Origin: an archaeon | Lineage (GTDB): Archaea > Aenigmatarchaeota > Aenigmatarchaeia > GW2011-AR5 | Assembly (NCBI GenBank): GCA_035289125.1 | Contig: DATDXW010000064.1 | Span: 1-41,211, forward strand | Reading direction: 5' to 3' | Length of the DNA: 41,211 bases | Shown: piece by piece, positions 1 to 41,211 of the stretch | Layout of the letters: each line of letters begins with the position of its first letter | How positions within the stretch are numbered: the stretch's first letter is position 1 | Position numbers and translations under genes: made by a program | Notes under the pieces: generated by a model | The model's input: the letters and a program-made list of their open reading frames with translations, nothing else | Told to the model about the DNA's origin: nothing | The model's database searches: none

Positions 1-141
1 CCGCGATGGGTCAAAGAGATAAACCTCATGATTGAGAAGGGCGTGAAAGCCGAGATAGAGGCGCTGTCGCACCGCGGGCTCAAATTCATGAGCGAAGAAT
101 ACCTGCCGGACAAGCTTAGGAGCAAGGATTTCCTTGACTGA
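1..141 (+). CDS. 3' end of an unidentified protein-coding gene (starts before the window)
   Basis: Frame 1 is open from base 1 to TGA at 139-141 (PRWVKEINLMIEKGVKAEIEALSHRGLKFMSEEYLPDKLRSKDFLD*). Composition matches the host. No family recognised. Confidence 0.45.
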   Translation, partial: PRWVKEINLMIEKGVKAEIEALSHRGLKFMSEEYLPDKLRSKDFLD

Positions 142-206
142 GTTACAACAAAGGATAATCTATTCTTACTGTATACTTGTCAATGCTTCAGTTAAATTAA
201 ATTTAA

Positions 207-608
207 ATGCGAAGCTCATACACTAATGATATGCCAGTAAAAAGACTATCCAAAACTATTAAGAGATTAGTACTCAATTTTAAAAGATTTTTAACGAGAG
301 AAAAAAGATACGATGCCGCTTTTGATGGAAACGCAGCAAAACTTTATCTTGGAATAGAGGGTAGTTTTGGTGATGAGTCATGCACATTGTGGCGTTACAA
401 AGTTGTCGGTGGAAAAATAAAGCGGAATACGTCAGGTTTGATCTTACCAATTACCGACAAAGCAGTGATAATGTACTATAATAAAGGAGGCCCTGGAAGT
501 TGGTATCCTAAGGGATACATAGGAACGACGTATAAAATAGTTTTATACAAAAATTACATTGGGAAAATAAAAATTGTCCGACCTGTGACTCCCCGATCGC
601 ATCCATAA
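207..608 (+). CDS. hypothetical protein on an AT-rich islet
   Basis: 133-codon ORF with an ATG start, visibly AT-richer than flanking DNA. No recognisable motif. Confidence 0.4.
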   Translation: MRSSYTNDMPVKRLSKTIKRLVLNFKRFLTREKRYDAAFDGNAAKLYLGIEGSFGDESCTLWRYKVVGGKIKRNTSGLILPITDKAVIMYYNKGGPGSWYPKGYIGTTYKIVLYKNYIGKIKIVRPVTPRSHP

Positions 609-667
609 ACCGAGGGTACTCTTTCCTTTAGGCGACGTTCACTTTATAGCTCACGCTTAAATCTCTT

Positions 668-674
668 TTTATAT
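668..674 (+). promoter_or_regulatory. TATA-like box upstream of tRNA-Asn
   Basis: TTTATAT lies about 30 nt upstream of the mature tRNA 5' end at 701. Confidence 0.35.
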
Positions 675-700
675 TCCTTTCCTTCTACTAACATTACGAA

Positions 701-773
701 GCCCCTGTAGCTCAGCAGGTAGAGCAACACGCTGTTAACGTGTGGGTCCGCGGTTCGAGTCCGCGCGGGGGCG
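701..773 (+). tRNA. tRNA-Asn (anticodon GTT)
   Basis: Cloverleaf read by eye. Acceptor GCCCCTG/CGGGGGC, D stem GCTC/GAGC, anticodon stem ACACG/CGTGT with loop CTGTTAA, T arm CGCGG-TTCGAGT-CCGCG, discriminator G. No encoded CCA. Confidence 0.93.
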
Positions 774-780
774 CTTTAAG

Positions 781-788
781 AATTTAAG
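781..788 (+). promoter_or_regulatory. TATA-like box (AATTTAAG) that could drive the structured leader and tRNA-Phe
   Basis: The 9-mer ATTTAAGCG (782-790) recurs at 21108-21116 in the secE promoter region. No other TATA-like element lies between here and tRNA-Phe. Confidence 0.35.
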
Positions 789-812
789 CGGATTTGTCTA
801 TATGAGTATGAA

Positions 813-970
813 ATGGCATCGACTCGCGAAGCAAGGAGCAGTAATAATATGGCATGCGATGCAGCGAAGCTGCAGGGCATTGGGATACGACGCGATGGAA
901 ACCGACGCGACGGAAGGCGAATCCGTCATACAGAATCGTGCGTCATACAGCATAGAAGAATGCGGGGTAT
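813..970 (+). repeat. three hairpin boxes of the TGGSATRCGA / GGGGTAT family, directly abutting tRNA-Phe
   Basis: Boxes at 813-838, 844-880 and 881-970. 844-877 matches 20969-21002 at 33/34. 954-970 matches 25529-25545 at 16/17. 813-824 is identical to 21050-21061. Confidence 0.8.
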
Positions 971-971
971 T

Positions 972-1045
972 GGGACAGTAGCTCAGCCTGGGAGAGCACA
1001 CGACTGAAGCTCGTGCTGTCGTGCGTTCAAATCGCACCTGTCCCA
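972..1045 (+). tRNA. tRNA-Phe (anticodon GAA)
   Basis: Acceptor GGGACAG/CTGTCCC, D stem GCTC/GAGC, anticodon stem CACGA/TCGTG with loop CTGAAGC, T arm GTGCG-TTCAAAT-CGCAC, discriminator A. Confidence 0.93.
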
Positions 1046-1151
1046 TATAGTATTTTCCACCTTACGCAACGGATTGCGAACCCCTATCGCATTCACCCAT
1101 CTGGCCAGATTTTTCCTTCCGTACAGCTTTGCGCATCAAGTTGCCCGTGGC

Positions 1152-1453
1152 GGGTGGCTTTCGGGGCGCGGGTTGTAAAGACTAGAAAGGACTTTTCATC
1201 GGTGAATTTTGACGGGACGGGTTGGTCTTCGATTTTATTACGAGGAATTCAAAGATTCCTCGTATACACAAAGACTTTCCATGGAAAGTCTTTGTTGTAC
1301 TTGTTTTGGCGTTTTCGCCAAAATCAAATCGGCAGAGCCGATTTGAAACTTGTCGTTCCGTTACGAAGCGCACTAACCCGCCCTTATCTCTCTACCGCAC
1401 TGCACTTCGTGCATCCAGTTGCGACAGGTGACTTTCAGTATGCGGCTTATAAA
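1152..1453 (+). repeat. mosaic of intergenic modules (P and Q blocks) shared with 13784-13825, 19291-19594 and 25412-25468
   Basis: P copies GGTGGCTTTCGGGGCGCGGGTTGTAAAG (1152-1180) and GGTGACTTTCAGTATGCGGCTTATAAA (1427-1453). Q copy GAAAGGACTTTTCATCGGTGAATTTTGACGGGACGGGTT (1184-1222). Confidence 0.75.
1239..1345. repeat. array of four consecutive perfect hairpins or palindromes
   Basis: H1 1239-1264 (10-bp stem). H2 1268-1295 (28-bp perfect palindrome ACAAAGACTTTCCATGGAAAGTCTTTGT). H3 1304-1323 (8-bp stem, TTTT loop). H4 1325-1345 (9-bp stem, AGA loop). Confidence 0.85.
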
Positions 1454-1487
1454 TCCTATTTATAAGACAACATCAATATATTGACTT

Positions 1488-2087
1488 ATGGCAACAGAGG
1501 GCGAAAGTCATGGCTACAGATTCATACCAAAAAACAAGGCACTTGAAGAAGCATGGCACGGCGGCGGCAAGACCGCTACTATCGCGGCGGCATCTGTTTT
1601 GCTTCTGGTCGTCTTTTATTCGCTCGGCACGAACCTAACCGGCTTTGCTACGCATATCCAGAATCTTGAATTGCTACTCAACGAGACCAAAAGCACGCTG
1701 GACGATGCCAATAACGCTAATATCGTGTGCACTGCCAACGTGGCGTCGCTGGGCGGCAATCTCACGGAGTGCCGCAGCGTCCTGAACAACCAGTCCGAAG
1801 CGCTGTCGTCGTGCTTGACGAAGCGGGACGAGTTGTCGCTCCACTCGGAACAGTTGGATATGCTCTTAACGCAGTGCGGCGATGACAAGAACGAAATTAG
1901 CGTCAACCTTGAATCGAAGAAACGTGACTACGACGGGCTTGTGAGGAGCAACGTGAGGCCGCTATGCTGCAGTGGCTTTGACGTTGTCAATAGCAGAAGC
2001 GTATCGTGGAACCTGAGTGACAATGCCATAACATGCGGCTCCGGCTCTTACACGGTCAACTGCGCCAGTGGTGAAACAAATTATTAG
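1488..2087 (+). CDS. membrane-anchored, Cys-rich hypothetical protein
   Basis: 199-codon ORF. Hydrophobic segment TATIAAASVLLLVVFYSL near the N-terminus, then a Leu/Asn/Glu-rich region and a C-terminal part with several Cys. TATA-like TTTATAA at 1459-1465, about 29 nt upstream of the ATG. Confidence 0.6.
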   Translation: MATEGESHGYRFIPKNKALEEAWHGGGKTATIAAASVLLLVVFYSLGTNLTGFATHIQNLELLLNETKSTLDDANNANIVCTANVASLGGNLTECRSVLNNQSEALSSCLTKRDELSLHSEQLDMLLTQCGDDKNEISVNLESKKRDYDGLVRSNVRPLCCSGFDVVNSRSVSWNLSDNAITCGSGSYTVNCASGETNY

Positions 2088-2123
2088 CACTTTATAAAAG
2101 CTTCGCATATTCTGTGATATATT

Positions 2124-2717
2124 ATGCCCAAGAAAAAACATGAAGAAAGCAGGGAAGAAAGTCAGCCTGTGGTAGAAGACGTACGCGAAGTCGTGGACGC
2201 GCAACTTGAGGAAGACAAGGTCATAGTCTGGAAGAAGTGGGAAATTGTCTATGAGCCGGGCTACTACGGAAAGCCGCTGCCTGAAAGGCTTGAGCTGGCT
2301 TTAGTAGAGGCGTTGCTTCTTCTGAAGAGAGGGAGAATACGATTATTTTCACAAGGCAAACCTGTGAGCTTTGAAGAGCTTTACCGGCACGCATGCTCAT
2401 TGGATAAGAGAATGCCGGAGCGTTACAGAGTTTACGAAGACTTGCGAGAGCGCGGGTTACTCGTGCGCACGGGCTTCAAGTTCGGCTGCGATTTCCGCGT
2501 TTACTAACGAGGCGTACAACTAAATAAAGGCCCAAAAAGCGCCAAGGAGCATACCAAATGGATAGTTTTTGCCGTTTCTGAGGATTATACATGCTCTTTC
2601 CAAGAGCTTTCGCGGGCGGTGCGTCTGGCGCATAACATCAGAGCCAATATGCTCTGGGCAATTGTTGATAATGAAGGAGATTGTACATTTTACAGTATTA
2701 CAAGATTAACACCCTGA
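2124..2717 (+). pseudogene. endA: tRNA-splicing endonuclease (EndA-like) interrupted by an in-frame TAA at 2505-2507
   Basis: The first ORF ends ...GFKFGCDFRVY*. The same frame stays open for 69 more codons (RGVQLNKGPKSAKEHTKWIVFAVSEDYTCSFQELSRAVRLAHNIRANMLWAIVDNEGDCTFYSITRLTP*). Together the two parts have the length and layout of an archaeal EndA subunit. Confidence 0.7.
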
Positions 2718-2756
2718 AGCTATTTAATCCCTTCATGCAATTATTATTCGATTGGC

Positions 2757-3866
2757 ATGAAAGTTTCTGAATTGATGACTAAGAACGTCGTAACGGCTAT
2801 GTCAGAAACGAAAGTTTCCCAGCTTCTCGGAAAGATGAAAACGCACGGAATACACCAGATACCCATTCTCAACGGAAGCGTGCTCGCGGGCGTGGCAGAG
2901 CTTCAATCTATAATAGAAAAAGACATTGACCCAAACAGCGCAAAAGCGAAGACTGTCATGAAGAACACAGTCAGCGTTGAGCCGGACATGGATGTGATGG
3001 ACGCCGTGCGCGTTCTGCTTACGAGCGGCTTCAGGGCGCTGCCCGTGGTGGAAAACAATTCGCTGGTCGGAATAATATCAGATACTGACTTGCTGGTGCT
3101 CGCCGATAGCGGAGAAAGCATCCAGGCGACGTTAAAAAAGTGCGAATACGTCTCGCCGGACGACGACGTGGGCAAGATACAAAAGACCATGTTCCTAAAA
3201 AAGGTTTCACGCGTTCCCGTTGTAGAAAGGGGGCGCGTGGTAGGCGTCGTTGGAACTTTAGACCTCATAGACCTTTACCTGCGCGGCAAGACGAAATTTG
3301 AAGCGTGGGGTGCCAGATCCGGCTCCAAAGAGAAATTGCCTGTCGCGAAGATACAGGCAAGGAGCGTGATGAAACCTGCTACCGTGATAAAGAAGGGGGA
3401 CAAAATTTCAAAGGTTGCAGAGCTTCTCGCGAACAACGAGCAGCTTGTTTCGTCAGACGTCGGCAACGTCTACATCGTGACGCCAAAAGACATACTCCGC
3501 GCAATTTACAAAGTGCCCGTTGTTCCCGTAGGCGTGCAGATAACGCACCTGAACGAGGATGCTGTTACGAACACGGAAGTGGACGAGCGTTTTCTGAGAT
3601 TTGCCGACAAAGTGGCACGGCTTGACGCAAAGGCGGGGAACGTGAACGTCGTCGTGGAGAGGCACAACGACAGGGGCGGGCGTATAAAGTTTTCAATAAA
3701 GGCGAACCTCAAGACGCCGAAAGGCCTGTTCGTTGGTCATACGGCGGCATGGAACCTCATGGAAGCGGTTGAGCACTCCATCGAAGCGATGGGGCGCGAG
3801 ATGGAAACCAAATACGGCAAAGACCGCACCAAAGGCAGGAAGGAAGCACGACGAAGGAAGGAATAA
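2757..3866 (+). CDS. protein with four CBS domains and a C-terminal HPF/RaiA (S30AE)-like domain
   Basis: Four CBS-like repeats (for example VMKNTVSVEPDMDVMDAVRVLLTSGFRALPVVENNSLVGIISDTDLL). The C-terminal roughly 110 aa (NVNVVVERHNDRGGRIKFSIKANLKTPKGLFVGHTAAWNLMEAVEHSIEAMGREMETKYGK, then a basic tail) resemble ribosome hibernation factors. Confidence 0.8.
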   Translation: MKVSELMTKNVVTAMSETKVSQLLGKMKTHGIHQIPILNGSVLAGVAELQSIIEKDIDPNSAKAKTVMKNTVSVEPDMDVMDAVRVLLTSGFRALPVVENNSLVGIISDTDLLVLADSGESIQATLKKCEYVSPDDDVGKIQKTMFLKKVSRVPVVERGRVVGVVGTLDLIDLYLRGKTKFEAWGARSGSKEKLPVAKIQARSVMKPATVIKKGDKISKVAELLANNEQLVSSDVGNVYIVTPKDILRAIYKVPVVPVGVQITHLNEDAVTNTEVDERFLRFADKVARLDAKAGNVNVVVERHNDRGGRIKFSIKANLKTPKGLFVGHTAAWNLMEAVEHSIEAMGREMETKYGKDRTKGRKEARRRKE

Positions 3867-3878
3867 AGAAGTGGATTG

Positions 3879-4544
3879 TCATACCACATTGTAAATATTG
3901 TCTTTTGTTTCTTCCGTCAATGCGATTTCTGTACGTTCCAACTGCTTTTTTAAATCTTCCATGGCTTTCAATGCATGGATGCACTCATTTGACAACGGTA
4001 TGTATCCCCTATGTTTCACGTGTGCATCCACGAATAGACGTTTCCGTACTTCTTTCAAGTGCTCTATCGGTCCTATTTTTCCTGCTATCATAATCTCAAC
4101 TATGTTTGCAGTGTCTATCTTTGTGATCGTCGTTGGAATTCCAAGTTTTTCTTTCAGCATGAGTTCTAGTGCTGTGTTGAGATTACTCATCACTCCACTA
4201 TAATCTTTCAGTCCGTAAGAAGTCCCTGCTTGCTTCATTTTCTCCTCTGCACTAGCGAATATCTTCCCATCTCTGATTTTTTCTTCGGACTTTGCACTAT
4301 ATCCCAATAGCACTCGCATCTCTTTTATTGAGGTCAATATATTTGAGCATTGACTAAAACCCATGGATTGTGTTATGAATACGCTATGCTCCGGTAAAAA
4401 AACTTTCATCAACACCATCAAATCTTTGAAACGGGCTTGTGACACAGCCGTTGCACGCCCCCACGTCGTATAGTCAGCATCTTCTTGTTCTACAACTTTC
4501 TCTAATCGCTTGAGTAAAAATAACATTTTTCTTTTATCTATCAT
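3879..4544 (-). CDS. hypothetical protein with a possible HEPN-like C-terminal domain, AT-rich islet
   Basis: 221-codon ORF, AT-richer than both neighbours. The C-terminal helical region carries an R-x5-H element (VRKRLFVDAHVKH), as in HEPN Rx4-6H motifs. Confidence 0.6.
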   Translation of the reverse strand: MIDKRKMLFLLKRLEKVVEQEDADYTTWGRATAVSQARFKDLMVLMKVFLPEHSVFITQSMGFSQCSNILTSIKEMRVLLGYSAKSEEKIRDGKIFASAEEKMKQAGTSYGLKDYSGVMSNLNTALELMLKEKLGIPTTITKIDTANIVEIMIAGKIGPIEHLKEVRKRLFVDAHVKHRGYIPLSNECIHALKAMEDLKKQLERTEIALTEETKDNIYNVV

Positions 4545-4574
4545 ATCAGAATCCTGATTACCAATCTATTAAAA

Positions 4575-6383
4575 TTATCGCTGTAATAGAACTCCAACCT
4601 TCTCAATGCTCTCCCCATCCGCTAACCGTGCTATTGCGTTGTCAAGCTCGCCGATTTTTATTATGACCTGCTTCTGCGTATCACGGTCGCGCAACGTCAC
4701 GGTATCGTTCTTCATCGTGTCATAATCTACGGTGATACAGAAAGGCGTTCCCGCTTCATCCTGACGGTAATACATCCTTCCGATGGAACCGGTCTCGTCA
4801 TAGGCACAGTAAAAATGCTTTCGCAACGCGGCGAATATCTCTCTGGCTTTCTCGGGCATCCCGTCCTTGCGGACGAGCGGGAAAACGGCGACCTGATACG
4901 GCGCAACGGATGCCGGGAAGGAGAAGAACAGCCGCTCTTTCTCCTCGTGCATCACCGATTCCATAACGCATATCAGGGCGCGGTCTATGCCGTAAGCCGT
5001 CTCGATGACGTGCGGAACGAACTTTGCGCCTTCGTGCGTTATTTCCATGGATTGCTTGCTCACTTGCTGATGCCTTTTCAGGTCGTAATCGCTCCTGTCT
5101 GCGACGCCGACCAATTCTATCACGCCATACTTCTCTGACAGAAACTCAACATCCCATGTGTCGCTGGAATAGAAACTTCGTTCGTCGTCCTCGTGCTGGC
5201 GCAGGCGGAGCTTGCCTGCGTCCATGCCCATTTTTTTATAAAGCTGAAGCGAGCGTGCGAGGAAATACGCGACAGGCTGCTTAACGTGCAACTGGGAAAC
5301 GAGCCGCGACATGCTCATCTTCTTTTCTTTCGCTGCGCCCTTCGGGAGCACGAGCGCCTCGGCGCTTGCCACGTTATCAAAACCTTTCCATTCAACGATG
5401 CCCGGAGGCGTGAAGAACTGGATTTCGGCTTGGGAGAATTCGCGCTGCCGGATGACGGCTTTGCGCGGCGAAATCTCGTTGCGGAAGCTTCTTCCTATCT
5501 GTATCGCGCCGAAAGGCATCTTGCGCCGCGCTATCTCGTAGAGCCGGCGGAAAGGCATATACGTTGTCTGCGCCGTTTCCGGGCGCAGGGCGCCCTCTAA
5601 CTTGGCGTTGCCCGGCCCGATGAACGTCTTGAACATGAGATTGTAATCGTAAACTTTATCAAGCGCGCCCTTGCATTTCGGGCATTTTATACCGTTCTTG
5701 TGTATAATTTCATTTATGTCAGAATCGTTAAACAGAAGCGACCCATCCACCGCTATGTCCACCTTTTCGCTACCGGCGACGAGTGATACATCACGAATAT
5801 CTATCTTGACGCCATGATATGATAATTTGCTATCGTTTGTCACTGTACACTTACTCTTCAGGGCATTCAATACGGACTCTTTACTTCCTTTCGTTCTCTT
5901 TTTTAAACATAACGAAACCGAAGAAGTGAAATCCGGACCATGCGCCACGCTTGTTTCCACTTCCTTACTTATACCAGAATCCTTGATAATGTCCAGAAGC
6001 CTAATCATAGTATGCTCTTCCACCAGATGGTCCGCGCGATAAGCTTCGCCGCATTTCCCGCATTCCGTGAGCTTGTCGGCAAAGTTTTCCACGTGCCCGG
6101 AAGCAACCCACGGGTCTATCGTCGTAAGAACAGGCGACTCTATGGCAAGGCATCCCTCTTCCATGACGTAGTAATCAAGAATCATGCCCTCTATGTGCTT
6201 CTTCATTAGCGTTCCGAGCGGCCCGTAATCGTAGAAGCCGGAAACCCCGCCGTAAATCTCCTGCGACGGCCAGAAGAACCCGCGGTTCTTGGCGATCTCC
6301 TCTAATTTATCGATGAGCATGACTTCTATTGAATCCTCATTTTTAAATCCGTGACATGGTTTTATAAGACTTGGGCGAATCAT
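4575..6383 (-). CDS. glyS: glycine--tRNA ligase (archaeal/eukaryotic alpha2 type)
   Basis: IAKNRGFFWPSQEIYGGVSGFYDYGPLG, class II motifs (FRNEISPR, GIDR), C-terminal anticodon-binding region. An alternative start at 6320 (MLIDKLEEIAK...) is possible. Confidence 0.95.
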   Translation of the reverse strand: MIRPSLIKPCHGFKNEDSIEVMLIDKLEEIAKNRGFFWPSQEIYGGVSGFYDYGPLGTLMKKHIEGMILDYYVMEEGCLAIESPVLTTIDPWVASGHVENFADKLTECGKCGEAYRADHLVEEHTMIRLLDIIKDSGISKEVETSVAHGPDFTSSVSLCLKKRTKGSKESVLNALKSKCTVTNDSKLSYHGVKIDIRDVSLVAGSEKVDIAVDGSLLFNDSDINEIIHKNGIKCPKCKGALDKVYDYNLMFKTFIGPGNAKLEGALRPETAQTTYMPFRRLYEIARRKMPFGAIQIGRSFRNEISPRKAVIRQREFSQAEIQFFTPPGIVEWKGFDNVASAEALVLPKGAAKEKKMSMSRLVSQLHVKQPVAYFLARSLQLYKKMGMDAGKLRLRQHEDDERSFYSSDTWDVEFLSEKYGVIELVGVADRSDYDLKRHQQVSKQSMEITHEGAKFVPHVIETAYGIDRALICVMESVMHEEKERLFFSFPASVAPYQVAVFPLVRKDGMPEKAREIFAALRKHFYCAYDETGSIGRMYYRQDEAGTPFCITVDYDTMKNDTVTLRDRDTQKQVIIKIGELDNAIARLADGESIEKVGVLLQR

Positions 6384-6392
6384 GACTTATGG

Positions 6393-6737
6393 TCATCTAC
6401 TCCAAAGAAAGCGAAGTGACATGTCATCCCTTACGAAATAGAAGAGTAGAAGTCGCACTGCTTGCACACGCCAATCCGGGAGATACGCACGGGGAATGTG
6501 TAGGGCTTTCGCGAGCTTTTGAACTTGCCGGGCGTTTTGGTGCAATACCGATTGACCGTGCTTGCTTGTTCTTCCGGGAGATGCCGAACCTGACGGGCGA
6601 ATCTCTATGTCAGCGTTCCCGACAAATTCCGAGGTATGTTCGTTGTGATTGAATATCCGGATTATACTCTTCGGAGAGAAGGAAATCGTGTAACTGTTGA
6701 TATAAATGCCGAAACTCCGGTGGAAATAATTTCGCAA
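6393..6737 (-). pseudogene. possible decayed small gene with coding-like signal spread over three frames
   Basis: From ATG at 6740: MKYILAKLFPPEFRHLYQQLHDFLLSEEYNPDIQSQRTYLGICRER*. A second frame gives ...EFVGNADIEIRP.... A third gives RFARQVRHLPEEQASTVNRYCTKTPGKFKSSRKPYTFPVRISRIGVCKQCDFYSSIS* (stop at 6431-6433). No single frame gives a convincing protein. Confidence 0.25.
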
Positions 6738-6791
6738 GAATATATTTCATAATTTATTTTCGTCTTTTAGTATTATGATTCTAAAGTACCA

Positions 6792-7754
6792 CTAGGCTTT
6801 CCTATAAATCTCTACACGAGCTTCATCTAATGTAAAAAGGCTCCTTCCCACAATGCTATAACATAAAGTTGCGGGCGCATTCTCAAATGTGCTATTAGTT
6901 AATACTGGATCGTCGGTTGGTTCAAGCCCATAGTGTCTCAAACATTCGCTTAATGGAACCTCGTCTCCTTCAGGAATTACTGTGATATAAGAAAATTCGT
7001 CTTTTAATCTAACTGGAAGTCTGATTCTGCTGTTGCTTATATAAGCTTTTATTCCAGATTTTCTGGCATTTACTGATGAAATAGCAAGCCTGCCATCTCT
7101 GTTTAAACTTGCAGCTAACTGTTGGAATTGCCTTGCCAAATCCCCCTCAACATAATCAAAAATATTGTTCATGCTCAGCAAATCCACTCCAGAAACTGAT
7201 AATAAATCGAACACATTGGCCGTTTGTATGTCCAATCTTTCAAGCCTATTTCTCATAGTGTCGTACAAGCGCCGTTCTAAATAACCTAGATTACTAATGC
7301 TCCCGTTATCACCTCTTAATTGTTCCGGCAATTCAAAAAACTGGTTTAAACGGGTCCTGTCCCCTTGTGGAAGCTTTTCCAATATTCGATGGTTCAACCT
7401 GTGGGCATCAGATTTGATTTGTTCTTGTCTTTCCGATATTACATAGCCCGTATCAGACGCATGAAGATCTAAAATATGGGAAAGCAATGCAGCATAATCA
7501 AGCGGGTCATCCAATTGTCTGATTGCCTCCTTTTTCCAGATCCCCACGGCAGTTGCAATAGGATTTACATCAACCGCTATCACACTCTCCACATCGTCTC
7601 GTGCCAGAGAATGTATCGCAGGATCTATTTCTCCGGCATGTAAAACGTTTCTTGCATCGGGATGCACACGAGAAAGATAGCCAGATCTAAAGTTATTTAT
7701 GGTATAAGGCACTTTGTCATGTACAAAGTCAATGCCTTTTAGAGTTTTGTGCAT
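6792..7754 (-). CDS. DUF3419/BtaA-like SAM-dependent methyltransferase-fold protein, AT-rich islet
   Basis: NVLHAGEIDPAIHSLARDDVESVIAVDVNPIATAVGIWKKEAIRQL and VDLLSMNNIFDYVEGDLARQFQQLAASLNRDGRLAISS match the layout of that family. Composition is clearly AT-richer than glyS and pheS. Confidence 0.6.
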   Translation of the reverse strand: MHKTLKGIDFVHDKVPYTINNFRSGYLSRVHPDARNVLHAGEIDPAIHSLARDDVESVIAVDVNPIATAVGIWKKEAIRQLDDPLDYAALLSHILDLHASDTGYVISERQEQIKSDAHRLNHRILEKLPQGDRTRLNQFFELPEQLRGDNGSISNLGYLERRLYDTMRNRLERLDIQTANVFDLLSVSGVDLLSMNNIFDYVEGDLARQFQQLAASLNRDGRLAISSVNARKSGIKAYISNSRIRLPVRLKDEFSYITVIPEGDEVPLSECLRHYGLEPTDDPVLTNSTFENAPATLCYSIVGRSLFTLDEARVEIYRKA

Positions 7755-8080
7755 GCTTTAATTAAGCGATTCCATGTATATAAACATTTCGCTACTATAG
7801 AATAGTGAAAATTGAAAAATTTAAATGTAAGTAACTACTATATAGTGACTATATCAGTGGATTCGGAGTTGATGATAACAAACTGCCGGTAATAGGTTGA
7901 TTAATGCTCATAGCCAGTTTTTACAAGAATAATTAATAGAAACTCAACAGTCACTATTCTTTACTAGAAGCGTTAAGGAAGCTAATTCTTGTAGAATAGG
8001 ATATATTATTTAAAGAAATCCGAAATGGCGTTGATGACCGCCTGTGAACCAATAAAAGCGGAGAAAACAAGAGGATAACG

Positions 8081-9322
8081 ATGTACAAGCTCACAGAAGA
8101 AGGGCGAAAGTATCTTGAAAAAGGGCTGCCGGAGAAGCGGCTGATGGAGCTACTGGCGAAGGGTTCGGTGACGGTTGAAGAATCAAAGAAAATGGAGGAT
8201 TTCGCCGTTGCGATGCAGTGGGCGAAGCGCAACGGCTGGATAAAAATGGAGAACGGAAAGATATCCGTTGGCAAATACGATGGAAAAGTGCCGCTGCAAC
8301 AAGCTCTGGTTGACGTAAAAGCGGGCAAGACAGACGGCTTCCAATTGCAGATACTCCTGTCGCGCAACCTCGTAGAGAAAGAGCGGGACGATATAGTGAA
8401 GCAGGCACATGCTTATCTTGGCAGGGAGATAGCGACGCTTCCTTCGGCTCTCATCAAGACGGGATTATGGAGAGAAGCGAAACTGAAAAAGTACAACGTG
8501 GCGGCAACGGGCAAAACGATATATCCGGGAAGGAAGCATCACTACGCTGCGTTCTTGGATAACGTGAAACACAAGCTCGTTGCCATGGGATTCAAGGAGA
8601 TGACCGGCCCGCTCGTGGAAACGGAGTTCTGGAACATGGACGCGCTCTTCATGCCGCAACATCATTCGGCGCGGGACATACACGACGCTTACTTCGTGAA
8701 GGAGCCGAAGTATGCTAAGGCTCTTGATAGTGATATTCTCAACGCCGTGAAAGCCGCTCACGAACGCGGCACTAAGGAGTCTCGTGGATGGCAATATCAA
8801 TACGACGTGCAGCGGGCGCATCGCCACGTGCTCCGCACGCAGGGAACCGTGCTTTCAGCCAAGACGTTAGCGGCGAAGCCTGAGATACCGGGTAAATACT
8901 TCGCCGCGGCGCGTTGCTTCCGTTACGACGTGATAGACGCCACGCATCTGGCGGATTTCTTCCAAGTAGAAGGTATAGTGCTTGAAGAAGGGCTTACGTT
9001 GCGGCATCTGATAGGCATGCTGAAAATGTTCGGCAAGGAGTTCGCCAACGCGGAAAAAATTAAAGTTACGCCTAGTTATTTCCCGTTCACGGAGCCAAGC
9101 GCTGCACTGTATGCAAAGCACCCGGACATGGGATGGATTGAGCTGGGCGGAGCGGGAATATTCAGGGAGGAGATGCTGACACCGCTCGGCATAAGCGTGC
9201 CGGTGATAGCGTGGGGTATAGGGATAGACAGGATCGGGATGTTCAACATGGAAATAAAGGACATACGGGACCTGTTCAGCACTGACCTGAACTATTTGCG
9301 CAGCATGAGGGTGACGTACTGA
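8081..9322 (+). CDS. pheS: phenylalanine--tRNA ligase alpha subunit
   Basis: MGFKEMTGPLVETEFWNMDALFMPQHHSARD, RTQGT, FRYDVIDATHLADFFQVEG, FPFTEPS, GAGIFREE, AWGIGIDR. Confidence 0.95.
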   Translation: MYKLTEEGRKYLEKGLPEKRLMELLAKGSVTVEESKKMEDFAVAMQWAKRNGWIKMENGKISVGKYDGKVPLQQALVDVKAGKTDGFQLQILLSRNLVEKERDDIVKQAHAYLGREIATLPSALIKTGLWREAKLKKYNVAATGKTIYPGRKHHYAAFLDNVKHKLVAMGFKEMTGPLVETEFWNMDALFMPQHHSARDIHDAYFVKEPKYAKALDSDILNAVKAAHERGTKESRGWQYQYDVQRAHRHVLRTQGTVLSAKTLAAKPEIPGKYFAAARCFRYDVIDATHLADFFQVEGIVLEEGLTLRHLIGMLKMFGKEFANAEKIKVTPSYFPFTEPSAALYAKHPDMGWIELGGAGIFREEMLTPLGISVPVIAWGIGIDRIGMFNMEIKDIRDLFSTDLNYLRSMRVTY

Positions 9323-10956
9323 TGCCAACGATAGAAGTTTCCCGGAAGACGCTAGAAAGGCTGGCGGGAAAGAAGATAACCGAGGATATGCTTGACGCAG
9401 TTAAAGGCGACATAGAAGGGGAAAAAGAGGGCATACTGAAGATAGAAATAGGCGACACGAACCGCCCTGACTTGTGGAGCGTTGAGGGTATTGCGCGCGT
9501 TTTTCGCGAGCGCGGGATACCGAAACTGCGCGTAAAGAAAAGCGGAAAGAGCATAATCGTTAACGCGAACATACAGAAGATAAGGCCTTACATAGCCGGT
9601 TTCGTGGCTAAGAACGTGCCCATGAACGAAGAACTGCTTTTAGACATAATCCAGGTGCAGGAAAAAATAAGCGAGAATTTCGGGCGCAAGCGCGAGAAAA
9701 TATCAATCGGCGTTTACAATTACAGGGATGCGAAATTCCCGCTGCATTACAAGGCTGTGGCACCGAAGAGCGTGCGCTTCGCGCCGCTGGAGTTTACGGA
9801 GCCGTTAGATCTGGATGAAATACTGGATAAACATCCGAAAGGGCATCTGTACGGGCATATTGTCAAAAAACACAAGATGTATCCGCTATTCACCGACTCG
9901 GCAGAACAAGTACTGTCGTTTCCGCCGATAATAAACAGCAACTATCTCGGCAAAGTCCGTGAAGGCACAAGCGAAATATTCATTGAAGTCACGGGCAGCG
10001 ACATAATGCCCGTGAATCTCGTAGTAAATATAATGGCGCTGGCGCTTCAGGACAGGGGCGCAACGATAGAGAGCGTGAATATTGGATATCCGTACGCGAC
10101 GCCGCTCGGGAAAAGGCACGCGACGCCTTACGTCTTTGCGGAGAAACTCGCATTCCCCGAAGCGATGGTGAAGGAAAGGCTTGGGATTGTATTAAAGACA
10201 GGGCAGATAATTTCGCTGCTGCGCTCAATGCAGTACGACGCAACGAAAAAGGGAAATAAAATCGTGGCTACCGTTCCTTATTATCGGCGCGACGTGATGC
10301 ATCCTTTTGACGCGATAGAAGACATTGCGATAGCATACGGCTACGGGAAAATTGAACCTGCCAGTCTGGACAGCTTCACCACGGGCGGGCTTGCGCCGCT
10401 CACCACGAGCACGGAGAAAGTCAGGCGCATCGCCATAGGAATGGGCTTCCAGGAAATAATGTCGCCCATTCTCTCCAATGCGGCTGATAACGAAAAGTCC
10501 CTGAATGAAACGAAGCTCATAGAGATAGACAATTACATGAGCAAAAACTACTCTGCCGTGCGCCCTTCCATAATCCCGTCGCTGCTTCTTGTGCTTAGCA
10601 AGAATTTACACGTTGAATATCCTCAAAAAATATTCGAGACGGGGGAATGCGCTTCTGTTGAAAACGACGAAATAAAAAATGCAACGAAGATAACGCTCTG
10701 CATTGCCGACGAATCCGCGGGCTATGAGGATATTTCTTCTGTAGCCGACGCAATGCTGCGCCTTCTTGGCGTGAAATATACTCTGGAATCATCAAAGAAA
10801 AAGATGTTCATAGACGGAAGGCAGGCGGCGATAAAAGCGAACGGAAAAGTTATAGGAGCTATGGGCGAGATACATCCGCAGGTTCTGGAAAACTGGGGCG
10901 TTGACAAACCCGTAGTTGCATTAGAGCTGGATGTGGAAACGCTGATAACCAGATAG
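9322..10956 (+). CDS. pheT: phenylalanine--tRNA ligase beta subunit (archaeal type)
   Basis: 544-codon ORF whose start overlaps the pheS stop (TGATG). N-terminal MPTIEVSRKTLERLAGKKITEDML and B3/4- and B5-like regions are typical of archaeal PheT. Confidence 0.93.
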   Translation: MPTIEVSRKTLERLAGKKITEDMLDAVKGDIEGEKEGILKIEIGDTNRPDLWSVEGIARVFRERGIPKLRVKKSGKSIIVNANIQKIRPYIAGFVAKNVPMNEELLLDIIQVQEKISENFGRKREKISIGVYNYRDAKFPLHYKAVAPKSVRFAPLEFTEPLDLDEILDKHPKGHLYGHIVKKHKMYPLFTDSAEQVLSFPPIINSNYLGKVREGTSEIFIEVTGSDIMPVNLVVNIMALALQDRGATIESVNIGYPYATPLGKRHATPYVFAEKLAFPEAMVKERLGIVLKTGQIISLLRSMQYDATKKGNKIVATVPYYRRDVMHPFDAIEDIAIAYGYGKIEPASLDSFTTGGLAPLTTSTEKVRRIAIGMGFQEIMSPILSNAADNEKSLNETKLIEIDNYMSKNYSAVRPSIIPSLLLVLSKNLHVEYPQKIFETGECASVENDEIKNATKITLCIADESAGYEDISSVADAMLRLLGVKYTLESSKKKMFIDGRQAAIKANGKVIGAMGEIHPQVLENWGVDKPVVALELDVETLITR

Positions 10957-10962
10957 GCGCGG

Positions 10963-11121
10963 TTACTCCCGCTCTTGGCTCGGTCTCCATCTCTGAGGGA
11001 GCATATCTTTTATCATTTCCTTGCGCCAGTGGCATATGTGGACATCTTTGAAGCACTTCTTCAACCGTTTGCACAAATCGCAATGGTCGCATTCAATATA
11101 TATATTGTCAGCCATTCGCAT
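10963..11121 (-). CDS. Cys/His-rich miniprotein translationally coupled to the MinD-like gene
   Basis: MRMADNIYIECDHCDLCKRLKKCFKDVHICHWRKEM... (52 aa). Its ATG overlaps the TGA of the upstream gene (TGATG). Contains a CxxCxxCx5C cluster plus a further Cys and His residues. Confidence 0.45.
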   Translation of the reverse strand: MRMADNIYIECDHCDLCKRLKKCFKDVHICHWRKEMIKDMLPQRWRPSQERE

Positions 11122-11888
11122 CACCGATTGGTCAAAAGCTTCCACAACCGTTTCTTGAATGGGATTTTCTCCGTAAACGCAACGCCCGCCACGCCCGCGG
11201 CAAGGCGGCGCATGTGATAAGCGGCGTCGGAGTCGGGAGCATGAAGAACCACAGGACGCCGCGCAGCAACGCTTTTCTGCACGCTGACGTCTTCCGGTAT
11301 CTCCGCCAGTATCTCTGCTCCGTCCAGCATCACCTGTATGTCTTCTGTCTTCATTTCGTGCTCAAGTCCTCTCCTCCTGTTTATGACCACGCCGGAAACG
11401 CGCGTGCCGACCTGCTCGGCCAGCTTCGCCGCTTTCAGCGCGTCCGTCACCGAAGTCATCTCTGGATTGACTACAAGAAGCATCTCGTCCGCCGCTTCCA
11501 TTGCAGACATGGCCTCCTTTCCGAGACCGGCAGCTACGTCAACGAGAAGTATGTCCGTGCTTCCCAGAAGCTCTAGCATCGCTGTTGAAATGTCCCGCGA
11601 ATCGACGCCGCGTAAATCGCGGAGAGAGATGCCTGCAGGCACGATGCGCAACCCGTTCTCGTGCTCATAAATCGCCTGACTCATAGACGCGCGCCCTTTC
11701 AGAACGTCGTGAAGTGTCACGGGATAAAGCGGCATTCCCAAATGCATGCTCAGGTTCGGCGTGGTAAGATTCGCGTCAAAAATTATAACATCCTTTCCCA
11801 TCTTAGCAAGTTGCGAGCCAAGGTTTGCGGTAATGGTAGTCTTACCCACGCCGCCTTTCCCCGAACATACAGCAATAACACGTGTCAT
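11121..11888 (-). CDS. minD: MinD/ParA-family P-loop ATPase
   Basis: Deviant Walker A motif (VCSGKGGVGKTT), then DANLTTPNL and LLVDVAAG. Confidence 0.9.
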   Translation of the reverse strand: MTRVIAVCSGKGGVGKTTITANLGSQLAKMGKDVIIFDANLTTPNLSMHLGMPLYPVTLHDVLKGRASMSQAIYEHENGLRIVPAGISLRDLRGVDSRDISTAMLELLGSTDILLVDVAAGLGKEAMSAMEAADEMLLVVNPEMTSVTDALKAAKLAEQVGTRVSGVVINRRRGLEHEMKTEDIQVMLDGAEILAEIPEDVSVQKSVAARRPVVLHAPDSDAAYHMRRLAAGVAGVAFTEKIPFKKRLWKLLTNR

Positions 11889-11940
11889 TCCCGCACCATC
11901 ATAAAATAGTTGTCCTCTTGCTTTTAATGCTTTCCCCGCT

Positions 11941-12330
11941 TCATCCGAGCCGTATAGATGTCACCGTGTCCCTTACGCCGCGTATAGCCCGTATCCTGTC
12001 CATGGACTTGTTCAGGCTCTCAATGGAAATCGCCTTTATTATCGCCACGATATCGTAGCTCCCGGATATTTCGTAAACGTCGCTTGATAGTCCCTTAAGC
12101 GATGCTATTATGCGCTTTGCCCTCTTCGCATCCACGCTTATCATGACAGCAGCTTCAAAGGGGGCGCGGAAATCCACGGTGAATCTCCGTATATGCCCGC
12201 TTTCCATAAGCCTCGCCACCCTGTTCCTTATCGTGCCTTCCGTTACGCCAAGAGCCTCTGCTATGTCTACGAAGCTTTCCCTTGAGTCTTTCTCAAGCTT
12301 GCGCATTATTTTAAGGTCAATTTCGTCCAT
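11941..12330 (-). CDS. Lrp/AsnC-family transcriptional regulator
   Basis: N-terminal HTH (DEIDLKIMRKLEKDSRESFVDIAEALGVTEGTIRNRVARLMESGHI) and a C-terminal RAM-like domain. Confidence 0.9.
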   Translation of the reverse strand: MDEIDLKIMRKLEKDSRESFVDIAEALGVTEGTIRNRVARLMESGHIRRFTVDFRAPFEAAVMISVDAKRAKRIIASLKGLSSDVYEISGSYDIVAIIKAISIESLNKSMDRIRAIRGVRDTVTSIRLG

Positions 12331-12402
12331 TATCTCACTACGATTTTCGTAATCTATTTACGAATTTCAAAATTTAAATAAGCATCCAACGAGAATAACG
12401 GT

Positions 12403-13722
12403 ATGAGAACCGTGATAAAGGCAGGCGGCTCGTCACTGAAAGACGTGGCGGGCGTGAGAATGGTAATAGGGCAGGCGCGTGAAATGGTGGGTGACAGGCT
12501 CGTCGTCGTTTCCGCACAGGGTAAAGAAACTGACAGGATTATAGACGCTATTCAAAAGTCCGGGAATGGTGGAAAGCCGCCGAAGCCGGAGGAGATATTC
12601 CGTGAATTTGAGTCCATGGGCATCCCTTCGTCATACCATAGAGGCGTGAGGGATTCCATATACATGGCGTTTGGGAATGCGGCGAATTTGTCCATTCTGC
12701 CGGAGAGCCAGCGAACCGGCTTTTATCATATGGCAGGGGAAAGGCTGTCCGCCGTGGCGGCGGAATTCGTGGCGAATCAGGAGGGTATTGACGCGGCAAT
12801 GGTGGATTTCATGGACGAAGACTTTCCTCTTGTCGTCCGGGGGCATTATCTCAACGCTTCACCCGATTATGGCGCGTCACGAGTCAACGCACAGACACTA
12901 CTGGAAAAGCACAATGGCCGGATGATTATAGTTCCGGGATACGGCGGCATAGACTACCGGAGCCGTTCAATGAAAGCCCTTGGTAGGGGAGGCTCGGACA
13001 CTGCAGCATTTGCCTACCTTTATGCTTTCAATGCAGACGAGCTTTACATCCTCACGGACGTCAATGGAATACTGGATGGCAATGTGGAAGGCGGGAAAAC
13101 CGTGCCGGAACTGGACATAGACGAAGTGAAGGATGCCGCCACGCTGGGCGCGAAGCTTCCGGGCAGGAAGGCAGTGCAGGGGCTTGAGCTCTGCTACGCG
13201 GAAAATTCGCATCCCGGAGTCTACATAGCCAGAGATGTGCACGGAGAAAGAACTTCCATAAAGAAAGAAACCGAAAAATGCCCTGCGAGGCTTGTTGCCG
13301 GGAGAGAGGTGGCTGCATTCCATGTGGCCGGAAAACTGGCAGGCATGGAGGACGCCCTTAGAAAACACGGCATAGATTTTCCTCTCGGTGCGGGCAGCGA
13401 CTATGCCCATATCGTCGTGGCCGGGGACGTGGCGAGCTATGCCCAAGAAGTCTTGTCTAACTTTGCCATGCGCAAAGGAGGAGACGTGACTGTAAACTCT
13501 GCTGTGCCTATGATATATGTAGGAGTGGTGGGCAATGGCATGCCGGACGCGGCTGGCTCTTTGAACAGGGCTGCAGGCACTTTAACGCACTCTGGAATGA
13601 CGATGGCGTACGGCAGGGATCCCGGCAGGGTTTCGCTGGGATATCTTATAAACGGGGATGCCACGCGACCCCTGCTACAAGATGCCTTGACTGCCCTGCA
13701 TAAAGAATTTATCAGAAAGTGA
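12403..13722 (+). CDS. aspartate kinase-like amino-acid kinase with an ACT-like C-terminus
   Basis: VIKAGGSSL, VVVSAQGKETDRI, LGRGGSDTAAFAYLYAFNADELYILTDVNGILD. Substrate not proven. Confidence 0.75.
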   Translation: MRTVIKAGGSSLKDVAGVRMVIGQAREMVGDRLVVVSAQGKETDRIIDAIQKSGNGGKPPKPEEIFREFESMGIPSSYHRGVRDSIYMAFGNAANLSILPESQRTGFYHMAGERLSAVAAEFVANQEGIDAAMVDFMDEDFPLVVRGHYLNASPDYGASRVNAQTLLEKHNGRMIIVPGYGGIDYRSRSMKALGRGGSDTAAFAYLYAFNADELYILTDVNGILDGNVEGGKTVPELDIDEVKDAATLGAKLPGRKAVQGLELCYAENSHPGVYIARDVHGERTSIKKETEKCPARLVAGREVAAFHVAGKLAGMEDALRKHGIDFPLGAGSDYAHIVVAGDVASYAQEVLSNFAMRKGGDVTVNSAVPMIYVGVVGNGMPDAAGSLNRAAGTLTHSGMTMAYGRDPGRVSLGYLINGDATRPLLQDALTALHKEFIRK

Positions 13723-13783
13723 CGGTCGTTTCTCATTGGCTTCCCTTCCTCTGTGACGAAAGCATACAAGAGGCATTGTGAAA

Positions 13784-13825
13784 GTGACTTTCCGTGCTCG
13801 TGGGTCGTCTTTGGCTTTACTTATT
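13784..13825 (+). repeat. copy of the intergenic P/Q module next to tRNA-Arg
   Basis: In GTGACTTTCCGTGCTCGTGGGTCGTCTTTGGCTTTACTTATT the tail GGGTCGTCTTTGGCTTTACTTATT matches 19393-19416 (GGTTCGTCTTCGGTTTTACTTGTT) at about 20/24. The head matches the GGTGACTTTCGGTG block. Confidence 0.6.
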
Positions 13826-13852
13826 TTCCAAGAAACTCACGCTGGGGACATA

Positions 13853-13962
13853 TGGGCGTGACGCGATTCGAACGCGCGACCCCCTGCTAACCTTTTCGGA
13901 AGCGGCAAAACCTTTTTCCGAATTAGAAGGCAGGTGCTCTATCCAAGCTGAGCTACACACCC
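13853..13962 (-). tRNA. tRNA-Arg (anticodon TCT) with a 35-nt intron at the canonical 37/38 position (intron about 13889-13923)
   Basis: Reverse complement: GGGTGTG TA GCTC AGCTTGGATA GAGC A CCTGC CTTCTA [ATTCGGAAAAAGGTTTTGCCGCTTCCGAAAAGGTT] A GCAGG GGGTC GCGCG TTCGAAT CGCGT CACGCCC A. All four stems pair. The anticodon region can pair with the intron 3' part (CCUUCU with GAAAAGG). Confidence 0.85.
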
Positions 13963-14016
13963 TTGAAAACTGTTTATCAGCAAAGGAATTTAAGCATAGC
14001 CTGAATATAACAAAGC

Positions 14017-15018
14017 ATGACTGTCAAAGTCCTTGTTAATGGCTTCGGAACCATCGGCAAGCGCGTTGCCTGGGCTGTTACGTTGCAGGACGATATGCAG
14101 CTCATAGGCGTTGCCAACCGCTCCTTAAACTCGAATATCAAAAGCATGATGGGCGCGCAGGGGCCGCTGAAAGGAACTAAAATATTCTCTATGGAGAACG
14201 GCGCGGGATTTGACGGAACGCTGGAAGATGCGCTGTCAAAGGCGGACGTCGTCGTGGACGGAATGCCCTCGGGCATCGAAGAAAAGTTCAAGCCGCTTTA
14301 TGAAAAGTACGGCGTAAAAGCCGTTTATCAGGGAGGCGCGGACGAGACCATAGCTCCGGTCAGTTTTAATGCCGACGCTAACTATTCCGCTGCTTTCGGG
14401 AAGAAAGCCGTGCGCGTCGTAAGCTGCAATACGACTTCGCTGATAAGAACGATACATGCGCTGGACAAAGCATTCGGCGTAGACGAGATATTTGCCAGTC
14501 TTATACGCCGCGCCGTGGACCCGGCCGATGATAAAAAAGGGCCGGTGAACGCCGCCGTTCCTGAAACTGAGGTTCCTTCCCATCATGGACCGGACGTTAA
14601 TACTGTTTTGCCGCACATCAATATTTCCACAGTCGCCGTGAAAGTCCCGACAACGATGGCACACCTTCACACTGTCGTGGGCAAAATGAAGCGGAACGTG
14701 ACGACGGAGCATGTCGTGGAAGCTTTTCGTAACGCTAACCGCATCGCGCTTTTCAATGCCAAGGACGGCTATACGTCCACGACTGCCTTAATGGAGCACT
14801 ACCGCGACATAAACCGCCCGCGCGGCGACATGTATGAAGCGGCAGTATGGAACGACTCAGTAAAAGCTGAAGGCAGGAAAGTCTACTGGATGCACGCCGT
14901 GCACTCGGAAGCGATAGTGATACCAGACAATATCGATGCCATCCGCGCACTGGCGGGCATTGAAAAAGACGCTACTAAATCTATAGCGAAGACGAACAGG
15001 ACGCTCGGGATAATTTGA
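14017..15018 (+). CDS. gap: glyceraldehyde-3-phosphate dehydrogenase, archaeal type
   Basis: VKVLVNGFGTIGKRVA Rossmann start, active-site VSCNTTSL, HHGPDV. Confidence 0.93.
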   Translation: MTVKVLVNGFGTIGKRVAWAVTLQDDMQLIGVANRSLNSNIKSMMGAQGPLKGTKIFSMENGAGFDGTLEDALSKADVVVDGMPSGIEEKFKPLYEKYGVKAVYQGGADETIAPVSFNADANYSAAFGKKAVRVVSCNTTSLIRTIHALDKAFGVDEIFASLIRRAVDPADDKKGPVNAAVPETEVPSHHGPDVNTVLPHINISTVAVKVPTTMAHLHTVVGKMKRNVTTEHVVEAFRNANRIALFNAKDGYTSTTALMEHYRDINRPRGDMYEAAVWNDSVKAEGRKVYWMHAVHSEAIVIPDNIDAIRALAGIEKDATKSIAKTNRTLGII

Positions 15019-15271
15019 TTATGGAGGCGTTGAAAGGTATGTGGGTTCCCAAGGACCTACTTATATATAGTGCTTGATTCTCGCCTGAATCCAGAGAAAA
15101 TGCGCCCTTACCAACCTCGTAGCAATCTGATTTAAACATCGAATTCTCTGGAACTTGATGCGCAAATACACTGCGAAGAAGACCGACGCACGGCTGAGCG
15201 AAACTGTCATACAGCATCGGCGCGTCAATTCCCTCGCAGTGGATTTTTAAAGTTGCCGAGGAACTAAATTT

Positions 15272-18067
15272 ATGGACGCCCACGTGATAGAGAAAAAGTG
15301 GCAGGAACGCTGGGAGAACGCGAAGCTGTTCGAGGCAAACGTAGACGCGACGAAAAAAAAATTCTTCGTCACGTTCCCCTACCCATACGTGAACGGCGCG
15401 CCGCACATCGGGCATTCCTACTCTTCCATGCGAACTGACGCTTACGCGCGATTCAAGCGGATGCAGGGCTATAACGTTCTCTACCCGCAGGGATTTCACG
15501 CCACGGGCGAGCCGATACTTGGCGTGATAGAGCGGCTGAAGAAAAACGACGCAAGCCAGATAGCCACGTTAAAGAGCTTCGGCGCGACGGACGCGGACAT
15601 AGAAAAATTCAAAATGTCGCCGGAATACCTTGTGAATTTCTGGATAGACAAGTGGAAGCGCGCACTGAAGGCGGCGGGCTTCGCCATTGACTGGCGACGC
15701 AGCTTCGTCACGACGACGCTCACACCACAATACTCGCGATTCATAGAGTGGCAATACAACACGCTGAAGAAAAAAGGCTACGTGGTCCAGGGCACGCACC
15801 CCGTGATATGGTGCCCGCATGACCAGTCGCCCACGGGCGACCACGACAGACTGGAAGGCGAAGGCGAGAGTCCCGTGGAGTTCACGATACTCAAATTCGC
15901 ATTCGGCGACAAATTCATATGCGCGGCGACGCTGAGACCGGAAACGGTATTCGGGCAAACCAACATGTGGGTAAACCCGGAAGTGGAATATGAAATCATA
16001 CTTGTCAACGGTAAAGAAAAATGGATAGTCAGCATGGAATGCACCGAAAAACTGAAGGACCAGTTGAAAACGGTGAAACATATAGGCACTGTCAAAGGTG
16101 CGGAACTGGTAGGCAAGTATTGCAGGGCGCCTGTAATAGACAGAGAAATAATAATATTGCCTTCGTCGTTCACAGACCCGAAGATGGGCACAGGACTCGT
16201 CACCAGCGTGCCCTCCCACGCGCCGTTTGACTGGCAGGCACTGGAGGATTTAAAGAAAAACCCTTCCGCTCTCAAAAAATACGACATAGACCAGAACGCC
16301 GTGAATGCGCTCGTTCCGATTTCGCTGATAAAACTGGAAGGGTTCGGCGAGCATCCTGCGCAGGACATAGTCAAGAAAATGGGCATAACAAGCCAGAAAG
16401 ACCACGACAAGCTGAAGGAAGCGTTGAAGATAATATACAAGAAAGAGCATCATACCGGAATAATGAAGCCTGTATGCGGCAAGTATGCCGGCATGCCTGT
16501 GGAAACAGCGAAGGAGGAAATAAAGAACAGGCTGCTTAAAGAAGGCTCGGCCGACTTCGTGTGGGAAATTACGGGGGATGTCGTTTGCCGTTGCACTACG
16601 CCATGTCACGTGAAAATTCTGGAGAACCAGTGGTTCCTGAAATTCTCGGATGATGCGTGGAAAGAGAAGGTGAGGAAGATGCTGGCATGCATGGAAATCT
16701 ATCCGAAAGAGGCACGAAATAACTTTGAGAACACTATAGAGTGGCTCAAAGACAAAGCATGTACGCGCAAAGGGGGATTGGGCACGCCCCTGCCGTGGGA
16801 CAAAACGTGGATTGTGGAAACGCTTTCGGACAGCACGATTTACATGGCTTACTACACGATAGCCAGGATAATAAACGAAAGGCACATCCCGGCGGAAAAA
16901 CTGACGGACGAAGTCTTTGATTATATATTCCTGAACAAAGGGCAGCCGAAGTTTGACGACGAAGCCCTCGACGAGATGCGCAGGGAGTTTGAATATTTCT
17001 ATCCTCTGGACTTCAGAAACTCGGGAAAAGACCTGATTCAGAACCACCTAACGTTCTTCCTGTTCCACCATGCCGCGATATGGCCGGAGCAGAAATGGCC
17101 GTGTGCCATTTCCGTCAACGGCTTTGTGAACGTGGAAAGCGAGAAGATGTCCAAGAGCAAGGGCAATATAATACCGCTCATGAAGCTGATAGGGCAATAC
17201 GGCTCGGATATCGTGCGCTTTAACATCGTTACTGCGGCGGAGGGTATAGACGACGCCGATTGGCGGAGTGAAGGCGTGAAAGGCGTAAGGGCGCGGTTTG
17301 AATTTCTTTACGAAACGATGCGAGACGTTGCGAAAGCGGGCGGAAAGAAAACGGGCGCGGATTTGTATATTATCAATGCCGTGAGGAAGAGCGCTGCTGC
17401 GGCGACGGGGGCGTATGAGCAAATGGCTATGAGAACTGCCGGGATGCACGCGCTCTTTGACGCGACTAACGCGTTCAAGTGGTACTTGCGGAGAACGGGC
17501 GGCCTGAAGAATGCGAATGCTGACGTGCTACGGAGCGCGCTTGAAACTGCAACGAAAGCGCTGGCGCCGCTGGCGCCGCATCTCTGCGAAGAGCTGTGGG
17601 AGATGCTGGGGAAGAAAACGTTCGTTTCTGCTGAACTACTGACCAATGAAAAATATGACGATTCGCATGCGGAAGGAGAGCAACTAATACAGAAGGTCGT
17701 GGAAGACATAGAGCAGATAAAGAAGCTGGCAGGCAAGGGGAAGAAGAAGGCTATCGTATACGTAGCCGAGCCGTGGAAATTTGAGGCATACGAAAGGCTT
17801 GCCGCAGGCGAGGAACAAAAGAAAGCCCTGACCGCGATGATAAGCGCGAACAAGGCACTGGAGAAGGACATATCGTCCTTCATTCTGTCCGTAAAGGGCA
17901 ATCCCCCGGCCGCTGCCGGAAGAAATACTCAACTTGCCATTCTCAAAGACGCGTCGGCGTTCATCACAAGAGAAACAGGAATGGACGTGCGTGTGGAAGA
18001 GGCGATGGGGCAAAGCCAGAAAGCGCGCTCTTCAAAACCGGAAAAGCCGGGGATATTGCTGGAATAG
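15272..18067 (+). CDS. leuS: leucine--tRNA ligase (archaeal type)
   Basis: HIGH-type motif (NGAPHIGHSYS), KMSKS (EKMSKSKGN), 931 aa with an editing-domain insertion. Confidence 0.97.
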   Translation: MDAHVIEKKWQERWENAKLFEANVDATKKKFFVTFPYPYVNGAPHIGHSYSSMRTDAYARFKRMQGYNVLYPQGFHATGEPILGVIERLKKNDASQIATLKSFGATDADIEKFKMSPEYLVNFWIDKWKRALKAAGFAIDWRRSFVTTTLTPQYSRFIEWQYNTLKKKGYVVQGTHPVIWCPHDQSPTGDHDRLEGEGESPVEFTILKFAFGDKFICAATLRPETVFGQTNMWVNPEVEYEIILVNGKEKWIVSMECTEKLKDQLKTVKHIGTVKGAELVGKYCRAPVIDREIIILPSSFTDPKMGTGLVTSVPSHAPFDWQALEDLKKNPSALKKYDIDQNAVNALVPISLIKLEGFGEHPAQDIVKKMGITSQKDHDKLKEALKIIYKKEHHTGIMKPVCGKYAGMPVETAKEEIKNRLLKEGSADFVWEITGDVVCRCTTPCHVKILENQWFLKFSDDAWKEKVRKMLACMEIYPKEARNNFENTIEWLKDKACTRKGGLGTPLPWDKTWIVETLSDSTIYMAYYTIARIINERHIPAEKLTDEVFDYIFLNKGQPKFDDEALDEMRREFEYFYPLDFRNSGKDLIQNHLTFFLFHHAAIWPEQKWPCAISVNGFVNVESEKMSKSKGNIIPLMKLIGQYGSDIVRFNIVTAAEGIDDADWRSEGVKGVRARFEFLYETMRDVAKAGGKKTGADLYIINAVRKSAAAATGAYEQMAMRTAGMHALFDATNAFKWYLRRTGGLKNANADVLRSALETATKALAPLAPHLCEELWEMLGKKTFVSAELLTNEKYDDSHAEGEQLIQKVVEDIEQIKKLAGKGKKKAIVYVAEPWKFEAYERLAAGEEQKKALTAMISANKALEKDISSFILSVKGNPPAAAGRNTQLAILKDASAFITRETGMDVRVEEAMGQSQKARSSKPEKPGILLE

Positions 18068-18134
18068 CTCTTCTATACTGAAGGACATAAATTATTGAAC
18101 ATATTACAATGCCCTTCAGGATATGCCAAAGCCA

Positions 18135-18434
18135 TCAGAACGTTTCCAGACTCTTTATCAGTTGCTTCTTCTCTTCGTCGCGCAGGCGCATCTTGTGGAA
18201 CATCGCCTCAAAAACTTCTTCCATGTCCGTAAGACGCGCGTCCAGCGACGACTGTAATTTGAATAACTCAAGCACAGCACACCAGAACTGGGCACCCCTT
18301 GAATCGGACGCATTCCTGTACGCGTCCCTGTATTTCTCCAGATTCTTCAGTATTACATTCATTTTCTCTTCGTCCTTGGGCGCGAGATAAGACTTCCAGT
18401 CTTTCCCGTTATCGCCAACAAGAAAACTTAGCAT
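18135..18434 (-). CDS. hypothetical helical protein
   Basis: 99-codon ORF convergent with leuS, host-like composition, no family recognised. Inverted repeat CTGAAGG/CCTTCAG (about 18080-18120) lies between the two genes. Confidence 0.55.
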   Translation of the reverse strand: MLSFLVGDNGKDWKSYLAPKDEEKMNVILKNLEKYRDAYRNASDSRGAQFWCAVLELFKLQSSLDARLTDMEEVFEAMFHKMRLRDEEKKQLIKSLETF

Positions 18435-18526
18435 GTCGTATAGAACGCGGTAAAAACATTAAAAGCGATATTCCGTGGACACGGGCTTGGGATACTGTTA
18501 AATGCTTTTTCTTCAAAGAAAGGTGA

Positions 18527-19192
18527 ATGGAAAAAGGAGATTTTGTACTTGTGGATTATGTAGGACGACTGGAGAGCGGCGAGGTTTTTGACCTCACAAA
18601 GGAAGACATCGCCAAAGAGGAGAAAATCTACAGCTCGTCTATTAAGTACAGGCCCGTGACCGTTGTGGTGGGGGCGGGCTTCGTCATACCCGGCATGGAA
18701 AATGTGTTGCTTACGATGAAGGTCGGCGAAACGAAGCACGTGGAAATAGAACCGCAGGATGCTTTCGGGCAGCGCAATCCTGAGATGATAAAAACGGTCA
18801 ACAGCAAAATATTCAAGGAGCGCGATGTGGACCCGAAGCCGGGAATGATAGTGGATTTTTCCGGGCTCAAAGGCAGAATACAATCCGCATCGTCCGGGCG
18901 GGTCACAGTTGATTTCAACAACCCGTTGGCTGGGAAGAAGCTCGTATACGACATAGAAGCGAAGAAGAAGCTCGTTGAGCCGAAAGAGCAGATAATTGCG
19001 TTAATGGAATTCTTCGGCAAAGAGAAAGCCACAGTCTCAATAAGCGGCGGCGTCGCGGAAATAGAGTCGGATTTGCCGAAAGAAATGAATGTGCGGGCGG
19101 CGACAGCGATACTCCAACATGTGAAGCCGGAAGGTGCCGCCCTTGTCAAAGTGAAGTTCACGCAAACGTTTGAAGCTAAAACGAATCAGTAA
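18527..19192 (+). CDS. FKBP-type peptidyl-prolyl cis-trans isomerase (long archaeal/SlyD-like form)
   Basis: GDFVLVDYVGRLESGEVFD...VVVGAGFVIPGMENVLLTMKVGE...AFGQRNPE...GRVTVDFNNPLAGKKLVY. Confidence 0.9.
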   Translation: MEKGDFVLVDYVGRLESGEVFDLTKEDIAKEEKIYSSSIKYRPVTVVVGAGFVIPGMENVLLTMKVGETKHVEIEPQDAFGQRNPEMIKTVNSKIFKERDVDPKPGMIVDFSGLKGRIQSASSGRVTVDFNNPLAGKKLVYDIEAKKKLVEPKEQIIALMEFFGKEKATVSISGGVAEIESDLPKEMNVRAATAILQHVKPEGAALVKVKFTQTFEAKTNQ

Positions 19193-19290
19193 GAAACAAG
19201 ACTCTTTTCTAGCGACTTGCCGGAAAGAAGATACGATTATTTTTGCTCCCACGGGTCGTGTGATTTATTTGTGAAATCTGATATAAACTA

Positions 19291-19594
19291 CCCGCCACAC
19301 GATGTATGGCGCACAGCTGTGCGTCTTGGTAGCGGGCGTTATGAAAGGGAAAGGAAAGGACTCTCACGCATGGTTCGGCTTTTGACGGAGCAGGTTCGTC
19401 TTCGGTTTTACTTGTTGCGGTTTGGTTGGGGAATGGCACATTAACCCGCTCCTTGTCTCATTCACCTGCTAAAGCAGGTGACTTTCGGTGTGCGGGTTAT
19501 AAAAGAACGGACGAACCCGCTCTTGCCTCCCAGTTGTGTGTGCATGACGCACCAGCAACGCCGCTTCGGTGGTTTTCAGTGTGCGGGTTATAAT
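19291..19594 (+). repeat. tandem array of three stem-closed units, each ending in GCGGG(C)TTATRAA, plus one Q block
   Basis: Unit 0: CCCGC 19291-19295 / GCGGG 19332-19336 around palindrome CGCACAGCTGTGCG (19310-19323). Q block 19353-19396. Unit 1: AACCCGC 19443-19449 / GCGGGTT 19492-19498 around hairpin CACCTGC-TAAA-GCAGGTG. Unit 2: AACCCGC 19514-19520 / GCGGGTT 19583-19589 around CCGC-TTCG-GTGG. Confidence 0.8.
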
Positions 19595-19614
19595 GCCCCA
19601 TCCTGCGCTTTTAC

Positions 19615-19740
19615 TTACAATTCTTTCAGCACAAGCGGCTTATGGAAGTACATCGACGTCTTGCAATAGCTACACGCTACCGGGATGCGCTCTTTTCTCG
19701 TTTTCCATACATGCCCGCATTTGCTGCATTTGATTTTCAT
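19615..19740 (-). CDS. 41-aa zinc-ribbon miniprotein (below the ORF-track length cutoff)
   Basis: MKIKCSKCGHVWKTRKERIPVACSYCKTSMYFHKPLVLKEL* with two CxxC pairs. TTTTAAATA box 25-33 nt upstream of the ATG (leaderless-type spacing). Confidence 0.5.
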   Translation of the reverse strand: MKIKCSKCGHVWKTRKERIPVACSYCKTSMYFHKPLVLKEL

Positions 19741-19767
19741 TACTACTACTATTATTACTACTACTAT
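19741..19767. repeat. trinucleotide tract (TAC)3(TAT)2(TAC)3TAT
   Basis: Read directly. It lies between the miniprotein start codon and its TATA-like box. Confidence 0.9.
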
Positions 19768-19864
19768 TTAAAATTCGCCGTTGTAGCGCGCGGAAAACGC
19801 TTTCTGGGCTTTAAATAATTTCATCGATTATTTACGATAGTTTTATTGACAGAAGGGTGATTCT

Positions 19865-20944
19865 ATGGGAGTTGGAAGCGGAGAAGCAAGACGAGGAAAA
19901 TCCGGCGACGACGAATTGAGGAAGATTCTCGAGACGAGAAAGGCGACGATAAAGATAGTAGGCGCCGGCGGCGCCGGATGCAATACAATATCACGCCTCA
20001 GTCAGATAGGCGTTATCGGGGCGCAGTCCATCGCGGTAAACACGGATGCGCAAGATCTTCTTTACACGGATGCGGACATCAAGATACTTATCGGAAAAGA
20101 GCTTACAGGCGGGCTGGGCGCGGGCGCAGACCCGAAAGTCGGCGAGGAAGCTGCCAAGGAAAACAAGAATGATTTGAAGGACGCGCTGGAAAAGGCGGAC
20201 ATGGTCTTTCTGACGTGCGGAATGGGAGGCGGAACAGGAACCGGTTCGCTGCCGGTTATCGCAGAAATAGCTAAAAAGGCAGGCGCCCTTACAGTAGGCA
20301 TAGTCACGATTCCGTTCACTATGGAAGGAAGGACGAGGATGAAGAACGCGCAGCACGGGCTGGAAAACCTGGAGAAGGTGGTGGACACTCTTATTATAAT
20401 ACCGAATGACAAGTTGCTGGAAATAGTGCCGGACGTTTCGCTTGCGACGGCGTTCAAGGTCGCGGATGAGATACTCGTAAACGCGGTGAAAGGAATCACA
20501 GAACTTGTCACGATGCCGGGACTCGTAAATCTGGATTTCGCCGACGTACGGGCAGTGATGACGCGCGGCGGGCTGGCTATGATAGGAATGGGCGATTCGG
20601 ACACGGAAACGCGGGCTACCGAAGCTGTGGAAAGGGCGCTGAACAATCCCCTGCTGGATGTCAGCATAGACGGCGCGAGGGGAGCACTGATAAACGTCAC
20701 TGGTGGCAACGACATAACGATACGCGAGTGCCAGCAGATAGTCGAAGCTGTGGCAGAACGGCTGAACCCCGACGCGAAGATAATATGGGGGGCGCAGATA
20801 ATGAAAGAGCTCGGCGACTCGATACGCACGATGATAATAGTGACGGGCATAAACTCCCCGCGGATAGCAGACAACGAGAAGAGCTACGTCACCCACAAGA
20901 AAAAAGAAATCGAGAAGAGCCTCGGAATAGATTTCGTTGAATAA
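19865..20944 (+). CDS. ftsZ: cell division GTPase FtsZ
   Basis: IKIVGAGGAGCNT and the tubulin signature GMGGGTGTGSLPVIAEIAK. GGGTGAT Shine-Dalgarno-like element 5 nt upstream. Confidence 0.97.
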   Translation: MGVGSGEARRGKSGDDELRKILETRKATIKIVGAGGAGCNTISRLSQIGVIGAQSIAVNTDAQDLLYTDADIKILIGKELTGGLGAGADPKVGEEAAKENKNDLKDALEKADMVFLTCGMGGGTGTGSLPVIAEIAKKAGALTVGIVTIPFTMEGRTRMKNAQHGLENLEKVVDTLIIIPNDKLLEIVPDVSLATAFKVADEILVNAVKGITELVTMPGLVNLDFADVRAVMTRGGLAMIGMGDSDTETRATEAVERALNNPLLDVSIDGARGALINVTGGNDITIRECQQIVEAVAERLNPDAKIIWGAQIMKELGDSIRTMIIVTGINSPRIADNEKSYVTHKKKEIEKSLGIDFVE

Positions 20945-20968
20945 ACTCGAATGGGTGCGCAGAAAAGC

Positions 20969-21105
20969 ATAATATGGGATGCGATGCAGCGAAGCTGCAG
21001 GGACGTATACAGCTCGCAAATAGATGAGCGACGGGTAGCAAGTTATAATATGGCATCGACTTGATGCAAACCGGTGCGCCGCGCGCGCCATACCGCATCA
21101 AGGGG
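20969..21105 (+). repeat. two hairpin boxes of the TGGSATRCGA / GGGG family directly upstream of the secE TATA box
   Basis: Box b1 (20969-21003) matches 844-877 at 33/34. Box b2 (21045-21105): ATC-GA-CTTGATGC...GCATCAAG-GG-GAT. Confidence 0.8.
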
Positions 21106-21113
21106 ATATTTAA
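21106..21113 (+). promoter_or_regulatory. TATA box (ATATTTAA) for the secE-spt5-rpl11 unit
   Basis: It begins 30 nt upstream of the ATG at 21136, which fits a leaderless transcript. Confidence 0.45.
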
Positions 21114-21135
21114 GCGTTTCTTTCAATTATGGAAA

Positions 21136-21309
21136 ATGGATATACGCGAATCGCTGGCACGAATAAGCAGGGTGATGCAAGTCGCCAGCAAGCCCACTAA
21201 GGACGAGTTCGGTCAGAGCGCAAAGATAACGGGCGCAGGACTGCTCCTTATCGGTGCAACGGGATTTGTGATATTTCTGGCAGCTATGTTGTTGGGTGGT
21301 AATACATGA
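21136..21309 (+). CDS. secE: protein translocase subunit SecE/Sec61-gamma
   Basis: MDIRESLARISRVMQVASKPTKDEFGQSAKITGAGLLLIGATGFVIFLAAML: short tail-anchored protein at the conserved position before spt5. The ORF-track start at 21061 would run through the hairpin repeat. Confidence 0.8.
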   Translation: MDIRESLARISRVMQVASKPTKDEFGQSAKITGAGLLLIGATGFVIFLAAMLLGGNT

Positions 21310-21743
21310 TATTGACGATAAGGACTACAACCGGCAGAGAGAACGCCGTCATAGAGAGCATAAAAACAAAGACGAAGGCAGGGACGTCGCTAAAGGCCCT
21401 GTTTAGGCCGGAAGAGATAAAGGGTTACATATTCGCAGAGGGCGAGGCGGAAGTGGTGGAGGAAGCGGTAAAAAACGTGCCGCACGTGCGCGGGCTTATA
21501 GCCAAGGACGTGCCGATGACGCAGATAGAGCGCTTCCTCGTAGCGGAGAAACAGCAGATAAACGTGGGTATAGGCGATGTAGTGGAGATAATCGGCGGGC
21601 CTTTCAGGGGCGAGCGCGGAAGGGTGACACGGTTTGACGAGACCAAGCAGGAAGTGACCGTGGAATTTCTGGAAGCGGCTATACCGATACCCGTCACGGT
21701 ACCGGTGAACTCGGTCATAATATATTCAAAGAAGAAGGAGTGA
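21306..21743 (+). CDS. spt5: transcription elongation factor Spt5 (NusG homologue)
   Basis: NGN domain (ILTIRTTTGRENAV...KGYIFAEG) and KOW motif (GDVVEIIGGPFRGERGRVTRFD). Overlaps secE by ATGA. Confidence 0.93.
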   Translation: MILTIRTTTGRENAVIESIKTKTKAGTSLKALFRPEEIKGYIFAEGEAEVVEEAVKNVPHVRGLIAKDVPMTQIERFLVAEKQQINVGIGDVVEIIGGPFRGERGRVTRFDETKQEVTVEFLEAAIPIPVTVPVNSVIIYSKKKE

Positions 21744-21747
21744 TATC

Positions 21748-22224
21748 ATGGGAAAGAAAGAAACGATTGACGTGCTTGTGCAGGGAGGCAAGGCTACGCC
21801 TGCTCCTCCCCTGGGGCCGAGCCTTTCTCCGCTGAAAGTCAACGTCAGCAAAATAGTCGCAGAAATAAACGAGAAAACCAAGAGTTTTCAGGGAATGGAA
21901 GTGCCTGTGAAGATAACCGTAGACACGGAAACCAAGGAATACATGATAACTATCGGCACGCCGCCGACTTCGTCGCTCATCAGGAAAGCCGTGGGGCGCG
22001 AGAAGCTCCGTCACAAGAAAGATGAAGTCGTGTCAGATGGCGGGAACATAGCCTTTGACAAGATTCTGGAAATAGCCGATTCAAAGGAGAGTAATATGTA
22101 CGGCGGCAAAAAAGCCCGCGTGAAGCAGGTTCTGGGCACGTGCCTTTCGGGCGGCGTGACCGTGGACGGTAAAGACGCACGAGAAGTGCAACGGGAGATA
22201 GATGCTGGGAAGAGGAAAGTTTAG
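21748..22224 (+). CDS. rpl11: 50S ribosomal protein uL11
   Basis: LVQGGKATPAPPLGPSLSPLKVNVSKIVAEINEKT...ITIGTPPTSSLI. Confidence 0.95.
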   Translation: MGKKETIDVLVQGGKATPAPPLGPSLSPLKVNVSKIVAEINEKTKSFQGMEVPVKITVDTETKEYMITIGTPPTSSLIRKAVGREKLRHKKDEVVSDGGNIAFDKILEIADSKESNMYGGKKARVKQVLGTCLSGGVTVDGKDAREVQREIDAGKRKV

Positions 22225-22472
22225 ATTTGAGAATATTTTCTTAACGCTTCGGCGAGTTCCAACGCGACTCCATACCGATTGAGGCAGTAAGGGCCGTCTT
22301 CGCCCAGCATCGCGGCGATTTGTTGTATGGCATCATTTATAGGATGGTATGAACCTTCAGTGGCACGAGCAAGAACCTGCCTCAGTCCGGATGGCCCGAG
22401 TTGTTCCGCAAACGGATCGTTTTGCAGAAAATATATGCATGCACATGCAGGCATCAATCCGCTCATCAACAT
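22221..22472 (-). CDS. hypothetical protein (start uncertain)
   Basis: Only the C-terminal roughly 80 codons of ORF 22221..22598 look protein-like (…LRQVLARATEGSYHPINDAIQQIAAMLGEDGPYCLNRYGVALELAEALRKY). In-frame ATGs at 22472, 22466 and 22454. Confidence 0.35.
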   Translation of the reverse strand: MLMSGLMPACACIYFLQNDPFAEQLGPSGLRQVLARATEGSYHPINDAIQQIAAMLGEDGPYCLNRYGVALELAEALRKYSQI

Positions 22473-22516
22473 GCTATCGCAGACAGATTTTAATCCTTTT
22501 CCGAAATAGCTGTTTA

Positions 22517-22957
22517 ATGGATTACGATAATACGCTGCTTGCGCTTTACGGGACGGCGCTGGTCGTGATAATAATACTGCTTTCGGATTTATGGGCAATG
22601 GCAGGGCTCTTTATTTTCGTTCTGATGATATCGCTTCTGCAAAAGATTCACCTGGAAGACCGTATAGAGGAAGAAATCGCGGGCAGAAAGAGAAACGCGG
22701 AACTGCTGCTGAGCAGAGTAGATGCCATCGTGAAGCGCATAGAAGACGCCCGCTATGAAATAAGCAAGTCGTTCTTCGCGGTGGAAAGCAGACTTGAAGA
22801 TGTGCGGAGCGACTCGCTGAAAGAAATGGACATGAACTACCGTGAGCTGGCGAGAAAGATAGCCGAACTTGAAGCGCGGCTTGACACGGCGAAGAGAACG
22901 TACTCCGCGGCGTTGGCGTCGTTTGATGAAAGGATACAGGCGGCTGAGGACGAGTAG
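22517..22957 (+). CDS. membrane-anchored coiled-coil protein
   Basis: An internal ATG gives MDYDNTLLALYGTALVVIIILLSDLWAMAGLFIFVLMISLL, then a long heptad-like Glu/Arg/Leu-rich region. The upstream part of ORF 22349..22957 is not protein-like. Confidence 0.6.
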   Translation: MDYDNTLLALYGTALVVIIILLSDLWAMAGLFIFVLMISLLQKIHLEDRIEEEIAGRKRNAELLLSRVDAIVKRIEDARYEISKSFFAVESRLEDVRSDSLKEMDMNYRELARKIAELEARLDTAKRTYSAALASFDERIQAAEDE

Positions 22958-23030
22958 CGCCCATGAGGAGACAGTAATAAAATATGTGCCCATTAAACGA
23001 ATATTTATTCGCGTAATAGTTGTTAGTGAA

Positions 23031-23044
23031 ATTGATTTTGGGCG
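23031..23044 (+). repeat. left copy of the 14-bp perfect inverted repeat TTGATTTTGGGCGC bracketing the HIT-like gene
   Basis: Its exact reverse complement occurs at 23512-23525. Confidence 0.9.
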
Positions 23045-23087
23045 CTAAGAGGAATATTTTATATACTATTATGATTCTATTAATTGT

Positions 23088-23510
23088 ATGAAGAAAAAAG
23101 ATTGTGTCTTTTGCAATTTTAAAGACAAGGAAGTTCTATTTTATGAAGACCGTTTATGCTATGCAGTCATAAGTAAAAATCCTATAAACAAATATCATGT
23201 ATTAATTATTCCTAAAGAGCACTACCAAGAGTTTGTAGAACTTCCTGACGAACTCGCTTCGCACATCTTTCTTGTTGCCAAAAAGATTTCTAAAGCTGTT
23301 AGGAAAGCATGCAACCCTGATGCAATATCACATCTTTTTGATGATGATACTTCGAAGAGCGGTTATAATCTGGTTGCACATTACAAGTTTCATATCATTC
23401 CTCGATTCAAGAAAGATATGCCTCTGATTGACTGGAGTCCATTAAGAACAGATGAAAGTAGCGAAGCTCGTTCTAAATATGCAAAAGACATTAAGAAATA
23501 TTTGAAGTGA
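23088..23510 (+). CDS. HIT-superfamily-like protein with an atypical H-x-K-x-H motif
   Basis: CVFCNF...NKYHVLIIPKEH...NLVAHYKFHIIPR. Strongly AT-rich. Own TATA-like TTTTATATAC at about 23057-23066. Confidence 0.8.
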   Translation: MKKKDCVFCNFKDKEVLFYEDRLCYAVISKNPINKYHVLIIPKEHYQEFVELPDELASHIFLVAKKISKAVRKACNPDAISHLFDDDTSKSGYNLVAHYKFHIIPRFKKDMPLIDWSPLRTDESSEARSKYAKDIKKYLK

Positions 23511-23511
23511 C

Positions 23512-23525
23512 GCGCCCAAAATCAA
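23512..23525 (-). repeat. right (inverted) copy of TTGATTTTGGGCGC
   Basis: The plus strand reads GCGCCCAAAATCAA and begins 2 nt after the HIT-like stop codon. Confidence 0.9.
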
Positions 23526-23579
23526 CTCAAGCCACGCTGCGCTCTCGTTCCGCTTCGCTCCACTCGGGTCACTTAACAA

Positions 23580-23659
23580 GGGATATACGGTTCGGGGCTC
23601 GGCTCGCCCCTCACCCAAATTTTTCTTCCGCTACGCTCCAGAAAAACTTCGTATATCCC
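23580..23659 (+). repeat. 80-nt element able to form a three-way junction
   Basis: Closing inverted repeat GGGATATACG (23580-23589) / CGTATATCCC (23650-23659). Inner hairpins GGGGC-TCGGCTC-GCCCC (23594-23610) and TTTTTCT-N13-AGAAAAA (23620-23646). Confidence 0.7.
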
Positions 23660-23723
23660 TGACGTTATATTCAATTGTCGGCAGAAATATTACGAGGGGG
23701 TCGGCTCGCTCTAATTTGGTTTT

Positions 23724-23984
23724 TTAATCTCCCTTACTTTGAAGAGCATAAGGTTCAAACATTAGAATGTAAGTATCTTCTTCGCTTGTGGGACAATGCT
23801 CTATTCTATAATCGCCAACGCGGACTCTGAATATTTTCTCTTTTCTGTTGACTACTCTCTTGACATCACTTGGGAAAGGGTCATGCGTTAGCTTTTCTAT
23901 TTCTTCAACAATTCGCTTTGCGATTTGTTTTTCAGTCTTCTTTAGAAATTTTCTGGCTTGAGAAGAAAATTCAACAACAAACAT
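23724..23984 (-). CDS. RelE/ParE-superfamily toxin-like protein
   Basis: From the internal ATG: MFVVEFSSQARKFLKKTEKQIAKRIVEEIEKLTHDPFPSDVKRV...IFRVRVGDYRI...TYILMFEP, which matches the archaeal RelE pattern (…R.R.GDYR…). Confidence 0.72.
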   Translation of the reverse strand: MFVVEFSSQARKFLKKTEKQIAKRIVEEIEKLTHDPFPSDVKRVVNRKEKIFRVRVGDYRIEHCPTSEEDTYILMFEPYALQSKGD

Positions 23985-23985
23985 T

Positions 23986-24189
23986 TCATAACCCCAACTC
24001 CTTTTTGAGTTCGGAAAGTGGGTTCGTTTTTCCTTCTTTGAGTTCCCGCATACTTTGTTCAAATCGCCTACTTCCCTCTGTAGTCATTATCGTATCTGGA
24101 TCAAACATGTGCTTTTTAATGAATACGACTTCTTTCCTTAATTCCTTTAGCTCATCGTATATTCTTTAAACGGTAGTTATTTCTGCCAT
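23986..24189 (-). pseudogene. cognate antitoxin-like gene with an in-frame TAA at codon 8 (24166-24168)
   Basis: MAEITTV*RIYDELKELRKEVVFIKKHMFDPDTIMTTEGSRRFEQSMRELKEGKTNPLSELKKELGL*. Its stop lies 1 nt before the toxin ATG. The next in-frame ATG would leave only 40 aa. Confidence 0.55.
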
Positions 24190-24392
24190 AATACCTCTTT
24201 TGCGGTATCTTTATTTAAGTCTAACGGCGGCTTAATGACGGATTTCTGAACTCTTCGCTTCCTCGGAAGCTTGTTTTTGGCAATACTTCAATTTAGCCTT
24301 CAGACATTTTACGCCAAAAAGGACTTAACACGAATGTTACGGCTTACTTCGTGCGCCCATGTCCGCCTTTGGCGAACATCGCAAAATCCGAT

Positions 24393-24421
24393 ACGTTATA
24401 TGACATTGGGGTTCGGGCTCT
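24393..24421 (+). repeat. cassette-boundary motif copy (ACGTTATATGACATTGGGGTTCGGGCTCT)
   Basis: 25/29 identical to 24613-24641. Related to 23662-23712. Confidence 0.8.
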
Positions 24422-24612
24422 AACTGACTGTTAATTATCTACAAAAATAGAATAAACCTCTTATCGTTTAGCGACAAAGTGATTTTTTCCCACATCTACC
24501 GCGTTTTTTTCGGCCATCTTCTTTTTGAATGCTGCCGGGCGATCTATGATTTCTCCAGTTTCACTTACAAAGATATCACCCAAATTCCTGCTGGAACTTC
24601 TCAAAGTCTCGG

Positions 24613-24641
24613 ACGTTGTATGACGTCGGGTTTCGGGCTCT
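24613..24641 (+). repeat. cassette-boundary motif copy (ACGTTGTATGACGTCGGGTTTCGGGCTCT)
   Basis: Contains GTCGGGTTTCGGGC (24625-24638). An inverted copy (13/14) lies at 25205-25218. Confidence 0.8.
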
Positions 24642-24647
24642 CCTCCT

Positions 24648-25133
24648 TTACCAGAAAAAGTGGCATTGAGTATAGCCGGGTCTCCATCGATAAGAACCGA
24701 AACTTCTGTGTCCTTGAGAGGGGGTTACTTTCAAATAATCTCTTTGAGCCATAATACTTTTCCACTCTCTAGCTATTTCTTCCAGTGAAGAAATAGTATA
24801 ACCTATATGTTCAGGAATCGGAGGTATCCCTTCTCTATGTGGAAAATCTGTAACACATATCTGGGTACTCCCAGCACCACAACCTACAAGACTTTTAAGA
24901 TACTGGTTGGGAACGTAGAGCAAACCTGATTTGCCAGCCGATACGAATCGTCTACCCGGGTGATACGCCTCTATATGCGGCATTACTTCAGCACCCAGAT
25001 GATAGTATTCTGCGGGATCTCTAGGGATTCTAACTTCTATTACATCAGAAATATTTTCCAGTCCATCTAATAATTTCCCTAATACCTCATCCCAAGCATG
25101 TGTTCTACGTTGCTCTTCTGTCAACGTGGTCAT
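24648..25133 (-). CDS. hypothetical protein, probably frameshifted (coding signal continues to 24461 in another frame)
   Basis: 161-codon ORF. Downstream of a C5 run (24720-24724), a second frame stays open for 87 more codons to TAA at 24461-24463. Confidence 0.55.
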   Translation of the reverse strand: MTTLTEEQRRTHAWDEVLGKLLDGLENISDVIEVRIPRDPAEYYHLGAEVMPHIEAYHPGRRFVSAGKSGLLYVPNQYLKSLVGCGAGSTQICVTDFPHREGIPPIPEHIGYTISSLEEIAREWKSIMAQRDYLKVTPSQGHRSFGSYRWRPGYTQCHFFW

Positions 25134-25204
25134 AATTTATCTCCATATCTTTCTTCTGCTTTTTGCTATTACTTCCATACATAAGTATTTAATAATTTTT
25201 CGGC

Positions 25205-25218
25205 GCCCGAAACCCAAC
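25205..25218 (-). repeat. inverted copy of the boundary motif (GTTGGGTTTCGGGC on the minus strand)
   Basis: The plus strand reads GCCCGAAACCCAAC inside the near-palindrome TTTCGGCGCCCGAAA. Confidence 0.8.
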
Positions 25219-25251
25219 GCTTCGCAATTACCTTTGTGATTGATAAGTATA

Positions 25252-25292
25252 GTAAACTGCGTAATTTGTGTGACATACATTACGCAGTTTAC
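25252..25292. repeat. 14-bp perfect inverted repeat GTAAACTGCGTAAT / ATTACGCAGTTTAC with a 13-nt spacer
   Basis: Arms at 25252-25265 and 25279-25292. Nearby are GTGACATA/TATGTCAC (25269-25276 / 25313-25320) and repeated CGCAGTT words. Confidence 0.85.
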
Positions 25293-25370
25293 ATATAGAC
25301 AACTGCTAATAATATGTCACCTAAGTTTCGCAGTTATCTATAATTGCTCTATCTCGACAATATTTCAAAT

Positions 25371-25545
25371 ATAGGATACGATGCATTCGCAGAATGCGGG
25401 CGTTAGTAAAGGAACGGAGAAAGACTTCCTACGCACGGTTCGGTTTTTGACGGTGCGGGTTGTAAAAGCATAATATGGGATACGATTCACGAATGAAATG
25501 AGTGAAGGGTATTGGCATACGACGCATTCGAAGAATGCGGGGTAT
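25371..25545 (+). repeat. three hairpin boxes (c0, c1, c2) plus a Q/P block upstream of the rpl1 TATA box
   Basis: c0 25371-25402 (GCATTC-GCA-GAATGC). Q/P block 25417-25468 (27/31 to 19366-19396). c1 25470-25512 (ATAC-GA-TTCAC...GTGAA-GG-GTAT). c2 25511-25545 (ATAC-GA-CGCATTC-GAA-GAATGCG-GG-GTAT). Confidence 0.8.
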
Positions 25546-25555
25546 ATTTATATAC
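25543..25555 (+). promoter_or_regulatory. TATA box (TATATTTATATAC) for the rpl1-rplP0-rpl12 unit
   Basis: About 65-75 nt upstream of the rpl1 ATG. The predicted leader carries a hairpin (25562-25592) and an AGGAGG Shine-Dalgarno element at 25604-25609. Confidence 0.45.
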
Positions 25556-25617
25556 TTTACGGCGATACGTAGTAAAGTCCGTATACTGTCGCGCTTCTGC
25601 GGCAGGAGGACGTTTGT

Positions 25618-26220
25618 ATGAAAGTGGAAGACGCGATAAAGGAGATACGAAGCCAGCCGAAGAGAAACTTCGCACAAGGCGTGGAACTTAACATAATACT
25701 CAAGAATATAGACCCAAAGAGGCCCGAGCAGCGCTTCAGCAAAGACGTGGTGCTGCCGCACGGCCGGGGAAAGGATGTGAAAGTAGGAATAATGTCCGAC
25801 AAAATACCGAATGCCATAACCAAGAGCGACCTGGAAAGCATGACAACCGACACCAAAAAGATGCGCGCCATGCTCAAAGATTATAGATATTTCCTCTGCG
25901 AACCGCCGCTCATGGTGACGGTCGGCAAGGTGCTTGGAAAATACCTCGGTCCCAAGGGAAGGATGCCCAAGCCCATCATGCCTACGATGTCCGTGGAAAA
26001 GATGATGGAGAGCTTCACGAAATCCGTTACGCTGCGGATGCAGGACTCCGTTTCTCTCAACGTGCCGGTGGGCACGGAAAGCATGGAAGATGCGAAGCTC
26101 GCAGACAACGTTAATGCCGTACTGAACGAGCTGAAGGCGATGCTGCCCAAGGGTGCCAACCAGATAAAGCGCGTCATACTGAAAACTACCATGGGCAAAC
26201 CGGTGATTATGGATGATTAA
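25618..26220 (+). CDS. rpl1: 50S ribosomal protein uL1
   Basis: KRNFAQGVELNIILKNIDPKRPEQRFSKDVVLPHGRGKDVKV...LGPKGRMPKP. Confidence 0.95.
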   Translation: MKVEDAIKEIRSQPKRNFAQGVELNIILKNIDPKRPEQRFSKDVVLPHGRGKDVKVGIMSDKIPNAITKSDLESMTTDTKKMRAMLKDYRYFLCEPPLMVTVGKVLGKYLGPKGRMPKPIMPTMSVEKMMESFTKSVTLRMQDSVSLNVPVGTESMEDAKLADNVNAVLNELKAMLPKGANQIKRVILKTTMGKPVIMDD

Positions 26221-27055
26221 GTCGCGAAAGGCTGAGGAAGTGGAAAAACTGGCTGCTCTTGCGAGAGAGTACTCCGTCATGGGGATACTGAACATAAGGA
26301 AAATGCCCACGAAACAGATGCAAAAGATAAAGGCAAACCTGAAGGGCAATGCCACGGTGAAGGTAAGCAAAAACATACTCATCAGAAAGGCAATGGAAAA
26401 GGCAGGCAAGGACCTCACTGCCCTCTCGGAGAGTGTAACCGGCGAGACCGCAGTCATATTTTCGAATGACAATCCATTCAGGCTTTTCGCGATGCTCAAG
26501 CGCAACCGCATCCCGTCTGCCGCCAAAGCCGGTGACATAGCACCAGACGACATAACAGTCCAGAAAGGTCCGACCGGGCTTCCGCCGGGCCCTGCGATAA
26601 CCACGCTGCAGAAGCTCGGGTTAAAGACGACTGTGGAGGCAGGCAAGATAGCTGTTGCGGATGACAAAGTCGTCGTCAAGAAGGGCGCGGTGATAACGAA
26701 AGAGCTTGCGAACGGCTTTAATCTTCTAAAAATGCAGCCGATGCAGATAGGCGTGGACATGATTGCCGCGTGGGAGCAGGGCACCATTTACACGAGCGAC
26801 ATACTCAATATAGACCAAGACGAATACCGGAAGAGCGTGGAGCGCGCCGTCATGGATGCGTTCAACCTCGCTGTAAACGCCAGCTATCCAACGAAGGATA
26901 CGATAAATGCGATGATAAGCAAGGCGTTCTATGAGGCGAAAAGCCTTGCGCTGTCCGCAAACATAACGGAAAAGGAATTCATAGGTGAAGTTCTCGCCAA
27001 TGCTATGCGCGAAGCCAAAGCGCTGGAAGACTTGCACAAAGAGGTGAAAAAATGA
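26213..27055 (+). CDS. rplP0: 50S ribosomal protein uL10 (acidic stalk protein P0)
   Basis: Conserved position after rpl1, with an 8-nt overlap. ...[39 protein letters not shown].... Confidence 0.93.
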
Positions 27056-27348
27056 ACTTAGTGTACGGAGCCCTTCTTCTGCACTCCGCAGGAAAGGCAG
27101 TGGACGAAGCGGGAATGAAAAAGGTAGCCGATGCGACCGGTTTCAAGGTGGACGACGTTCAGATAAAGGCGCTCGTTGCAGCGCTTGAGGGCGTCAACAT
27201 AGAGGAAGCCATAAGCAAGGCAGCAATGCCCGTAGCAGCTGCTGCGCCTGTGCAGGCGAAGGAGGAAAAGAAGGAAGTCAAGAATGAAGAAGACGAAAGC
27301 AAGAAAGCCGAAGAGGCAGCCGCAGGTTTGGGCGCGCTATTCGGATAA
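27052..27348 (+). CDS. rpl12: 50S ribosomal stalk protein P1 (archaeal L12)
   Basis: [25 protein letters not shown]..., Ala/Glu/Lys-rich hinge and C-terminal GLGALFG. Confidence 0.93.
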
Positions 27349-27349
27349 A

Positions 27350-27370
27350 TTTTTTAATTTTTTTGTTTTC
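27350..27370 (+). terminator. oligo-T terminator-like tract after rpl12
   Basis: TTTTTTAATTTTTTTGTTTTC begins 2 nt after the TAA. Archaeal termination typically uses T runs. Confidence 0.5.
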
Positions 27371-27475
27371 AATTTTATTTGATTAGTTCTTACTTCGGGC
27401 TTTGTGTCGTGACTTTTGAGTGAGGGTGTGAAGTGTAAACTGGGCATTTTTATACATTAATACCCTGATAGTCTT

Positions 27476-27970
27476 ATGACTTTGAATGATACCTACACGC
27501 GACTCATTGAATTTCTTGACCAACATGGAGCGCATTATAAACTGATTGACCATCCGCCGGAGGGACGAACTGAAATTGTCAGCCCGATGCGCGGCAACAA
27601 AGTTTCACAAGCGGCAAAGTGTATTGTTATCATGGTGAAGATCGGAAAGAAAGTAACGAAGTATGTTTTGGGCGTTGTACCAGGCGATGCAAAAATAGAT
27701 TTGAACGCCGTTAAAGAATTGTTCGGTGGTACATACATCTCTTTTGCTACTCCAGAGATTGCAGAAAGACTGGCAGGCAGTGTTGCCGGTACTATTCTTC
27801 CGTTTTCCTTCAATCCCGAGATGGAATTAATCGCTGACCCGTCACTGTTGAAAAACGACGAAATCTATTTCAACGCCGCCCGATTGGACCATTCAATGGC
27901 ATTGAAAACGGATGACTATGTAGATTTGGCCAAGCCGCGTATTGAGCACATAGTGAAAGATTCCGAGTGA
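27476..27970 (+). CDS. YbaK/ProX-type aminoacyl-tRNA deacylase domain protein
   Basis: ...KVSQAAKCIVIMVK...YVLGVVPGDAKIDLNAVKELFG...SFATPEIAERLAGSVAGTILPFS.... Lies immediately upstream of alaS. Confidence 0.8.
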   Translation: MTLNDTYTRLIEFLDQHGAHYKLIDHPPEGRTEIVSPMRGNKVSQAAKCIVIMVKIGKKVTKYVLGVVPGDAKIDLNAVKELFGGTYISFATPEIAERLAGSVAGTILPFSFNPEMELIADPSLLKNDEIYFNAARLDHSMALKTDDYVDLAKPRIEHIVKDSE

Positions 27971-27976
27971 TACATC

Positions 27977-30586
27977 ATGCTCACCGACAAGGAACTGAAA
28001 AAGAAATTCGTCTTGGAGTTCGCCAAGACCCCGGCGAAGTATTACCCAAATGCCATGGCGGAAACGGGCTTCTCGCGCAAGAAGTGCGCGTCCTGCTTCA
28101 GAGCATTCTGGTCCGTGCTGCCGCGAAACGTGTGCGGCGATTCATCGTGCTGCAACGGCTATTCGTTCATCGGCGCCACGCCGGCAAAGAACGTGATGAG
28201 CTATCCGGACGTATGGCGGCGCTTCTCGGCGCTGTTGAAAAAGCAGGGCTACGCGCCGATAAACCGTTATCCTGTCAGTGCGCGGTGGCGAAACGACCTG
28301 CACTTCGTGGAAGCGTCAATAGATGACTTTATCCCGTACGTCGTCTCGGGCGAGGTGAAGCCGCCGGCCAACCCGCTGGTGGTGCCGCAGCCGTGCCTGC
28401 GCTTCAACGACATAGAAAACGTCGGAATAACCGGTGCTCACTACACGTGCTTCGTCATGATAGGGCAGCATCGCTTTGAAAAGCCGGCAGACTACAAAGC
28501 CGGCGATTACTTTTTGCATCTGCTGAAATGGTTCACCGAAGGCATGGGCATACCGCTGGAAGAAATAGTCCTGCACGAAGACGTCTGGGCGGGCTCCGGC
28601 AATTTCGGGCCGTGCATTGAATTTTTCTCGCGCGGGCTTGAGTTGGCTAATCAGGTTTACATGCAATACCGCCAGACAGAGAGCGGCTATGAAGACCTGC
28701 CGCTGAAAGTGCTGGACATGGGGATGGGGCAGGAAAGGAACGCATGGTTCTCGCGGGGCGCGCCCACGAGTTACGAGACGACTTTTCCCACCGTGCTGGA
28801 TTATTTGAAAAAGAAAGCGGGCGTGAAGACGGATGAAAAAGCCGTGAAAGAGTTCCTGCCTTATGCTTCTCTGCTGAACGTGGATGAAGTGCAGGACGTA
28901 GCAAAGGCGTGGAACACCGTAGCGAAGAAGACGTCATACGACGTTGCGGCGCTGAAAGAGCGCATACTTCCGCTGGCTGCTCTATATTCCATAGCTGAAC
29001 ACACGAGGGCGCTACTTTTTGCGTTAAACGACGGCACGTTGCCGAGCAACGTCGGCGGCGGCTATAACTTGCGATTAATACTAAGAAGGGCGTTTTCGCT
29101 CGCAAGAAAACATGAATGGGAAGTAGATTTCGCGAAGATAATGGAGATACACGCGTCCTTCCTTGAAAGCATGTATCCAGAGCTGAAGAGCTCGCTGAAA
29201 GCCGTGCCGGAAATAATAGCTTACGAGCAGGAAAAATATGACGCGACGGGAAAAAAGAGCCGCGAAATAATAGCGAAACTGAAGAGCGTGGACACGGAGA
29301 AGCTGATAGAACTTTACGACAGCCACGGGATAACACCGGAGACTGTGAAGAAAGAAAAGCCGGACGTGAGGATACCGGAGAACTTCTATCCGATGGTGGC
29401 GGAGCGCCACAGGCATGCGGCGAAGAAGGAGACGAAGATGCTGGATGTCAATGCGCCGGCGACGGAGATGTTGTACTATAAAGATGGCAGCGCCCGCACA
29501 TTCACCGCCAAATCATTGGTGATAAAAGACGGCTGGGTTGTGCTGGACAGGACGCTTTTCTATCCTGAAGGCGGCGGGCAACAGAACGACACCGGAACGA
29601 TAAACGGCGCCCGTGTAACGGACGTGCAGAAATTTGCCGGCGTGATAGGGCACAAGATTGAGAGCGTGCCGTTCAAAGCGGGCAGCACCGTGAAAGGGAC
29701 AGTTGACGATGACAGAAGAAACCGCCTCATGGCGCACCACAGCGCGATACATATAGTGAACGGCGTGGCGCGCAAAATACTGGGAAGCCATGTCTGGCAA
29801 GCCGGCACGCTAAAAACGCCGGACAAGGCGCATATAGACCTGACGCACTACAAGGCGCTTACCGACGAGGAACTGGATGCGATAGAACGGAAAGCAAACG
29901 AAGCCGTGGAGAAGCACGTCCACGTTTCCAAGCGCGTCATAGAGCGAACGGACGCCGAGAAAAAATACGGCATGACGATATACCAGGGTCCGGCAGTGCC
30001 GGCCAAAGAGCTGAGAATAATAGACATGGATGGCGTGGACGTGGAAGCATGCGGCGGCACGCATGTCGACAACACGGCGGATGTCGGAAAAATAATAATA
30101 ACCGGAACGGAAAAAATACAGGACGGGATAGTCAGGCTCACGCTCGTGGCAGGAAAGGCCGCGGAAGAATACCATGCGAAAATGAGCGCTCTGCTAAAGG
30201 AAACGGAAAAAATACTCGGCACGACTGATGTTGTGGGGGGAGCGGAGCGGCTTTTCAGCGAATGGAAAAACATGAAAAAGGAGCGGGAAAAGAGTGCCAT
30301 GGCAGGCGCGGAAGCGCTGCGTGGCACGCGCGTCGCGGTTCTGCCGCTTTCACGCGCGGAGCTGCTCGTCGTGACAAAAGCGGGCGGGACATACATATTA
30401 TTCGGAAGCAAAGACCACAGTATAGTGGTGACTTCTGAAAGTGGTAGCGCCGAAAAGCTTTTCGCAGAAGCCGTCAAACTTTGTGGAGGGAGAGGAGGCG
30501 GCGAAGGCGCGATAGCGCAGGGAGTTTACGAAAAAGAGCCTGATGAGAGCATGATCAAGAGAATGAGGAAGATTGTGGATGGATGA
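27977..30586 (+). CDS. alaS: alanine--tRNA ligase (archaeal type)
   Basis: 869 aa. Class II core, editing-domain HxxxH (HSAIHIV) and CGGTH motifs, C-terminal DHHA1-like region. Confidence 0.97.
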   Translation: MLTDKELKKKFVLEFAKTPAKYYPNAMAETGFSRKKCASCFRAFWSVLPRNVCGDSSCCNGYSFIGATPAKNVMSYPDVWRRFSALLKKQGYAPINRYPVSARWRNDLHFVEASIDDFIPYVVSGEVKPPANPLVVPQPCLRFNDIENVGITGAHYTCFVMIGQHRFEKPADYKAGDYFLHLLKWFTEGMGIPLEEIVLHEDVWAGSGNFGPCIEFFSRGLELANQVYMQYRQTESGYEDLPLKVLDMGMGQERNAWFSRGAPTSYETTFPTVLDYLKKKAGVKTDEKAVKEFLPYASLLNVDEVQDVAKAWNTVAKKTSYDVAALKERILPLAALYSIAEHTRALLFALNDGTLPSNVGGGYNLRLILRRAFSLARKHEWEVDFAKIMEIHASFLESMYPELKSSLKAVPEIIAYEQEKYDATGKKSREIIAKLKSVDTEKLIELYDSHGITPETVKKEKPDVRIPENFYPMVAERHRHAAKKETKMLDVNAPATEMLYYKDGSARTFTAKSLVIKDGWVVLDRTLFYPEGGGQQNDTGTINGARVTDVQKFAGVIGHKIESVPFKAGSTVKGTVDDDRRNRLMAHHSAIHIVNGVARKILGSHVWQAGTLKTPDKAHIDLTHYKALTDEELDAIERKANEAVEKHVHVSKRVIERTDAEKKYGMTIYQGPAVPAKELRIIDMDGVDVEACGGTHVDNTADVGKIIITGTEKIQDGIVRLTLVAGKAAEEYHAKMSALLKETEKILGTTDVVGGAERLFSEWKNMKKEREKSAMAGAEALRGTRVAVLPLSRAELLVVTKAGGTYILFGSKDHSIVVTSESGSAEKLFAEAVKLCGGRGGGEGAIAQGVYEKEPDESMIKRMRKIVDG

Positions 30587-30672
30587 CGTAAAACGAATGA
30601 AGCACGTGGCTGCTCTTCTGCGAGTGAGCGTGGAAGATGTGCCGAAAGTGCTGAGGCGCTTCGCTGAAGATA

Positions 30673-31110
30673 TCAAGCAGGCAAAAGGCATCGGGAAGGC
30701 TTGAAAACGAGCACCGAGCAGAGCGCTTCCCTTATACTGGTTTCGTCCGGCTCTTTGATTGTTGTCGCGTTGATTGCGCTTTGCAATATTACATAAGTTT
30801 CATTTGAGCGCATCATTTCAACAATAAGCTGCTTCTGGCCGTCGATTCTTACCATCTCGTCCGGGAGCGTCGCCGAAAAATCAGCAATGCTCTGATTATC
30901 GTAGTAAAGTTTCATGAAAGTGAAGCCTGAGGATATATAAGCGCTTTCCGTGGCGCCATCTATGGCGTAGTCAACAACGAAGGAGTCAAGCTTCTGCATG
31001 TCTGCTGCGCCACCGGAGGCGCCGAATCCGGTTATAAAAAATGCGAAAGACGAAAATATCATCGTTGCTGTTATAACAAGAGCTCCTATCTTCTTCATAT
31101 CGCGTGGCAT
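30673..31110 (-). CDS. hypothetical protein with an N-terminal membrane anchor or signal
   Basis: MPRDMKKIGALVITATMIFSSFAFFITGFGASGG..., then a soluble domain. No family recognised. Confidence 0.6.
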   Translation of the reverse strand: MPRDMKKIGALVITATMIFSSFAFFITGFGASGGAADMQKLDSFVVDYAIDGATESAYISSGFTFMKLYYDNQSIADFSATLPDEMVRIDGQKQLIVEMMRSNETYVILQSAINATTIKEPDETSIREALCSVLVFKPSRCLLPA

Positions 31111-31176
31111 TTTATCACTCTTTTATCAACAGCGAGCCTTTTTAAGAATTGCCCCCAGATTAAACGAGGGTTCTAT

Positions 31177-32199
31177 TTGAAAAAATATCTGGTTCTGGAA
31201 AACGGCACGATTTTTGAGGGCATTTCTTTCGGGTTTGACGGCGAAACGAGCGGCGAAGTCGTGTTCAACACGGGTATGACAGGCTATACAGAATCGCTTA
31301 CTGATCCTTCGTATAAAGGGCAGATACTTTGCCAGACTTACCCGCTGATAGGCAATTACGGCGTCCATGAGAAAGACGCCGAATCTTCGTCTATTCATGT
31401 CAAGGGCTATGTTGTCAACGAGCATTGTGATGAGCCGGAGAACGGGAAAACGATGGACGCGTTTCTTAAAGAGCACCACGTTCCGGGAATATCGGGAATA
31501 GACACGCGCATGCTCGCTAAGACGTTACGCACGCGCGGAACAATGTTGGGAGGGATATTCAACTCTCCCGTTGCACGCGAGTTGTACAACCCCAACAAGG
31601 ACGACCTCGTTTCGATGGTGACCACGCGGGAAATAAAAGAATTCGGAACAGGCAAGACTGTGGCGCTTATAGACTGCGGCGTGAAGATGAATATAATCCG
31701 TTCGCTGATACAGCGAAACTTGCGCGTCATCGTGATGCCTGCAACGTCCAGTATTGATGATATAATGGCGCTTAATCCGAGCGGACTGGTGGTGTCCAAT
31801 GGGCCAGGGGACCCGCAGAGCACGCGTTATGTCGTGGACACACTACGGAAGTTCATCGAATACAGGCTTCCGACGTTCGGAATATGCCTGGGCATCCAGC
31901 TTCTGGGGGGCGCACTGGGCGCAAGTACTTACAAGCTCACATTCGGGCACAGGGGGCAGAATCATCCATGCATGGACACGAAGACGAAAAGATGCTACAT
32001 GACTTCGCAGAATCATGGCTTCGCCGTGAAAGACCTGCCGGAAACTCTGGAAGCGACAATGGTGGACATGAACGATGGAACGATAGAAGGATTCACACAT
32101 AAAAGGCTGCCCGTATTCGCCGTGCAGTTCCATCCAGAAGCTGCGCCGGGCCCGCAGGATACTTCTTTTCTCTTTGACAAATTCACGAGGATGCTATGA
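31177..32199 (+). CDS. carA: carbamoyl-phosphate synthase small (glutaminase) subunit
   Basis: VFNTGMTGYTESLTDPSYKGQIL, GICLG active-site Cys context, FAVQFHPEA. Apparent TTG start preceded by GAGGGT. Confidence 0.93.
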   Translation: MKKYLVLENGTIFEGISFGFDGETSGEVVFNTGMTGYTESLTDPSYKGQILCQTYPLIGNYGVHEKDAESSSIHVKGYVVNEHCDEPENGKTMDAFLKEHHVPGISGIDTRMLAKTLRTRGTMLGGIFNSPVARELYNPNKDDLVSMVTTREIKEFGTGKTVALIDCGVKMNIIRSLIQRNLRVIVMPATSSIDDIMALNPSGLVVSNGPGDPQSTRYVVDTLRKFIEYRLPTFGICLGIQLLGGALGASTYKLTFGHRGQNHPCMDTKTKRCYMTSQNHGFAVKDLPETLEATMVDMNDGTIEGFTHKRLPVFAVQFHPEAAPGPQDTSFLFDKFTRML

Positions 32200-35100
32200 T
32201 GAACGTACGTAAAGTTCTGGTTATAGGAAGCGGTGCGATAAAAATCGGAGAAGCGGGTGAATTTGACTATTCGGGCGCACAGGCAATAAAGGCACTGAAG
32301 GAAGAAGGTATAGAAGTCGTGCTTGTCAACCCAAACATAGCGACTATACAGACAGATTCTAAATTCACGGACACGGTCTATTCGGTCCCGATAAAGCCTG
32401 CGTTCGTGGAGAAGGTGATAGAAAAGGAGAGACCGAACGGGATATTGCTGGGATTCGGCGGGCAGACCGCGCTTAATTGCGGGATAGAACTGTATGAAAG
32501 CGGCGTGCTGCGAAAGTATGGCGTGAAAGTTCTCGGCACGGGCATGGAGAGCATACGGAAAGCGAGCGACCGTGACTCATTCAGAACGCTAATGCTGGAA
32601 ATCGGCGTGCCGATACCGTTGAGTAAAAAAGCCACGGATGTCGAAGGAGCTCTAGCCGCGGCCAAAGAAATAGGATATCCCGTGATAGTGCGCGTAGCAT
32701 ACACGCTCGGCGGATACGGCTCGGGCATAGCTTACAACGATACAGAGCTCAGGGAGATATCATATCGTGGACTGTCTTACAGCAGAATAAGGCAGTTGCT
32801 GATAGAGGAGTATCTGGACGGGTGGAAGGAGATAGAATACGAAATAGTCCGCGACTGTGAAGACAACTGCATCATAATATGCAACATGGAAAACATGGAC
32901 CCCATGGGCGTCCATACCGGCGATTCCATAGTGGTCGCTCCCTCGCAGACGCTCAGCAATGGCGAATATCAGGCTATGCGTACCATGGCTTTCAAGGTGG
33001 CTCGCGCGCTTGACATCGTGGGCGAATGCAATATACAGTATGCCGTCGAGCCAAAAAGCGGCGCATTCAAAGTCATAGAAGTGAATTCGCGGCTTTCAAG
33101 AAGCTCAGCTCTTGCAAGCAAAGCCACGGGATATCCAATAGCCTACATAGCGGCGAAACTTTCGCTCGGGCATCCGTTGCGTGACTTAAAAAACAAAATA
33201 ACCGACACGACTGCGTTCTTTGAGCCTGCATTGGATTACATCGCAGTTAAGATACCGCGATGGGACTTCAGAAAGTTCAAAGGTATAGCCATGGCGCTCG
33301 GTCCGCAAATGAAATCCGTGGGAGAAGTCATGGCTCTCGGGAGGACGTTCGAAGAAGCCTTGCAGAAGGCCGTGAGGATGCTTGATACCGGCAGTGAGCT
33401 TACGTCGCTTGACTGCGCCGTGGATAAGGAGAAGCTGCGCATCCCGAATGAAAAAAGAATTTACCATATAGCCAACGCGCTTAGAACGGAGAGCGTTGAG
33501 CACGTGGCTTCCCTCACAAAAATAAGCCCGTGGTTCATATACAAAATCAAAAATATCACGGATGCGGAAAAGAACGCCTTGCTCGACAGGGAGAATCTCC
33601 GCAAGCTGAAGAGAATGGGGTTCTCCGATAAAAGGATAGCCTCGCTCACGGGCATGGGCGAGAGTGACGTCAGAAGCCTGCGCAAATCTTTCGGAATAAT
33701 ACCAGTCGTGAAGCAGATAGACACTACCGCGGCAGAGTGGGAAGCCAAGACGAACTATCTATATCTCACATACTGGGGCAGTGAAGACGACATTATCTTT
33801 GAGAAAAAGAAAAAAATCGCCGTGCTGGGCTCCGGATGTTACCGCATCGGCTCTTCCGTCGAGTTTGACTGGTGCTGCGTCAACATGGCATGGGCGATGA
33901 AAAAATACGCGGATGAAATAATAATGATAAATTATAACCCGGAGACCGTCTCCACTGATTATGATACGGTCGATAAACTTTACTTCGATGAATTGACGCT
34001 TGAACGGATACTGGATATAACAGACAAAGAAAATCCGGAGGGCGTCATAGTTTCCGTGGGCGGGCAGATACCTAACAATCTCGCGCTGCCGCTCGCCGAA
34101 CAGGGCGTGAAAATACTGGGAACGTCCGCGCAGAACATAGACAATGCCGAAGACCGCTCCAAATTCTCTTCGTTGCTTGACTGCATCGGCGTGAAACAGC
34201 CCGAATGGGCGATATTGAGCAGCATTGAAAGCGCCAAGGCATTCTCAGAGAAAGCGGGCTATCCCGTGCTTGTGCGCCCGTCTTACGTCCTGTCCGGCTC
34301 TGCGATGACTGTGATATTTGACGACGCGCAACTTGGCGCGTATATGGGTGGCATGAACGGGGAGAAAAACGTCACGATTTCCAAGTTCCTTACAAACGCA
34401 AAGGAAGTGGAGATAGACGGCGTGCGGGGCGAACGCGTCTACGTAGGCGCGATACTTGAGCATATAGAGAACGGCGGCGTGCACTCCGGGGATGCTACAA
34501 TGGTGATACCTACAGTGACGATAAGCGAAAAAACGAAAGATACGTTGAGAAGCATAGCCGTGAAAGTTGCGGACGCGCTGGATATACGCGGACCTTTCAA
34601 CATACAGTTCCTGGTGAAGGACGGTGACGCTTACGTCATAGAGTGTAACGTCCGCTCGTCCCGCAGCATGCCCTTCGTGTCGAAAGCAACGGGACGGAAT
34701 CTTATGGACATAGCGGCGCGCGCGATAATGAACGAACCCATGAGCGAAGAGTACGCCGAGCCTTCGCGGTATTGCGTCAAGTTCCCGCAATTCTCATTCA
34801 CCCGCATGGGCGCCGACCCGCTCACTGGCGTGGAAATGGTTTCCACGGGCGAAGTGGCGTGCTTCGGCGCCACGTTCGGCGAGGCGTTCATGAAAGCCGC
34901 CATTGCCGGCGACGTGAAGCTGCCGGGGGAGGATTCGGCTATATTCGTCACAGTCGGCGGGGACAAATCGCGGATAGAGGGGCCCATGCGAATGCTGTCG
35001 ACAAAGTTTAGGATTTACGCGACGGATACGACAGCTGATTTTCTGCGCAGCAAAGGGATAAAATGCACAACGCTTTACAAGGTGAACGAGGACAGGCAAC

Positions 35101-35315
35101 CCAACCTTCTTGATTATCTCATTGAAAAGAAACTGGACATGGTGATAAACATTCCCGACCTGTCACAGAACGCGCAGCAAGTCTTGCAGGACGAGGCACT
35201 GATAAGAAAGAAGGCTACGGAATTCGGCGTGCCCGTCATAACAAACATGGAGTTGCTTGATGTGGAGGCGCGCGTGCTTAGCTCGATGAACCTCGAAGAC
35301 CTTGTAAAGGTGTGA
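32196..35315 (+). CDS. carB: carbamoyl-phosphate synthase large subunit
   Basis: KVLVIGSGAIKIGEAGEFDYSGAQA, two ATP-grasp halves, EVNSRLSRSSALASKATGYPIA. ATGA overlap with carA. Confidence 0.97.
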   Translation: MMNVRKVLVIGSGAIKIGEAGEFDYSGAQAIKALKEEGIEVVLVNPNIATIQTDSKFTDTVYSVPIKPAFVEKVIEKERPNGILLGFGGQTALNCGIELYESGVLRKYGVKVLGTGMESIRKASDRDSFRTLMLEIGVPIPLSKKATDVEGALAAAKEIGYPVIVRVAYTLGGYGSGIAYNDTELREISYRGLSYSRIRQLLIEEYLDGWKEIEYEIVRDCEDNCIIICNMENMDPMGVHTGDSIVVAPSQTLSNGEYQAMRTMAFKVARALDIVGECNIQYAVEPKSGAFKVIEVNSRLSRSSALASKATGYPIAYIAAKLSLGHPLRDLKNKITDTTAFFEPALDYIAVKIPRWDFRKFKGIAMALGPQMKSVGEVMALGRTFEEALQKAVRMLDTGSELTSLDCAVDKEKLRIPNEKRIYHIANALRTESVEHVASLTKISPWFIYKIKNITDAEKNALLDRENLRKLKRMGFSDKRIASLTGMGESDVRSLRKSFGIIPVVKQIDTTAAEWEAKTNYLYLTYWGSEDDIIFEKKKKIAVLGSGCYRIGSSVEFDWCCVNMAWAMKKYADEIIMINYNPETVSTDYDTVDKLYFDELTLERILDITDKENPEGVIVSVGGQIPNNLALPLAEQGVKILGTSAQNIDNAEDRSKFSSLLDCIGVKQPEWAILSSIESAKAFSEKAGYPVLVRPSYVLSGSAMTVIFDDAQLGAYMGGMNGEKNVTISKFLTNAKEVEIDGVRGERVYVGAILEHIENGGVHSGDATMVIPTVTISEKTKDTLRSIAVKVADALDIRGPFNIQFLVKDGDAYVIECNVRSSRSMPFVSKATGRNLMDIAARAIMNEPMSEEYAEPSRYCVKFPQFSFTRMGADPLTGVEMVSTGEVACFGATFGEAFMKAAIAGDVKLPGEDSAIFVTVGGDKSRIEGPMRMLSTKFRIYATDTTADFLRSKGIKCTTLYKVNEDRQPNLLDYLIEKKLDMVINIPDLSQNAQQVLQDEALIRKKATEFGVPVITNMELLDVEARVLSSMNLEDLVKV

Positions 35316-35367
35316 ATTGAAATTAACGGGAGCACACTTTGCCATATATAGGATTCTTTTGACTGTT

Positions 35368-35964
35368 TCATGGTTTCTCTGATATATCATTTATCTGTTG
35401 CCACAAAAACTCTTCCTGTCTACGTAGGAACGGCGTCTTGCCGTCACCGGAACCAACGCCACTGTATGACGTCGCGTGCATGGCATCTTCATAACCGTAA
35501 TTGTACACGACCGCCTGACCGCGTCCCGTGCCCAGCACTGCGATGATAGGAGCGGCGTTTATTATTGCCGCAGCGCCTTTGACCAAGTCCGGATAATTGT
35601 CTCCTATGTAGCAATACGTTTTCGGGTCATTGTGCAACAATGCCGCCATCAACGCCGCTTCCCTGTAGCCAACTTGGCCTGCGCGCATATAACCCCTGCC
35701 GCGCCTCTGCGCCATCGCCCGGCGCGGCTCAAGAACCATGACGCGGGTGCATAATTCGGCTATGTTCCTGTACTGTAGCATTTTCTCTTCGGTGGTTGCT
35801 ACTCCGCCCGGCATTTGGAAAAAAGAAGTAGCAGCAGGCACGGCCAAGACACCTGCGAGGTATTTTCCTACTTCCGATGGAATGCCGGGTATGCGCGAAA
35901 CTATTTGCTCGTGAAAGAAATTAGAAACGCCGTCTTGCCCGTATATTTTGACATCCCCATGCAT
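35368..35964 (-). CDS. hypothetical protein with a weak LOG/SLOG-like PGGxxTxEE motif
   Basis: Start moved to the ATG at 35964 because the longer ORF runs through tRNA-Gln. Contains MPGGVATTEEKM. No other family signature recognised. Confidence 0.5.
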   Translation of the reverse strand: MHGDVKIYGQDGVSNFFHEQIVSRIPGIPSEVGKYLAGVLAVPAATSFFQMPGGVATTEEKMLQYRNIAELCTRVMVLEPRRAMAQRRGRGYMRAGQVGYREAALMAALLHNDPKTYCYIGDNYPDLVKGAAAIINAAPIIAVLGTGRGQAVVYNYGYEDAMHATSYSGVGSGDGKTPFLRRQEEFLWQQINDISEKP

Positions 35965-35990
35965 AGCAAATATGCAGGACAGAAAATAAA

Positions 35991-36063
35991 TAGCCCCGGG
36001 CGGATTCGAACCGCCGTATCCAGCTCCAGAGGCTGGCATCCTGGGCCACTAGACGACGGGGCT
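35991..36063 (-). tRNA. tRNA-Gln (anticodon CTG)
   Basis: Reverse complement: AGCCCCG TC GTCT AGTGGCCCA GGAT G CCAGC CTCTGGA GCTGG ATAC GGCGG TTCGAAT CCGCC CGGGGCT A. The A1-U72 pair is typical of archaeal tRNA-Gln. TTTTTAAAC box about 30 nt upstream. Confidence 0.9.
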
Positions 36064-36151
36064 GCTGCAGTAAAGAGAGCGGGAGAGTTTAAAAATCCAC
36101 GCCATTAAGCAGGCGGTTTTGCGCGGCTTTTCTTTTTACTACTCGCAACTG

Positions 36152-36397
36152 TCAAATATCCCGCAACCGCTTGGAGCCGCTCTTTGTTATCAGATAGCAC
36201 GTAGAACCAACGGGGTTTATCACGGTCACAAGGTCTTTTTCCAAGAGTCCACGGGTGGCGACATCCAGAATGCTCGTGGCATCCCTGCCAGAGGCGCCGT
36301 TGTTTTTTCGCATGAACTCACGAAGCTCGGTCTTCGTTACAAGCTGGGCGTCGCCTATCTTTTTCAGCAGTTTCTCTTCCGCGGGCGTGAGCTTCAT
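36152..36397 (-). CDS. small winged-helix DNA-binding protein
   Basis: MKLTPAEEKLLKKIGDAQLVTKTELREFMRKNNG...RGLLEKDLVTVINPVGSTCYLITKSG: helix-turn-helix followed by a beta wing. Confidence 0.65.
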   Translation of the reverse strand: MKLTPAEEKLLKKIGDAQLVTKTELREFMRKNNGASGRDATSILDVATRGLLEKDLVTVINPVGSTCYLITKSGSKRLRDI

Positions 36398-36483
36398 GTC
36401 ATCACAAGAACCATTCAAATGATTTAACAATACCTATAAAATATCAAATATAAAAGCATTTTGGATGTAATACTGGTGATAAC

Positions 36484-36891
36484 ATGCCTATAATCGCGGT
36501 CAATTTCAGAAAGATAGAAGCCGTAAACAATGAGAAGAAGGTAACCGGCGGAATGAACGTAAACAGCACGCCGAAGATAACCGATGTCAAAAAGCGGGAC
36601 AAGGTTTTTGACATCAAAAACGTGCTTTCGATTGAATACACTTACGAAACGAAATACGATCCTGCTGCCGGGCACGTAACCATAGAAGGCGAGGTGCTTT
36701 ATAGCACGGACAAGGTGGACGGCATCGTTGCGACGTGGAACAAGGAGAAGAAACTTGACGACGACATCGCAGTGGACGTTCTCAACACCATATTCAGGCA
36801 GTGCATATCCAAAACTATTTCCATCGCCGCTGACTTGCGCCTCCCGCCTCCTATACAGTTCCCGAACGTCGTGAAAGAAGAGAAGAAGTGA
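36484..36891 (+). CDS. hypothetical protein with SecB-like sequence pattern (tentative)
   Basis: IIAVNFRKIEAV...VLSIEYTYETKY...VTIEGEVLYS...DVLNTIFRQCISKTISIAADLRLPPPIQFP parallels SecB (...[29 protein letters not shown]) in pattern only. Confidence 0.55.
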   Translation: MPIIAVNFRKIEAVNNEKKVTGGMNVNSTPKITDVKKRDKVFDIKNVLSIEYTYETKYDPAAGHVTIEGEVLYSTDKVDGIVATWNKEKKLDDDIAVDVLNTIFRQCISKTISIAADLRLPPPIQFPNVVKEEKK

Positions 36892-36978
36892 ACGGAGATT
36901 TGATGCCCCGGTTTTCTCCAGGCAAAGAGCGAAGGCGCGTTGCAAAAGTTTTTCGCAAACAAGAACGTCACTGTCACG

Positions 36979-37221
36979 ATGGAAGATATAACTGATTATT
37001 TAACGTGGGTTTCCGGAAATCCACGGTACCGATATGATGAACGCGAGCCTTGCACAAAATCCAACGGACTGACTGCCGCAGAACTGAAAAGAATGCAAAG
37101 CGCGAGCATGCCGGATATTCGGCATAATCCGAAAAACCACCCAAGGCCGCTGAAGCTTCTAAAAGATTCTACATATAATATAGGTAGCCACTTTAACCCT
37201 CACAAACGCGGGGGAGGTTAA
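36979..37221 (+). CDS. hypothetical small protein
   Basis: An ATG at 36979 lies inside ORF 36940..37221, whose own start is TTG. No motif recognised. Confidence 0.35.
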   Translation: MEDITDYLTWVSGNPRYRYDEREPCTKSNGLTAAELKRMQSASMPDIRHNPKNHPRPLKLLKDSTYNIGSHFNPHKRGGG

Positions 37222-37342
37222 AGTATATTGTAGAGAATATATTTATGAAATCATATAATGAATCGCTATTAATTGTAGTATATATTATTGAAAACATATG
37301 AAATAGTATATATAAAAACCGTCCTTATGCCTAACATAAAAA

Positions 37343-37855
37343 CTATGACTCATCCTCCGTTATAGAGCTGCTGCCCGTATCATCATCCTGCGTTTCCTTG
37401 TCATTTGTGTGACGCGCTTGCCCTATTGTCAGTATATCGTCAAAATCTTTGCTTATCCGCCGCGTCTTGCGGAAAAACGCCTTCACGGAAGATTCAACTT
37501 TGTCCATGAGCCTGTTAGTCGTATTGGCGGTAAGAATATGTCCCTTGGCGCTGCCACTCGGTGTCTTTACGAATTCCACCAACCCGAGAGAACGCCATTT
37601 CCTTAGCTCTTCATACGTCTGGCTCTGCGAAACGCCCAGAACCGCGCTTATCTGTTCCGTGGAGAGAGGAATATCGTCTTTTTTGTATTTAAGCAGTTCC
37701 AAAAGAAGTTTTGCGTGATTTGCCCTGCTCTCTTTGCGTTTCAAGCCAAGCCGACGCACCCAGACGTCTGCCATATGCTCGGCTGTTACGGAGTCAAGCT
37801 GGTCCGGCGGGGAGACGCGCTGGAATACTATATCGGATAATTTGCGCTTCACCAT
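37343..37855 (-). CDS. winged-helix regulator-like protein with an acidic tail
   Basis: ...IPLSTEQISAVLGVSQSQTYEELRKWRSLGLVEFVK.... Its ATG overlaps the stop of the upstream deaminase gene (TAATG). Confidence 0.6.
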   Translation of the reverse strand: MVKRKLSDIVFQRVSPPDQLDSVTAEHMADVWVRRLGLKRKESRANHAKLLLELLKYKKDDIPLSTEQISAVLGVSQSQTYEELRKWRSLGLVEFVKTPSGSAKGHILTANTTNRLMDKVESSVKAFFRKTRRISKDFDDILTIGQARHTNDKETQDDDTGSSSITEDES

Positions 37856-38391
37856 TATAACCTCACTAACTCTATATTGGCATCCTTGAGCAGTTTCGTG
37901 CCTAAATCATCAGGATAGTCGTGCATTGCGACCACTTTCTTCAGGCCTGCGTTGATTATCATCTTGGCGCACTGCGTGCAGGCGGTGAACGTGGTATATA
38001 ATGTGGCCCCTTCTGTGCGCATCCCGTGCCGCGCCGCTTGGACGATGGTGTTTTCTTCGGCATGGCAGCAGCTGCATTTTTCCAGTGCAGCGCCGGACGG
38101 CACGTCCGACGAACAACGGACGCACCCGCCCTCGTTGCAGTTCTTTATTCCCGCGGGCGTGCCATTGTAACCCGTGGATATTATCTGCCTGTCTTTCACA
38201 AGCACCGCTCCTATCATGCGGCGGGAACAATTGGCGCGCCCTGCCACAGCCATGGCAATACTCATGAAATATTCGTCCCAACCGGGCCTTTTCACGAGCA
38301 CTTTTGTGCCGCCCTGGGTCGGGGTTTTGCTGCTGATTGTGCCTGTAAAGAGGGTATTTTTGCCGTCGCCGACGCTTTTTATGTTGGGCAT
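37855..38391 (-). CDS. dCMP deaminase (ComEB-type cytidine/deoxycytidylate deaminase)
   Basis: WDEYFMSIAMAVAGRANCSRRMIGAVLV...GYNG...CCHAEENTI...TFTACTQCAKMIINAG. The frame is open upstream to 38610, but that start is TTG. Confidence 0.88.
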   Translation of the reverse strand: MPNIKSVGDGKNTLFTGTISSKTPTQGGTKVLVKRPGWDEYFMSIAMAVAGRANCSRRMIGAVLVKDRQIISTGYNGTPAGIKNCNEGGCVRCSSDVPSGAALEKCSCCHAEENTIVQAARHGMRTEGATLYTTFTACTQCAKMIINAGLKKVVAMHDYPDDLGTKLLKDANIELVRL

Positions 38392-38680
38392 AAGCCTTCT
38401 TTTGGCGGCGCGAAAACTTAAAGCTGTTTCATGATTAAGGCGGAATGGCACGGCAAAAGCGGCACTTCCTGCTGATTCGGCACATAACCTTGCTAGCGAT
38501 GAAAGGGCCCCCGTCCTGAGCAGTTTTGTTTTTTCCGTGTGCGAGTCGGAATAACTGGTTTTGATTGGAATACGGCGTTTATTGACTTTTGCACTGCCGG
38601 AAGACGCCAAAAAAATTCAGAATTTGACAGGAGTAATGGAAAAAATATTTTTGCGCCCATCATGTGATTTTATTGTATTA

Positions 38681-38926
38681 TTACAGTCCTATAGCTTTCC
38701 TCACGTCGTCCTCTATCCCCGGCCGTTTGATACCTTTGAAGAGTAAAGAGGGTCTATCGCCCCTATACTGCTTCACTTTTTTGAGCAATTGTGAGTAAGT
38801 AAGCCCGCCGGATACATAAGATGGCGGCTGCGGCGGCTGTGTTATTGTAATCTCGTATAATAAATGCCCCCTCCCTCTCGTGGTTGTGATCTCCAACGTA
38901 TAACGTTTTGACATAATGTCGTACAT
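38681..38926 (-). CDS. hypothetical small protein
   Basis: 81-codon ORF with an ATG start. No family recognised. Confidence 0.4.
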   Translation of the reverse strand: MYDIMSKRYTLEITTTRGRGHLLYEITITQPPQPPSYVSGGLTYSQLLKKVKQYRGDRPSLLFKGIKRPGIEDDVRKAIGL

Positions 38927-39013
38927 CCCATAAAAGCATTAATAATTACTGTCCATTCCGCCTTTTGAGCGGAATGTTTTATGTTAGGCTTGTGACATAC
39001 TTTTCTATATGGT

Positions 39014-39079
39014 TTTATATATAATGTTTTATATGTATTTTATTATATGCTTTCTTTTATATTGTTTCTAATTTATATT
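39014..39079. repeat. AT-rich tract with five (T)TTTATAT words
   Basis: TTTTATAT at 39014, 39028 and 39056. Variants at 39039 (TTTTATTATAT) and 39073 (TTTATAT). Confidence 0.7.
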
Positions 39080-39268
39080 TTGTATTCACGCCTTTTTGTT
39101 TCCTGCAACTCTCACATAAGAATTCTAAGGACGCGCTTTGTGTGTAAGCGCGCGGCTCCCTGTGCCGATGGAAAGCATTCTATATCCGCTCGCCATTTAA
39201 AGTATTCGCAAACGATATGAAAACCGTAAAATGAAAAAATTAAATATTATGAAAAAAGGAAAAAACGC

Positions 39269-39502
39269 CTACCTTTTCTTCCTGGCATGCTTCGCCTTTT
39301 CGGGCATGCAGCATATCTGGGACTTGTAATACTTCGCCGCGGCCATCACTGTGAGGCCTACGAAATACTGCGCTACTAAAACGCCGGTCGCCATGTCCAA
39401 AGCCAGCATCGGGCGCGCAGTCCACTGATACGCGAGGGCACCTACCAGCAATACGAGCGACACCGCTCCCAATATGCCGTATGCTATGCAACTTTTGCAC
39501 AT
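39269..39502 (-). CDS. small two-helix membrane protein
   Basis: MCKSCIAYGILGAVSLVLLVGALAYQW...GVLVAQYFVGLTVMAAAKYY...basic tail. The overlapping ORF 39240..39509 in another frame is less protein-like. Confidence 0.55.
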   Translation of the reverse strand: MCKSCIAYGILGAVSLVLLVGALAYQWTARPMLALDMATGVLVAQYFVGLTVMAAAKYYKSQICCMPEKAKHARKKR

Positions 39503-39525
39503 TTTTCATTCACCTTATTCATCTT

Positions 39526-39828
39526 TTATTTCACCGGGTCGTACCCGCTACCTGCGCCGTTACAGCGAAGGATGCGGAACGCGCCCAGCATGAAGCCCAC
39601 GAAGGGCCCCCTCTTCCTTATCGCCTTTTTTGCGTAAGAAGAGCATGACGGAGTAAACGGGCACAGCTTTCGCACGCCCATCTCTTTTTTGATAACCGGA
39701 TTGATATGCCTTTTGTAATAATTTATATTATCCAGAAGGAAGCCTTCTTTTGCGGGGACGCTGCGGATATTTCCAGCCCATTTACACAGCGCCCGGAAAA
39801 GACCGGCATCACAACACTGCCCTTTCAT
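39526..39828 (-). CDS. yidD: YidD-family membrane protein insertion efficiency factor-like protein
   Basis: CPFTPSCSSYAKKAIRKRGPFVGFMLGAFRILRCNGAGSGYDPV matches the YidD signature (CRFxPTCSxY...R.xRC.P...GG.DPV). Confidence 0.85.
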   Translation of the reverse strand: MKGQCCDAGLFRALCKWAGNIRSVPAKEGFLLDNINYYKRHINPVIKKEMGVRKLCPFTPSCSSYAKKAIRKRGPFVGFMLGAFRILRCNGAGSGYDPVK

Positions 39829-40115
39829 TTGCCCTTGCTCCTCAGCTTTGAAAACTTACGCAGCACTTCCTCGAAGCGCTCAGCTAACTCTTCGCCATCT
39901 TTTGTGAGCTTCACATACTTCGTCCTGCCGGACTTGTCAAAACTAACAAGGCCCATTTCCCGGAATATTTCCAGAAGCTTTACAGTATGAGAATACGTGC
40001 AGTCTGTTTCTTTCGCAAGGATAGAAACGTACTTCGCATCGCCCATCTTCACGCTTATCAGAAGCTTCACGGGCTTCTTCCGCAGGAAAAGATACTCCAG
40101 CTCTTTAGTCATCAT
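39825..40115 (-). CDS. winged-helix (ArsR/MarR-like) transcriptional regulator
   Basis: ...AKYVSILAKETDCTYSHTVKLLEIFREMGLVSFDKSGRTKYVKLTKDGEELAERF.... ATGA overlap with yidD. Confidence 0.72.
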   Translation of the reverse strand: MMTKELEYLFLRKKPVKLLISVKMGDAKYVSILAKETDCTYSHTVKLLEIFREMGLVSFDKSGRTKYVKLTKDGEELAERFEEVLRKFSKLRSKGK

Positions 40116-40255
40116 TTTGAATTATGCGAATCCCTGCTTAAATAGATGACATATAGCCCGCATCATATAGCATCGGACATAAATATATAAAAATATTACG
40201 ATGCCCGTGCTGTATCTCGGATGCCATGCAGCTTTTTATCTCCCCACGTGTAAAA

Positions 40256-40474
40256 ATGCTCATGGAACTGACGCTCCAGCCTATAAGGCGGCTTATTTTC
40301 CGCGCCGGCGCGAAACGCGTTTCGGATAGCGGCGCAAGAAAACTGGCGGAACTCATGGAAGCGCGCGCGGCGAGAATCGCCGAGGAGTCGTGGAAGCTCG
40401 CGAAGCATGCTGGACGAACAACGGTCATGAAAAAAGACGTGCGGATGGCGGCGAAGCTCGGAAACAAGGAATAA
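40256..40474 (+). CDS. archaeal histone (HMf/CBF-NFY fold)
   Basis: ELTLQPIRRLIFRAGAKRVSDSGARKLAELMEARAARIAEESWKLAKHAGRTTVMKKDVRMAAKL. Possible starts at 40226, 40256 or 40262. A/T-rich TATA-like region at about 40181-40195. Confidence 0.9.
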   Translation: MLMELTLQPIRRLIFRAGAKRVSDSGARKLAELMEARAARIAEESWKLAKHAGRTTVMKKDVRMAAKLGNKE

Positions 40475-40480
40475 ACCGAT

Positions 40481-41047
40481 TTACTTTCGCATAGCTCTTC
40501 CTTTCCGCAACGCCACTTCGGGCAAAACGAATCCTGCCTCCTTGAAAGCACCATACGTCATGCCAAGATATTTGGGGCCGTAACCCCTGTAGCCGTCTTC
40601 CAACAAATATTCCCTACTCTGCGCATCGGCAAAAAGCTCCTGAACGCCGCCTACGGTGTGTGGTTTCTCGCGCGAAGTTAATAATCCGCCCAATCTGGAA
40701 GCAGCGGCAAGCCCTCCCGTCCCCTTCCATGGCAAATAAGCTATACTCGTATCTGGGCCTAGTGGCGACGGTTTCTGATAATGTCTCATCAATTTGTCAA
40801 TGGCTTTAGATTCTAATTGGGAGACTCTTTTTTCGCTAACACCTAATTCGTGGGCGATTTCGCCTCTGGGTTTTGGTAAGCCGAGTGCTGCTTTAAGAAT
40901 CGTATAGTCTCTCGGAGTTATAACCGCTTCGGTATAAGCCTGCCGAAGTGCCCTCCTAAATTTTCTGTTGTCTTCTGACGTTCTATTATCTTCCAAAGCA
41001 TCTAATAATCTGCCAAATAGAATGTTACTGGGACGGTTGCCAGACAT
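40481..41047 (-). CDS. protein with a sigma-70 region-4-like HTH and a C-terminal helix-hairpin-helix-like segment
   Basis: ITPRDYTILKAALGLPKPRGEIAHELGVSEKRVSQLESKAIDKLMRH resembles sigma-70 region 4.2 / LuxR-type HTH. The C-terminal TVGGVQELF...GYRGYGPKYLGMTYGAFKEAGFVLPE resembles an RpoA-CTD-type HhH. Confidence 0.65.
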   Translation of the reverse strand: MSGNRPSNILFGRLLDALEDNRTSEDNRKFRRALRQAYTEAVITPRDYTILKAALGLPKPRGEIAHELGVSEKRVSQLESKAIDKLMRHYQKPSPLGPDTSIAYLPWKGTGGLAAASRLGGLLTSREKPHTVGGVQELFADAQSREYLLEDGYRGYGPKYLGMTYGAFKEAGFVLPEVALRKGRAMRK

Positions 41048-41083
41048 TTTCTTTTTTATGGCAAAAGCCTATTTAAACGCCGT

Positions 41084-41211
41084 TCAATCCCGTATTCCCA
41101 CTTCGGTCACGGAGAAAACGGCTTCGCCTTCCGGAAGATTCGGCGAGTCTATCATCCGCGCGACGCGCTTGCCCTGCTTGCCTTTGCGCAAATAGAGGCG
41201 ATACGTGGAAG
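41084..41211 (-). CDS. 3' end of an unidentified gene entering from the window end
   Basis: The minus frame is open from 41211 to TGA at 41084-41086 (…[41 protein letters not shown]). Confidence 0.4.

Follow-up and report, generated by a model that had tools for sequence, protein, structure and literature searches.

Hairpin boxes of Aenigmarchaeota: a lineage-specific repeat that looks like a portable gene-start cassette

A family of short hairpin boxes recurs in the DNA of a groundwater aenigmarchaeote and some of its relatives. In the stretch that we analyzed, a Candidatus Aenigmarchaeota (DPANN) contig of 41,211 nucleotides (the window), boxes occur at only three loci, positions 813–970, 20969–21107, and 25366–25545, all on the plus strand. 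The reading that we favor, and to which we give an even chance, is that a lineage-specific repeat, of which the boxes are copies, acts as a portable gene-start cassette, that is, as a promoter and leader with a hairpin on the sense strand. The anatomy of the unit, the constraint on its pairing, its position relative to genes, and its lineage-specific gain are directly observed.

A sequence-only reading of the window had described eight boxes of one architecture: a TGGSATRCGA word, a variable stem-loop, and a GGGGTAT word. It described the sequences at the three loci correctly, and likewise the near-identical copies (33/34 for 844–877 versus 20969–21002 and 16/17 for 954–970 versus 25529–25545), the end of the last box of locus 1 directly before tRNA-Phe as placed by Rfam, and the ends of the last boxes of loci 2 and 3 at TATA boxes (Table 1). 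The family is real; its uniformity and count need amending. Specifically, boxes 1a and 3a are degenerate, box 2a lacks the 3' helix, and locus 2 holds a further degenerate unit. TGGSATRCGA has five exact matches in the window, all on the plus strand and all within the three loci. The 16-mer ATAATATGGSATRCGA, allowing up to three mismatches, has seven matches, five of them in the three loci, against 1.25 expected, and 0 of 100 shuffles reach seven. A covariance model of 26 distinct family members finds 25476–25512, 25513–25545, 850–880, and 20975–21008 at E values of 2e-8 to 2e-3; 25372–25403 and 21051–21107 score weakly, the latter (box 2b) because of its long insert, an 8-bp stem (CTTGATGC/GCATCAAG) with a 27-nt loop.

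Table 1. Features of the three box loci and their matches to the 26-member covariance model
Feature	Position	Strand	Description	Model match
TATA-like element ATTTAAGC, canonical	782–789	+	23 nt 5' of the ATGG opening box 1a; SecE TATA is the same word	
Box 1a, degenerate	813–843	+	ATGGCATCGA, CTCGC-GAA-GCAAG; purine-rich linker in place of 3' word	no match
Box 1b	844–880	+	ATAATAT, GGCATGCGA, TGCAGC-GAA-GCTGCA, GGGCAT; outer helix AUGC/GCAU	39 bits, E 8e-7
Box 1c, fused, without TATA-like prefix	881–970	+	TGGGATACGA, 74-nt nested-hairpin insert, GGGTAT; 1 nt short of tRNA-Phe	
tRNA-Phe(GAA), gene served by locus 1	972–1045	+	Rfam 62.5 bits; ARAGORN	
Box 2a	20969–21002	+	ATAATAT, GGGATGCGA, TGCAGC-GAA-GCTGCA, GGG; 3' helix lost	23 bits, E 0.002
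Degenerate unit, locus 2	21000–21038	+	GGGACGTATACAG, CTCGC-AAATAGATGA-GCGAC, GGGTAG; shape of 21-nt hairpin class	
Box 2b	21044–21107	+	TATAATAT, GGCATCGA, GGGAT; outer helix AUC/GAU; abuts SecE TATA	weak
Canonical TATA TATTTAAG, leaderless secE-nusG-rpl11 unit	21107–21114	+	ATG at 21136	
Box 3a, degenerate	25366–25404	+	CAAATATAGGATACGA, TGCATTC-GCA-GAATGCG, GGCGTT	E ~1
Box 3b	25470–25512	+	ATAATAT, GGGATACGA, TTCAC-(11 nt)-GTGAA, GGGTAT	46 bits, E 2e-8
Box 3c, fused	25513–25545	+	TGGCATACGA, CGCATTC-GAA-GAATGCG, GGGTAT; abuts L1 TATA	45.5 bits, E 3e-8
Canonical TATA ATTTATATAC, rpl1-rpl10-rpl12 operon	25546–25555	+	leader with its own GGAGG; ATG at 25618	

A metagenome scan found about 43 further loci. 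The family is large: 48 nonredundant clusters, with arrays of up to six units, span several species of 34% to 51% GC across which the flanking words are conserved, and extrapolation suggests on the order of 100 boxes per genome. Forms seen in the window recur elsewhere. The truncated unit plus linker of box 1a is common in arrays at other loci, long-insert boxes homologous to 1c lie at loci L163, L173, L182, L161, and L151, and a hairpin identical to that of 3b appears nine times, same-locus copies from different samples included (e.g., at L139 and L149). No Rfam family matched: at gathering thresholds, the window and 20 family loci gave tRNA and rRNA matches only, and at E up to 10 the interval 760–1060 gave tRNA-Phe alone. 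Our literature search found the motif in no paper, nor any paper on Aenigmarchaeota promoters. Scanning a genome collection with a tandem-box pattern gave eight matches versus about four expected by chance; the single archaeal match is coding sequence, and the seven bacterial ones were taken as chance without inspection. The species of the window is therefore not among the representative genomes. In a viral collection, the 16-mer had at least 120 uninspected matches, a number in line with chance expectation.

The hairpin is under selection, as the sequence-only reading supposed: the flanks covary, and the stems differ between copies yet remain paired. Folding of the short boxes as RNA yields the architecture already described, an outer helix of 3–4 bp, a GA/GG internal loop, and a variable stem, with z scores of -2.3 to -4.4. 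The outer helix occurs as AUAC/GUAU, AUGC/GCAU, AUC/GAU, and CUC/GAG, the last two contributed by the species of locus L214. The third outer pair was compared across 41 distinct complete boxes: where it is A-U the 3' strand reads GUAU, where it is G-C the 3' strand reads GCAU, and the two never mix; in the 26-sequence alignment the count is 20 A-U to 6 G-C. Paired cells make up 98.7% of that alignment versus 82% in shuffles, and 0 of 500 shuffles score as high. Hairpins measure 11–21 nt, with some as long as 77 nt, and some boxes have one hairpin nested inside another. C-GNA-G triloops make up most of the loops. C-GAA-G, C-GCA-G, or C-GGA-G closes 26 of the 49 distinct hairpins, and the 21-nt class also has an inner C-GAA-G. 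Mini-hairpins of the GCGNAGC type have extraordinary stability as DNA; their RNA tetraloop counterpart, r(GCGAAAGC), is considerably less stable (PMC13037366). Thus, the earlier remark on the stability of GCGAAGC is correct for the DNA motif.

Several familiar structures were considered and rejected. The internal loop is a symmetric 2x2 (5'-GA/5'-GG) without a bulge, unlike the L7Ae-binding kink-turn, in which tandem sheared G·A/A·G pairs follow a 3-nt bulge. A bulge-helix-bulge, the archaeal splicing endonuclease site with 3-nt bulges on opposite strands at either end of a 4-bp helix, is likewise rejected: the 4-bp outer helix has the 2x2 loop on one side, and an unpaired UGG on the 5' strand only. 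An extended helix AUAAUA/UAUUAU that would hide the AUG is present in the window's lineage, but the L214 prefixes and tails do not keep it. Finally, neither an intrinsic terminator, with its U run after the hairpin, nor a CRISPR array, with identical repeats at regular intervals around unique spacers, fits units that vary, lie contiguously, and have on their 3' side GGGGUAU followed by ATG or TATA.

The position of the boxes relative to genes is regular. In about 27 of the 48 clusters, the box ends 0–6 nt 5' of the start codon of a real gene (Pfam checks) and in that gene's orientation, which is the commonest arrangement. Another seven or eight clusters adjoin a canonical TATA box, two adjoin a tRNA 5' end, and three or four lie within tRNA or rRNA introns. 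The sequence-only reading tied the family to the translation apparatus. This specificity is ruled out by the diversity of downstream genes, which encode ribosomal proteins, SufC, adenylate kinase, a glycosyltransferase, a carbamoyltransferase, a methyltransferase, an ERCC4 nuclease, and membrane proteins. Its pre-tRNA leader survives for box 1c; with no promoter between this fused box and tRNA-Phe, 1c must be transcribed as leader. Neither a tRNA leader nor a site upstream of a TATA box is the commonest position of the family. Direct arrays dominate, and inverted box pairs are rare (L180, L189, and a tRNA-Ala intron). Some copies are antisense, and one (L180) faces the 3' end of a convergent gene. 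Given the intron, antisense, and convergent-facing copies, not every copy can serve a gene.

First units carry, directly 5' of the TGG word, an A-rich tract and ATAATAT. Of the 47 first units profiled, 40–46 match A-T-A-A-T-A-T at each of the seven positions ahead of GG, with an A-rich stretch upstream, statistics that are partly ascertained because the metagenome search pattern itself demanded ATAATATGG. Free of this bias are only the secondary units and the boxes of L214, two of which were scored by the covariance model and two read from the upstream listing, the prefix playing no part in finding them. In L214, from another species, the prefix varies yet stays TATA-like (GTATAAAA, TTGTAAAA, TTATTATA, and AATAATAT). 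The 47 first units have the form of an archaeal core promoter, in which a BRE-like tract rich in purines or in A precedes an A/T-rich 8-mer, and show no second A/T peak at -25 to -35. The claim that 781–788 is the sole TATA-like element of locus 1 falls: ATAATAT at 844–850 is the family's own conserved TATA-like prefix. A TATA role for ATAATAT is suggested by its sequence and spacing.

The ordinary genes of the window provide the yardstick. These genes have TTTAWAWA, then about 21–22 nt, then ATG, a spacing that implies leaderless mRNAs; the distance from ATTTAAGC to box 1a equals this TATA-to-ATG spacing (~21–23 nt). Internal genes of the window have GAGGTGAT-type Shine–Dalgarno sites at 2–6 nt spacing. 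In short boxes, ATAATAT lies 27–37 nt from ATG. The GGGGU word can pair with the 16S 3' end (GGAUCACCUCCU) through five pairs, one of them G·U, and lies 2–6 nt from AUG, as do the GAGGTGAT sites; it thus has both the 16S complementarity and the organism's usual spacing of a Shine–Dalgarno site. The complementarity of the 5' word to 16S rRNA, by comparison, is at chance level, and we reject such pairing.

Promoter activity, the start site, Shine–Dalgarno use, and effects of the hairpin on RNA stability or translation are what we infer from these sequence features, as follows. A full unit consists of an A-rich tract and ATAATAT, TGG-S-AURC-GA, a variable hairpin, GG-GYAU, 0–4 nt, and ATG. The TATA-like element would recruit the archaeal transcription machinery. 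By analogy with the spacing in leaderless genes, transcription would start about 22 nt downstream of ATAATAT, in the 3' arm of the hairpin or the G run, and GGGGU would serve as the Shine–Dalgarno site for the next start codon. When units are fused head to tail, placed inside operons, or set before a tRNA, the following unit would be transcribed whole, and its sense-strand hairpin would fold next to the ribosome-binding site as a stem-loop, either 5'-terminal or intercistronic. At locus 1, transcription from unit 1b would give an RNA of about 100 nt, with 1c as the pre-tRNA-Phe leader. The units before secE and rpl1 would be extra upstream promoters that read through the canonical ones. The alternatives first offered for the boxes, an RNA module or a DNA-level upstream element, are too narrow because most first units bring the A-rich tract and ATAATAT; the unit resembles a whole promoter-to-start-codon cassette. 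On balance, that first interpretation is partly supported.

Comparison with relatives shows that boxes have been gained and replaced. In sister species, synteny and the core promoters of L1 and SecE are the same, and boxes are absent; the secE TATA TATTTAAG is kept boxless in L010, L207, and L210, and the rpl1 core promoter and leader are conserved in the same three. Thus, the boxes are lineage-specific additions and not a required part of the promoter, and the idea that they are essential to the L1 and SecE promoters is rejected. In a relative whose L1 is 87% identical, the corresponding site holds one box, and its stem differs. RIO1 and S15, which overlap where relatives lack boxes, stand 259 nt apart, with six units, in L160. 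Identical tandem units of 39–58 nt occur, and copy number differs between samples. The family probably spreads by local tandem duplication combined with copy-and-paste between loci.

A close known precedent for a portable cassette is the mobile promoter of prokaryotes, in which near-identical upstream regions precede unrelated genes within and across related genomes (Nijveen, Matus-Garcia & van Passel, PMC3575422). The common idea is a promoter that spreads separately from its gene. Unlike mobile promoters, the box is a unit of about 35–45 bp, has a hairpin with covarying flanks, and reaches exactly to the start codon; boxes also form tandem arrays of up to six, occur in introns, and are of the archaeal TATA type, with a presumptive promoter role.

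A less probable reading, though the best placed of the alternatives, is that the boxes are purely RNA cis-elements. Each unit would be transcribed whole, from farther upstream or by operon read-through, with ATAATAT as an A/U-rich stretch of the leader; the stem-loop, in the 5' UTR or between cistrons, would hold the Shine–Dalgarno site and control stability, processing, or translation. Consistent with this notion, units lie between codirectional, normally cotranscribed genes (L3-L4, L2-S19, SufB-next gene, and RIO1-S15) without room for a terminator; prefix-less fused units that adjoin a gene are well formed (3c, 1c, L145, L161, and L177); the 3' partner of the outer helix sits between the G run and AUG; and two first units begin 23 nt past a canonical TATA box (window 782–789 and L139). 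Most first units, however, have no TATA-like element besides ATAATAT within 50 nt upstream, units that abut a TATA box fall outside that promoter's mRNA, and the dominant loops are C-GNA-G rather than GNRA or UNCG. The lack of an Rfam match even at the permissive E value also counts against a pure RNA element. In short stems, G·U exceeds A·C by 7 to 2, an excess in the direction expected of RNA but drawn from few independent events, too few for this strand test to tell RNA from DNA.

Some observations also sit awkwardly with an RNA hairpin in the cassette that we prefer. For a short unit on its own, transcription is predicted to begin within or just past the hairpin, and the RNA would therefore not include the hairpin in full; an RNA stem-loop thus fails to explain why single units keep their pairing. 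Where hairpins are shortest, the G run would lie at the very 5' end of the transcript or be cut off, which is odd for a Shine–Dalgarno site. The dominance of C-GNA-G triloops points away from RNA as well, this being a DNA-type motif with a less stable RNA tetraloop counterpart (PMC13037366).

These features raise the idea, which we hold to be unlikely, that the hairpin works as single-stranded DNA. A non-template C-GNA-G mini-hairpin would form over the region melted at initiation (about -14 to +2 of the predicted start), where it would act on promoter opening, by stabilizing or gating it, or serve as the target of a single-strand-binding factor, the whole spreading as a portable cassette. Unlike the RNA reading, the notion accounts for the retained pairing of single units, and the single-unit hairpin does lie between the TATA-like element and the predicted start. 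The model is the early promoters of phage N4, whose hairpins have a 5–7 bp stem and a GGA or GAA loop and extrude at physiological supercoiling (PMC4496689, PMC13037366). Boxes resemble N4 promoters in the C-G-closed GAA/GGA triloop, the conserved bases set in a stem whose other positions vary but stay paired, and the place just upstream of a start, here a predicted one; 26 of 49 distinct hairpins have a 5–7 bp stem with a C-G-closed purine loop of 3 nt. In contrast, N4 has its hairpin in the template strand some 11 nt before the start, where the single-subunit virion RNA polymerase of the phage reads it with host SSB, whereas the stable GNA loop of the box is on the coding strand of downstream genes, which are cellular and have a TATA-like element. 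A literal N4-like mechanism is rejected, the stable hairpin being on the wrong strand. Because hairpin length varies so widely, the position of the hairpin relative to a fixed start is not constant, and fused and long-insert units would lie in transcribed DNA outside the promoter.

Equally doubtful is the proposal that the boxes are selfish or neutral repeats, REP- or MITE-like, whose association with gene starts reflects target preference and persistence where tolerated. Their presence in both orientations in tRNA and rRNA introns, the copy facing a convergent gene, patchy distribution among relatives, identical hairpins at unlinked loci, a box replaced at an orthologous site, and the nested hairpins all accord with it. 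The very regular start-codon register, the strong orientation bias, and the conservation of flanking words across species so different in GC content argue against it. Moreover, tandem units take in non-box flanks, which suggests local duplication and not transposition.

Known repeats of this kind differ from the boxes in several ways. REP elements and REPINs are short imperfect palindromes with a conserved flanking word, present in many copies and in extragenic clusters, and associated with RAYT transposases; REPs mostly occupy 3' ends or the space between convergent genes, as inverted doublets with a GTAG word. Boxes are likewise many-copy short palindromes with a conserved flanking word; unlike REPs, they lack the GTAG word and point at gene starts in direct orientation. 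No transposase, including Y1/RAYT, was seen in the loci with precomputed Pfam annotation, the part of the genomes that this screen covered. The Correia repeat-enclosed elements of Neisseria, small intergenic repeats of 100–155 bp that are dispersed near gene starts, have inverted repeats at their termini and duplicate a TA target; they can supply promoters and, when transcribed, form hairpins affecting mRNA processing. Boxes share with these and other promoter-bearing MITEs their small size, dispersal, and closeness to gene starts. In contrast to Correia elements, they grow by tandem duplication, and comparison of filled with empty sites (the L1 promoter in the window, L010, and L207; RIO1-S15) found no real terminal inverted repeats or target-site duplication.

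The weakest candidate, a very improbable one, is a duplex operator, TGGSATRCGA bound by one global regulator of a large regulon with the hairpin incidental: the word is the unit's most conserved part and lies just downstream of the TATA-like element, where archaeal repressors commonly bind, but it changes together with its 3' partner, which fits pairing rather than fixed duplex recognition, and the distance separating the two words ranges from 11 to 77 nt.

DPANN archaea are uncultured or difficult to grow, and their control of gene expression is almost unexplored. A single cassette that may precede many genes, among them those for ribosomal proteins, RNA polymerase subunit Rpo5, and tRNAs, would provide a direct handle on promoter and leader function in these organisms. 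It would be a natural example of a promoter or ribosome-binding site spread by duplication and could serve as a ready-made part for expression constructs. If the single-stranded DNA reading were true, the boxes would be a cellular analog of the phage N4 hairpin promoters; the C-GNA-G triloops between the TATA-like element and the predicted start point that way, as a hint of DNA hairpins in cellular initiation. Finally, the intron copies and nested hairpins offer a clean system for learning how short palindromes arise and move.

A box consists of an ATAATAT prefix, the 5' word TGGSATRCGA, a variable hairpin, and a GGGGTAT-type 3' word, and this unit is most likely a portable gene-start cassette. 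The sequence-only reading had placed eight boxes before tRNA-Phe (1a-1c) and two ribosomal-protein operons (2a-2b and 3a-3c, which lie ahead of secE and rpl1), and its description of these three loci matches the sequence as we read it. The exact 5' word occurs five times in the window, always on the + strand and never outside the three loci. At up to three mismatches, ATAATATGGSATRCGA has seven matches in the window compared with 1.25 expected, and none of 100 shuffles reaches seven; five of the seven fall within the box loci. The cross-locus identities quoted earlier, 33/34 and 16/17, are correct, as are the endpoints: box 1c stops 1 nt short of tRNA-Phe (972-1045), and the final boxes at loci 2 and 3 run up to TATTTAAG (21107-21114) and ATTTATATAC (25546-25555). 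Single boxes fold into an inner stem and an outer helix of 4-5 bp, with the 2x2 GA/GG loop between the two (z -2.3 to -4.4). The existence of the boxes is confirmed. Regarding their interpretation, the earlier reading is partly right, in that the structure is selected and, at the tRNA, transcribed; the proposed specificity was wrong, and the account of the unit was incomplete.

Positions of boxes and associated features (L-numbers are loci on metagenome contigs or relatives' genomes)
Feature	Sequence	Positions
Well-formed short units (four of eight boxes)	Window	1b 844-880; 2a 20969-21002 (without 3' helix); 3b 25470-25512; 3c 25513-25545
Long nested insert (one of eight)	Window	1c 881-970
Long stem and loop (one of eight)	Window	2b 21044-21107
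Degenerate (two of eight)	Window	1a 813-843; 3a 25366-25404
Ninth unit, degenerate	Window	21000-21038
GACGCRC...GYGCGUC module	Window	891-964
GACGCRC...GYGCGUC module	Long-insert boxes L163, L173, L182, L161, L151	
GACGCRC...GYGCGUC module	L196	150-175
GACGCRC...GYGCGUC module	L214	19000-19086
Small hairpin family	L212	9925-9950
Small hairpin family	L214	17895-17960
TTTAWAWA-ATG gene starts (examples)	Window	1455-1487; 2090-2123; 12370-12402; 13985-14016; 23055-23087; 27445-27475
S15 pseudo-copies	L214	9800-10000
Variable region	Window	~23000-25600
Inverted repeat	Window	25240-25340
Divergent ORF	Window	24648-25133 (-)
Introns opening with reverse-complement box	L196	993-1135 (+)
Introns opening with reverse-complement box	L202	~2690-2859 (+)
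Introns opening with reverse-complement box	L155	343-463 (-)
Introns opening with reverse-complement box	L203	~4600-4700
Introns opening with reverse-complement box	L188	~300-340
16S rRNA gene with large insertions	L181	8574-11322 (-)
Sense box in 16S insertion	L181	~8822-8862
Small insertions by 16S 3' end	L202; L196	1590-1640; 1-40
Intron-containing tRNA	Window	13853-13962 (-)
tRNA 3'-half-like sequence	L164	4393-4430 (-)

Box structure is constrained. In a set of 41 distinct complete boxes, compared such that either 3' word was accepted whatever the 5' base, GUAU always accompanies a 5' word with A at its variable position, and GCAU always accompanies one with G. The same outer pair in the 26-sequence alignments is AU in 20 and GC in 6, with zero mismatches. 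Because the inner stems TGCATGC and CTCGC occur with both outer helices, A- and G-type boxes are not simply two lineages; L214, a named Aenigmarchaeota MAG (GCA_016180945.1), adds the outer helices AUC/GAU and CUC/GAG. Over the nine modelled pairs, of which four inner-stem closing pairs were a selection criterion and the outer helix and fifth pair were free of it, standard pairs fill 98.7% of cells versus 82% in shuffles, and the covariation score is 0.56 versus 0.24 (0/500 shuffles in each case). Every slid register drops to 17-64% paired. The hairpins comprise at least 24 different short stems, and C-GAA/GCA/GGA-G triloops close 26 of 49 distinct hairpins. In the 21-nt class, tandem G.A pairs lead on to an inner C-GAA-G, and in long-insert boxes hairpins are nested in the box-stem loop with the common stem GACGCRC...GYGCGUC. 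This stem recurs as a second conserved module, GACGCRC...GYGCGUC(AUACAG), often enclosing a GACGG-CGAAG-CCGUC hairpin, and its 3' word, GUGCGUCAUACAGCAUCG, is also present in the 16S-tRNA-Ala spacer. A separate small hairpin family, CGAAGAAC-N3/4-GTTCTTCG, is intergenic in two other Aenigmarchaeota genomes.

The flanks of the hairpin resemble expression signals, and boxes tested at the sequence level pass for both the archaeal TATA element and the SD site. In 47 first units, those opening a cluster, ATAATAT occupies the seven bases ahead of GG (40-46 of 47 per position) behind an A-rich stretch, the search pattern having forced ATAATATGG on one unit per locus; no signal stands out at -25 to -35 of these units. 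A/T-rich 8-mers (AATAAAT, GATAGTAT, GTATAAAA, TTGTAAAA, TTATTATA) also precede secondary units and the L214 boxes, which were found without the prefix, two by a prefix-free model and two by reading. Fused units (...GGGYAU/UGGSAURCGA...), joined directly behind another unit, have no prefix. At least 13 window genes carry TTTAWAWA followed approximately 21-22 nt later by ATG, presumably giving leaderless mRNAs, and operon-internal genes carry GAGGTGAT-like SD sites 2-6 nt from ATG. The 16S 3' end, GGAUCACCUCCU, can form five pairs with GGGGU, and the GGGGU-to-ATG spacing equals that of ordinary SD sites. ATAATAT and ATG are 27-37 nt apart in short single units; thus, a start predicted from the usual spacing would fall in the hairpin 3' arm or at the G run, leaving a 5-15 nt leader.

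A representative-genome scan with a tandem-box pattern gave eight matches, one archaeal, which is coding sequence and was rejected, and seven bacterial, presumed to be chance. Metagenome contigs searched with ATAATATGGSATRCG-N(11-41)-GGGBATW gave 68 loci; about 43 hold true boxes with hairpins, the majority from three samples of the window organism's site and some from other sites. The non-redundant set contains 48 clusters of one to six units, with contexts assigned by reading the downstream sequence and by Rfam and Pfam. Approximately 27 clusters are followed by a real gene of the same orientation, whose start codon lies 0-6 nt beyond the cluster end or shares 2 nt with it. Seven to eight adjoin a canonical TATA box, two (the window and L173) adjoin a tRNA 5' end, two lie 28-37 nt upstream of an ATG having its own SD, and about six occupy other positions, one of which (L180) faces the 3' end of a convergent gene. 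The boxes had been tied to translation-apparatus genes; that tie does not hold, as the downstream genes are diverse. They specify L4, S15 (two species), S9, S19, L10e, probable L39e, and Rpo5, and also adenylate kinase, a family-2 glycosyltransferase, a methyltransferase, a carbamoyltransferase, an ERCC4 nuclease, SufC plus its neighbour, and ferredoxin-like, PDCD5-like DNA-binding, small ribbon-helix-helix-like, and several membrane proteins. Thus, the family favours expression-machinery genes without restriction to them. The GC content of contigs with boxes spans 34% to 51%, and S15 of two box-bearing species is 59% identical. L214 has boxes ahead of primase, L44e, an EMC3-like gene, and SAICAR synthase, and a fourth MAG, L212, is practically box-free. 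The family is therefore wide but patchy in the phylum.

Boxes are gained in particular lineages and turn over. The nearest proteins to the window L1 (25618-26220) carry the name Candidatus Aenigmarchaeota, and the window population recurs, boxes identical, in several groundwater metagenome assemblies. A relative, L010 (GCA_016198645.1; L1 87% identical), has the compact order FtsZ-orf-SecE-NusG-L11-orf-L1, a single box with another stem (CTCGC-GAA-GCGAG) directly against the L1 TATA box, and no box ahead of SecE. Three more distant relatives (L207/L209, L210, and L211; L1 52-57% identical) keep the synteny, the SecE and L1 core promoters, and the leader, and have zero boxes by pattern search and by covariance model. 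Thus, the SecE and L1 boxes are lineage-specific additions against the TATA box and not part of the ancestral promoter. The L1-promoter box differs wholly between the window and L010 and the neighbouring 70 nt at few positions, so copy-and-paste replacement outpaces mutation. Unlinked loci share identical hairpins, copy number at one locus differs between samples (L139 vs L167; L196 vs L202), and identical tandem units measure 43 nt (L182), 39 nt (L202), and 58 nt (L195), the last taking in 20 nt of non-box flank, a sign of local tandem duplication. In box-free relatives, RIO1 and S15 overlap or have 9 nt between them; the gap widens to 121 nt in L212 and 465 nt in L214, with hairpins between, and to 259 nt holding six units in L160. 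In L214, the units ahead of S15 are recognisable as three tandem pseudo-copies of its 5' coding end (ATGGCTCGAATG...; ATAGCCCGAATGCATTCAAAAAGC-GGA-GCTTTTTG-GG-GCAT) self-folded as box-like hairpins, a hint that the family may originate in a duplicated gene start, possibly that of S15. The box 5' word ATGGCNNCGA plus a CGCATTC stem is similar to the S15 start ATGGCACGAATGCATTC.

Between a 146-aa ORF and rpl1, the window holds genes for a HIT-family protein and a ParE-like toxin as well as a 161-aa ORF. This stretch is an insertion or variable region, because it is missing in L010 and L207, where the two flanking genes are adjacent. Between the box array and the divergent ORF lies an inverted repeat, AAACTGCGTAAT / ATTACGCAGTTT, accompanied by a partial third copy, TTTCGCAGTTAT; the repeat looks like an operator of that ORF.

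Three to four of the 48 clusters lie within introns, including the one sense copy, in a 16S rRNA gene insertion. The tRNA-intron copies, in tRNA-Ala(UGC), tRNA-Ala(CGC), and probable tRNA-Gly(CCC), are all antisense: the exact first bases of the intron are a reverse-complement box (AUACCCC / UGCCCC, hairpin, UCGYAUSCCAUAUUAU), and the L202 intron holds three copies in tandem. Such an intron, once spliced, would lie antisense to the 5' word conserved in every box. The 16S gene with the sense copy is 2.75 kb long, the box lying just 5' of the conserved region around position 1390; small extra insertions by the 16S 3' end vary among related contigs. The window also contains an intron-containing tRNA (Rfam 52 bits), missed by ARAGORN, with its own TATA (GCTTAAAT) and without a box. 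In L164, a tRNA 3'-half-like sequence (T-arm and acceptor end) that abuts a box end, with no call by Rfam or ARAGORN, could belong to a tRNA whose intron is very long.

In the proposed cassette, a TATA-type element would serve as promoter and be followed by a sense-strand hairpin; an SD-like run of G would come last, at a fixed distance from ATG. What the analysis shows is the anatomy of the unit, its constrained pairing, its register relative to start codons, and its gain and turnover by lineage; promoter activity, the start site, SD use, and what the hairpin does are inferred. Unit 1b would start the transcript, and 1c would form its pre-tRNA-Phe leader; having no other promoter candidate, box 1c and the L173 box must belong to the tRNA precursor. 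Units ahead of secE and rpl1 would add promoters further upstream, with transcripts that run on through the canonical promoters, and fused units would be transcribed whole from the preceding unit. The weak point of the cassette model is the hairpin. It may act as RNA, a 5' or intercistronic stem-loop beside the ribosome-binding site, which accounts for fused, operon-internal, and tRNA-leader units and fails for single units, whose predicted start lies inside the hairpin. Stabilising 5' hairpins are known in bacteria. Alternatively, it may act as single-stranded DNA in a cellular promoter, accounting for the single units and the C-GNA-G loops. Such loops are described as DNA mini-hairpins, and the promoters of phage N4 contain 5-7 bp GGA/GAA hairpins for which physiological supercoiling is enough to cause extrusion (PMC13037366, PMC4496689); here, however, the stable strand is the coding strand, and hairpin length is not constant. 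Both the RNA and the DNA action may hold. The intron and antisense copies show that some of the family is simply tolerated.

The boxes fail the defining tests for a kink-turn, a bulge-helix-bulge, a MITE, and an N4-type promoter. Rfam returned no match to them, and text searches turned up no paper containing the box motif or treating promoters of Aenigmarchaeota. Among known concepts, reused or mobile promoters (PMC3575422) are nearest, together with REP elements and with MITEs that bear promoters, such as Correia elements; N4 early promoters come nearest to the hairpin itself. The boxes form a new and well-defined family. Its kind, that of small structured repeats carrying expression signals, is broadly known. 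A DNA hairpin at work in a cellular promoter would, if true, be of high interest.

Follow-up and report, generated by a model that had tools for sequence, protein, structure and literature searches.

Modular hairpin repeats of a groundwater aenigmatarchaeon as probable non-autonomous derivatives of an IS200/IS605-family insertion sequence

Repeat arrays in the intergenic regions of the window

The DNA analysed here, a stretch of 41,211 nt referred to as the window, is contig C64 of genome bin G000 (770 kb in 72 contigs, 50% G+C), whose host is a groundwater member of the Aenigmatarchaeota. The genes for tRNA-Asn and tRNA-Phe (701-1046) are 196 nt apart in G000, and the space between them is filled by hairpin cassettes of a 'G...T' type; in the related genomes G004 and G002 the spacing is 2 nt, and tRNA-Asn carries an extra insert near the D region. 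The spacer that follows tRNA-Phe contains a repeat array and ends at ORF 1488-2087, whose native TATA box (CCTATTTATAAG, 1455-1466, plus strand) lies 21 nt 5' of the ATG and outside the repeats.

The array begins with P block 1 (1153-1179, minus strand), which consists of TTTAC (reverse complement of 1175-1179) followed by AACCCGCGCCCC GAAAG and CCACC..., i.e. the outer part of what is interpreted below as a transposon left end (LE); its inner half (~1085-1152) is degenerate, with a remnant of a hairpin module named F1. Q block 1 (1185-1239, minus strand) is an internal core module composed of Q5 (GAAAGGACT, 1185-1206) and Q3 (TTTTGACGG..TTTTATT, 1207-1239). Four perfect hairpins, which serve as linker modules, stand back to back at 1240-1344 (1240-1263, H1 at 1268-1295, 1304-1323 and 1326-1344; fold z = -8.4), and one of them, H1, is present in ~19 copies in the G000 genome. 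The linker module X (CGTTCCGTTACGAAGCGCAC, 1354-1373, minus strand), which precedes P units at 5 loci, leads into P unit 2 (1374-1453, minus strand). This unit is a complete LE with the word TTTAT (reverse complement of 1449-1453), the stem arms GCGGCTT (1442-1448) and AACCCGC (1375-1381), a guide AAAG (reverse complement of CTTT at 1432-1435) and a variable hairpin at ~1401-1413.

A further group of modules, again on the minus strand, occupies the spacer between an FKBP gene and a mini-gene. It starts with an S unit (19283-19347, element boundary at 19283), which reads as a right end (RE): ...AACG CCCGCTAC, an inserted hairpin H2, GTGGCGGG, TAG and TTTAT. The core module Q block 2 (19353-19413) and a linker W (19420-19439) are followed by P unit 3 (19441-19503), a canonical LE with TTTAT, AACCCGC ACACC GAAAG, the hairpin TCACCTGC TTTA GCAGGTGA, and ATGAGACAAGGA GCGGGTT. 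A second LE stands in tandem with it (P unit 4, 19513-19594); here a guide AAAA is paired with the word TTAT, the upper region contains other hairpin modules, and the end lies ~20 nt from the stop codon of the convergent mini-gene. At 25419-25466 (minus strand) there is a solo Q-type LE, a Q/P hybrid of the form TTTAC, AACCCGC ACCGTC AAAAA CCGAACC.... A diverged Q-like fragment (13780-13822, minus strand) adjoins an intron-bearing tRNA gene (13853-13962, minus strand) of 110 nt, which has an intron-sized insert, scores 52 bits in Rfam and was missed by ARAGORN in bacterial mode. Upstream of the L11/L1 operon lies an AT-rich island of 2.6 kb (22958-25600), and the syntenic G004 has only ~78 nt at this place.

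The original prediction, that these intergenic regions share a modular repeat family of P and Q blocks, is borne out by the window. The P consensus was found with 0 mismatches at 1153-1178, 1427-1452, 19477-19502 and 19568-19593, always on the plus strand, with 0 matches expected by chance (100 dinucleotide shuffles), and a repeat search of the window also recovered these blocks, as family D1. The site at 25437-25468 is the hybrid that had been described, with a Q-like 5' half fused to GCGGGTTGTAAA; this hybrid (repeat family D13) matches 19354-19396 at 79% over 43 nt. The complete 3' half of the Q block was matched at 1207-1239 and 19380-19412 (0 expected). Of the two other proposed Q copies, the one at 25419-25461 is only partial and the one at 13780-13822 is no more than a diverged Q-like piece. 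The predicted fold was also recovered: AACCCGC at 1375-1381 faces GCGGCTT at 1442-1448 with a single C-C mismatch, and the P unit folds into a stem-loop in which an internal loop separates the lower stem AACCCGC/GCGGGTT from the variable hairpin above it.

A relaxed P pattern occurs at 48 sites in G000, a few of which are chance matches, and 45 of the 48 are intergenic. The copies are found in either orientation (relative to the next gene, 22 same and 19 opposite), and the P end is often 1-60 nt from a start or stop codon. An association of the host regions with tRNA, translation and division genes had been proposed; on the genome scale ~45 copies lie on at least 30 contigs, beside genes of all kinds, and the association does not hold. 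With at most 1 mismatch allowed, the P pattern was found 26 times in G000, 12 times in G003, 4 times in G001 and twice in G002, and was absent from G004 and from 36 other genomes of the family or order. The family is thus genus-limited (4 of 5 congeners, 0 of 36 other genomes). A wider scan of contigs with a degenerate pattern returned mostly chance matches, and the confirmed ones were all Aenigmatarchaeota records.

The module order is fixed: A5...S3 (the S unit) is followed by Q5...Q3, then by optional hairpins (H1 and others) with linker W or X, and finally by P5...P3 (the P unit), with the interchangeable hairpins H2 and F1 located within the S and P units. Pairs of copies are identical as far as the ...GCGGGTTGTAAA end and diverge thereafter. 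In total, ~88 arrays or fragments make up ~8.1 kb, or ~1% of the G000 genome, and 20 of them contain both S-type and P-type modules. The composites are 83-486 bp long and contain no credible ORF.

Insertions and their transposase-bearing relatives

Comparison with G004 (93% complete, 8 contigs), which is syntenic with the whole window and contains no P match, indicates that the repeats are insertions. The spacer after tRNA-Phe measures 440 nt in G000 versus ~45 nt in G004, where the next ORF stands behind its own TATA box. At the 19.3-kb site the spacer from the FKBP gene to the mini-gene is ~430 nt in the window versus ~100 nt in G004, i.e. ~300 nt are missing there. The TATA box of ORF 1488 is exactly 21 nt 5' of the ATG, as it is in G004 and G002, and as this native element has been kept at a conserved distance, the P end just upstream is not the promoter of the gene. 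The stop of the aIF5A gene, AAGTAA, is host sequence conserved in G002 and G004, and a G000 element begins exactly there. Elements are missing at the orthologous sites in G004 and G002. The loci differ in G003, where comparison with G000 yielded no clean empty site, and for the gene-less copies in general no clean empty/filled pair emerged.

Near-identical copies occur on contigs C17 and C39 of G000. The array at 1047-1487 is present in all ten public contigs of the population that were examined, at an identity of at least 99.7%, and is therefore fixed in this population. As the array at 1047-1453 consists of two left ends and no right end, its copies are probably immobile fossils, and the mobility of the window's own copies is doubtful in general.

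The G000 bin itself gave no match to Y1_Tnp, TnpB (PF07282) or IS110 and contains no tnpA coding sequence; a link to TnpB and omega-RNA and an origin from IS110 were both rejected on the basis of these searches of the genome. A search for Y1_Tnp across the genus found matches in G001 and G002. Contig C25 of G001 has the order S unit (1-40), tnpA (155 aa, minus strand, 39-503) and P unit (638-698). Its product is recognized by the IS200/IS605 transposase model NF033573 (103 bits, cut-off 55) and by Pfam Y1_Tnp PF01797 (E = 1.8e-26), has the HUH (HVH) and GYFYRTVG motifs, and matches the solved TnpA proteins of Sulfolobus, ISDra2 and ISHp608 (PDB 2ec2, 2f4f, 2xm3, 2a6m). As tnpA is placed exactly between these two units, P is the left end and S the right end when read on the transposase strand.

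Homologues of the G001 TnpA are common on contigs of ~1 kb, some of them named from Aenigmatarchaeota, Nanoarchaeota and Woesearchaeota. Both ends are covered by metagenome contigs for another four TnpA types (P0001-P0003 and P0008), and for P0004 the contig covers the right end only. These elements share one general layout (the slash marks the element boundary): TTTAG/AACCCGC..GAAAC followed by the hairpin (L187, L203-206), TTTAA/ACCCCGC..AAATC followed by the hairpin (L188-190), or TTTAG/TGCTCGCGC..AGAAC followed by the hairpin (L191-200), and the right end of all of them terminates in GTTTAC. The P0002 element reads TTTAG/AACCCGCACATCGAAAC, hairpin CCACCCGC TTTA GCGGGTGG, ATGAGGCAAGGGCGGGTT..., tnpA, ...CGCCCGCCAC TTCA GTGGCGGGATTATTTAC, and the P0003 element reads TTTAA/ACCCCGCACAATAAATC, hairpin TCCCCGC TTTA GCGGGGA..., with ...AACGCCCGCCAC TTTA GTGGCGGGTAGTTT at the other end. 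The P0008 element was found on ten contigs with at least 6 different left flanks as TTTAG/TGCTCGCGCCGCAAGAAC, hairpin CCTGTGCGC TTCA GCGCACAG..., ending in ...GTAGTTTAC. In both G001:C25 and L187-L207 a P-type LE lies upstream and an S-type RE downstream of tnpA; the two ends differ, stand in direct orientation and have no terminal inverted repeats. The left flank of the autonomous relatives always ends in TTTAG or TTTAA, with one TTCAG, and the sequence after the right end differs from the word in all flanks seen. These relatives insert 3' of a specific word of 4-5 nt and do not duplicate the target.

The P0008 element (L191-L200) comes from the same samples as G000. It always follows TTTAG (once TTCAG), and its left flanks, which precede the TGCTCGCGC... 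left end, are AT-rich; it probably resides in another organism of the community.

An autonomous copy can also be traced to the genome of the window. Contig C17 of G000 ends with ...AAATTTAA/ACCCCGC..., a hairpin, ...TTATAAAGG...GGAAT, which is a left end extending up to the 'AT' of the tnpA start codon. The public contig L201, from the same sample series as the window's contigs (ANAN16-1 records), is 100% identical to C17:10686-10804 and runs on through tnpA (P0004, which shares 79% identity with the G001 protein) and the right end into ...GTAGTTTAC/ACTTATTTCATCGCAG.... From the contig end and the public contig taken together we infer an autonomous copy in G000; tnpA is missing from the bin because the assembly breaks within the IS, and these elements are likewise the reason for assembly breaks at such places. 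The flank after the right end in L201 corresponds to G000:C28:16422-16473, where the bin has the empty sequence AAATTTAA/ACTTATTTCATCGC. The empty AAATTTAA/ACTTATTTC in C28 versus the filled RE/ACTTATTTC in L201 places the insertion 3' of TTTAA, and the empty site ends in the predicted word; the left junction of this insertion did not turn up when the metagenomes were scanned for it. The autonomous element is polymorphic in the population. Its LE hairpin differs in sequence from those of the P units, and it uses TTTAA with AAAT.

The G000 composites match the IS at its ends only (87% over 60 nt for the LE and 97% over 31 nt for the RE), and neither the composites nor Q have detectable homology to the IS interior. 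Among the P/S elements the LE is closest to the G001-type IS and the RE to the IS of G000 itself. We consider it very probable that the P/Q family comprises non-autonomous derivatives (PATEs) and solo ends of an IS200/IS605-family insertion sequence. That the P/Q repeats are selfish DNA of this already known kind is well supported, and this reading accounts for the greater part of the unusually long intergenic spacers, rich in hairpins, of a streamlined DPANN genome.

Pairing of guide and target word

In IS608, TnpA cleaves after TTAC, 19 nt 5' of the foot of the left hairpin; the TTAC is recognized through pairing with a guide AAAG just 5' of the foot, with the right word placed 10 nt beyond the right hairpin on its 3' side (PMC3201880). 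The canonical LE of the P family reads TTTAC/AACCCGCACACC GAAAG followed by the hairpin, i.e. TTAC, 17 nt to the foot and a guide AAAG, and the right end has AACG just 5' of its hairpin and the terminus TAGTTTAC.

The guide and the word covary. For copies from G000, G001, G002 and G003 we scored the complement of guide position 4 together with the complement of word position 4 and obtained (C,G) 30, (T,A) 18, (C,A) 6 and (T,G) 8 (Fisher p = 4.7e-5; p = 0.0097 in G000 alone), values which overstate independence because the copies are related. The pair is non-complementary in 14 of the ~62 clear copies. G001 contributes (G,C) three times, its autonomous copy included, and the P0003-type element contributes TTAA with AAAT, so that all four Watson-Crick combinations of word and guide are found.

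In an alignment of ten LEs, 99.4% of the cells are paired and 7 of the 16 pairs change on both sides; none of 500 shuffles was as good, and no slid register came near. The word/guide pair in these ends is CG, AU, GC, UA and, once, UG, with a two-sided change in 6 of the 10 ends, and the lower stem changes from A-U to C-G at one position. As the original prediction required of its stem, the AACCCGC/GCGGGTT pairing covaries among the related elements, becoming ACCCCGC/GCGGGGT and, by eye, TGCTCGCGC/GCGCGAGCA in the third IS type. This covariation emerges only when the sister IS types are compared, and within the G000 copies alone there are one-sided changes and no covariation. All one-sided stem changes in the ten aligned ends are G-T wobbles on the top strand, an asymmetry that is weak over all copies.

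These data suggest that the cleavage word is recognized by guide pairing in the P left ends as well. At the last position of the target word the sister elements show every one of the four bases, always together with the guide base that pairs with it, and this small natural series parallels the retargeting of IS608 by engineering.

The transposase-sense (top) strand of a full element is the minus strand of the window, with the target word TTTAC in the flank. The LE, i.e. the P unit, comprises a 7-bp stem arm AACCCGC, 5 nt, the guide GAAAG, a hairpin presumably bound by TnpA, ATGAGACAAGG and the other arm GCGGGTT; linker hairpins and the Q core follow, and the RE, i.e. the S unit, consists of the guide AACG, the hairpin CCCGCCAC-TTTA-GTGGCGGG, TAG and the terminal word TTTAC. 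A putative peel-and-paste pathway can be outlined on the model of IS608: a Y1 (HUH) TnpA supplied in trans would bind both hairpins on single-stranded DNA, cut after the guide-paired words, release the element as a single-stranded circle and insert this circle on the 3' side of a matching TTTAC-type word. The P and S hairpins are most plausibly structures of single-stranded DNA to which a Y1 transposase binds.

As the RE terminates in the target word, a copy appears to lie between two 5-bp repeats, and a new copy can insert beside an older one, which fits the tandem arrays. The copies in G000 are indeed flanked by (G/A)TAAA on both sides, resembling a 5-bp duplication. The Q block may be a fossil left end: judged by eye, it shares AACCYGC...AAAAG with the left end, Q block 1 looks like a decayed LE (GAACCYGC..AAAAG) that lacks a cleavage word and a hairpin, and the copy at 25419-25466 is a Q-type end with an intact TTTAC.

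Alternative readings and known systems

The P end GCGGGTT(A/G)TAAA had been proposed to be a portable BRE/TATA promoter for a downstream gene or a small RNA. About one third of the copies do end in TTATAAA, several P ends lie 9-40 nt 5' of a start codon, and IS ends often carry outward promoters. However, ~2/3 of the copies have TTGTAAA, the orientation towards the downstream gene is almost evenly split, the copies at 19441-19594 lie between convergent genes and face the 3' end of one, ORF 1488 has retained its ancestral TATA box, and G004 has the same gene order over the window without the elements. We find a promoter function most improbable. In reverse complement, the TT(A/G)TAAA end gives the 5-nt target and cleavage word (TTTAC or TTTAT) of an IS200/IS605 left end. 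GTAAA and ATAAA words are found at stop codons and TATA boxes, which is why P ends border on gene ends and promoters and resemble a TATA box. There is similarly very little chance that the units encode small structured RNAs of 55-75 nt with a variable hairpin, and an RNA product of 60-90 nt is not supported, even though folding is predicted to be strong (z = -8.4 and -2.4) and compensatory changes keep the stems. No Rfam family was matched at the gathering threshold, the window yielding only four tRNAs; no conserved promoter or terminator accompanies the units, whose orientation is unbiased; and wobble and mismatch changes are about equal in the lower stem over all copies. Moreover, the units are physically the ends of TnpA-bearing elements, and the key covariation joins a loop base to a flank base, which fits recognition of a DNA cleavage site and not an RNA helix.

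Two other systems combine hairpins with a dedicated enzyme. REP/BIME-type repeats served by a domesticated RAYT involve the same enzyme superfamily (Y1 HUH) and form mosaics of short tagged hairpins, and 'RayT' is the name given to homologues in some database entries. We nevertheless hold this explanation to be highly unlikely: the protein reaches only 23 bits with the RAYT model NF047646 (cut-off 80) and passes the IS200 model, the gene lies between two different ends in direct orientation and not between inverted REPs, the TnpA element itself occurs in multiple copies at sites with many different flanks, and the GTAG/CGTC tag as defined for REPs (PMC3733652) is absent. The hairpins might also be taken for attC-like recombination sites of an integron-like cassette system, given a conserved base with a variable terminal structure, AAC...GTT at the stem base and an AT-rich accessory island adjoining the 25.4-kb copy. 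The probability of this is next to nil: as read from the sequence, the R''/R' boxes deviate from RYYYAAC/GTTRRRY and lack complementarity to each other, the AAC/GTT pair lies at the outer and not the inner end of the stem, and it is a Y1 transposase gene that the units flank. The genome yielded no integron-type integrase, and its only Phage_integrase match (tyrosine recombinase, PF00589) is an open frame of just 142 aa on another contig (G000:C36:689-1021). Reading the repeats as PATEs averts their annotation as promoters, small RNAs or attC sites.

Three further candidates were rejected. A TIR-type MITE mobilized by a DDE enzyme would have terminal inverted repeats matching a DDE transposon and a target duplication of variable sequence, and here nothing beyond ACCCGC is common to the two ends. 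The DDE transposase on contig C52, the only DDE_Tnp_1 gene and a pseudogene, has unrelated ends. An H/ACA-type guide RNA was rejected by eye because the 'pocket' sequences are identical in all copies. The C52 gene (IS4/IS5-like; G000:C52:3113-4078, L148 860-2106) is AT-rich and decayed, with an in-frame TAG and a frameshift, and intact relatives of it are present in G004 and G002.

PATEs were described in Haloquadratum walsbyi and other haloarchaea (Dyall-Smith et al. 2011, PMC3119063). Like them, the elements of G000 are too short to encode a transposase, have no terminal inverted repeats, contain near-terminal palindromes related to IS605-type transposons and a conserved short terminal/target oligonucleotide, and have a longer distance from boundary to palindrome at the 5' than at the 3' end; they also far outnumber the autonomous elements and contain other small repeats within the palindromes (PMC3119063). 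By the definition given there (PMC3119063) they are PATEs, target duplication being a point that is settled only for the autonomous relatives. In contrast to the haloarchaeal PATEs, they are found in a DPANN host (Aenigmatarchaeota) with a genome of ~0.8 Mb, their parent is of the IS200 type, with tnpA only and no TnpB detected, their cores are mosaics of interchangeable hairpin modules and the Q block, and an extra lower stem in the left end closes the whole unit.

With IS608 of Helicobacter pylori and ISDra2, both structurally studied (PMC3201880), the parent elements share a Y1 HUH TnpA and subterminal hairpins. The left-flank word TTAC (at 17 nt here and 19 nt in IS608), the guide AAAG immediately 5' of the foot, a right cleavage word a few nt 3' of the right hairpin and the matching of word and guide by base pairing are as in IS608. 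The differences are that the right word is here identical to the target word (TTTAC), so that insertions mimic a 5-bp duplication, whereas the right word of IS608 is TCAA; that TTAT, TTAG and TTAA, each with its matching guide, are the words of the sister elements; and that, unlike IS608 and ISDra2, this clade has no tnpB and is known from sequence alone. The REP/BIME repeats of bacteria with their RAYT (PMC3733652, PMC3333891) are likewise intergenic hairpin mosaics related to Y1-recognized ends. Here, by contrast, the enzyme is of the IS200 type, the units measure 60-380 bp and have two distinct ends, there is no GTAG/CGTC tag, and the transposase element is itself mobile and multi-copy.

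The small hairpins H2 (GACGCAC-N4-GTGCGTC; ~27 copies in G000, in the window e.g. 19309-19326) and F1 (GACAGCGAAGCTGTCATACAGC; ~22 copies in G000) sit within the hairpin loops of the IS200-type ends and also within those of the unrelated 'G...T' cassette family. We tentatively raise the idea, which we regard as rather unlikely, that such short perfect hairpins form a second mobile layer that replaces or enters the TnpA-binding loops of both ends and targets IS200-type palindromes, as does Haloquadratum SMR-A. If so, H2 and F1 would act as hyper-parasites or as a host means of disabling transposon ends.

A second, unrelated IS200-type tnpA with hairpins of its own is present in G001 (L165, G001:C67, 1460-2715). 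It is followed by a small antitoxin-like gene and a PIN-like gene, and right after these stands a P-type PATE.

Follow-up and report, generated by a model that had tools for sequence, protein, structure and literature searches.

The window (the whole stretch of DNA analysed, 41,211 nucleotides) comes from a groundwater Aenigmatarchaeota archaeon, and an island of AT-rich genes in it adjoins the upstream side of the L1-operon promoter. The GC content of the island is 39.2%, compared with 51% in the 10 kb on each side. In the alignment with the closest genome, the sister genome L011 (91% amino acid identity in L11, about 87% at the nucleotide level), window positions 22959–25521 are missing, and the L1 promoter region of L011 lies within ~24 nt of the stop codon of the 146-aa gene. 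Absence from the sister genome supports the AT-rich accessory insert of the original prediction. Copies of a native site flank the island, and the whole of it probably arrived in one event at this short duplicated site. The L1-operon promoter, its insertion point, is partly triplicated. The features of the locus are the following:

22970–22986, plus strand: duplicated native site, left copy (GACAGTAATAAAATATG), where homology to L011 stops (alignment with L011 3520–3700)
22987–25355, no strand: whole inserted island, 2369 nt (~2.4 kb), missing from L011
23019–23028, plus: 5' core of the putative HIT cassette, GTTGTTAGTG in the window and GTTAAGTGA in L091 and L094; homology starts here, upstream flanks unrelated
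23032–23045, plus: GC-rich motif, copy a (TTGATTTTGGGCGC), upstream of the HIT promoter (TATA box 23058–23065); 14/14 complementary to 23512–23525
23088–23510, plus: HIT-family gene, 140 aa, 34% GC (Pfam PF01230, E 1.9e-17)
23512–23525, minus: motif copy b, exact complement of copy a, directly after the HIT stop codon
23571–23670, plus: candidate hairpin recombination site of the HIT cassette, 100 nt (ACTTAAC, A, 11-bp stem, two inner hairpins, return arm, GAC, GTTATAT)
23669–23707, plus: 39-nt module opening a 130-nt cassette fragment (23665–23794); 92% identical copy in L002 at 12213–12251
23724–23984, minus: ParE/RelE toxin gene (PF05016, E 4.7e-6); native 3' end replaced, homology to intact copies stops at 23795
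23986–24190, minus: antitoxin gene with an in-frame TAA at 24167–24169 (codon 8); weak RelN-antitoxin match
24323–24401, plus: second hairpin site, ACTTAAC to GTTATAT; its complement GTTAAGTCC is the toxin–antitoxin module end
24405–24420, plus: motif copy c (ATTGGGGTTCGGGCTC), without inverted partner, inside the 48-nt direct repeat copy 24374–24421
24461–24604, minus: 47-aa ORF or gene remnant; reading frame varies among strains, no family match
24562–24621, plus: third, degenerate site, CACTTAC to GTTGTAT; its 3' half is the second 48-nt repeat copy
24625–24640, plus: motif copy d (GTCGGGTTTCGGGCTC), just past the 3' end of the 161-aa gene
24648–25133, minus: 161-aa ORFan gene, no Pfam or NCBIfam match
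25203–25218, minus: motif copy e (GCGCCCGAAACCCAAC), inverted relative to its partner, copy d; upstream of the 161-aa gene promoter; contains ACCCAAC/GTTGGGT
25245–25345, no strand: two tandem related hairpins closed by AAC...GTT (GTAAAC...GTTTAC and GACAAC...GTTATC)
25356–25374, plus: duplicated native site, right copy (GACAATATTTCAAATATAG), which finds its match in L011 in the intergenic region upstream of the L1 promoter

Ten conspecific metagenome contigs carry the same block at 99% identity, and the cassette presence/absence variation among strains that had been envisaged was not seen among them. ORFs are altered in conspecific contigs by two indels, +G at 24634 and +C at 24681. For the 161-aa protein, a search of 5.8 billion clustered and 1.84 billion representative proteins returned just its own 96%-identical variant. 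For the tandem hairpins at the right end, the predicted folding energy is -27.4 kcal/mol, with a z of about -6 for either strand; near them, contig L006 departs from the window sequence at 25346, and 25354 is the last position covered by L003.

Modules recur in unrelated contigs

The HIT and toxin–antitoxin genes were found as discrete modules in unrelated contigs, with their ends at GTTAAGT and ACTTAAC cores. HIT homologues reach at most 87% identity in other contigs; one, at 84%, sits inside an archaeal rpoA–L7Ae (PF01248)–KH-domain (NusA-like) operon, and those in Patescibacteria are 65–69% identical. The module as a whole (~650 nt) is 84% identical in L094 and L091, where the flanks are unrelated. 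Homology starts at TA|GTTAAGTGAAATTG in both of these contigs. The 5' end is common to three independent contexts within 1–3 nt, at the GTT core and upstream of the promoter. The homology ends at CCCT(G/A)ACGTTA, followed by GTTATAT in the window and GTTAGGC in L094.

The toxin–antitoxin module is 93% identical in L096 and L097 from 24332 down to 23795 and is intact in both, bounded by GTTAAGTCC ... GGACTTAAC; in L097 it ends ACTTAAC-T-GTTATGC, without the hairpin. In the window, the RelE/ParE family match and the operon layout are present and both genes are damaged. The last ~23 residues of the toxin are replaced relative to the intact copy, and toxin homologues (84–85 aa) cover just 74–86% of the ORF. 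At the position of the antitoxin stop, L096 and L097 have CAG or CAA within an intact 67-aa gene. One cassette is truncated and fused to a fragment of another. The 39-nt module that opens the 130-nt fragment recurs in L002 beside a different gene, again just after GTT.

In both module types, 9 bp at one end are complementary to the other end, and among them is a dinucleotide peculiar to the module: GA/TC in HIT (GTTAAGTGA versus TCACTTAAC in L094) and CC/GG in the toxin–antitoxin pair (GTTAAGTCC versus GGACTTAAC in L097). In four junction types, it is at GTT that homology breaks off. The exception is L109, in which HIT homology stops at ACTTAAC and not after the hairpin; the side of the crossover is therefore inconsistent.

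The GC-rich motif was found at all five predicted positions, the first copy shifted by 1 nt, and the inverted copies bracketing the HIT gene (14/14) and the 161-aa gene (24624–24638 and 25205–25219, 14/15 complementary) are both present. When the block was shuffled 1000 times with dinucleotides preserved, 7 shuffles contained a perfect inverted repeat of at least 14 nt whose arms were separated by 100–700 nt (P ~0.007). The degenerate consensus of the motif gave three matches in the window against 1.3 expected, which is not significant, all of them in the block; within the 41 kb, the motif copies, the inverted pairs and the 48-nt repeat (24374–24421 and 24594–24641, 77% identical) are confined to it. 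Copy a is conserved in L091 and L094 and copy b in L091, L094 and L109, and in L095 a G-to-C change in copy a is compensated in the 3' copy. Among the other repeated words, ACGTT(A/G)TATGAC held in part: ACGTTRTATGAC is exact at 24393 and 24613, both inside the 48-nt repeat, and at 23662 only ACGTTATAT matches. The word GCGCCCATG occurs at 22957, as expected, and at 24353, and once more on the minus strand at 34805 (three copies against 0.38 expected), and CTTCGCT..CTCGG...ACTTAACA was recovered at both of its positions.

The role given to the GC-rich motif did not survive these comparisons. It had been taken as the module boundary, but homology runs past it by ~10 nt on the 5' side and 45–150 nt on the 3' side, up to the AAC/GTT cores. 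In the alignments it is an inverted repeat internal to each cassette, just inside these cores.

Hairpin sites and integron core tests

As single-stranded DNA, the HIT hairpin, which lies in a 3' UTR position and contains a T-run, has a predicted folding energy of -19.3 kcal/mol for the minus strand (z -4.1) and of -15.5 kcal/mol for the plus strand (z -2.9); G–T pairs account for the better fold of the minus strand. Comparison with L094 gave 31 consensus pairs, of which 6 show compensatory changes, and the hairpin beyond ACTTAAC was kept along with HIT in three contexts with structure-preserving changes. Conservation of structure over sequence was seen at this site alone, as the other two fold no better than shuffles: the second gave a weak fold (z -1.1 to -1.5) and the third (24562–24621) none that was significant. 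Both ends of the second site are homologous to the site beside the L096/L097 toxin–antitoxin module, and its centre is replaced.

The attC hairpins of integrons are imperfect, with L''/L' boxes, 57–141 nt long, and conserved in structure rather than sequence; in a complete integron the array further adjoins a Pc promoter, an attI site and the gene of an IntI tyrosine recombinase, which has an extra domain specific to IntI. The original prediction saw no fit of the motif to the GTTRRRY core; that nothing here fits that core is wrong for cores that it had overlooked. The inverse core ACTTAAC at 23571–23577 and 24323–24329 fits RYYYAAC, and GTTAGGC in L094 and the GTTAAGT module 5' ends fit GTTRRRY fully; the R' cores GTTATAT, GTTATAT and GTTGTAT fit it at 5–6 of 7 positions. 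RYYYAAC and GTTRRRY cores, with their conserved AAC/GTT triplets, flank the site, and the junction falls at G|TT of R', the cassette's own 5' end being complementary to its R''. The features by which the attC bottom strand is marked, extrahelical bases and a central spacer left unpaired, were not found in the HIT hairpin, whose 11-bp stem is perfect and is joined to the core stem by an internal loop of 1 nt versus 3 nt (A versus GAC).

A home-made attC covariance model, of the kind that IntegronFinder uses, was built from attC-aadA7 and nine experimentally validated archaeal attCs (10 sites). It detected no site, whether in the block, in the window as a whole or in the related loci; its top hit (8.4 bits, E 7) lies outside the block. 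On the control plasmid R46 the model gave 57.8 and 41.1 bits for two attCs, of which the orfD attC (41 bits) is independent; it missed attC-oxa2 (8.3 bits), so its sensitivity is imperfect. By the CALIN definition (at least two model-called attC sites less than 4 kb apart, no integrase), this substitute model called no site. In a simple core-plus-stem scan sites were no commoner than chance, and one metagenome scan returned no further family members. No integrase or transposase domain was detected by Pfam among the ~34 window ORFs (small ORFs partly covered), as had been noted before, and no Phage_integrase or other recombinase in the related loci examined.

Proposed reading and its alternatives

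Module recurrence, the cores, the 9-bp ends and the covarying hairpin match integron cassette logic, so that the cassette idea was largely right. Of the gene-cassette array first proposed, the discrete recurrent units (HIT and toxin–antitoxin) stand, whereas no site matches the canonical attC model; since the sites miss that model, the locus is cassette-like and not a standard integron array. Our preferred reading, with a probability of about one half, is a fossil, decaying island that was acquired horizontally and en bloc, and whose integron-like cassettes have non-canonical sites.

Under this reading each cassette would consist of its own archaeal promoter and gene or genes, with a 5' end TTAAGT-NN and a complementary 3' end NN-ACTTAAC, and its 3' hairpin would end in (G/A)ACG, followed by TTR of the next unit. 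In an excised or single-stranded form the ends could pair, with the core stem, the hairpin and an outer GC-rich stem forming one long folded site, at which a site-specific recombinase, its gene lying elsewhere or in the donor alone, would cross over at G|TT as IntI does at attC. The GC-rich motif would be this outer stem, with one half directly inward of the 5' core and the other directly ahead of the 3' core, and each gene would consequently be bracketed by its own matching inverted pair. The insertion, the recurrence of modules, their boundaries, the covariation and the gene decay are observations; recombination at a folded site, the kind of recombinase and the arrival in one piece are inferred. 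Against this reading stand the single significant fold among three or four proposed sites and the occurrence of cassettes in both orientations with their own promoters, as well as the results of the covariance model and of the core-plus-stem scan, the missing extrahelical bases, the L109 breakpoint, the lack of an integrase in the window and related loci, the metagenome scan without further family members, and the invariance of the block in the ten contigs.

In this genome the array appears inactive: the window has no recombinase gene, the cassettes lie in both orientations, one is truncated and fused, the antitoxin has a stop, and gene ends show frameshift polymorphism. The island is probably a decaying, neutral relic; its insertion right at the L1-operon promoter may be an exception to neutrality. 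More broadly, DPANN archaea, possibly with Patescibacteria neighbours, might exchange genes through an unrecognised cassette system with long folded palindromic sites (a variable hairpin, a core stem of ACTTAAC/GTTAAGT and, outermost, a GC-rich stem particular to the cassette) that are invisible to current attC models, with own promoters, either orientation and a recombinase serving them; we regard this extension as doubtful. If these are real recombination sites, integron surveys would undercount cassette-borne gene flow in DPANN archaea, because they depend on the canonical attC model, and the HIT relatives in Patescibacteria bear on cross-domain exchange. The locus is an unusually clean case, as the cassettes share their contig with archaeal FtsZ, Spt5, L11, L1, L10 and P1 genes and the archaeal host is certain.

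The failure of the canonical attC model, together with the lack of a recombinase and of strain-to-strain variation, could also reflect an ordinary horizontally transferred island without dedicated cassette machinery. Its flanks would then be promoter-upstream regions and structured 3' UTRs or terminators moved by generic recombination, and its inverted repeats regulatory or RNA-stability elements. The modules do have their own TATA boxes, and the hairpin lies where a 3' UTR would, with its T-run; archaeal terminators, however, are oligo-T runs rather than GC-rich hairpins. The compensatory changes fit RNA structure equally well, but the 5' GC-rich copy lies upstream of the TATA box and could not pair with the 3' copy within its own mRNA. 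The HIT 5' end shared by three contexts, at a GTT core upstream of the promoter, would likewise not be transcribed from that promoter, and the 9-bp complementary ends with their module-specific bases also argue against this explanation, which we find unlikely.

Perfect 9-bp inverted ends on both module types would also be expected of passenger genes in non-autonomous MITE-like transposons, with GTTAAGTNN...NNACTTAAC or the GC-rich pair as terminal inverted repeats, a transposase elsewhere, and the hairpins as preferred targets or unrelated spacers. The occurrence of both orientations, the L097 module that ends without a hairpin and the L109 homology that stops right after ACTTAAC agree with this. 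We nevertheless consider it improbable, as no target-site duplications flank the modules or the 9-bp GTTAAGTNN ends (in the window, L091, L094 and L097), the hairpin past ACTTAAC co-transfers with HIT in three contexts with structure-preserving changes, and no transposase is nearby apart from an unrelated IS200-like gene in L095. The MITE-bounded alternative of the original prediction is disfavoured by the same absence of duplications and by the position of the GC-rich repeats inside the conserved unit.

That the hairpins are ends or relics of IS200/IS605 (Y1 HUH transposase) single-strand transposons, or REP/PATE-like elements with genes trapped between them, is very unlikely. In its favour, folding is hairpin-dependent and strand-biased, and in L095 an IS200-like Y1_Tnp gene (PF01797, E 1.7e-14), the only Y1 transposase in the loci seen, lies directly upstream of a HIT homologue and takes the place of the module's 5' portion, within the TTGAT motif. 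Against it, the L095 hairpin (AGGGGACGCTCCCCT) is unrelated to those of the block, IS200/IS605 elements have similar subterminal hairpins at either end, oriented alike, whereas the modules have a local hairpin just on the 3' side, the motifs are not dispersed as REP elements are (none elsewhere in the 41-kb window), and no Rfam matches were obtained, IS605-associated RNAs included.

Comparison with known systems

Like MITEs and other elements bounded by terminal inverted repeats, the block has inverted repeats around short units with no transposase inside; unlike them, it shows no target-site duplications and no dispersed empty copies in the window, and conserved sequence, including the hairpin, passes the repeats. 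In Acinetobacter plasmids, pdif (Xer) sites are XerC/XerD sites of 28 bp in which a 6-bp spacer separates the 11-bp arms. Modules between them resemble those described here in being discrete units, often toxin–antitoxin pairs, between inverted copies of a short site, but the motif of the block is without such a dyad and the module boundaries lie outside the inverted repeats.

Sedentary chromosomal integrons of the Vibrio superintegron type contain RelE/ParE-type cassettes with their own promoter, opposite to their neighbours, and the toxin–antitoxin pair of the block shares family, own promoter and opposite orientation with these. In contrast to the Vibrio arrays, the array here is tiny and lacks an integrase, and both genes of the pair appear to be inactivated, which makes a stabilising role unlikely now.

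Integrons are known in archaea, mostly as arrays without an integrase, Aenigmatarchaeota included (Ghaly et al, 2022, PMC9668308). The block differs from them in several respects: its sites are undetected by the covariance model of validated attCs and have neither extrahelical bases nor a 5–6-nt unpaired central spacer; an extra 14–16-bp cassette-specific GC-rich stem lies outside the core boxes; the cassettes carry their own promoters, in both orientations, unlike those of typical integron arrays; and the array lies among clustered ribosomal-protein genes, with a duplicated native site and no attI at its flanks. As in most archaeal cases, no integrase lies beside the array. The block also resembles integron cassettes and CALINs (PMC9668308) in its small single-gene or toxin–antitoxin modules, with a cargo (a toxin–antitoxin pair and ORFans) typical of such arrays, in a 5' end TTRRRY (TTAAGT) complementary to the inverse core RYYYAAC (ACTTAAC) that opens the 3' hairpin site, in its G|TT junctions, in the conservation of structure above sequence, and in the presence of the same cassette in unrelated genomes.

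Insertion of the block upstream of the L1 operon

The window comes from an archaeal host, and the block is preceded by FtsZ, SecE, Spt5/NusG and L11 and followed by L1, L10, P1, a YbaK-like editing protein and AlaRS. Its GC content is 39.2%, versus 51% on either side. The nearest genome in the species-level collection was a groundwater Candidatus Aenigmatarchaeota MAG (L011, hereafter the sister genome; JACQIE010000095), with 91% amino acid identity in L11 and ~87% nucleotide identity over the flanks. In this genome no more than ~24 nt separate the stop codon of a 146-aa gene from the L1 promoter and leader, and window positions 22959-25521 have no counterpart in the alignment. The same alignment delimits the insertion, whose features are as follows:

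22970-22986, left copy of a duplicated native intergenic sequence (GACAGTAATAAAATATG)
22987-25355, inserted block (2369 nt)
23019-23028, 5' end of the HIT module (GTTGTTAGTG)
23032-23045 and 23512-23525, perfectly complementary motif copies (TTGATTTTGGGCGC) bracketing the HIT gene
23571-23670, hairpin of the HIT site
23669-23707, 39-nt module
24323-24401 and 24562-24621, two other candidate sites
24374-24421 and 24594-24641, 48-nt direct repeat (77% identical), holding the word ACGTTRTATGAC and two more motif copies
24624-24638 and 25205-25219, motif copies around the 161-aa gene (14/15 pairing)
25245-25345, double hairpin closing the island (z about -6 on both strands)
25356-25374, right copy of the duplicated native sequence (GACAATATTTCAAATATAG)

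Because native intergenic sequence is duplicated on both sides, the island looks like one integration at a short site rather than an array built up at attI. The double hairpin at its right end consists of two tandem, related, near-perfect hairpins, each closed by AAC...GTT. A conspecific contig (L006) departs from the window at 25346, directly past this structure, into unrelated GC-rich sequence, and contig L003 ends at 25354. We could not use the L006 tail as evidence of rearrangement, since it matches nothing in the window or the other loci. At the left duplicated junction, L006 and another conspecific contig (L002) carry a substitution cluster and a 4-nt deletion (22983-22986) within 22962-22987.

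The same block was found at ~99% identity in ten metagenome contigs from several groundwater samples, and it is therefore fixed in the species. Presence/absence variation of cassettes between strains, raised by the original prediction, was not seen in these contigs. SNPs and a small number of indels distinguish the strains in the block; the indels at 24634 and 24681 alter the reading frames at the 3' terminus of the 161-aa gene.

Several further observations concern the surroundings of the block. Just upstream of the L1-operon TATA box, a unit made of ATATRGGATACG and a GAAG-type hairpin is present in three copies (25368, 25472 and 25517; window 25368-25554) and in one copy in the sister genome; its stem is kept and differs by species (GCATTC/GAATGC in the window, CTCGC/GCGAG in the sister genome). 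The YbaK-like gene (27349-27976, 44.6% GC), located between P1/L12 and AlaRS, is not at this position in the sister genome. Contig L002 (11724-12381) matches the window without differences as far as 27652, beyond which identity falls to 74% inside this gene; at its end lies the island's 39-nt module, followed by a tRNA gene. Either recombination or a chimeric assembly involving a paralogue accounts for this contig. A further stretch of low GC (38-40%, window 6500-8000) surrounds a 320-aa minus-strand ORF (6792-7754) with a sub-threshold DUF3419 match only; no island motifs occur there. Of the profile for the catalytic C-terminal domain, the tRNA-intron endonuclease ORF (2124-2507) reaches only position 31 before it stops, and the gene may be split, frameshifted or continuing in another frame. 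Finally, a contig labelled as a bacterial Sulfurovum sp. MAG (L020, JAIVYC010000031) encodes a protein with 51% amino acid identity to the archaeal L11 query, and its DNA aligns with the ftsZ region of the window; it is probably mis-binned.

Module ends and the repeated motif

The HIT gene and its flanks recur in unrelated contexts.

Contexts of the HIT gene in related loci
L091: after a gene for a 179-aa membrane-like protein
L094: before a type I methylase
L109: beside VapBC
L092/L093: after DnaK
L095: beside an IS200-like gene

The module, 84% identical, is common to the window, L091 and L094 from GTTAAGTGAAATTG onward, directly after TA, and takes in promoter and gene, then the second motif copy, 45 conserved nt and ACTTAAC. 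The window and L094 also have an 86-nt hairpin in common, up to CCCT(G/A)ACGTTA, past which the window reads GTTATAT and L094 GTTAGGC. A toxin-antitoxin module extends from GTTAAGTCC to GGACTTAAC in the related locus L097. Both module types have a 5' end exactly complementary over 9 bp to the opening of the 3' site, including two module-specific bases. ACTTAAC fits RYYYAAC, and both GTTAAGT and GTTAGGC fit GTTRRRY. A third junction is the 39-nt module, preceded by GTT in two different contexts.

In the comparison with L109, the HIT breakpoint falls after ACTTAAC, and in L097 (955-975) two cores lie back to back without a hairpin (ACTTAAC-T-GTTATGC); both suggest that exchange can take place at either core. 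Abutting cores without a hairpin also occur in L094 (700-712), where CCTAAC directly followed by GTTAGG forms a perfect 12-nt palindrome. Both strands of every site give a possible reading, ACTTAAC...GTTRTAT on one and ATAYAAC...GTTAAGT on the other. The latter, minus-strand reading agrees with the conserved 5' portions of the sites and conflicts with the linkage of hairpin and HIT gene in three contexts; this linkage favours ACTTAAC...GTTRTAT. Cores of the Xer/dif or serine-recombinase type were rejected, as there is no 11-6-11 dyad and the palindrome is found in L094 only. In L095 (1193-1720), the HIT homologue is immediately preceded by an IS200-like Y1 transposase gene, which has a terminal hairpin (AGGGGACGCTCCCCT) and takes the place of the 5' end of the module, with the switch inside the motif's TTGAT.

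All repeats listed in the original prediction are present, at most 1-2 nt from where they had been placed. Of the dinucleotide-shuffled versions of the block, 0.7% contained a perfect inverted repeat of at least 14 nt with its arms at gene-size spacing, and the motifs are absent from the rest of the 41-kb window. Rfam, scanned at a permissive threshold, had no match in 22500-26000; the repeats belong to no known RNA family and are neither C/D-box nor IS-associated RNAs. One copy of the motif sits just inside the 5' core (GTTAAGT-GAA-ATTGATTTTGGGCGC), the other between the stop codon, which it directly follows, and the 3' core; the motif is kept along with the HIT module, with a matched change in both copies in L095. 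The proposal of cassettes is largely right, with the exception that the motif is an inner repeat and not the boundary, because conserved sequence runs past it on both sides. If the cassette ends were joined, the motif would supply a cassette-specific outer stem of 14-16 bp beyond the core stem and hairpin.

Cargo genes and the HIT hairpin

For the HIT protein (PF01230, E 1.9e-17), identities to homologues go up to 87%; one homologue, at 84%, is encoded within an archaeal rpoA-L7Ae(PF01248)-KH-domain (NusA-like) operon, whereas those in Patescibacteria are at 65-69%. The ParE/RelE toxin and its antitoxin are both damaged with respect to an intact, 93% identical copy in L096/L097: antitoxin codon 8 is TAA instead of CAA/CAG, and the toxin 3' end is replaced from 23795. 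As for the unknown protein predicted at 161 or 222 aa, the shorter form is an ORFan in a remote homology search; the longer reading requires a frameshift where strains differ by indels, and its extra 87 codons have no match; an Integrase_1 match (E 0.12) was dismissed as noise. In agreement with the original prediction, no recombinase domain was detected among the ~34 window ORFs scanned.

As single-stranded DNA, the HIT hairpin folds on both strands, at z -4.1 (minus) and z -2.9 (plus). The consensus fold of the window and L094 copies has 31 pairs, six of which are changed on both sides with pairing kept, and consists of a core stem of 4 bp (TAAC/GTTA), an internal loop with A opposite (G/A)AC, a stem of 10-11 bp and two inner hairpins. 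The two other candidate sites showed no significant fold, although they have cores and flanks in common with the HIT site, which fits a general decay of the region.

Relationship to integrons

Archaeal integrons are documented, mostly as arrays without integrase, and include Aenigmatarchaeota of another order (PMC9668308). Scanning for AAC...GTT cores with an adjacent 8-bp stem gave 6 matches in the window versus 5.5 in shuffles; the HIT hairpin is the sole match inside the block, and this criterion does not discriminate. The viral contigs scanned contained no match to two junction patterns, and one metagenome scan with CAYATAACGTATCGGAYTT returned only this locus, L096 and two chance matches, with no further family members or arrays. 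An apparent cluster of GTTAAGT/ACTTAAC in the Micrarchaeota locus L017, noticed in counts over all fetched loci, lies within coding sequence and is compositional.

We also built a covariance model from attC-aadA7 and nine archaeal attCs with experimental recombination (PMC9668308, Data S9), which reproduces the canonical features (R box, spacer, bulged L box). With this model attC-aadA1 reached 57.8 bits and the attC-orfD of plasmid R46, an independent site, 41.1 bits; it matched nothing in the block, window or related loci, with the limit that attC-oxa2 itself scores only 8.3 bits. Because of this result, because the sites, unlike canonical attCs, have neither extrahelical bases nor the canonical unpaired spacer, and because the cassettes, in contrast to typical integron arrays, have promoters of their own and occur in both orientations (HIT reads rightward, its site being downstream; toxin-antitoxin genes, remnant and 161-aa gene leftward), we do not file the block as a CALIN (attC cluster without integrase), which it resembles by its junctions and from which it departs in the sequence and structure that decide membership. 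The end logic of its modules is the same as that of integron gene cassettes, and the block is a real, non-chance feature; we place at roughly one in two the probability of our reading of it as a small, fixed, decaying island of integron-like cassettes with non-canonical sites.
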